Both the position numbers and the translations under genes were made by a program. From Chloroflexota bacterium (GTDB lineage Bacteria > Chloroflexota > Anaerolineae > Anaerolineales > DRMV01), in NCBI GenBank assembly GCA_013153135.1, contig JAADFA010000059.1, positions 1 to 32,612 of the forward strand: a DNA stretch of 32,612 bases, written 5' to 3'. The notes beneath the pieces were generated by a model that was not told where the DNA came from, searched no databases, and worked only from the letters and a program-made list of their open reading frames with translations. Shown here piece by piece: positions 1 to 32,612 of this stretch; position 1 is the first letter of the stretch, and the number at the start of each line of letters is the position of its first letter.

Positions 1-1
1 C

Positions 2-1072
2 CCTGAGCGCCGCGACCCGACGCACCTGCCGCCCCCGCGCGGCGCGTCCAAGCTGCTCGAGACCTTTACCCAATACGGCGATTGGCTGCGCCGGCTGGGG
101 ATTTCGTACGTGGGCACGCTCAACGACGCCATCCAGGCCGGACGTTTGCGCCAGATTATCCTCGTAGCCGAGGCCTTGCATCAGCAGCAGCTGGCTACCA
201 TCGCCCAGACCATCGCTGAACGTCGCCGTGAGATCCGCGTCGTGCTCATCGCAGGCCCGTCTTCCGCGGGCAAGACCACCTTTGCCCGCCGGCTCGCGGT
301 GCAGCTGCTCACCCACGGCATCGCTCCCTTTGCCCTCGAGGTCGATAACTACTTTGTCGATCGCGAACAGACTCCGCGTGATGAAAACGGCCAATACGAC
401 TTTGAGCACATCGACGCGGTGCAGCGGTATCGGTTGGTGCACGACCTTAAGCGCCTTATCGCAGGGGAACGGGTGCGTTTGCCGCGCTACAACTTTGTCA
501 CGGGCCGGAGCGAGCCCGGCCCCGAAGTGCAACTCAAACCGGGCCAGATGATCATCCTCGAAGGCATCCACGGCCTCAACCCGGATCTCCTACCTGGCTT
601 CCCTCAGGAGCAGGCTTTCCGGATTTACGTTTCCGCCTTCACCCAACTAAACCTGGACCGCCATAACCGGGTGTCGACCACAGATACCCGCCTATTGCGC
701 CGCATTGTCCGGGATGCGCGCGAGCGCGGTTATCAAGCCCGCCACACCATCGCGCATTGGGATATGGTGCGCCGGGGCGAACGCCGCTGGATTTTCCCCT
801 TTCAGGAACAGGCCGATGTCATGTTCAATTCGGCCCTGGTTTACGAGCTCGCCGTGCTCAAACCCTTCGCGGAACCTCTCTTACTCCAAGTCCCTCCCCA
901 CACCCGCGAACGTATCGAGGCCAAGCGCTTGCTTTCACTGTTGGAGTGGTTCCTGCCCGTCGAGGCCGACGGCGTGCCTGATAACTCCATCCTGCGCGAA
1001 TTTATCGGCGGTTCTATCTTGAAGGATTTCACTGTGTGGGACCCACGAGGGGACCACGTGGATAAGCAGTAA
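2..1072 (+). CDS. Nucleoside/uridine kinase family protein (long type), 5'-truncated by the window edge
   Basis: Frame is open from position 2 (PERRDPTHLPP...), so 110 is not the true start. Walker A AGPSSAGKTT, plus YDFEH, IILEGIHGLNP and DTRLLRRIVRD motifs of the long uridine kinase family. Confidence 0.85.
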   Translation, partial: PERRDPTHLPPPRGASKLLETFTQYGDWLRRLGISYVGTLNDAIQAGRLRQIILVAEALHQQQLATIAQTIAERRREIRVVLIAGPSSAGKTTFARRLAVQLLTHGIAPFALEVDNYFVDREQTPRDENGQYDFEHIDAVQRYRLVHDLKRLIAGERVRLPRYNFVTGRSEPGPEVQLKPGQMIILEGIHGLNPDLLPGFPQEQAFRIYVSAFTQLNLDRHNRVSTTDTRLLRRIVRDARERGYQARHTIAHWDMVRRGERRWIFPFQEQADVMFNSALVYELAVLKPFAEPLLLQVPPHTRERIEAKRLLSLLEWFLPVEADGVPDNSILREFIGGSILKDFTVWDPRGDHVDKQ

Positions 1073-1236
1073 GTAATCTCAAAAGCGTCACGTTTCACGA
1101 GAGCGTTGCATCTAAGCAAAGGTCGCAGTTGGAGGTATATGGAGGGGCGTTTAGCGCGTGGTTGTCAGGCTGACGGCGTTGGCTTATCTCTAACAGAAAT
1201 CTAACGCCCTTCGCGCGCGCCGTGCGCGGCGAAGCG

Positions 1237-1245
1237 TGCTACAAT
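1237..1245 (+). promoter_or_regulatory. Extended -10 promoter element (TGcTACAAT) for trxB
   Basis: TGnTACAAT lies about 40 nt upstream of the ATG at 1283, which has an AGGAGG RBS. Confidence 0.55.
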
Positions 1246-1282
1246 AGGGGCCGCAAAACGCCAGTTGGTTAGGAGGGCGGTG

Positions 1283-2299
1283 ATGTCGTTGGGTTTTCAG
1301 GTTAACAGCCTTATGTCAACGAGTGCTTCCCCCGAGGAACGAGTACAGGTTTTAATCCTAGGCTCGGGCCCCGCTGGGTTGGCGGCGGCCTTATATGCAG
1401 GGCGGGCCGAACTCAACCCTGTGGTCTTAACTGGCCTCGAGGTCGGCGGTCAGGTGACACTGACCGAAATTATCGAGAACTATCCCGGCTTCCCGGATGG
1501 TGTGAAAGGCCCAGAACTAGCCGAGCGGTTCAAAAAGCAGGCTGAGCGTTTTGGCGCGCGTTTAGTTATGGATGTCGCGACCGAGGTGGACTTGAAGCAA
1601 CGCCCCTTGGTCGTCAAAACCTACAGCACCACCTATTTGGCCGATGTGCTCATTATTGCGACGGGCGCATCCCCGCGCAAGCTCAATGTGCCCGGTGAAG
1701 AGGAGTATACCGGCCGGGGCGTGTCGTACTGCGCGACGTGTGATGGGTGGTTCTTCCAGGATAAAGACGTGATCGTGGTCGGAGGTGGGGATAGTGCGGT
1801 GGAGGAGGGCCTCTTCTTGACCCGTTACGCGCGCACCGTCACCATTGTGCATCGCCGGGATCAGCTGCGCGCGGGGCCCTTGCTACAGCGCCGTGCTCGG
1901 GCCAACCCCAAGATCAAGTACCTCTTCAATACCGTGGTTGAAGAGATCTTGGGTGACGGCGAGCAGGTGACCGGTGTCCGTCTGAAGAATCTCAAGACGG
2001 GCGAGGTGTACGAAAAGCCCATTGATGGCGTGTTCATCTTTGTTGGCTACATCCCTAACACCAAGCTCTTTGAAGGCCAATTGGAGCTGGATGAGCGGGG
2101 TTACATCAAAGTTCACGATTGGGTGTACACCAACATCCCCGGCGTGTTTGCCGCGGGTGAGGTGGCGGACCCGGTCTACCGCCAGGTAATCACCTCCGCG
2201 GGCATGGGTGCGGCCGCGGCCATCGCGGCAGGGCATTACCTTGATGAAGTGCTCTTCAGCCAGGAACAGGCCCAAAAGGCCTCTGAAAGCGCGTCCTGA
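1283..2299 (+). CDS. trxB: Thioredoxin-disulfide reductase
   Basis: GSGPAG FAD motif, GVSYCATCDG redox motif, GGGDSAVEE and HRRDQLRA NADPH motifs. Start placed at ATG 1283 after AGGAGG (1271-1276). Confidence 0.95.
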   Translation: MSLGFQVNSLMSTSASPEERVQVLILGSGPAGLAAALYAGRAELNPVVLTGLEVGGQVTLTEIIENYPGFPDGVKGPELAERFKKQAERFGARLVMDVATEVDLKQRPLVVKTYSTTYLADVLIIATGASPRKLNVPGEEEYTGRGVSYCATCDGWFFQDKDVIVVGGGDSAVEEGLFLTRYARTVTIVHRRDQLRAGPLLQRRARANPKIKYLFNTVVEEILGDGEQVTGVRLKNLKTGEVYEKPIDGVFIFVGYIPNTKLFEGQLELDERGYIKVHDWVYTNIPGVFAAGEVADPVYRQVITSAGMGAAAAIAAGHYLDEVLFSQEQAQKASESAS

Positions 2300-2355
2300 G
2301 CCGCGTTGTTTTTCGCGCTTGTTCGAAACTCCCTCCTCCCTCTCCCCACCTCCCT

Positions 2356-2381
2356 GAACGCCCGGCTTCGGCCGGGCGTTC
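2356..2381 (+). terminator. GC-rich hairpin downstream of trxB
   Basis: Perfect 11-bp stem GAACGCCCGGC/GCCGGGCGTTC with a TTCG loop. No U-tract, so a terminator role is uncertain. Confidence 0.5.
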
Positions 2382-2444
2382 CTCGCGCCTTAAAGCGGTT
2401 ATACTAGCGCGTGTATCTTTGCTCTTTCCGTCAGGAGGCAATGC

Positions 2445-2729
2445 ATGGCCATAGAACGGATACACGCGCGGGTTGAAGGTCGGGTGCAGGGCGTCGGCTT
2501 TCGACACTTTGTTTGGACTCAGGCGCAAGCCTTGGGCCTGACAGGGTGGGTGCGCAACCGTCGGGATGGTTCGGTTGAAGTGGTGGCAGAAGGCCCTGCG
2601 GAGGCCTTGGACGTCCTGGTTCGCGCGTTACACCAAGGCCCGCCCGCATCGCGCGTCAAGGCCGTGCATGTGCAGCGGGGCCCCGCGACGCACGAATTCC
2701 TTACTTTTGATATCCGGCCGACGGTGTAA
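2445..2729 (+). CDS. acyP: Acylphosphatase
   Basis: GRVQGVGFR and GWVRNRRDGSVEV signatures; AGGAGG RBS; 94 aa. Confidence 0.95.
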   Translation: MAIERIHARVEGRVQGVGFRHFVWTQAQALGLTGWVRNRRDGSVEVVAEGPAEALDVLVRALHQGPPASRVKAVHVQRGPATHEFLTFDIRPTV

Positions 2730-2741
2730 CGTTTAGCACCA

Positions 2742-4268
2742 TTAGTGCCGAAAGTGCCGCCGGCCCGTGAAAATCATGGCTAGGCCCAAGCGGTCAGCTG
2801 CCGCGATGACCTCAGCATCGCGCTTGGAGCCGCCTGGTTGAATAATGGCCGTGACCCCAGCTTGCGCCGCGACCTCAACCCCGTCTGGGAAGGGGAAAAA
2901 GGCATCGGAGGCCAGAACCGCCCCCCGGGCCCGTTCGCCCGCTTTGTGTACAGCCAGGTGTACAGCGTCAACCCGACTCATTTGTCCCGCGCCCACGCCA
3001 ACGGTTGCCCACGCTCCATCTACTTCACGCGCGAGAACAATGGCGTTGGATTTCACATGTTTGACCGCACGCCATGCGAAAACAAGCCCTTCCCATTCCA
3101 ACGCGGTAGGTTCGCGCTGGGTCACCACGCGCCACGAGGCCGGGTCTTCGGCCGCGATGTCGGGCGTTTGCAAAAGCCACCCCGCGACCGTGGTGCGTGC
3201 ATCCCAGGGCGGGAGCGCGTCTTGTTCGGGCAAGAGAAGGCGCAAGTTTTTGGACTTGCGCTTGAGACGCTCCAGGGCCGCGTCCGTAAACCCATCTGCG
3301 GCCAAGACCTCAATAAAGAGGTCGCGCATGGCTTCGGCCGCGGCGTCATCCACCACCCCGCGCACCGCGATGACCGAGCCAAACGCAGACACCGGGTCTG
3401 ACGCGAGCGCGCGGCGATACGCATCCGCAACGCTGCTCCCCAAGCCGATGCCGCATGGGTTGCCGTGTTTGACGATTACGACCGCGGGCGCGTCGAAATC
3501 TCGACTGGCACGCCAGGCTGCGTCCAGGTCGAGCCAATTGTTATACGACATGGCCTTGCCGTGCAGCTGCCGGAATGCCCCCGTTGCTTCGCGCGGGCGG
3601 TAGAGCGCCGCTCGCTGGTGTGGATTTTCACCGTATCGCAAAACCTGCACCCGCGTTAGGTCGATCAGCACGCGCTCGGGCCAGGCTTCGTCCTCGTCGC
3701 GCTGCGCAAGGTAATTGGCAATGGCCGTATCGTACGCGGCCGTGTGCGCGAAGGCCTTGACCGCGAGCTGACGGCGCAACGTCATGTCCACTCGGCCCTC
3801 GCGTAGCGCGCGCAACACAGGTTCGTAATCCTCCGGTTGCGTGAGCACCAGCACATGGGGAAAGTTCTTGGCTGCAGCGCGCAGCAGCGCGACGCCCCCG
3901 ATGTCGATGTTCTCAAGTGCTTCGTCCAAGGTCACGCCTTTGCGGCGCACCGTGGCCTCAAAGGGATAGAGGTTCACCGCGACCACGTCAATGGTCGGAA
4001 TACCGTGGCGTTCCAGTTCGGCTTGGTCCGCGGGCGTACGACGGCTGAGGATGCCGCCGTGGATCGCGGGGTGCAATGTCTTGACGCGACCGCCCAAGAT
4101 TTCGGGGAAGCCGGTCACCGTGCTGACAGGGCGCACGGGCAACCCAGCTTCTTGCAGCACACGGGCGGTGCCGCCGCTGGCGAGCAAGGTGTAGCCCAGC
4201 TCGACCAACCCGCGGGCAAAGGGCACCAGGCCCCGCTTGTCGCTCACCGAAAGTAGCGCGTAAGGCAT
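2742..4268 (-). CDS. purH: Bifunctional AICAR transformylase / IMP cyclohydrolase
   Basis: ALLSVSDK, GRVKTLHP, ENIDIGG, LRYGENPHQ, KHGNPCG, ASDAFFPF and terminal RHFRH motifs. AGGAGG RBS and TATAAT at 4318-4313 on the minus strand. Confidence 0.97.
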   Translation of the reverse strand: MPYALLSVSDKRGLVPFARGLVELGYTLLASGGTARVLQEAGLPVRPVSTVTGFPEILGGRVKTLHPAIHGGILSRRTPADQAELERHGIPTIDVVAVNLYPFEATVRRKGVTLDEALENIDIGGVALLRAAAKNFPHVLVLTQPEDYEPVLRALREGRVDMTLRRQLAVKAFAHTAAYDTAIANYLAQRDEDEAWPERVLIDLTRVQVLRYGENPHQRAALYRPREATGAFRQLHGKAMSYNNWLDLDAAWRASRDFDAPAVVIVKHGNPCGIGLGSSVADAYRRALASDPVSAFGSVIAVRGVVDDAAAEAMRDLFIEVLAADGFTDAALERLKRKSKNLRLLLPEQDALPPWDARTTVAGWLLQTPDIAAEDPASWRVVTQREPTALEWEGLVFAWRAVKHVKSNAIVLAREVDGAWATVGVGAGQMSRVDAVHLAVHKAGERARGAVLASDAFFPFPDGVEVAAQAGVTAIIQPGGSKRDAEVIAAADRLGLAMIFTGRRHFRH

Positions 4269-4336
4269 GCCTCGCCTCCTGAGTCCGGCGTGGGGTGGGG
4301 AGGGACGTGGGGATTATATCGCGGCGCCGTTCGCGC

Positions 4337-6154
4337 TTAGGGCCTCGAGGGCGAAGTCAGGATGGCTGCCTTGAGCCATACTGAAACGTCGCCCCGATTG
4401 GGCTGGCACGGCGCGAGGCTGGGAAGCCACCCACGCAGCCGATACCCCGCGCGCTGCAATTGCTCTTGGAAGTCTTCCGAAAGCACGCCGCGTACGACCA
4501 GCGCGACGTCGGCTTGTTGCAGCCAGGCTTGATCGAGCTCCGGGCTCCAGTACCCCCAGCGGCGCAACATCTCCGGATCGCCCGCCAGATATCGGTTGTA
4601 CCCCAGGTTGAGCTGCTGCGGGGCCAGTTGTACGTCCGGACCGTAGAGCAATAAACTCGCGTCGTACGCGGCCCAATACACCCGTGCCCCCTCAGGGACC
4701 CACGCGCGCAAGATTGCACCCGCTTGTTCATGTTGATATAAGATATCCTCTTCGCAAAAAGCCAAATTGGGAGGTCCCGCGAGGGTGAGCCCCGCGGCCA
4801 GGGCGAGGACCAAACCGCCGAAGAAAGCGCCAAAGGGAATACGGACGCGTCCATGCAGCACGCCGATAAGGGTCCCTACGATTGCGCCAACCAGCCCAAG
4901 GCCCAAAGCGAAGATAAATCCTAATTTGAGGTGAGGGTTGTTAAGGTGAGGCGTGAGGGCGGACATATCCCAACGTAGCAACAGACCTTGAACCCAGCGA
5001 TGAGTATATTTGTGCTCTTTTAAAGCGTGCAACCAAGGACTGCCGAGACCGAAACCAGCAAAAGTGCCAATCGCGCCCCCCCATATCCCAAGCTTCAACC
5101 ACGTGTTGGAACCTCTGCTAGAGGCGCCTATAGCCCAGGGATACCAGGTTGCCAACATGGGCGCGTAAAAAGCCATATAAAAATCGAAGTTCCCAATGTC
5201 GGCCCAAGCATGGGCTAGGACGAGGCCCCAACCGAGCAATGCCCAAACTCGTGCTTGAATACGTACCTCCGGTATTTGGGCTTTAAGTGCGGCCCAGGTT
5301 ACGGCCAGCAAGCCCGCCCATGCAGCGGGATACCGGCCGACGCCTCCACTCCACAGTCGATAAAGCGTGCTAAATTCGTAATCGGGTTTGTGGAAAACCT
5401 TGGGTAGACCATGGAGGTCAGGAAATATTTCTGGCCGCGGCACCCAGCTAGGAAGCAAACGATACCATTGCCAAAAGATGCCCGGAGCATAGAGCCCATG
5501 GCCCACAAGCATGATCAGACCAAAGGGAAGCCAGAACCAGCGAGCCCGGTGCCAACCCCAGCGGTAGAGCAAGCTCAGCCCCAAGACCGCGGGGACAAGG
5601 ACCATGTTCATTCGGGTGAGCACGAGCACGGCGCTGAGTAACCCGGCCAAGGCTAGTGCATAGGCGCTAGGTGGACGGAGAATAGGGTGAGGCAATACAA
5701 ACACAATAAGCGCTAGCATAAAATTAACTAGTGGCTGCGTGATGGCCAAGCCGTAGGCTTCAAGCCATATGGGGCTTAGGGCCGCGACCGCAAGGAACCA
5801 CAAGGCCCACCCCAATCCCCGTGCCCGGTATACTGCATAAGCCCAAAGTAGAAACGCGAACAAGGTCATGCTCGCGGCCGCGTAGCGACCGGTGTCCAGC
5901 CCTGGGCCAAAAATGCGTTGGAGCCATCCTGGGATAAGAAAAGAGAGCGGCATGTGATTGGTCCACGGCCCATAGGGCTCAAAGGGCCGATAGCGCCCTT
6001 GCGCGAACAGCCATCCTTTGTAAAGGTAAAGTCCCTCGTCCAAAACAGGTGCGGCGTGATGCACAACAATCCACAACCGCACAGCAGCCAAACCCAGAAG
6101 TCCGACCGTGAGAAAACCGCCTATGATTAATAAGGCATACTTCCGAGCGTCCAT
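4337..6154 (-). CDS. Polytopic membrane protein, probable GT-C fold glycosyltransferase (ArnT/PMT-like)
   Basis: Many hydrophobic segments. Acidic DEG motif (LDEGLYLYKG) follows the first TM helix, then NHMPL; soluble C-terminal domain; AGGAGG RBS. Confidence 0.65.
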   Translation of the reverse strand: MDARKYALLIIGGFLTVGLLGLAAVRLWIVVHHAAPVLDEGLYLYKGWLFAQGRYRPFEPYGPWTNHMPLSFLIPGWLQRIFGPGLDTGRYAAASMTLFAFLLWAYAVYRARGLGWALWFLAVAALSPIWLEAYGLAITQPLVNFMLALIVFVLPHPILRPPSAYALALAGLLSAVLVLTRMNMVLVPAVLGLSLLYRWGWHRARWFWLPFGLIMLVGHGLYAPGIFWQWYRLLPSWVPRPEIFPDLHGLPKVFHKPDYEFSTLYRLWSGGVGRYPAAWAGLLAVTWAALKAQIPEVRIQARVWALLGWGLVLAHAWADIGNFDFYMAFYAPMLATWYPWAIGASSRGSNTWLKLGIWGGAIGTFAGFGLGSPWLHALKEHKYTHRWVQGLLLRWDMSALTPHLNNPHLKLGFIFALGLGLVGAIVGTLIGVLHGRVRIPFGAFFGGLVLALAAGLTLAGPPNLAFCEEDILYQHEQAGAILRAWVPEGARVYWAAYDASLLLYGPDVQLAPQQLNLGYNRYLAGDPEMLRRWGYWSPELDQAWLQQADVALVVRGVLSEDFQEQLQRAGYRLRGWLPSLAPCQPNRGDVSVWLKAAILTSPSRP

Positions 6155-6223
6155 GTGTCCCTCCTATGTAATCGCAGAGGCGCTGGTATGATTTCGGCAT
6201 CCAAATATGAGGAGGCGGTAAGG

Positions 6224-6922
6224 ATGACCGTACCAACGGTCTTGCACGCGGACGAGGATGTGTTGGTGATCAACAAACCCGTTGGGCTGTTGTCCATACC
6301 CGATGGGTACGATCCGAACAAACCGCATGTGCGCGCCCTCCTGGAACCGGAATGGGGTCGGTTGTGGATTGTCCATCGGCTGGATAAGGATACGTCGGGC
6401 GTGATGGTGCTTGCGCGCAACGCGGACGCGCATAAACGCTTAAACCGTGCGTTTGAACAGGGTGAAGTAACGAAAGTGTATCACGCGTTGGTGCGCGGGA
6501 ACCCGGATTGGCAAACCAAAGAGGCGGCATGGCCTTTGCGCCCGAACGTGGGGAGACGTAAGCGCACGGTGGTGGATCCGCGTCGGGGTAAGCCTGCGCG
6601 TACCCACTTCCGGGTGCTCGAGCGGTTTGGTTCGCACGCGCTGGTTGAAGCCATCCCGCTCACGGGGCGACGGCATCAAATCCGCGCGCATTTGTACGCT
6701 TTAGGCCATCCGATTGTGGGCGATCCGTTGTATGGACCGGGGCCGCTGCCGGAGGACCCGCTGCCGCACCTGGGTTTGCACGCGCGGCGGTTGGTCTTTC
6801 CGCACCCGCGAACGCAGGAGACGATCGCAGTAACCGCGCCTTACCCCGCGACCTGGGATCGCGCGTTCGAAGCACTGCTCTTCGAGAAGGCGTGGGTCGA
6901 CCGAGACGAGACCGAAGGCTAA
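6224..6922 (+). CDS. RluA-family pseudouridine synthase
   Basis: INKPVGL, VHRLDKDTSG (catalytic Asp), TGRRHQIRAH and GHPIVGDPLYG. Start at ATG 6224 after GGAGG. Confidence 0.93.
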   Translation: MTVPTVLHADEDVLVINKPVGLLSIPDGYDPNKPHVRALLEPEWGRLWIVHRLDKDTSGVMVLARNADAHKRLNRAFEQGEVTKVYHALVRGNPDWQTKEAAWPLRPNVGRRKRTVVDPRRGKPARTHFRVLERFGSHALVEAIPLTGRRHQIRAHLYALGHPIVGDPLYGPGPLPEDPLPHLGLHARRLVFPHPRTQETIAVTAPYPATWDRAFEALLFEKAWVDRDETEG

Positions 6923-7021
6923 GGCGCGCTTGTGGGGCAGGCCGAGACCGCGCGGTCGATGCCGCGCAATGGCGCCCGCGCGGTTGGCTTAATGGGCTTT
7001 CGCCCTGGCCACAGCCTTGTT

Positions 7022-7206
7022 GGGGGAACGCAAAAGTTGTAGAAAGGCCAATCGCTCGCGTACCGCGGGCGCCGCGGCTAGAAGCCTGTGGCTAGTTGGC
7101 ATAAAATCGCGCGTGAATCATCCGGCCCAGCGCGCAGGAACGCGTGGCCGACGGCGAGCATAGCGGGCTGGTTTCGCCGCCCGCGCATAAGATTTGCCCG
7201 CATCCC
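7022..7206 (-). mobile_element. MITE-like repeat, copy A
   Basis: Reverse complement aligns with 17825-17966 and 32422-32612 (TGCRGGCAAATCT...GCGGGCGGCG...GCCCGCTAT...ATTTTATG..AACTAG..CAGGCT). Its left end GGGGGAACGCAAAAGTTGTAGAA matches 12040-12061. Confidence 0.65.
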
Positions 7207-7247
7207 TGCTGATGTTGGGAGGACGGGGGTAGCTCGCGGGGTGGTGC

Positions 7248-7691
7248 TTAGGGCAGGATGTGTACCTCATCGGCCAGCAGCGTGTCCGCGCTGCTTGGTT
7301 GTCCGATGGCTTGGATGCGATCGCCAGGTTGCAAGTCCTGCAGGTCGATAGGCTGACCTTCTCGCGACCGGATTACAGTTCCTGCGTGCAGGGCCACGTA
7401 TTGGATGCCCTGAATGGGCGTTTTCAGCACGATCACCTGCGCACTTATCATGACATCTTGGACAGTGCCTATAATTGCGATCGCTCCTTTGTTGACCGTC
7501 GCAACGGTGGCCGTTGTATCTGGTGGCGAAGGCGTTAGCCGCATAGACGTCACAGTGATGACGGGCGAAATTGTTGCGCGCAGCCCGGCCTGCTGGGCCG
7601 GGGCTGGTTCGGCGCGCTGACACGCGGCGGTAAGCGCGAGGAGTAGTAACACGAAGCCGATCTTTGTATGCATTGCTTGATTTCGCATCAT
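7248..7691 (-). CDS. Putative lipoprotein with a small C-terminal beta-barrel (OB/DUF5666-like) domain
   Basis: Lipobox-like LALTAA-C after a hydrophobic stretch; Pro/Thr-rich linker; GTV..V and DLQPGDRIQAIG...A..V pattern; GAGGAGG RBS. Confidence 0.7.
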   Translation of the reverse strand: MMRNQAMHTKIGFVLLLLALTAACQRAEPAPAQQAGLRATISPVITVTSMRLTPSPPDTTATVATVNKGAIAIIGTVQDVMISAQVIVLKTPIQGIQYVALHAGTVIRSREGQPIDLQDLQPGDRIQAIGQPSSADTLLADEVHILP

Positions 7692-7715
7692 CCTTTTCCT
7701 CCTCGGAGAGCCTGA

Positions 7716-7749
7716 GCGGGGATGACCAGGATAAGATGGTCATCCCCGC
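7716..7749. terminator. Perfect 13-bp inverted repeat between the gene fragment and the lipoprotein gene
   Basis: GCGGGGATGACCA-N8-TGGTCATCCCCGC; no clear U-tract. Confidence 0.45.
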
Positions 7750-7770
7750 CGAGGTCATGTTTGGCTCATA

Positions 7771-8016
7771 TCAGGGTAGATCATAGTAGTAGACCCACAC
7801 CCAGCTATTTTGCAGATAGCGCAGACCGAGGTCGGCCGCGACGGCTGGCGTGAGATCAACCGAGGACGGAACCGTAACCCGGCGCCCAAATTGATCTCGC
7901 CCCCCGTTGTAGTGGTAATTGTAGGCGTATTCGGCTTCGGACCAACAAAGCGGGATATCCCTAAAGCGACGTCGCGGGTTCGCCCCATTCGCTAAATCCC
8001 AGTGTTTAAGTATAAT
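7771..8016 (-). pseudogene. Start-less 81-codon gene fragment, probably the 3' end of a secreted-protein gene
   Basis: Manual translation: IILKHWDLANGANPRRRFRDIPLCWSEAEYAYNYHYNGGRDQFGRRVTVPSSVDLTPAVAADLGLRYLQNSWVWVYYYDLP*. No ATG in frame and no GTG/TTG near the 5' end; an AGGAGAGG RBS sits just upstream (8028-8021). Confidence 0.6.
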
Positions 8017-8061
8017 TTAACCTCTCCTGGTTCTATACCTGATCAATATCAATGTCTTCAG

Positions 8062-8089
8062 CCTCTGTGCCTTCAACATAGCACAGAGG
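8062..8089. terminator. 9-bp inverted repeat downstream of the histidine kinase gene
   Basis: CCTCTGTGC-N10-GCACAGAGG. Confidence 0.35.
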
Positions 8090-8125
8090 GCATAAAATCT
8101 GTGTTAAGTTGCCCTTCTGGGTACA

Positions 8126-9331
8126 TCAAAGGGGGAGGCGAATTGTGAAGATGCTCCCTTGGTCCGGTGTGCTGGTGAGATGGAGAGTGCCCCCGTGCAG
8201 TTGAACAAGGTGGACAACGAGGGGGAGGCCCAACCCTGTTCCGTTGGGGTGGTAGGTTCGGGCTTGTCGGCCGCGATAAAAGCGTGAAAATACAAACGGT
8301 TGTTCTTCAGGGGGGATGCCAATGCCTGTATCCGCAATGGAGATCACTGCCGTGTTATCTTGGCGGTCTTGATCAAGATGAATCTGAACAAGACCACCTT
8401 GCCGGTTATAATATATAGCATTTTCGATCAAATTGCGAAAGATTATAGCGAGCAGGGCTGAGTCGCCCAGGATTGCGAGCTCGGTATCGCCCGCGAGGTG
8501 CATGGTCACACCTTTTGACGCGGCCAAGTCCTCCATATCTAAGAGCACATCTTCTAGGAGTGGCCATAAGTATACGTCCTCACGGACGATTTGGCGTTCA
8601 TTTCGAGTGAGTAGGAGGAGACGCTCTGTAATGGTCTCCAGGCGCGCTAGGGTTTTATCTAAAGATGTACATAGTCTCACGATAGGTAGCGGCTGATGCG
8701 TGAGGATTAGCGAGCGCGGTTTCTAAGGTCATTCGCAATGTTGCCAGAGGCGTGCGTAACTCGTGCGCTGCATCCGAAACAAAGCGTTGTTGTTGTTCAA
8801 ACATGCGCGACAAACGGGCGAGCATCTGATTGAACGCTTCGGTTAATTGGCGAATTTCGTCATCCGGCCCTTCTGTGGGGAAGCGTTGATCCAGGTTATG
8901 TGGGTCAACGCTCGTGACGTGTTGCGTTAATATTCGGATAGGACGGAGAACATACCCGCTTAACCAATAAATCCCTAAGCCTCCAATAACTAAAATAAAC
9001 AGCGCACCTCCCAAGGAAACCACAAAGATATGCTGCAATATATGCTGCTGAAGTTGTCGGAGTTGATGCGCTTGCTGGATCTGCCAACCTTTGATGACGA
9101 GGGGGATGTTGAGGGTAGCTTTGGGTCTGAGGGCAGAGAAGGTGACTCTGTAGGAGGCAGGGCTAGGAGAGGAGAGATGAGCACTCGAGGGAGGGTGAAG
9201 TAGAGCGTAACATTGATAAAAAGCATAAGGCCCAGGCTTGCCCCAAAGAGGAGGATGGCTGACCAAAGGGCCAAACGTGCTTGGAGCGTTAGGTTGGGTT
9301 GTCGCCAGAACTGGAAATCACGAATTTTCAT
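8126..9331 (-). pseudogene. HAMP-domain sensor histidine kinase disrupted by two frameshifts
   Basis: TM1 in ORF 8990-9412 (ATG 9331). TM2, HAMP and H-box FVSDAAHELRTPL in ORF 8655-9266. N/G1/F/G2 boxes (NLIENAIYY, DTGIGI, FSRFYR, GTGLGL) in ORF 8126-8680. Confidence 0.85.
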
Positions 9332-10022
9332 AATTTTGTTCCTGCGGGGGCAAAAGGCAATATCCCACACCGATGATAGTTTTAATATAACGCGGTTTCT
9401 CGGGATTGTCACCTAATTTTTTGCGTAATGATCGAATGTGAACACGTACGGTGTTGGTAAAAGGGTTCACGTGGGCATTCCAAATATGCTCAAGCAACTC
9501 CTCTTGACTGATGACCTTGCCGGGGTGACGCATAAAGTATTCAAGGATAGCGAACTCTTTGCGCGTAAGATTTAGCTTCCGTTTTCCTTGCCAGGCAGTA
9601 TGGGTTATAGGGTCGAGTTTTAGGTCACCCCATTGTAGGATAGGTTTACGCCCCTCAGCCGCGCTCTGGCGACGTATCAGGGCCCGTATTCGGGCGAAAA
9701 GCTCTTGGAAATGGAAGGGCTTGACCAGGTAGTCGTCGGCGCCCAGATCTAGGCCGGTAACTTTATCCTCAATTCTCGCTCGGGCCGTGAGAATTAGAAT
9801 CAATACCTCTGGGTTTTGCTCTCGTAGGTGTTGGCAGATATCGAAGCCATCTATATCGGGCAAATTCAAGTCTAGAATAACCAGATCATAGCTATAAATT
9901 GAAGCAAAGAATAGCCCTTGTTCGCCGTTAAACGCGAGATCTACGGCGTAACCATGTTGTTGTAAGCCATGAGCAAGGGCTTTTGCAAAATCTTCTTCGT
10001 CTTCAATAATAAGCAATTGCAT
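9318..10022 (-). CDS. OmpR/PhoB-family response regulator
   Basis: LLIIEDE, LVILDLNLP (phosphoacceptor Asp), GADDYLVKPF, and winged helix NTVRVHIRSLRKKL...GVGY. Start at ATG 10022. Confidence 0.93.
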   Translation of the reverse strand: MQLLIIEDEEDFAKALAHGLQQHGYAVDLAFNGEQGLFFASIYSYDLVILDLNLPDIDGFDICQHLREQNPEVLILILTARARIEDKVTGLDLGADDYLVKPFHFQELFARIRALIRRQSAAEGRKPILQWGDLKLDPITHTAWQGKRKLNLTRKEFAILEYFMRHPGKVISQEELLEHIWNAHVNPFTNTVRVHIRSLRKKLGDNPEKPRYIKTIIGVGYCLLPPQEQNYENS

Positions 10023-10054
10023 ATTTGTGTTGTTGTATTCTGATATATTTCTAT

Positions 10055-11155
10055 TCAATATCTCCTTGGGCGCTCGAGATAGTGCAGCACCCGTTCGGTG
10101 AAGGCCGAGGTTGTGCACGCGTTGCCGGGTTCGCAAGCCAGGTCGGGGGTCAGGCAGCGGCTGGCCCAGGCTGCAACCACAGCTTGTTCGACGGCCTGGG
10201 CTTCGACCTCAAGGCCCAGGCTGTGGCGCAAGAGCAGGGCCACGCTTAGCATGGCCGCGCTAGGGTTCGCGATGTCAAGCCCCGCGATATCGGGCGCACT
10301 GCCATGAATTGGCTCATAGAGCCCGCGGGGATAGCCGTGGCGGTTGCGGGCATCGCCCAACGACGCGCTGGGCAGGGTGCCCAGGGTCCCGGTGAGGGCT
10401 GCGGCTTCGTCAGTCAAAATATCGCCAAACATGTTCGCGGTGAGGATGACGTCCCACTTATTGGGGCGCCGGATGATATCCATGGCCATGGCATCGACCA
10501 AACGGTGCTCCAAGCGCACTTCGGGGTATTCGCGCTTAAAGAGCTCTGTTACCGTGCGTCGCCACAAGCGCGACGTCGCGAGTACGTTGGCCTTGTCAAC
10601 GCTGGCGACGAAGCCCTCCCGCTGCCGCGCCAGATCGCCCGCGATGCGGGCCACACGCTCGATTTCCGCGCGTGTATAATGCATGGTATCCCATGCCTCG
10701 CCCCGTTCGTTAGGTTCCTGCCGGGCGCCGAAATAGATACCGCCCGTGAGCTCGCGCACGACGATGAAGTCCGTTCCACGTAGACGATCGGGGCGCAGAG
10801 GCGAAAGGTGGAGCAAAGGCTGCCAGACGCGCAAAGGCCGGAGGTTCGCGAACGTGCCCATGGCTTTGCGCAGGGCCAAAAGGCCGCGTTCTGGGCGCCG
10901 TTCAGGTGGCAGGGCATCCCATTTGGGACCGCCCACTGCCCCCAAGAGCACTGCATCGGCGCGCAACGCAGCGTTCAAGGTTTCTGGCGGCAAAGGTTCC
11001 CCGGCCTCGTCCAGAGCCGCCCCACCAATGGGGTAGACGGCCAAATCCCACTGATGTCGAAATCGGCGCCCTACGGCTTCAAGAACCTGTTGGGCGGCCC
11101 ATAGCACCTCCGGACCGATGCCATCGCCTGGCAGGAGGACAATTCGGGCGTCCAT
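10055..11155 (-). CDS. leuB: 3-isopropylmalate dehydrogenase
   Basis: [60 protein letters not shown]. Start at ATG 11155 after AAGGAGG. Confidence 0.96.
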
Positions 11156-11209
11156 GACCAGCCTCCTTGCATCCATCCACCCTGAGGACTTCAACGCGTG
11201 CACCCAACT

Positions 11210-11827
11210 TTAAGGTTCTACTCGGGGTGCTCGCCCTTCGCGCCGTGCTTCAAAGGCCTCGATTTCGGGGATGTGTTCTAAAAGGTAGTCTAACTCATCT
11301 AAACCGCGCAACAGGCGCATTCGTGCAAACGCATCAATGTCAAAGGGAAACGCTTGGCCATCAGGGAGTAGAACCCTTTGTTGTTCCAGGTCCACCGTGA
11401 CCGCGTCGCTCGGATGGGCTTTGGCCCAATCCAGCAAGGCTTCGAAGGTCTCAACTGTAATGCGCGCCGGCAGCAGGCCATTTTGAACTGCGTTGCTATG
11501 AAAGATGTCCGCGAAGGAGGGCGCGAGGATCGCTCGGAAGCCCCATTCCATCAGGGCCCATACCGCATGCTCGCGCGAAGACCCGCTGCCGAAGTTGGCC
11601 CCGGTCAGCAGGATCTGGGCGCCTTGGTAGCGCGGGTCGTTGAGTGGAAAGTTCGGGTCAGGCGTGCCATCGGGCCGGTAGCGCCAGCGCGCGAACAGCC
11701 CTTGGGCCAACCCGCGGCGGTTGGTGCTTTTGAGGTATATGGCTGGGATGATGTCGTCGGTGTTGATATCCTGTCGTGGCAAAGGCACCATCGGTGACGT
11801 GATGCGCGTGATTGGCCGCATAACCAT
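11210..11827 (-). CDS. leuD: 3-isopropylmalate dehydratase small subunit
   Basis: DINTDDIIP, NFGSGSSREHAVWAL, SFADIF..N...NGLLP, GLDELD. Start at ATG 11827 after AGGAG. Confidence 0.95.
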   Translation of the reverse strand: MVMRPITRITSPMVPLPRQDINTDDIIPAIYLKSTNRRGLAQGLFARWRYRPDGTPDPNFPLNDPRYQGAQILLTGANFGSGSSREHAVWALMEWGFRAILAPSFADIFHSNAVQNGLLPARITVETFEALLDWAKAHPSDAVTVDLEQQRVLLPDGQAFPFDIDAFARMRLLRGLDELDYLLEHIPEIEAFEARREGRAPRVEP

Positions 11828-11854
11828 CGACTCCTGTGCTCGGGGATGGTTCGA

Positions 11855-11883
11855 ATTGTACCCTGGGATGCGGAGATTGCTAA
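11855..11883 (-). promoter_or_regulatory. Sigma70-like promoter for leuD-leuB
   Basis: TTAGCA-N17-TACAAT on the minus strand, 27 nt upstream of the leuD ATG. Confidence 0.5.
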
Positions 11884-12039
11884 ATGAGAAACCCTGCAAA
11901 AAGGGCGTCTAAAACATATCTATTGTGTGGGAGTTGGCAGGATGGTGGTTTGTATGTGGAAAAGTGACAGCCTGGCGTCTTTTTGCGCGACAAATAAGGG
12001 TTTTGGGTGGATTTGACGGCCATACATACATGGTCGCTT

Positions 12040-12149
12040 GGGGCACGCAAAGGTTGTAGAACGGTCATGGGGCGAGGGGGAGGCGCAGGCGCCGCCGCCT
12101 GCGGGCCAATCTGCCTGCGGCATGGGTTTCACAAGATTGGCCTGCGCCC
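12040..12149 (-). mobile_element. MITE-like repeat, copy D (internally deleted)
   Basis: Left end GGGGCACGCAAAGGTTGTAGAACGG matches the left end of copy A. Reverse complement of the right end (GGGCGCAGGCCAATCTTGTGAAACCCATGCCGCAGGC) matches the start of copy C (GGGTGCAGGCAAAGCTCGTAGAAGCCCATGCCGCGGGC). Confidence 0.6.
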
Positions 12150-12178
12150 TCACTTGACCGATACGTACGAAGGAAATG

Positions 12179-12187
12179 TGTTATACT
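12179..12187 (+). promoter_or_regulatory. Extended -10 element (TGtTATACT) for the large protease-sortase gene
   Basis: TGnTATACT about 60 nt upstream of ATG 12246. Confidence 0.45.
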
Positions 12188-12245
12188 TTTCACCGTCTGT
12201 GGTGGGGGGCGCGTTACAAAAAATAAATTTTATACAGGGGGAGGC

Positions 12246-15200
12246 ATGGCTCGTAGATATCAACTACGTCCATGGCCTTTTTTGCTTTTTTTAGGCCTAG
12301 GCGTATCAGTGGCGTTGTTGTTTAGTGCCCGCCAACTAGGGGCCGCGTATGGTGCCGCGGTGCGGCCGTTGCGTTTGGTGAGCGGACTTACCTGGTTGCC
12401 TTCCGTGGCTCCCGATAACGTTACCGTACAACCTGAGGAATATTTCGCCGGGCTGTACTTCCGGGTAATCCAATTCCGCGAGGTGCCCCCTTATGAGGTG
12501 CGCCAGCAATGGGCCCAAGAGGGTTTGCACCTGCTGGACTACATTCCGGAAAACACCTATATCGCAGCCATTGACGCCCGTTTTCCCCTTGAGCGCTTGA
12601 AGGACTGGGCCGTAACCATTGCCCCTGTGCCAGAAACCTTGCGCGAGACGCGCGCTGTTCGGGCCCATGTGCGGGCCTTGCAAGCTTCACGCGGGGCAAC
12701 CCAGGCTCTTGAGGATAACTTGGCTCATCTAACTTTGGGCTACTACGCGGCTTTGAAGCCCGCGGATGTGCTCCGCGCGCTTAAGGCCTTGGGCGTGATG
12801 GTTGAGGCTCATCGTCCCTACTCATATCAAATTGACATCGCCCTCCCCGTGAGCCTGGTGGATGCAGTCCGTCAACAGCCATATGTGCAGTATTTAGATG
12901 TCAATCCCCGCTATCGCCCTGTGTATTTAGAAATTCTCCCCTCTGCCGACCTCACCGATGAAGGCTACGAGGGCCCAGCCTCAGGTCGCGCGAATTACCT
13001 CAACACAGGCTATATAGGCAAAGTATATCGCGGCGATGGCATTGTCATCTCCCCGGCTGAAGGGGGCATCGTGGACCCCGAGTACGCGGAGGATTTTCAA
13101 GGACGTTTGATAGAGCTCGTTGCTGACTCCGTAAGCACGCATAAAACCAACGTCGCGATTCGTATGGCCGGGGGTGGGAACCTGGACCCCTTGTGGCGCG
13201 GCATCGCCTGGGGCGCCACCATCCTTAGCCTGAATTATTTCCCCGATTACGCGGACATGATCGACCGCTACAACGCCCGTTACTTCAACCACTCGTACGG
13301 CTTTGGCGTGGAAGGAGGTTATGACGCTGCCGCCCGCGACCACGACTTGCGTATCGTTACGTATCCCAAACATATGGTGGTGTATTCCGCGGGTAATGAT
13401 GGGGGCAGTACGGGATATGCTCCTTATGATACGTTGACCGGTGGCTGGGGCACTATTACAGGTGCACGTAAGCAGAATAAAAACCACCTCGCGGTCGCTG
13501 CGCTTGATGCTCTGGATGTGGTGACCTCCTTCAGCAGCCGCGGGCCCGCGCAAGACGGCCGCATTATTCCTCAGGTCGCCATCCAGGGCCGCAGTGGTAC
13601 GTCGTACGCGGCGCCCCGCGTGACGGGTTTACTTGCCTTGCTCAATGAGGTTTTCCAAGATAAGCAAGGCTACGAGCCCCCATCCATCCTTTTGCGCGCT
13701 ATCCTGCTCGCGACGGCCGACGATGTTGACATCCCTGGCCCTGACTTCCGTACAGGATTCGGTCGTCCTAACGCACGCCGCGCCTATCGGGTCATTGACC
13801 AAGGTTGGTTCTTCGAGGGTAGCCTCACCAATACCGGCGATACGTGGACGCGCACGTTGACTGTTCCATCCAACACCAGCCAGCTGCGGGTCATGCTTAT
13901 GTGGCCAGACCCCGCGGCCGTGGTCAACGCAAACCCCGCTATTGTCAATGACCTTGACCTCACCGTCGTGGCACCCGACACGACGGTTTATCGTCCTTGG
14001 GTGCCTGACCATACTCCTGATGAAACCCGGTTGACTTCGCCCGCTACCCGCCAAGAAGATCACCTCAACACCATGGAGCTGGTTACCGTAGATAACCCCA
14101 CACCAGGCCCCTGGGTGGTAACGGTGACCGGTTATAACGTGCCTAGCGGCCCGCAGTCGTTTTATGTCGTATATGAATTTGTGCCTCAGGAGCTGGTTTT
14201 GACCTTCCCCTTGCAAGATGTGCGCTTTGATGAAGGTCAAACTTATATTATCAAATGGGATAGCTACGGCGGGAGTGATACGTTTACGCTAGAGTATCAG
14301 ATCGATGGCGGCACATGGCAGACCATCGCGACGGGCCTGTCCGCCGAAACCCGGAATTACGCCTGGACGACCCCGCGTTTGGGTTCTGGGGTGCACACCC
14401 TGCAAGTGCGTGTTCGCCAAGGTTCCAATGAGTCAGTTAGCGGCATCAACTACCTTGGCGGGGTGCCCCACGATGTGCGGGTCGATTGGGTGTGTGGGGA
14501 TACTGTCAAGCTGTCGTGGACGCCGGCCCTTGGCGTGGATGGCTACCGCGTTTACACCATGGGCGCGAAGTATATGGAGGTTATCACAACAGGGGTTACC
14601 TTTGATGGCGCGAGCGCGATCATTACCGGCGTCCCGGCAGGTCGTCAGATCTTTGCCGTCAGTGGCTACACGGGCGCGAATGAGAGCCTGCGGACGCCCG
14701 CGGCGGTCAAAACCGATGAAGATGAAGCGCGCTGCCCCTACTTGGAGACCCGGCCGTCCAGCCAGGTCGACAAATCCACCATGACGCTACGCGGCGCGGC
14801 GTCGTCCCACGGCCGCGTGTTGGATGATGTGCGGTTTGAGTATGGCGACAGCGCCATCTTGGGCAATACGACGGACCCTATCCCGGTCACAGCCAGCGGG
14901 CCGGAGCTCGAACCTGTGACCGTGGACCTGCCCTCGACCTTGCAAAGCCGGAGCGATGTACTCTACTACCGCTTGACCGGCCTGCTGGATGGTTCCTTGC
15001 TACAGGGTGCGGTTCACCAAGCTCGACTCGCACCAGGCTATATGGTTGAGTTGCTCTTCGATTCGCCGCGGCGCATCGTCAGCGAGGTTGGCCGTTATCA
15101 GGCTTTGGGCAACAATGCACGTACCCTCGCGTTCTGGTTCCTGGCTTATTCGGGCTCAGTCGGCCTGTTTGAAGAGGGTGACCCTGCGTATCCTAACGGC

Positions 15201-17750
15201 TTTTTTGCCGTGTATAACACAACTTACAGCGACACCACGTGGCACATTGTGGCCGGGAATGTGTCCTTTGACGTCGATTTGCCTGGAAGTCGCTTCTCGT
15301 GGCACCACTTGGCTTTGGTGTACGACGGCGGGGGGAACCTGTACGTGTATTATGACGGCGAACTGGTTCATACCCAGACCGGTGTTGAGCTCAACACGCC
15401 AGCCAGCGCGCTCACTTTTGGCCATGGCGGCGGGTACGATTTCAAAGGTTATCTGGACGAAATCAGCTATTGGACCCTCGCGCTGGACCAGAGCCGCATC
15501 CGTCAGATCATGCATCACCCCCTACGCGGCGATGAGGCTGGGCTTCAGCTGTACTACAACTTTGACGACCTGGATCACGCAGCCATCAACGTCGTGGATG
15601 GCCGCGAGCAGGTGCTCGAACATGGCGAGCTCACGCTCTCCAGCGCGCCGATGGGCGCGGGCGCGACCGTGCTTGCGAGCGAAACTGTGGGCCTGGTGGA
15701 CGCGAGCGCTGCGGGGGTGCAGCTGAACTTCCATACCGCCGAATCTGCAGACTTGATCGTCAGCCGCATTGATATTGACCCCTATGGCTTGAGCTCGTTG
15801 AGCAGCAGCTACACCGTTTTGGATGAGCAGTATTGGGTCATCCATCGCATCGGCGCAACAGGGACCTTTAGCGCGGATGTGACCTTCAAAGTTGCGGAAC
15901 CCCTGTCCAGCCTCGACGCCGCGCGTCCGGATCGGCTACGGCTTTACCAACGCAGCAAATCCTCTGCTTCTTCGACCGCGTGGAGCTTCGTCACGACGGC
16001 AACCCAGGTCAACTTGGCTACCAATGAGATCACCTTCCCCAACCTGACCGCGTTTGATAAGCAATTCGTTATTGTACGCGATACCAGCATTACCCCCAGC
16101 GCAGATGTCGCGGTGACCAAGGTCGCGGATGTGGACCCGGTTCTAGTTGGTCAGGAGTTGACTTACACCATCACTGTGAGCAACAACGGCCCAGACGCCG
16201 CAAGCGACGTGGTGGTTACCGATACCTTATCCTCAGATGTCACTTATGTGCGGGATACCTGTAGCGGTAGCTTGAGCGGGGACACCTGGACGTGGAACGT
16301 GGGCCTGCTCGGCAGCGGCGACACGCTTTCGTGTCAGTTGACCGTGCGGGTCGCCCTGACGGCATCTGCTCCCCTAACCAACACGGTAACTGTCGATACT
16401 TCGGCTGACGATCCGGATTCGAGCAACAACCAAACGAGCATACAAACCCAGATCTTGCAGGCTGCCGACCTCGAGCTCAGCGCGAGCGTAACCCCGACCA
16501 CCGCACAACCCGGCACTTCGGTCGTTTTCACCCTCACCCTGACGAACCAAGGACCCCTCGCGGCCACGGGGGTGCAGGTGACCGCAGCTCTGCCGTCAGG
16601 CTTTGTGTATGTGGACGCGACCGCCACCCAGGGCACCTATGATCCCGAGCGCGGCGTTTGGGAGGTGGGTACCCTTGACGCGGGCGCGCGCGCTGTGCTC
16701 ACTTTGACCGCAACCGTGCAAGATGGCGAGCATCGACTTACGGCTGAGGTCACCGCGGTGGACCAGCCCGATCCAGATTCCACGCCAGGCGATGGTATGG
16801 GCGATGACTACGTCGAGGTCACCGTTACCTATCAACCAGCCGTTGACCTTGAAGTGCACATGGATGTGCAGCCCGCGGAGCCGAGCTATCACGACGTGGT
16901 GACCTTCACTTTGAGTGTGACCAACGTTCCGCCCGCGTCCACCGCGACGGGAGTGCGCATCCAAGCCTTTTGGAACAATGGGTACGCTTACCTCGAGCAC
17001 CGCGCCAGCCAAGGTGCGGTCACGGTCACCTTCGCGTCGACCCACATCACGTGGGATGTAGGCGAAGTTGCCCCTGGGCAGACGGCGACGTTGACTGTTC
17101 GTTTGCGTGTGCTCCCCGAGCCGCCTTTGTGGGATGTGTGGGCCGAGTTGGTGGCTGTGGACCAACCCGATCTCGACTCCATCCCTGGCGATCACCAGGG
17201 GGATGACTACGCGTCCCTGCGCCTGCAACCTAAATTGCCCGCCACCGGGTTCGCACCGGGCCGGGTTACCCATCTGCCACCGCAGCCCGCGTCCTTGAGC
17301 TACGCGACCACCTCGATGGTGCTCGAGATCCCGCGGCTCGGTACCCAGGCGGAAGTCGTGGGCGTACCTTCGGGCGCAGCGGAAAGCATTGCTTACTTAG
17401 GCCCGCGGGTAGGGTATATCCAGAGCTCCACCTTCCCGACTTGGCGCGGCAATAGCGTGCTCACCGGGCACAATTATCTGCCTGATGGATTGCCCGGACC
17501 CTTCTGGGGCTTGAAGCAGCTACGTTGGGGCGACGTAGTACGGTTGCATTACCAAGGATGGGTGTACGAATACGAAGTGCGCGATGTGCGCGTTGTTTCG
17601 CCAACAGATGCATGGCCTATGGAGCCTATTGAAGATGGGCATGTTTGGTTGACGTTGATCACATGCGACGGGTATGACCCGCGGGCGCGAGCGGCCCAAG
17701 CGCGGGTCGTGGTCCGTGCGGTGCTGATGCGGGTGATGCCAGCGCCTTGA
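12246..17750 (+). CDS. Secreted multidomain protein: signal peptide, propeptide, S8 subtilase, beta-sandwich/FN3-like modules, LamG domain, 3x DUF11, LPATG motif, C-terminal sortase domain
   Basis: Basic plus hydrophobic N-terminus. S8 motifs SAGNDG, FSSRGP and SGTSYAAP. LamG pattern WHHLALVYDG...FKGYLDEI. DUF11 pattern ADVAVTK...LTYTITVSNNGP. LPATG at 17235-17249. Sortase motifs LEIPRLG, VLTGHN, LTLITC and RVVVRA. Confidence 0.9.
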   Translation: MARRYQLRPWPFLLFLGLGVSVALLFSARQLGAAYGAAVRPLRLVSGLTWLPSVAPDNVTVQPEEYFAGLYFRVIQFREVPPYEVRQQWAQEGLHLLDYIPENTYIAAIDARFPLERLKDWAVTIAPVPETLRETRAVRAHVRALQASRGATQALEDNLAHLTLGYYAALKPADVLRALKALGVMVEAHRPYSYQIDIALPVSLVDAVRQQPYVQYLDVNPRYRPVYLEILPSADLTDEGYEGPASGRANYLNTGYIGKVYRGDGIVISPAEGGIVDPEYAEDFQGRLIELVADSVSTHKTNVAIRMAGGGNLDPLWRGIAWGATILSLNYFPDYADMIDRYNARYFNHSYGFGVEGGYDAAARDHDLRIVTYPKHMVVYSAGNDGGSTGYAPYDTLTGGWGTITGARKQNKNHLAVAALDALDVVTSFSSRGPAQDGRIIPQVAIQGRSGTSYAAPRVTGLLALLNEVFQDKQGYEPPSILLRAILLATADDVDIPGPDFRTGFGRPNARRAYRVIDQGWFFEGSLTNTGDTWTRTLTVPSNTSQLRVMLMWPDPAAVVNANPAIVNDLDLTVVAPDTTVYRPWVPDHTPDETRLTSPATRQEDHLNTMELVTVDNPTPGPWVVTVTGYNVPSGPQSFYVVYEFVPQELVLTFPLQDVRFDEGQTYIIKWDSYGGSDTFTLEYQIDGGTWQTIATGLSAETRNYAWTTPRLGSGVHTLQVRVRQGSNESVSGINYLGGVPHDVRVDWVCGDTVKLSWTPALGVDGYRVYTMGAKYMEVITTGVTFDGASAIITGVPAGRQIFAVSGYTGANESLRTPAAVKTDEDEARCPYLETRPSSQVDKSTMTLRGAASSHGRVLDDVRFEYGDSAILGNTTDPIPVTASGPELEPVTVDLPSTLQSRSDVLYYRLTGLLDGSLLQGAVHQARLAPGYMVELLFDSPRRIVSEVGRYQALGNNARTLAFWFLAYSGSVGLFEEGDPAYPNGFFAVYNTTYSDTTWHIVAGNVSFDVDLPGSRFSWHHLALVYDGGGNLYVYYDGELVHTQTGVELNTPASALTFGHGGGYDFKGYLDEISYWTLALDQSRIRQIMHHPLRGDEAGLQLYYNFDDLDHAAINVVDGREQVLEHGELTLSSAPMGAGATVLASETVGLVDASAAGVQLNFHTAESADLIVSRIDIDPYGLSSLSSSYTVLDEQYWVIHRIGATGTFSADVTFKVAEPLSSLDAARPDRLRLYQRSKSSASSTAWSFVTTATQVNLATNEITFPNLTAFDKQFVIVRDTSITPSADVAVTKVADVDPVLVGQELTYTITVSNNGPDAASDVVVTDTLSSDVTYVRDTCSGSLSGDTWTWNVGLLGSGDTLSCQLTVRVALTASAPLTNTVTVDTSADDPDSSNNQTSIQTQILQAADLELSASVTPTTAQPGTSVVFTLTLTNQGPLAATGVQVTAALPSGFVYVDATATQGTYDPERGVWEVGTLDAGARAVLTLTATVQDGEHRLTAEVTAVDQPDPDSTPGDGMGDDYVEVTVTYQPAVDLEVHMDVQPAEPSYHDVVTFTLSVTNVPPASTATGVRIQAFWNNGYAYLEHRASQGAVTVTFASTHITWDVGEVAPGQTATLTVRLRVLPEPPLWDVWAELVAVDQPDLDSIPGDHQGDDYASLRLQPKLPATGFAPGRVTHLPPQPASLSYATTSMVLEIPRLGTQAEVVGVPSGAAESIAYLGPRVGYIQSSTFPTWRGNSVLTGHNYLPDGLPGPFWGLKQLRWGDVVRLHYQGWVYEYEVRDVRVVSPTDAWPMEPIEDGHVWLTLITCDGYDPRARAAQARVVVRAVLMRVMPAP

Positions 17751-17782
17751 GGTTGGTCTCGGCGGAAAGCGCGGTTGACGTA

Positions 17783-17822
17783 ATGGACGGCCGGGGTATG
17801 GTCACCCACCCCGGCTGTTCAT
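17783..17822. terminator. Hairpin between convergent genes
   Basis: 15-bp stem with two G-T pairs, ATGGACGGCCGGGGT / ACCCCGGCTGTTCAT, 10-nt loop, 32 nt after the stop at 17750. Confidence 0.55.
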
Positions 17823-17824
17823 GT

Positions 17825-17965
17825 GAGTGCAGGCAAATCTCGTAGCGGGCGGCGGAAGCCGCCCGCTATCCTCGCTGCCCGCGCGTTGGGCTGAACTACC
17901 CGCGTGTAATTTTATGTAAACTAGTCGCAGGCTGAAGCCTGCGGCGGCGCCAACGGCGATAGCCC
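17825..17965 (+). mobile_element. MITE-like repeat, copy B, with putative target-site duplication
   Basis: Flanked by the exact direct repeat CTGTTCATGT (17815-17824 and 17966-17975). Core is nearly identical to part of 32422-32612. Two internal REP-like hairpins. Confidence 0.75.
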
Positions 17966-17974
17966 CTGTTCATG

Positions 17975-19342
17975 TTATTGGGGCCGCGTGTTCTTTCGTG
18001 AGGGGAAGTCAGGAATTTGCGACTGCAGCCATGCGAGCGCGTCATCCCGGGTGCGCACGTGGCCTTCGATTTGGGCCATTCGTAACGCGCGCAGCAGCTC
18101 ACCGAAGCGTGGACCAGGCTTCAGGCCCAGGGCACGCAAATCGTGACCGGTGAGCAAGGGCTTGAGGTCGCGGTCGTGACGCAGGTAGCGGTCCAGCGTG
18201 GCACGCAACGGGGGTGACGCAGCCAGCGCGAGGGCAGCCACTGCGGGGCGGGGGTACTGATCCAGGTGCAAGGCCAAGGCGCCAGGTCGCAGGGTAGCCC
18301 AGCGCGCGCGGGTACGCCAGAGCTCAGCCGCGGCGTGCACCGTGGTGCGCAGGGCCTTGGGACACGCGAGGCGTTGGCATAGGCCCGTGAGGGCAGCGTC
18401 CGAGAGCGGGAGCCACCACAATGCGTAGCCTACCGCGCGTCGCGTGCGCTCGGGCAAGCCCCACTCGGCCATTCGTGTCGCGTCCAAGGCCCGGAGGTGA
18501 GCCACGCGCTGTTGCGCGTCTGCATCGGTGGGCAGGGCTGGGTGTACCGCGTGCGCCACGCCGTCGGTGCCCAGGCGGCCGATAACTGGGCCTGGGGTCG
18601 GTTCGTCCAGGATGCGGTCCAGCTCGTGCCGTACCCGGTCGCCCGAGAGCCGAGGAATATACGTCACGCCGGAGGGGATCAGCGCTTGGGTCTCGGGTTC
18701 CCATTGGAGTTGATAGCGAACGAGGTAGCGTGCGCCGCGGAAAAGGCGCGTGGGGTCATCCCGAAAAGAAGCGGGATGCAGCACCCGCAGCCAACCTTGT
18801 GCCAAATCCTCCCGGCCGCCGAAGGGGTCGATGAGGGCATCGCCATGCGCAAGGTCGATGGCCATGGCGTTGATGGTGAAATCTCGGCGGTAGAGGTCAC
18901 TGAGCAGCGAACCGGGTTGAACCTGGGGTAACGCGGCCGGTTGGGGGTAGCGCTCGCGGCGTGCTGTGACCAGATCTAGGTGGTCGGGCCATGGGGCCTC
19001 CGCGCGGTGAGGTGTGTGCAAGGTGCGCGCGATAGCTACTGCGGAGGGAAGATGCCAGACCGCGGTACCAAACGCGCGGTGCAGGTGCACGCGGCCGCCA
19101 AAACGGCGTTGCGCTTCACGCGCGAGGACAGGCGCGGTCCAGGCACCGTGGCGGCCTTCAAAGACCAGGTCCAGGTCGAGGCTGGGGCGCCCTAAGAGCC
19201 AATCGCGCACAAAACCTCCTACCAACCGCGCGCGCCATCCTCGGCCCTCGGCCATGTGAGCCAACGCACGCACCAGCGCGGCCAGCGCAGGGGATACCGT
19301 CTGGTGCCAGGGTGGGAGCGGCGAAGCAAGGCGAGGCGCCAT
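17975..19342 (-). CDS. Class II tRNA nucleotidyltransferase, probable A-adding enzyme
   Basis: LVGGFVRD...DLDL; DLVTARRERYPQPAALPQV (loop present); DLYRRDFTINAMA; SFRDDPTR; C-terminal LTGHDL..LGLKPGP. Confidence 0.85.
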   Translation of the reverse strand: MAPRLASPLPPWHQTVSPALAALVRALAHMAEGRGWRARLVGGFVRDWLLGRPSLDLDLVFEGRHGAWTAPVLAREAQRRFGGRVHLHRAFGTAVWHLPSAVAIARTLHTPHRAEAPWPDHLDLVTARRERYPQPAALPQVQPGSLLSDLYRRDFTINAMAIDLAHGDALIDPFGGREDLAQGWLRVLHPASFRDDPTRLFRGARYLVRYQLQWEPETQALIPSGVTYIPRLSGDRVRHELDRILDEPTPGPVIGRLGTDGVAHAVHPALPTDADAQQRVAHLRALDATRMAEWGLPERTRRAVGYALWWLPLSDAALTGLCQRLACPKALRTTVHAAAELWRTRARWATLRPGALALHLDQYPRPAVAALALAASPPLRATLDRYLRHDRDLKPLLTGHDLRALGLKPGPRFGELLRALRMAQIEGHVRTRDDALAWLQSQIPDFPSRKNTRPQ

Positions 19343-19345
19343 GGT

Positions 19346-19630
19346 TCACTCAGAGATCGGGCTGAAGCGGCGGCGTCGATAGAACCACACGATCAGCCAG
19401 AGCGCCAGGGTGACCAACGGACCAGCGAGCACGGCCAACGAAATCCAAACAAACTGCCGCCAATCGGGCGGTCGCCATTCCACTTGAACCGGCCGCGGGT
19501 CTTCAATGGCCAGCCGTCGGTAGACCCGCTGCACAAACGCGGGGTCAGCCTCAACAGGCACAAGCTCCCGAGCTAACCACTGTTCCAGCTCTTCAATTTC
19601 CGACGCGGTTGGGGACTTGCGGTTGCGCAT
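19346..19630 (-). CDS. Small single-pass membrane protein (anti-sigma-like)
   Basis: 94 aa with GGAGG RBS. LVPVEADPAFVQRVYRRL helix, then one TM segment and a basic RRRR tail. Confidence 0.7.
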   Translation of the reverse strand: MRNRKSPTASEIEELEQWLARELVPVEADPAFVQRVYRRLAIEDPRPVQVEWRPPDWRQFVWISLAVLAGPLVTLALWLIVWFYRRRRFSPISE

Positions 19631-19665
19631 ACGTCCTCCCGGTGGCTCGCACGGGGTTGGCGGGG

Positions 19666-20520
19666 TTAGAGGGCAACATCGTGGGGGCAGGCGACCAGGC
19701 CAACCGCATCGGGGCCGAGGTGTACGGTTAGGGCCAAGGAGATGGGCTCACGGATGAGCTCCACCACATGGGCCTGGGCTTGCGCGCGTTGCGCGAGCTC
19801 ATGAGCCCATTCCGACGCGCGCGCGTGCATCACGCCGAGGTGCAAGGGTGTATCCCCGTAGCGTTCCTGGAGCCAGCGCAAGAGCCATTGGGTCGCGCGC
19901 TTGCGCGTGCGCACCTTATCCACGATGGGCAGGCGGCCATCCCGTAGCTCGATGATAGGGTGAATGCGTAACATGCTCGCGAAGAACGATTTGGGCCCAC
20001 TGATGCGGCCGCCGAGCCGGGCGAATTCCAGGTTACTCAAAGTCAACGCAATGCCGATGCGCTCACGCATTCGTTTGAGATGATCCACAATGCGGTCCAA
20101 CGACCAACCTCGCTCGCGTGCGATCGCGGCCGCGCGGGCCATGAATCCCATCATCAACGAGCCGCCGCGGGAATCAAAGGGCACTACATGGAAACGTTCG
20201 GCCAAATCCCGCGCCGCGAGCACCGCGGATTGGAAAGTGCCAGAAAGCTTGCTGGTCACGTGAATGGAGAGGATGGTGTCACCAGGCTGCGCGATGCGTT
20301 CGTAAAAACGCTTGAATTGCTCGGGCGAAGGTTGGGATGTGCGCGGGATTTGCTGATGTTCTTCGATCCAGCGGAAAAAGGCTTCCCGGGTGAGGGTGCC
20401 GTCGTCGGGCACGACCTGATCGCCCAGATGTAAATTGATTGGAATGACATGAATGCGGTAGCGTTCACGCCAATCCGCGGGCATGTCGCCCACGCTATCC
20501 ATCACAATATGCAAGGTCAT
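19666..20520 (-). CDS. DegV family fatty-acid-binding protein
   Basis: IVMDS..D, PRTSQPSP, SIHVTSKLSGTFQSA, GGRI, VHLGPDAVG. ATG overlaps the sigma stop codon (ATGA). Confidence 0.93.
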   Translation of the reverse strand: MTLHIVMDSVGDMPADWRERYRIHVIPINLHLGDQVVPDDGTLTREAFFRWIEEHQQIPRTSQPSPEQFKRFYERIAQPGDTILSIHVTSKLSGTFQSAVLAARDLAERFHVVPFDSRGGSLMMGFMARAAAIARERGWSLDRIVDHLKRMRERIGIALTLSNLEFARLGGRISGPKSFFASMLRIHPIIELRDGRLPIVDKVRTRKRATQWLLRWLQERYGDTPLHLGVMHARASEWAHELAQRAQAQAHVVELIREPISLALTVHLGPDAVGLVACPHDVAL

Positions 20521-21128
20521 TCGCCACCTCCGGCGCGTTGGCGGCCTGAGCGTGGGGCTTGGGGCGCTTGGGCCGCGTCGTCATCCATCTCGGCTAGCAG
20601 ACGGCGGAGCGCAACCAACGTGCGATGGTACAGGCTTTTGATCGCGCCCTCGCTCCGGCCCATGATTTGCGCGATCTCTGCATTGGACAGACCCTCGACG
20701 AACTTGAGGATGAGCAGGGTTTGCCGTTCGGGGGGCAAGCGCCGCAGGGCCTCGAGTAGACGCTGATTGGTTTCTTCCCGCAAGACTTGATGCTCGGGGG
20801 GGAGCGATGTGTCTCGCAGGTTCCAGACCAAATCCAAGGGGAGCTCGGCCCGGCGTTGGTTATCCCGATGCCAGTTAGCTACGACGTTGTGAGCGATGCG
20901 ATACAAGTATGCAGAAAACGGCAACCCTCGATCCTCGTAACGATGGATGTTGCGCAACGCTCGGTAGAATACCCGAGCTGTAAGGTCCTCCGCGTCGTGA
21001 TGATTCGCGACGCGATAGTAAATATACGTGTAAATGCGTTGTACGTAACGACGATATAGCTCGCCGAAGGCCTCCCGGTCACCGGCGATCGCGCGCGCCA
21101 ATACCTCATCGTCAGGCCAGTCCTGCAC
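20517..21128 (-). CDS. ECF-subfamily RNA polymerase sigma factor
   Basis: GDREAFGELYRRY, DAEDLT, FSAYLYRIAHN (region 2); LPPERQ...EGLSNAEIAQIMGRSEGAIKSLYHR (region 4). GTG start after AGGAGG. Confidence 0.93.
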   Translation of the reverse strand: MQDWPDDEVLARAIAGDREAFGELYRRYVQRIYTYIYYRVANHHDAEDLTARVFYRALRNIHRYEDRGLPFSAYLYRIAHNVVANWHRDNQRRAELPLDLVWNLRDTSLPPEHQVLREETNQRLLEALRRLPPERQTLLILKFVEGLSNAEIAQIMGRSEGAIKSLYHRTLVALRRLLAEMDDDAAQAPQAPRSGRQRAGGGE

Positions 21129-21157
21129 GGCCGACCTCCTGGCTGGCCGGGCATAAT

Positions 21158-21187
21158 CTATAACCCGGCAGCGGGATAAAAGTTACA
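21158..21187 (-). promoter_or_regulatory. Putative ECF-type autoregulatory promoter
   Basis: Minus strand TGTAAC-ttttatcccgctgccgg-GTTATAG, i.e. AAC-N17-GTT, the typical ECF -35/-10 layout, about 30 nt upstream of the sigma start. A separate TATACT lies at 21212-21207. Confidence 0.5.
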
Positions 21188-21297
21188 CGGCCACCGCTTC
21201 GCAGCAAGTATACCTCGCCATGGATGGCCGGATCTTGGTTCCGGTTTGGGGTGCCACGTAGCGGCGCGGGGCCGGCGCGAGCTTTGGTGATCAAGGG

Positions 21298-22500
21298 CTA
21301 GCTTGACACGTTGGGACTCGGGTGCCCCTGGTACCGCCGCATTCCCTCGACCAGGACCCGGCTAACTTCAGGCCGGGTGAACTCGGGCGGCAGCATTTCC
21401 CCGCGGCGGAGCATGGCTCGCACCTGGGTGCCGGAGAGATGGAGCCATTCCTCCGGCCCGTGGGGGCACGTTTTGGCCGTGACCACTGCCCCGCACGAAC
21501 GGCAGTAAAACGCGTGCTCAAAGCGCAGAGGCACAATGCCAATATCCTCGGGCGGGAATTCGTCGAAGATGCGTTGCGCGTCGTACGTGCCGTAGTAACG
21601 GCCTACGCCCGCGTGGTCGCGGCCGACGATGAAGTGGGTGGCGCCGTAGTTCTTGCGCGCAAGCGCGTGCATCACGGCCTCGCGCGGGCCCGCATAGCGC
21701 ATGGCCGCGGGAAAGACAGCCAACAGCACCCGGTCCTTGGGGTAGTATTTCTCCAGCACCACGCGGTAGCTCGCGATCCGTACATCCGCGGGGATGTCGT
21801 CGGGTTTGGTCTCGCCCACCAAGGGGTGCAGCAGCAGGCCGTCCACAATTTCGAGCGCGCTCTTTTGGATGTATTCGTGCGCGCGGTGGATGGGGTTGCG
21901 GGTTTGAAACGCGACCACCTGACGCCATCCCCGTTCTGCAAAAATGCGCCGCGTTTGCGCGGGGGTCAGGCGCAGGTCAGGGAATTCTTCGCGCGCGGCC
22001 CGTGGCCAATCAAACAGCCAAATGTCACCGCCCAGGAGATAGTCGCCCTGTTGGTAGAGCCGCGCGACCCCGGGGTGGTTGGGGTCGGTGGTACGGTAGA
22101 CTTCACGCGCCTCGCGTTCTTTATCATAAGGGTAAATTTCGTCAATGTGCAAAATGGCCAGCGGGCGTTCGCCCTCGGCCAGGGCCACATCTTGCCCGGG
22201 TTTGAGCGCGCGGGCAGTGGCTTCATCCACCGCCAGGGTGACGGGAATGGGCCAGACAATCCCATTGGTGAGGCGCATTTCGTCCACCACTCGCTCGTAA
22301 TCCGCGCGGCGTAAGAAGCCCGTCAAAGGGCTGTAGGCGCCTATGGCGATCATCTCCAGGTCGGCCAGGGATGAGCGACGCAGGGGAATGCGCGGGAGGG
22401 TTTGTGCGCGTTCGCGCGCAGCGTCACGCAGCGCGCCCGTGAGCACGCGATTGACAAGGGTGCCGCCATGGGGCGGGATGAGTCGCGAGGGATGAGGCAT
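21298..22500 (-). CDS. sat: Sulfate adenylyltransferase (ATP sulfurylase, Sat type)
   Basis: PPHGGTL, YSPLTGF, FQTRNPIHRAHE, MRYAGPREA, IVGRDHAGVG, Zn site CRSC...CPH, LSGTQVR. Confidence 0.96.
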   Translation of the reverse strand: MPHPSRLIPPHGGTLVNRVLTGALRDAARERAQTLPRIPLRRSSLADLEMIAIGAYSPLTGFLRRADYERVVDEMRLTNGIVWPIPVTLAVDEATARALKPGQDVALAEGERPLAILHIDEIYPYDKEREAREVYRTTDPNHPGVARLYQQGDYLLGGDIWLFDWPRAAREEFPDLRLTPAQTRRIFAERGWRQVVAFQTRNPIHRAHEYIQKSALEIVDGLLLHPLVGETKPDDIPADVRIASYRVVLEKYYPKDRVLLAVFPAAMRYAGPREAVMHALARKNYGATHFIVGRDHAGVGRYYGTYDAQRIFDEFPPEDIGIVPLRFEHAFYCRSCGAVVTAKTCPHGPEEWLHLSGTQVRAMLRRGEMLPPEFTRPEVSRVLVEGMRRYQGHPSPNVSS

Positions 22501-22534
22501 GGGGCTCCTCCTTGGCGGGGGTCATTAAGGGGCC

Positions 22535-23302
22535 TTAACCGGCGGCCCATAGCAGGCGCACACCAGCGGCCACAATGATCAAGCCCAACAGCGCGCGCAA
22601 GCGTTGTGTGGGCCAGTGCACCACGAGGCGCGCACCAAGCCAGACACCAGGCAGCGCACCAAGCCATAGCGCGGGTAACACGTGCCACGCCACTTGATTA
22701 TGCAGCGTGTAGGGGATGGCCGCGGTCCCCGAGAGCAGCGCGCCGTGGAGCACATCCAGACCGACCAGGTGCGCCGGGGGCACATGATACCACAGCAGAA
22801 AGGCCGCGGAGATCAATACGCCGCCACCTACCGAAGTCGCGCCCACCACCAGGCCACCTACGAACCCAATAAGCCACGCTGCCCGAGCCGAGGGCCAACG
22901 TTCCCTCCCTTCCGCACGCGCGCGCATCCAACCCATGCTGCGGGCCAGGATGTAGAGCCCGACCAGGCTCAACGTCAGGCCCAAAAGTCGGGGAAAGATC
23001 ACCTCAACCCATTGCGGATCGGCCATGCGCAGCACCCACCAGGAGCTGAGCCACGCGCCCGGCAGGCTGCCAAGGCTGAGGTAGAAAATCGGTCGCAACC
23101 ACACGGTCTTTTGGCGGCGGTGCTGAATGCTGCCGACCAAACGGGTTACCGTTGTGAAAACCAGATCCGTACCGACCGCGGTCACGGGGGGCAGTCCAAG
23201 GACCCACAGCAAAAACGGGAGCGCGAGCGCGCCGCCGCCCATGCCGGTCAGGCCCAAAACAAACCCGATCCCCGCACCCGCGAACGTGGCGGTTATCCAC
23301 AT
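22535..23302 (-). CDS. TSUP (TauE/SafE) family membrane transporter
   Basis: GLTGMGGGAL, AVGTDL, repeated GATSVGGG motif; multiple TM segments; AAGGAGG RBS. Confidence 0.9.
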   Translation of the reverse strand: MWITATFAGAGIGFVLGLTGMGGGALALPFLLWVLGLPPVTAVGTDLVFTTVTRLVGSIQHRRQKTVWLRPIFYLSLGSLPGAWLSSWWVLRMADPQWVEVIFPRLLGLTLSLVGLYILARSMGWMRARAEGRERWPSARAAWLIGFVGGLVVGATSVGGGVLISAAFLLWYHVPPAHLVGLDVLHGALLSGTAAIPYTLHNQVAWHVLPALWLGALPGVWLGARLVVHWPTQRLRALLGLIIVAAGVRLLWAAG

Positions 23303-23317
23303 GGCAGCCTCCTTGGG

Positions 23318-24982
23318 TTAAGGCTCCGTGGGTTCGAGGCAGGCGGCCCGAGGTCGCAGCAACATGCCGTCCGCGTACACGCGTGTGGGCACAAAGCAGC
23401 GCGTATAAGTCGCCAGACGGGACCGTTGGGTCGGATCAACCATGATCCAAGCGATCTGCCCTCGCACCCGGGCCACCTGCTGGGCCAACGCCCGGAGCCA
23501 AGCGTCGTCATCTCCCTGGGCCGCGGGTCCTATATCTTTCCAGCGGCCCGTAATGGGGTCGTATACCCAACGTCGGCCCTCCCGGGTGACATGCCCCATG
23601 GGCAGCTGAAAGGCCGGGTGGTCGGTATAATACAACGTTTCTGGTAGTTCGTTCGTCCATAAAGGAACATCGGGCGGTAAGCGTCGGATGCCGTGCCAGA
23701 CGGCCGCGGTTTGCCACGCACGGTTGCGCAGCGCACCACCGATGTGGTGCATTCGGTCGAGCAGGTAAAAGCCGTCATAGGTCCAGGTAATGCGCGCGAG
23801 GCGGTAGACAACCCAGATCAGCAGCAATATGGTAACCCAGTGTCGCGCGAGGGTGACCCACGAGGCCAAGGCCAAAACGATGACCAACACGACGAACACG
23901 GGTGCGAGCAAGCGCCAGTCCATGGGCGTGGACGCGTCGACCAGGGTAATGGCCCCTACGAGACCGAACAGGTACCAGCCGATGAACGCGAGCCAGCGCC
24001 CCAGATCCGGCCGGATCGCGGGCTCTCGGTGCCAAGCCCACAGCACCAATCCCGCGCTAACCAGCACCACCGTGGCCGCGAGCGCCCATGTTTGGCTCGG
24101 CGTGCGGGTGGCATACCACGGCCGCACCCAATCCGCGAGGGTTTCGGCCGCGACGCGCCATTTTTCAAACCCAGGTGGGTGCCAGGCCAAAGGGCGATTG
24201 ACCGCGTTGCCCGCGACCAGGCGATTGCGCAGCACCCACGCGGCTACGGGTAAGGTATAGCCCAGCAGCAATACGATGATGCTGCCCCGCAGGTGTCGTG
24301 TATGCCAGGCGCGACGTATAAGGGAGCTGACTACCCAAAAAAACAGCACCCCGCCGATCCAGCGGACCAGCGTTCCCGCGGCCGCGAGCCCGGCGAGCCA
24401 TGCTGCCCGGCCGCGGCTCGGGCGCTCGTGCCAGCGGGCCAGGGCCCATCCGGTCAGCAGGACTAGCAGGATAAACGGCGCTTCGGAAAATACCCAGGTG
24501 ACAATGCGTTGCCAAGGATACGCGAGGCCGAGATAAAAGGTTACCACCGCCGCGGGCGCGAGGTGCCGTGTGGTTCGAAAGACCAACAGCCCCGCCAGAC
24601 CGGGCACCGCGAGAGCTAAACACGCGTGCAGCCACCACGCGGCCGTGTCCACGTCCACTGCGGCAAGGCGCATCAGCCCCGCAATCAACGCGGGGTAGCC
24701 CGGCGGGAAGTGGGTCATGGGTTTCCAGCCGCCCAGAGGCGTGGGCCGACCGTAACCCCAACCGCGCGCGAGATTGCGCGCGAGTACAAGGTAGGTCAGC
24801 CCGTCCGAATTCGCGCCCAGGCCCCACGTTTGGGTCGCACGGTAGAAAATCCACCCAGCCACCAGCAGGCCGGGGAGCAAAGCCAACCCAAACCCTAACG
24901 GCGCGCGCCAAAAAGGGGCTTGTTGGAGACGTTCCCACAATCGTTGCATCGGCACCCTTGCGTGGGATGAAGTTGGCCGCAA
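23318..24982 (-). CDS. Polytopic membrane protein, probable GT-C fold glycosyltransferase
   Basis: NSDGLTYLVLARNL after TM1, THFPPGYP, SE motif, multiple TM segments, RLLAP. Start uncertain (TTG 24982 or ATG 24949). Confidence 0.7.
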   Translation of the reverse strand: MRPTSSHARVPMQRLWERLQQAPFWRAPLGFGLALLPGLLVAGWIFYRATQTWGLGANSDGLTYLVLARNLARGWGYGRPTPLGGWKPMTHFPPGYPALIAGLMRLAAVDVDTAAWWLHACLALAVPGLAGLLVFRTTRHLAPAAVVTFYLGLAYPWQRIVTWVFSEAPFILLVLLTGWALARWHERPSRGRAAWLAGLAAAGTLVRWIGGVLFFWVVSSLIRRAWHTRHLRGSIIVLLLGYTLPVAAWVLRNRLVAGNAVNRPLAWHPPGFEKWRVAAETLADWVRPWYATRTPSQTWALAATVVLVSAGLVLWAWHREPAIRPDLGRWLAFIGWYLFGLVGAITLVDASTPMDWRLLAPVFVVLVIVLALASWVTLARHWVTILLLIWVVYRLARITWTYDGFYLLDRMHHIGGALRNRAWQTAAVWHGIRRLPPDVPLWTNELPETLYYTDHPAFQLPMGHVTREGRRWVYDPITGRWKDIGPAAQGDDDAWLRALAQQVARVRGQIAWIMVDPTQRSRLATYTRCFVPTRVYADGMLLRPRAACLEPTEP

Positions 24983-25011
24983 CCGGCGCGAGCCAGTTGC
25001 AGCACGCCTCC

Positions 25012-25040
25012 ATTATACGCGGCTCTCCTCTTGCTATAAT
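25012..25040. promoter_or_regulatory. Back-to-back divergent -10 elements
   Basis: TATAAT on the minus strand (25017-25012) and TGcTATAAT on the plus strand (25032-25040). Confidence 0.6.
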
Positions 25041-25081
25041 GAAGGCACCCGTTGACTGCAGCGCGTTCTGAACGAGGTCCG

Positions 25082-25921
25082 ATGATGGTCGACCCACAAG
25101 AAACCCGCGCCTGGTTGGAGGCAATGCAGCAGGCCCTGGCTGCTGGCGAACCGATCGCGTGGTGCGTGGTCGTTGAGGCCCAGGGCTCGACCCCGCGCCG
25201 CGCGGGGAGCAAAATGCTTGTGTTCGCGGATGGGCGCACGGTGGGCACCGTTGGGGGCGGCGAAACCGAGCACCGGGTAATCCAAGCGGCCCAACAGGCC
25301 ATGCAGGATGGTCGGCCCCGGGTCGAAACCTATCGTTTGGTTGACCCTGCGCGCGGAGACCCCGGAGTATGCGGAGGGCAAATGCGCGTGTATATCGAAC
25401 CCGTTCTGCCGCCGCCGCAAATCGTTGTGGTGGGCGCAGGACACGTAGGCCGCGCGGTGGCTGAGTTGGCCCACTGGCTCGGGTTTCGGGTCATTGTGGT
25501 GGATGACCGTGCGGGCTGGTGCGAACATCAACCCATCCCTGAGGCTGATGCGTGCGTGGAGGCCCCGCCTGAGGCCATCCCTGAACACGTGCACATTACT
25601 CCCCAGACCTTCATTGTCTTGGTAACTCGCGGTTCGCCAGTGGATGTGGCCGCGTTGCCCGCGTTGCTGCAGACGCCCGCTCGTTATATTGGTGTCATTG
25701 GCTCCCGACGGCGCTGGCTCACTACCGCGCGTGCATTACGCGAGCGCGGGGTGCCAGAGGACGCGCTGCACCGGGTTCGCACGCCCATCGGGTTGGATAT
25801 CGGCGGCGAGACGCCCCGAGAGATCGCATTGAGCATTATGGCCGAGATCGTGGCCGAGTTGCACGGCCGTGGCAAGCAAGGCGCGGCAACCCAGCCTGAA
25901 CGCAACGAGGGAGCACAGTGA
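25082..25921 (+). CDS. xdhC: XdhC/CoxI family molybdoenzyme maturation factor
   Basis: GSTPRRAGSKM, GTVGGG, CGG, VVGAGHVG, YIGVIGSRRR, PIGLDIGGETPREIALSI. Confidence 0.9.
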   Translation: MMVDPQETRAWLEAMQQALAAGEPIAWCVVVEAQGSTPRRAGSKMLVFADGRTVGTVGGGETEHRVIQAAQQAMQDGRPRVETYRLVDPARGDPGVCGGQMRVYIEPVLPPPQIVVVGAGHVGRAVAELAHWLGFRVIVVDDRAGWCEHQPIPEADACVEAPPEAIPEHVHITPQTFIVLVTRGSPVDVAALPALLQTPARYIGVIGSRRRWLTTARALRERGVPEDALHRVRTPIGLDIGGETPREIALSIMAEIVAELHGRGKQGAATQPERNEGAQ

Positions 25922-26535
25922 TGCCATCCCCGCAAACCTTGCACGCGTTTTTGCGTTCCCGGCGTTCGGTGCGGCGGTTCATGGCCCGGGCGGTGCCGCG
26001 CGACGTAATCGCTCGGGTGCTCGATACAGCCCGTTGGGCTCCGTCGGCGCATAACCGGCAGCCATGGCGTTTTGTGGTCCTATCGCGTGACGGGGCCGCG
26101 CGGCGCGCATTGGCTGAGGCAATGACCACGGCCTTTCGCCGTGACCTTGAGGCCGATGGCCTGCCCCAAAACGAGATCGAGGCTCGCGTGGCGCGTGCAC
26201 GCCAGCGCTTGCTCGAGGCACCGGTGGCCATTGTATTGGCCGCGGATCGAGCGACCATGGACGCGTACCCTGATCCCCGGCGTCAACGCGCGGAGCACAT
26301 CATGATGGTGCAAAGCGCCGCGCTGGCTGGATTGCAATTGCTCCTGGCCGCCCACGCGGAAGGCTTGGCTGGCGTGTGGACGTGCGGCCCCCTCTTCGTG
26401 CCCGAGTTGGTGCGGCAGGTGCTGGCCTTGCCCGCGACGTGGGAGCCGCAAGCGCTCTTCTTTTTAGGCTATCCCGCGCGCATTCCTGAGCCGCCGCCGC
26501 GCCATGACTTGGATGAGATTGTGTGGTGGCGCTAA
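25921..26535 (+). CDS. Nitroreductase family protein resembling the FbiB C-terminal domain
   Basis: RRSVRRF, APSAHNRQPWRFVV, LLAAHAEGL..W.C.PLF. TGATG coupling to xdhC. Confidence 0.8.
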   Translation: MPSPQTLHAFLRSRRSVRRFMARAVPRDVIARVLDTARWAPSAHNRQPWRFVVLSRDGAARRALAEAMTTAFRRDLEADGLPQNEIEARVARARQRLLEAPVAIVLAADRATMDAYPDPRRQRAEHIMMVQSAALAGLQLLLAAHAEGLAGVWTCGPLFVPELVRQVLALPATWEPQALFFLGYPARIPEPPPRHDLDEIVWWR

Positions 26536-26618
26536 GCCGCGCTCCCAACCCGTGGGGTATACTTGGAACGTCGCCCGATACGCCTTCTAACTGGTAGCCC
26601 TGATTGAGGAGGGGAACC

Positions 26619-27236
26619 ATGACTGGTTGTTTGCCCGGGGGCCGGATTGAGGTCATCGTTGGCCCTATGTTCAGCGGAAAGACGGAAGAGCTCATCCGCC
26701 GTTTGCGCCGCGCGGTCATCGCCAAGCAAAAGGTGCAAGTCTTCAAGCCGCGCATCGACACCCGCTATCACCCTACTAAGCTCACATCGCACAATGGCGA
26801 TCAATTCCAGGCGCTGCCTGTGGCGGACACCGCGGAGATGCGCCAACACATTGAGTCGGATACGCGTATCGTCGCGGTGGACGAAGCCCAGTTCTTTGAC
26901 GAAGAGATTGTGCAATTGGCGCGTCAGCTCGCATGCCAGGGCAAGCGGGTTATCCTGGCAGGATTGGATATGGACTTTCGTGGCGAGCCGTTCCATCCCA
27001 TGCCTGCACTTATGGCTATCGCGGACCAGGTGGATAAGCTCCAAGCGATTTGCATGGTATGCCGCCAAGAGGCCACGCATACGCAGCGCCTTATTGAAGG
27101 CAAGCCCGCGAGTTACCACGACCCAGTCGTGCTGGTCGGCGCGCAGGAGATGTATGAGCCTCGTTGCCGCGCCCATCACATTGTGCCCGACCATCCCGCA
27201 TTCCGCACGGAGGCGGCATCTGAGGTTGAGGGCTAA
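26619..27236 (+). CDS. tdk: Thymidine kinase (type II)
   Basis: [30 protein letters not shown], Zn ligands CMVC and CRAH. ATG 26619 after GAGGAGG. Confidence 0.96.
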
Positions 27237-27317
27237 TCTTGCGGCCCGGTTCGCATTCCCCGACCCACGAGCCCTGTCGCGGCCAGGCCTGGGTCGTGTA
27301 GCGAAAAAGGAGGCGGC

Positions 27318-27926
27318 ATGGCGATCCAAGACTATCGCGAGTACCTGCAGGAGATCCTCATCCCTGAAGACCGCTTGCAAAAACGTATCGCGGAGCTCGC
27401 GGAAGAAATCAGCCGCGATTATGAAGGTAAGGATTTGGTCTTGGTTTGCATCCTGCGCGGCGGGGTTATGTTCTTGACGGATTTGATGCGCCACCTTACT
27501 GTGCCGCACGAGATCGAATTTATGGCGGTTGAGTCCTACGGCAAAGGCGCGCGCGAACCGGGCGAATTGCACATTACCATGGATTTGCGCACGGCCATCA
27601 CCGGCCGCGATGTCTTGTTGGTAGAAGATATCATCGACAGCGGCCATACGGTCGCTCAGGTGCTCCAGCTGCTCAAGATGCGCCAACCGCGCTCGCTCAA
27701 GGTGTGCGCGTTGTTGGATAAACGCGCGCGGCGTCAGGTGGATGTGCCCATTGATTATGTTGGCTTTGAGATCCCTAATTATTTTGTGTTTGGGTACGGC
27801 TTGGACATGGATGGATATTGGCGCAATTTGCCCTTTATTGCCATCCCAGATTTGAAGCGTTACCGAGGGCATGTGCCTGACGACGCGACCGATGAACCTG
27901 AACCATCGGGGGAGGAGGATGCGTAA
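27318..27926 (+). CDS. hpt: Hypoxanthine phosphoribosyltransferase
   Basis: PRPP motif VLLVEDIIDSGHT, LLDK, FVFGYGLD...RNLP; AAGGAGG RBS. Confidence 0.95.
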   Translation: MAIQDYREYLQEILIPEDRLQKRIAELAEEISRDYEGKDLVLVCILRGGVMFLTDLMRHLTVPHEIEFMAVESYGKGAREPGELHITMDLRTAITGRDVLLVEDIIDSGHTVAQVLQLLKMRQPRSLKVCALLDKRARRQVDVPIDYVGFEIPNYFVFGYGLDMDGYWRNLPFIAIPDLKRYRGHVPDDATDEPEPSGEEDA

Positions 27927-29457
27927 TCCTCACTTGCGCCCGTTGCCCGAGTTGGCTCTGCAGGTGCGTAGCCTCGGAGGGGCCGACGCGGCGTTGTACC
28001 TGGTCGGTGGCGCGGTGCGGGATTGGCTCTTGGAGCGACCCATCGGTGATCTTGATTTTGTCTTGCCGCAGGGCGCCATTGCTTTTGCCCGCCGCGTGGC
28101 CGATGCCCTCAACGCCGCGTTTTTTGTGCTCGACGCCGAGCGCGATGTGGCGCGCGTGATCGTGCATAAGGGTCCCGAGCGCACGCCCTTGTTCCTGGAT
28201 TTCGCCGCGTTCCGCGGCGCGAACTTGGAGGAAGATTTGCGCGCGCGCGATTTCACCATCAACGCCATGGCCATCGACCCCTTCCAGCCCGAACGTTTGC
28301 ATGACCCAACCCACGGTTTGCAAGACCTTAAGGACAAAATCGTGCGCGTGTGCTACCCTGATGCATTTCGCGATGACCCTATCCGCGTCTTGCGGGCCGT
28401 TCGCTTGGCGGTGCAGCTGGAATTCAAAATGGATCCTGAAACTCAACGTCGACTGCGCGACGACGCGACGCTGCTTGCCCGCAGTACGCCTGAGCGCCAA
28501 CGGGATGAACTTATCCGTATGTTGGCCCATCCCAAAGCCGATAGCGCGTTGCGCGTGGCCGCGGCCTTGGATGCCTTGCCAGTTATATGGCCCGAAATCA
28601 GACTGCTGAAAGATGTGGCCCTCTTCCCCGATCGACCCATGCCAGGATGGGATTACGCGTTGGCCACGGTGCACTATGTGCATCGCCTGATGCAAACTCT
28701 CAGCCGTGAGCACAATCCGGAAGCTAGCGCGAATTTCGCGTTGGGTATGGTCTCGTGGTTGTTGGGGCGTTACCGACGTCAATTGGCTGAGCACTGGACG
28801 ACGCGGTTGCATCCGTATCGTGATGTGCGACCGCTGGTCGTATGGGCCGCGGTATACCACGCGTGGGGCATGACTCAGGTGCGTCCGGTCGCGACGGCGC
28901 ACGGGTGGCAGTATCCAGGTTATGCTGAACACAGTGCGCGCGCGGCCGAGGCACGCGGCCAAGCGCTGCGTTTGAGTCGGGCCGAGGTGCGCCGTTTGGT
29001 CCGCGTGGTTCGTTATCATATTGAACCCCTGCACTTCGCGGAGGATGAGACCGCGCTGGACGATCGAGCCATCCATCGCTTTTTCCGCGCAGCAGGTGAG
29101 GCAGGCATTGATGCAGTATTCATTGCGTTGGCGAGCGTCTTAGCCCGTTACGGGCTCACACCGCCCCATGACCTGTGGGAACGTCACGTGCGGGTGGCTC
29201 GGCGTTTGCTCGAAGCCTGGTGGGAGCGCTACGATCAAGTGATCGAGCCACCAACTTTGTTGCGTGGGGATGAGGTGCAGCAGATTTTGGGCATCCCCGC
29301 GGGGCCAATGGTGGGCTTGGCCTTGCGCGCGCTGCAAGAGGCCCAAGCCGCGGGTGAGATCCACAGCCCTGAGGACGCGACGCAATGGTTGAAGGCTTGG
29401 TATCAAGGCTACCGCTCACGTGATGAGCGAGGTCACACCGCACCTTTGGCCCGTTAG
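27919..29457 (+). CDS. Class II tRNA nucleotidyltransferase, probable CC-adding enzyme
   Basis: YLVGGAVRD...DLDF; short LDFAAFRGANLEEDLRARDFTINAMA (flexible loop absent); DDPIRVLRAVR; degenerate HD-like region. ATG 27919 after GGAGGAGG overlaps the end of hpt. Confidence 0.85.
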   Translation: MRNPHLRPLPELALQVRSLGGADAALYLVGGAVRDWLLERPIGDLDFVLPQGAIAFARRVADALNAAFFVLDAERDVARVIVHKGPERTPLFLDFAAFRGANLEEDLRARDFTINAMAIDPFQPERLHDPTHGLQDLKDKIVRVCYPDAFRDDPIRVLRAVRLAVQLEFKMDPETQRRLRDDATLLARSTPERQRDELIRMLAHPKADSALRVAAALDALPVIWPEIRLLKDVALFPDRPMPGWDYALATVHYVHRLMQTLSREHNPEASANFALGMVSWLLGRYRRQLAEHWTTRLHPYRDVRPLVVWAAVYHAWGMTQVRPVATAHGWQYPGYAEHSARAAEARGQALRLSRAEVRRLVRVVRYHIEPLHFAEDETALDDRAIHRFFRAAGEAGIDAVFIALASVLARYGLTPPHDLWERHVRVARRLLEAWWERYDQVIEPPTLLRGDEVQQILGIPAGPMVGLALRALQEAQAAGEIHSPEDATQWLKAWYQGYRSRDERGHTAPLAR

Positions 29458-29468
29458 GAGGGGAGCGG

Positions 29469-30248
29469 ATGCACGTACAGCATTTTCACCCGCGCGGCCG
29501 TCGCGGGACGGTACTTTTTCTGCACGGCCTTGGTTCGGCTGGGGAAGCGTGGGCAGGTCAAGCACCGGTGCTGCGCGCGTTGGATTTGCAAGGTCTGGCC
29601 CCCGATTTGCCAGGGTTCGGACGTTCACCTTGGCCCGGAGGCCCCATTACGTTGTCCCGCTTTGCAGCCTTCGCGCGTGAAGTGCTCGACCAGCATGGCG
29701 TCGAACGGGCTCACGTGGTCGGTATTTCCTTCGGCGGGGTGGTGGCCCAGCTTCTCGCCCTGCACGCGCCTGAACGGGTCGCGACGCTGACCCTGGTCAA
29801 CACCTTCGCACGACTGCGGCCTCGAGGATGGCGCGACTGGGGTTACTTCCTGGCCCGGGCCGCGTTGGCCTTCCTTCTTTCGCCTCGCTGGCAGGCCCCC
29901 TTGGTCGCTCGGCGCATCTTCCCCAAACCCGAACATGCGGCTTTTCGGGAGATTCTGGCCCAGCACATTCGTATGGCTGACCCGCGGGTGTACCGTGGGG
30001 TAATGTGGGCTTTGCTCCGGGTGGATTTGACCCCTCGACTGCCCGAAATTCAAGCGCCCACCCTGGTGATTTCTGGCCTGGAGGATACGACCGTCTCGCT
30101 GGAGGATCAGGCTGTCTTGGCGCAACGTATTCCCCATGCGCAGTGGGTCAAGCTGCCAGGCGGCCATGGCCTCATCGCAGACCAAGCCGACGCGTTCAAC
30201 CAGGCCTGGATGGCTTTCCTCCAGAAGCATATACCCGCCTCAGACTGA
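29469..30248 (+). CDS. Alpha/beta hydrolase
   Basis: FLHGLG, DLPGFGRS, nucleophile elbow GISFGG, G.ED, GGHG. Confidence 0.92.
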   Translation: MHVQHFHPRGRRGTVLFLHGLGSAGEAWAGQAPVLRALDLQGLAPDLPGFGRSPWPGGPITLSRFAAFAREVLDQHGVERAHVVGISFGGVVAQLLALHAPERVATLTLVNTFARLRPRGWRDWGYFLARAALAFLLSPRWQAPLVARRIFPKPEHAAFREILAQHIRMADPRVYRGVMWALLRVDLTPRLPEIQAPTLVISGLEDTTVSLEDQAVLAQRIPHAQWVKLPGGHGLIADQADAFNQAWMAFLQKHIPASD

Positions 30249-30291
30249 CCGCTACGCGCCCAGCTTATCCATGCCTTACGTAGAGGAAGGC

Positions 30292-31140
30292 ATGAGCCAC
30301 TACGACGTGCCTCGTGTGCAAGGTTTGTGGGTGTATCCGGTCAAGTCGCTCCAGGGCATGGCCGTTACCCGCTGGCCCCTGACGCGACTTGGTCTGGTCT
30401 TTGATCGGCGATGGATGCTCGTTGACCCCAAAGGCCATTTCTTGAGCCAACGTCGGGTGCCCCGCATGGCCCAGTTGCAGGCCCGCGTGCGCCTGCAGGA
30501 CGCCTTGGCCGGGCGTCCGCGGCTCCTTCTGGTCGATGCTCAGGGCTATACTTTCGCGGTGCCCGAGCCCGACCCCGCGCGGCCGCGCATGCGGGTCCGC
30601 GTGTGGCGTGATGAGGTCGACGCAATTTGGGTTTCGGACGCGGTGGACGCGTGGCTGCAGGCGCGCCTGGGGGTGCCCGCGCGGTTGGTGTACTTCCCCG
30701 ATGACGCCCATCGTCCCCTTTCGCCCAAATACGGCCTGCCCGGCGAGGGAACCACGTTTACTGACGGCTACCCCATCCTTATCGTGACCCAGGGCTCGCT
30801 GGACGACCTCAACCGGCGCTTGCGCACGCCTGTAGGCCCCGAGCGTTTTCGCCCCAATGTGCTCATTGGTCCCACTGCCGCGTACGAAGAGGACACTTGG
30901 CATCGCGTGCGCATCGGCCGCGTGCCGGTGCGAGTGGTCAAGCCGAGCAAACGCTGCGTCATTACAACTTTGGACCCGCGCACAGGCAAGCGATTGGGGA
31001 AGGAACCCTTGGCCACATTGGCGACGTATCGCCGTTGGCAGGGCGGAGTAATCTTTGGCCAAAACGCGGTGCCCGAGGCCGAGGGCGTGTGGGAACTCGG
31101 CCAGCGAGTGGAGGTACTGCGGCCGCGGGTCGCGTGGTGA
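30292..31140 (+). CDS. MOSC domain protein (YcbX/mARC-like, no ferredoxin domain)
   Basis: YPVKS, DRRWML, FTDGYP, RFRPNV, EEDTW, KRC.ITT.DP, FGQN. Start at ATG 30292 (30271 is an alternative). Confidence 0.9.
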   Translation: MSHYDVPRVQGLWVYPVKSLQGMAVTRWPLTRLGLVFDRRWMLVDPKGHFLSQRRVPRMAQLQARVRLQDALAGRPRLLLVDAQGYTFAVPEPDPARPRMRVRVWRDEVDAIWVSDAVDAWLQARLGVPARLVYFPDDAHRPLSPKYGLPGEGTTFTDGYPILIVTQGSLDDLNRRLRTPVGPERFRPNVLIGPTAAYEEDTWHRVRIGRVPVRVVKPSKRCVITTLDPRTGKRLGKEPLATLATYRRWQGGVIFGQNAVPEAEGVWELGQRVEVLRPRVAW

Positions 31141-31155
31141 GGTGGGAGGTGCCAG

Positions 31156-32397
31156 GTGGCGCACGGGCTGGCTGCCGCGAGCGCGAGCTATCAAGGCCGT
31201 TGGGGGAGTATGATTTTCCGCGTGCGCACGTTCCCCGGCGGTATCACCATCAGCTTGGGGCTGCACGCGCGGGTGCAGGTGTATACCTACGAGGCCAGCG
31301 GTCGTCCATGGACGTTTATCGTGGATGGCCGGATCTATCGTCGCGCGCTCAATGGGACCATGTTGGTCAAATGGCGGCCACCGGGCCAGCCGCGACAGCG
31401 AACGCGCTTGAATCAGGACGAAGCGCTGCAGGTCGAGGCCGCCGCGCGCAAGCGCATCCAGGCTTTCACCGAGGCTTGGGACCGGGGCGCGCTGCGTTTT
31501 GATCACGAGCCTCCGCCGCGGCAGGTCCGCACCCAGCTGGACCGCATCCTCGCTTGGGATGCTACGCGCTCCCGGGCTGACGCGCAGCGATATACCCAGG
31601 TCTACAAGCCCATCGGCATTCTGCCCCCGGACCAATACCTGGCCGTGGTGGTGCAGATCACCGAGGGTTGCTCTTTCAACACGTGCACTTTTTGCACCTT
31701 CTACCGGGATCGCCCGTTTCGCATCAAAGGGCCGGATGAGGTGCGCGCCCACATCGCGGCCATCCGAGATTACCTCGGCCCCGGACTGCCTTTGCGGCAC
31801 GGAGTGTTCCTGGGCGACGCCAACGCACTGGTCGCACCCATGCCCCGCTTGCGCGCGCTGCTCGCAGAGGTGCGCCGGGGCTTCCCGGAGCCAGGATTCC
31901 GTGATCTATACGCGTTTTTGGACGGCTTCAGCGGCGAGCGCAAGCGCGCGGAGGACTACGCAGCCTTGGCCGCGTACGGCCTGCGTCGGGTCTATATTGG
32001 CCTGGAAAGCGGTCACGCGCCCTTGTTGCGCTTTTTACGCAAGCCCGGCACGCCCGAGGACGCGCTGGCCGCGGTGCGCGCGATGAAGGCCGGCGGACTC
32101 GCGGTGGGGGTCATCGTGCTCTTGGGCGCGGGTGGCAAGCAGTACGCAACCGGCCACGTGCGGGATACGATCCGCGTGGTGAATGCGATGGGCTTGGGTC
32201 CAGAGGACATCCTTTATTTCTCCGAGCTCGTGGTGGAGCCGGATATGCCCTACGCGCGCGAAGCCCTCCGCGCAGGTATCGAGCCGTTGACGCCCGAAGA
32301 GCAACGCGCACAGCAAGCGGCTATTGTACAAGGGCTCCGCTTCCCCCAGGGGCGCCCGCGCATCAGTCGCTATGATATTCGCGAGTTCGTGTATTAA
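31156..32397 (+). CDS. Radical SAM protein with an N-terminal extension
   Basis: CSFNTCTFC (CX3CX2C), VFLGDANAL, VYIGLESG. GTG start 6 nt after GGAGG. Confidence 0.9.
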   Translation: MAHGLAAASASYQGRWGSMIFRVRTFPGGITISLGLHARVQVYTYEASGRPWTFIVDGRIYRRALNGTMLVKWRPPGQPRQRTRLNQDEALQVEAAARKRIQAFTEAWDRGALRFDHEPPPRQVRTQLDRILAWDATRSRADAQRYTQVYKPIGILPPDQYLAVVVQITEGCSFNTCTFCTFYRDRPFRIKGPDEVRAHIAAIRDYLGPGLPLRHGVFLGDANALVAPMPRLRALLAEVRRGFPEPGFRDLYAFLDGFSGERKRAEDYAALAAYGLRRVYIGLESGHAPLLRFLRKPGTPEDALAAVRAMKAGGLAVGVIVLLGAGGKQYATGHVRDTIRVVNAMGLGPEDILYFSELVVEPDMPYAREALRAGIEPLTPEEQRAQQAAIVQGLRFPQGRPRISRYDIREFVY

Positions 32398-32421
32398 ATC
32401 CAGCAACTCGCCCGTGTCCAT

Positions 32422-32612
32422 GGGTGCAGGCAAAGCTCGTAGAAGCCCATGCCGCGGGCGGCTGGACGCGCGCTTGACCCGCGGGCGGCGAAACCCGCCC
32501 GCTATCCTCGCCGTTCCATGTCCCGCGCGCCTCGCGCGTTGGGCTGAACTACCCGCGTGCAATTTTATGCAAACTAGCCGCAGGCTTCAGCCTGCGGCGG
32601 CGGTGCCAACGG
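32422..32612 (+). mobile_element. MITE-like repeat, copy C (runs off the window end)
   Basis: Shares CGCGCGTTGGGCTGAACTACCCGCGTG.AATTTTATG.AAACTAG.CGCAGGCT..AGCCTGCGGCGGCG and both hairpins with copy B. Confidence 0.75.

Follow-up and report, generated by a model that had tools for sequence, protein, structure and literature searches.

In the textbook picture, a sortase sits anchored in the membrane and works in trans on substrates that have a tail anchor. Fold-back autoinhibitory lids N-terminal to the first strand are known from class C sortases and from the N-terminal appendage of Bacillus anthracis SrtA, and sortases slowly hydrolyse their substrates when no nucleophile is offered. Sortase fusions have reportedly been made by others as engineered self-cleaving purification tags. 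A man-made ‘autocyclase’ has the order target-LPGTG-linker-SrtA and reacts within one molecule (bioRxiv 10.1101/2022.07.12.499226). Linkers of 7–19 residues, together with 14 residues before the first strand, give it a spacing of 21–33 residues, and docking was not stable in simulation when the linker was left out (bioRxiv 10.1101/2022.07.12.499226). No description of a natural LPXTG-sortase fusion was found in the literature searched.

The window analysed here, i.e. the whole stretch of 32,612 nt, comes from an Anaerolineales bacterium and encodes a sortase and its apparent substrate in one polypeptide. As in canonical LPXTG sorting by Staphylococcus aureus SrtA, there is a sortase fold (by Pfam), a His-Cys-Arg triad, a TLxTC motif, an LPxTG motif and a set of signal-peptide-bearing, adhesin-like substrates. 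Unlike in the canonical system, the enzyme has no membrane anchor of its own, and the substrate has neither a hydrophobic segment nor a basic tail; 166 aa with a soluble sortase domain take their place. The Phe following the motif Gly is near-invariant, which also differs from the canonical signal, and the motif is located about 170 residues from the C-terminus rather than within the last about 50. Screens for wall-anchored proteins inspect only the last 50 residues for the motif (PMC9210967; PMC12617251), and the whole cassette class is therefore missed by them.

The cassette shares with the autocyclase the order of cargo, LPXTG, linker and sortase. However, the latter uses a class A SrtA and flexible or arbitrary linkers, and its intermediate is resolved by the cargo's own N-terminal Gly to give a circle (bioRxiv 10.1101/2022.07.12.499226), whereas the tether of the natural cassette is conserved in sequence. 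Hint domains (inteins, hedgehog) would offer a further parallel if the reaction occurs in cis, as there too a C-terminal domain turns its own peptide bond into a (thio)ester for single-turnover transfer of the N-terminal part. Fold and chemistry are unrelated in detail, though, and the cassette Cys lies 140 residues downstream within the sortase barrel, not at the scissile bond.

Filamentous Anaerolineales are abundant in digesters and sediments, and their envelopes are poorly understood. Cassettes of this kind may let surface proteins attach themselves without a separate membrane-bound sortase, and would give a first handle on surface decoration in these organisms. A large natural family in which the enzyme is fused behind its own motif, with no anchor on either partner, would change the textbook sortase picture.

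Organization of the ORF

A single ATG-started ORF (12246..17750, + strand, as are all features below) encodes 1834 aa plus stop without an internal stop, as the initial annotation had stated. The encoded protein is a secreted multidomain protein with a C-terminal LPxTGF-tether-sortase cassette. Its N-terminus (12246..12350, about aa 1–35) is signal-peptide-like by a simple sequence test, with a basic start, a hydrophobic core and an Ala-rich end; 63 of 151 cassette family members pass the same test. A Peptidase_S8 (subtilase) domain follows at 13125..13763 (aa 294–506, Pfam), scoring 73.4 bits against a cut-off of 21.8 in a match limited to profile positions 51–288. GTSYAAP, the Ser motif, can be aligned with the KP-43-type subtilase 1wmd, the Asp and His region falling outside the alignment. 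Next are a Laminin_G_3 (concanavalin-like) domain at 15105..15500 (aa 954–1085, Pfam) and three DUF11 (CLIPPER) repeats at 16104..17165 (about aa 1287–1640), DUF11 being a stalk domain of fibrillar adhesins (PMC12617251).

The sortase recognition motif with its near-invariant Phe, LPATGF, occupies 17235..17252 (aa 1664–1669), and its predicted scissile bond is T1667|G1668. LPATG itself corresponds to aa 1664–1668 (bases 17235–17249), with FAPGRVTHLPPQP directly after it. The conserved tether, APGRVTHLPPQP...Y..., comprises 23 residues (17253..17321, aa 1670–1692), so that the motif Gly is 24 residues from the first sortase strand with F1669 counted. The sortase catalytic domain (17322..17726, aa 1693–1827) is recognized by Pfam Sortase (PF04203, MEROPS C60) with 69.2 bits, against a cut-off of 26.6. 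His1742 within TGHN (17469..17471) and the presumed nucleophile Cys1807 within TLITC (17664..17666) are each kept in 151 of 151 aligned relatives, Arg1820 (17703..17705) in 149. Motif and triad were thus present where the initial annotation had placed them. Its claims that no helix follows LPATG and that the sortase has no anchor of its own were likewise borne out: no 19-residue stretch of the last 170 aa exceeds a Kyte-Doolittle mean of 0.92, and a membrane anchor was absent from the window domain as well as from the 15 short and 54 long relatives inspected by eye and regular expression. A scan for promoters and terminators gave counts at shuffle level.

The C-terminal cassette and its passengers

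A library search returned 896 representative clusters at E<=1e-30. The cassette is C-terminal or nearly so in all of the best 150 of these 896 and stands behind varied adhesin-like passengers, the variety that had been anticipated for an LPxTGF-linker-sortase module. Matches are concentrated in one family of Anaerolineales (22 of 24 genomes). Within the own genome, three of the four sortase domains are cassettes. Six LPxTG[FY] strings occur in the reading frames of 80 aa or more of this assembly; three of them sit 24–26 residues before a sortase domain, and those three domains are every anchor-less sortase domain of the assembly. Given this coincidence and the recurrence of the spacing in relatives, the pairing goes beyond chance: motif and sortase constitute a family, not a chance fusion.

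A stop between passenger and sortase was looked for and found neither in any of 45 matches nor in a 2963-aa cassette ORF on a closed genome (G043), and the latter rules out an assembly artefact of metagenome-assembled genomes (MAGs) as the source of the fusion. A search for related loci with the single protein yielded 157 stretches with a relative, and the best 80 of these include one true relative (an Anaerolineales MAG, L005, 61 % identity). The motif is absent from seven further loci read among the best 80, all of which encode sortases of the ordinary anchored kind (six are from Arthrobacter or Rothia, the seventh is titled Vibrio cholerae); the other 72, taken by title only, are nearly all Arthrobacter or Kocuria. 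The cassette is a real and widespread new form of sortase anchoring, the mechanism of which we infer.

Passengers are of adhesin or stalk types resembling LPXTG-anchored proteins of Gram-positives (PMC12617251). A Pro/Thr-rich wall-spanning segment upstream of the motif was found in 1 of 147 proteins and is no family feature. Genomes carry 1–5 cassette proteins, at times two within 10 kb (G282 C15, G112 C50, G394 C2), and passengers include the stalk or pilin-like domains SpaA, SdrD_B and DUF11. These properties would suit an intermolecular assembly, in which one cassette reacts with another, or with Lys or N-terminal amines of partner proteins, and the products are covalent fibres, a sheath or a mesh at the surface instead of a wall anchor. 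Among solved relatives, pilus sortases come closest, and the low Lys content of the passengers (1.3 %) would, speculatively, limit off-target ligation. We nevertheless consider such assembly very unlikely, as the short fixed tether suggests cis geometry and many genomes have a single cassette gene.

Conservation of motif, tether and triad

Among 151 aligned cassettes, G1668 is conserved in 151, P1665 in 149, T1667 in 145 (with Ser in another 5) and F1669 in 149; the complete His-Cys-Arg triad is present in 149. Of the 151, 118 have LPxTGF and 148 fit P-x-[TS]-G-[FY]. Conservation of LPxTG at the same position in homologous fusions, which the initial annotation had set beforehand as a refuting test, is therefore the rule in this family. 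A query stripped of the motif recovered it in 53 of 54 long matches, the 54th reading LPSAGF. Among 15 short matches, the motif occurs in 11 and is replaced by PEVGF in one, and the gene calls of the other three begin downstream of it. Of 29 reference-genome loci, 27 have the motif; in the other two, LPPAGF stands in its place in one, and the second is a remnant.

The ‘Pro-rich linker’ of the initial annotation does not hold as a loose segment, being conserved and of fixed length. In 142 of the 151 cassettes, 24 or 25 residues separate the motif from the first strand (range 22–27 overall), a spacing that falls inside the 21–33 residues of the autocyclase. In the family alignment the upstream edge of conservation is exactly Leu1664, and conservation dissolves further upstream. 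Residues outside the motif are also retained in the tether: A1670 in 133, P1671 in 140, T1675 in 130, Q1680 in 121, P1681 in 131 and Y1686 in 142 of 151. That Phe1669 and much of the ‘linker’ are conserved as strongly as the motif is an observation absent from the initial annotation.

A segment that is constant in length and in several non-motif residues, as a packed element would be, could also be an uncleaved autoinhibitory lid, with LPxTGF and tether mimicking a substrate and the sortase at the stalk tip acting on other proteins. Like the class C lid and the B. anthracis appendage, the segment precedes the first strand, from where it can reach the active site, and class C sortases are the nearest solved sequences (E about 4e-7). 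However, those lids are not known to be the enzyme's own cleavable motif and belong to membrane-anchored enzymes with separate substrates; to our knowledge, no known sortase lid copies the full cleavable consensus. The cassettes preserve the substrate motif exactly, Thr-Gly included (T or S in 150 and G in 151 of 151), and two divergent paralogues of the own genome have retained LPETGF, at 24 and 26 residues, while the rest of the tether has diverged. Separate substrates with the motif were found neither in the own genome, where frames of at least 80 aa contain no sortase-less carrier of the extended motif, nor in a scan of five high-quality genomes with a DNA pattern for P-x-T-G-F-A-P, in which all 5 occurrences lie inside cassettes (a reversed control pattern occurred 3 times). 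A lid function is accordingly judged quite unlikely.

Mutual information with APC across the 151 cassettes showed a weak coupling of the tether with the core. Of the 20 highest-ranking tether-core pairs, four lie in aa 1784–1792, versus 1.3 expected, for an interval picked post hoc. A complex prediction of the core (aa 1690–1834) with motif and tether (aa 1655–1689), both cut from a 55-row alignment, scored 0.00 twice, with controls unfolded and partner pLDDT <50, and carries no weight on docking either way.

Proposed mechanism of self-anchoring

With chances that we regard as about even, the C-terminal 171 residues, made up of LPATGF, the tether with its constant 24-residue length and a soluble sortase, form a self-sufficient anchoring unit that would attach its own passenger. 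The protein would be exported by Sec and lose its signal peptide. LPATG of the own chain or, less likely, of a sister molecule would enter the active site of the folded sortase domain, where Cys1807 would attack the Thr1667-Gly1668 bond and the passenger of about 1630 aa would be held on the enzyme as a thioester. A cell-envelope amine, most likely of a peptidoglycan stem peptide or of lipid II, would resolve the thioester. The passenger, a protease head on a DUF11 stalk, would thereby become covalently attached, and a 167-aa sortase fragment starting Gly-Phe-Ala-Pro would be released. Because each substrate would bring one enzyme, the enzyme would need no membrane anchor and the substrate no hydrophobic tail. 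Cleavage of the own chain is plausible from the topology, the fixed spacing, the one-to-one ratio of enzyme to substrate and the engineered precedent.

Several considerations speak against self-anchoring. A conventional membrane-anchored sortase, which could do the processing, accompanies the cassette in all six genomes examined, and the tether-core couplings are weak. The strong conservation of the tether is explained just as well by a folded N-terminal extension or a never-cut lid. Following a cut in cis, the leaving Gly would be tethered beside the thioester and religation should compete, so that a mechanism favouring an outside nucleophile has to be assumed. Additionally, the putative intermediate would have to meet lipid II without membrane retention of substrate or enzyme.

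Hydrolysis of the thioester in place of its transfer would make the sortase a self-removing C-terminal pro-domain and free a soluble protease. The slow hydrolysis by sortases lacking a nucleophile is compatible with this, and the window passenger is a protease that could work as a free exoenzyme. In-vivo hydrolysis was a side reaction of the autocyclase (bioRxiv 10.1101/2022.07.12.499226). Yet most passengers are stalk or adhesin repeats, which make sense only on a surface, and a transpeptidase fold is odd for plain cleavage; release alone appears highly improbable.

Returning to self-anchoring, a more specific form of it is put forward tentatively, as a possibility that is rather less than likely: the cassette would be a natural single-turnover self-sortase, in which the energy of the LPxT-G bond is kept as a thioester, the Gly stays tethered in an intein-like acyl equilibrium and the secreted protein attaches itself away from the membrane, to any suitable amine of the mature wall, a sheath, a neighbouring cell or a substrate surface, with neither a membrane enzyme nor lipid II involved. 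If true, the cassette would represent a new class of autoprocessing protein-ligation module that already spans hundreds of passengers and from which self-ligating tags could be taken ready-made. The usefulness of the motif-linker-sortase topology is evident from the autocyclase (bioRxiv 10.1101/2022.07.12.499226), and the natural tether appears tuned. Many natural variants would be on offer for self-ligation, cyclisation or surface display.

Housekeeping sortases and peptidoglycan of the host

All six cassette genomes examined, the own genome and five others, also encode a conventional membrane-anchored sortase. These stand-alone enzymes have an N-terminal helix, score 109–119 bits to Pfam Sortase and are encoded by frames of 303–369 aa. 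The own genome, a 72%-complete assembly, has only one canonical-looking sorting signal (LSQTG, helix and basic tail, contig C129), so that within this assembly its stand-alone sortase seems short of substrates. Both observations are in line with processing in trans, in which the housekeeping enzyme would cut LPATG and anchor the passenger, and the C-terminal domain would serve as a handle for recognition or retention or have a job after its release. This would leave unexplained the intact His-Cys-Arg of the attached domain, the fixed spacing of 24–25 residues and the absence, in the own genome and in the five-genome pattern scan, of motif-bearing proteins without the domain. The housekeeping type is also present in a genome without cassettes (G234) and must there have other substrates, and a secreted substrate without a membrane tail would not stay near a membrane enzyme. 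Processing in trans is therefore thought unlikely, though it retains some weight.

With regard to the acceptor in the self-anchoring reaction, the initial annotation had raised the possibility of something other than lipid II. A host without peptidoglycan was rejected, as the own genome encodes Mur ligases, penicillin-binding transpeptidases and MraY, and an unusual acceptor need not be invoked. Of the autosortase reading as originally proposed, the architecture, the conservation of the motif and the variety of passengers have stood; the loose linker has fallen away, and the unusual acceptor is not backed by gene content.

Classification of the sortase domain

The window domain scores 43.2 bits with the general NCBIfam sortase_fam model (cut-off 39.35). 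It reaches no curated NCBIfam class cut-off (class E 38 vs 160, class F 34.8 vs 166, class C 32.4 vs 160, class D 30.4 vs 165, SrtD 30.9 vs 140, GN 26.6 vs 158), and the class A and class B models gave no match at E<=0.01. A protein atlas likewise returned generic sortase clusters only (score 0.85), and matches to solved structures include 2kw8/2rui and class C chains. In a tree, cassette sortases form one group (33 rows, support 98/94) separate from the membrane-anchored sortases of the same genomes. Its sister group is made up of Actinobacterial class-F-like enzymes (support 93/81). The Actinobacterial relatives retrieved differ from the cassette: their frames are 213–251 aa long, begin with a lipoprotein or anchor segment and lack an LPxTG upstream of the sortase. 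Short gene calls of the cassette carry the NCBI name class F sortase.

Architecture of the fused ORF

The ORF at 12246–17750 (+ strand) opens at the earliest start codon in its frame, spans 1834 codons free of stops and lies among housekeeping genes (leuB-like, leuD-like, response regulator, CCA-adding enzyme, DegV and sigma factor). Its N-terminus has the sequence features of a signal peptide. On the same strand, Pfam places Peptidase_S8 at aa 294–506 (13125–13763), Laminin_G_3 at aa 954–1085, three stretches of DUF11 from about aa 1287 to 1640, and a Sortase domain at aa 1693–1827 (69.2 bits, cut-off 26.6) in which the catalytic triad His1742, Cys1807 and Arg1820 is present. The translation reads LPATG at aa 1664–1668 (17235–17249), and FAPGRVTHLPPQP comes next. 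The initial annotation's coordinates and residues for the ORF, LPATG and triad all proved correct; likewise, no hydrophobic helix was found C-terminal to LPATG, as it had stated. The subtilase match spans profile positions 51–288 only, with the Ser motif retained; the Asp and His region gave no alignment to solved subtilases, and the passenger is a candidate protease.

The LPxTGF–sortase cassette

Searching 1.84 billion representatives with aa 1650–1834, without a profile, returned 4301 matches at E≤1e-3, of which 896 reach E≤1e-30. The top 150 span 232–4223 aa and match at or close to the C-terminus, with one exception (P0056) that continues about 100 residues past the cassette. When these were aligned with the window query (151 rows), conservation began exactly at Leu1664, with nothing conserved upstream. 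Motif residues are L1664 in 127 rows, P1665 in 149, T1667 in 145 (Ser in 5 more), G1668 in 151 and F1669 in 149; tether residues are A1670 (133), P1671 (140), T1675 (130), Q1680 (121), P1681 (131) and Y1686 (142); and the triad is H1742 (151), C1807 (151) and R1820 (149). Of the 151 rows, 65 place 24 residues between the motif Gly and the first-strand Leu and 77 place 25 (range 22–27). Motif and triad are retained jointly, at near-fixed spacing, in the members seen, each substrate with its own enzyme, and neither part has a membrane anchor.

Because this query included the motif, the search was repeated with the sortase domain alone (aa 1690–1834). Among 54 matches of 255–2000 aa, x[P/A]x[T/S]G[F/Y] stands 167–180 residues from the C-terminus in 53, and the 54th has LPSAGF. 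LPxTG is kept at this position in homologous fusions, as the initial annotation's proposal of a self-cleaving chain supposed. Fifteen shorter matches (79–254 aa) comprise 11 with the motif, one with PEVGF and three gene calls starting inside the tether; no membrane anchor was found in these 15. The LPxTGF–sortase unit recurs as a cassette rather than as an isolated fusion.

Several members vary around the motif. The minimal member, P0153 (184 aa, 160-kb contig), has only 13 residues ahead of LPKTGF and no signal peptide, which reflects a wrongly called start or else a cassette without a passenger. Almost identical cassettes are found in two forms: a gene call of 170 aa that begins MPEVGF, with Val for Thr (P0163/P0170), and full-length proteins of 454–466 aa (P0175/P0176), in which DUF3494 and a Pro/Thr linker stand between a signal peptide and LPGTGF; this is variation right at the motif, natural or from assembly. 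The two most distant long matches of the motif-free query, P0228 and P0229, have IADTGF and IAVTGY, with Ala replacing the motif Pro. This resembles LAXTG, the motif of class E sortases.

The passengers include DUF11, DUF7507, DUF7933, Big_3_5, Beta_helix, Cadherin, GEVED, SdrD_B, SpaA, DUF3494 and Peptidase_S8, stalk and adhesin domain types that bear LPXTG anchors in Gram-positives. PMC12617251 describes DUF11, under the name ‘CLIPPER’, as a stalk domain of fibrillar adhesins. A Met start is present in 107 of the 151 family proteins and a clear signal-peptide-like N-terminus in 63; many of the remainder are fragments from short contigs. In the passenger parts of 150 members, Lys (1.3 %) and Arg (2.0 %) are very scarce and Thr (13.6 %) is plentiful; the scarcity of Lys might serve to prevent self-ligation.

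Cassettes within genomes

The window's own assembly (1.77 Mb, 161 contigs, 72 % complete) has four sortase domains by Pfam model search. The one on contig C132 belongs to a conventional enzyme whose N-terminus forms a helix; the remaining three, those of the window, C116 and C54, are C-terminal and anchor-less, each on a different passenger, with LP[AE]TGF 24–26 residues ahead of the first strand. The divergent paralogues keep LPETGF and its spacing despite a changed remaining tether, which suggests that no element is under tighter constraint than the motif. In six genomes searched with the Pfam model, which itself contains no LPxTG motif, there were 18 domain matches: 9 cassette-type, 6 membrane-anchored stand-alone enzymes, 1 truncated remnant and 2 divergent. 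All 9 anchor-less C-terminal domains have the motif.

The fusion could have been a binning or assembly artefact; this was rejected because a closed 4.4-Mb genome (G043) encodes the architecture in one ORF of 2963 aa, which opens like a signal peptide and continues through eight SdrD_B stretches, SpaA, DUF11, LPATGF and Sortase. In a second closed genome (G258, C1 2240703–2241047; L109/L123), a 169-aa frame retains just the last two thirds of a cassette sortase, lacks both motif and passenger, and is a decayed cassette copy.

Distribution and annotation

In an evenly drawn phylum sample, 25 of 401 genomes had matches at E≤1e-20, every one in the window's own order: 22/24 in family f2, 2/9 in f3 and none in any other family. 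A class-level sample of 401 genomes added four genomes from two other families (f95, 2/15; f96, 2/9). Cassettes number 1–5 per genome. Among named genome contigs (best 80 of 157 relatives), the only close match is an ‘Anaerolineales bacterium’ MAG (61 % identity, 1754-aa frame, LPPTGF). One member, P0210, is labelled ‘[Methanoregulaceae archaeon]’ by NCBI; as its contig is only 3.5 kb, it was probably mis-binned rather than carried by an archaeon.

The family is real and large, and apparently undescribed. Public annotation names the pieces ‘class F sortase’ or by passenger alone, e.g. ‘class F sortase [Anaerolineales bacterium]’, ‘sortase [Longilinea sp.]’ and ‘DUF3494 domain-containing protein [Chloroflexota bacterium]’; JGI uses the generic ‘LPXTG-site transpeptidase (sortase) family protein’. 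Malik and Kim (2019) reportedly surveyed the sortase superfamily in silico, and such fusion architectures may be listed there. No description of a natural LPXTG–sortase fusion was found in full-text literature that covers few subscription journals, and a term search of one sortase review (PMC8225981) gave nothing relevant on Chloroflexota, fused or self-cleaving sortases. Two recent surface-protein surveys seek sortase motifs in the last 50 residues only (PMC9210967, PMC12617251), and screens so confined would overlook the family.

Relationship to known sortases

The fused sortase scores below every curated class model: 38 bits against 160 for class E, 34.8 against 166 for class F, and less for the others. 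A maximum-likelihood tree was built from 33 cassette domains (window, two own paralogues and 30 random from 149), 7 housekeeping, 4 other stand-alone and 4 Actinobacterial class-F-like sortases, with sa_G242 dropped as a poor match. With bootstrap not fully settled, cassettes occupy one side of a branch (98/94), the class-F-like group is their sister (93/81), and they separate from housekeeping sortases of the same genomes (96/90). Among solved sequences, class C sortases come nearest (E ~4e-7), and their alignments begin at the first strand; motif and tether had no match there. In a record titled Vibrio cholerae strain 35D, two contigs (L035, L052) carry genes for class-F-type sortases that resemble those of Arthrobacter; that assembly probably includes contaminant contigs.

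Proposed self-processing, and housekeeping sortases

In the proposed mechanism, the sortase domain would cut its own chain between T1667 and G1668 and pass the passenger to an envelope amine. The cis geometry is plausible by analogy, since the natural 24–25 residues fall within the 21–33 from motif to first strand over which an engineered ‘autocyclase’ (cargo-LPGTG-linker-SrtA) reacts intramolecularly; a linker-less version did not remain docked in simulation (bioRxiv 10.1101/2022.07.12.499226). No protein with the extended motif but no sortase turned up in the own assembly, where LPxTGF followed by a sortase start occurs only in the three cassettes, or in five high-quality relatives, where the DNA pattern for P-x-T-G-F-A-P occurs 5 times, always inside a cassette (reversed control, 3 occurrences). 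Because a membrane-anchored sortase co-occurs in 6/6 cassette genomes examined, that enzyme may instead process the cassette in trans. Alternatively, the tether may be a packed lid, for which its conservation is strong enough. Of the three readings, we infer self-processing to be the best, with confidence evenly balanced. Religation should compete after a cis cut because the leaving Gly stays tethered. The acceptor other than peptidoglycan suggested in the initial annotation gains no support, given five Mur-ligase-family genes, four penicillin-binding transpeptidase domains and MraY in the assembly.

One genome (G234) has a housekeeping-type sortase and no cassettes, and searches of G076 (same order) and G094 (same class) found no sortase at all. 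The own assembly's housekeeping sortase (C132 4166–5176, equal to L001:874–1884, + strand) and other stand-alone anchored sortases of the order (L115–L119, L129) share ..VVLPSGHTPP..RPNEAEIPEHLRP.. between helix and catalytic domain, a conserved stretch that could serve as a pseudo-substrate or a lid. No curated class is reached by these sortases either (best 95.5 bits, cut-off 140). The sole canonical-looking sorting signal found in the own assembly is in a 268-aa frame (C129 4845–5648, − strand) with an N-terminal helix, a Pro/Thr-rich middle, and LSQTG, a hydrophobic stretch and ARHARQR at its end; its protein is a candidate substrate of the housekeeping sortase.
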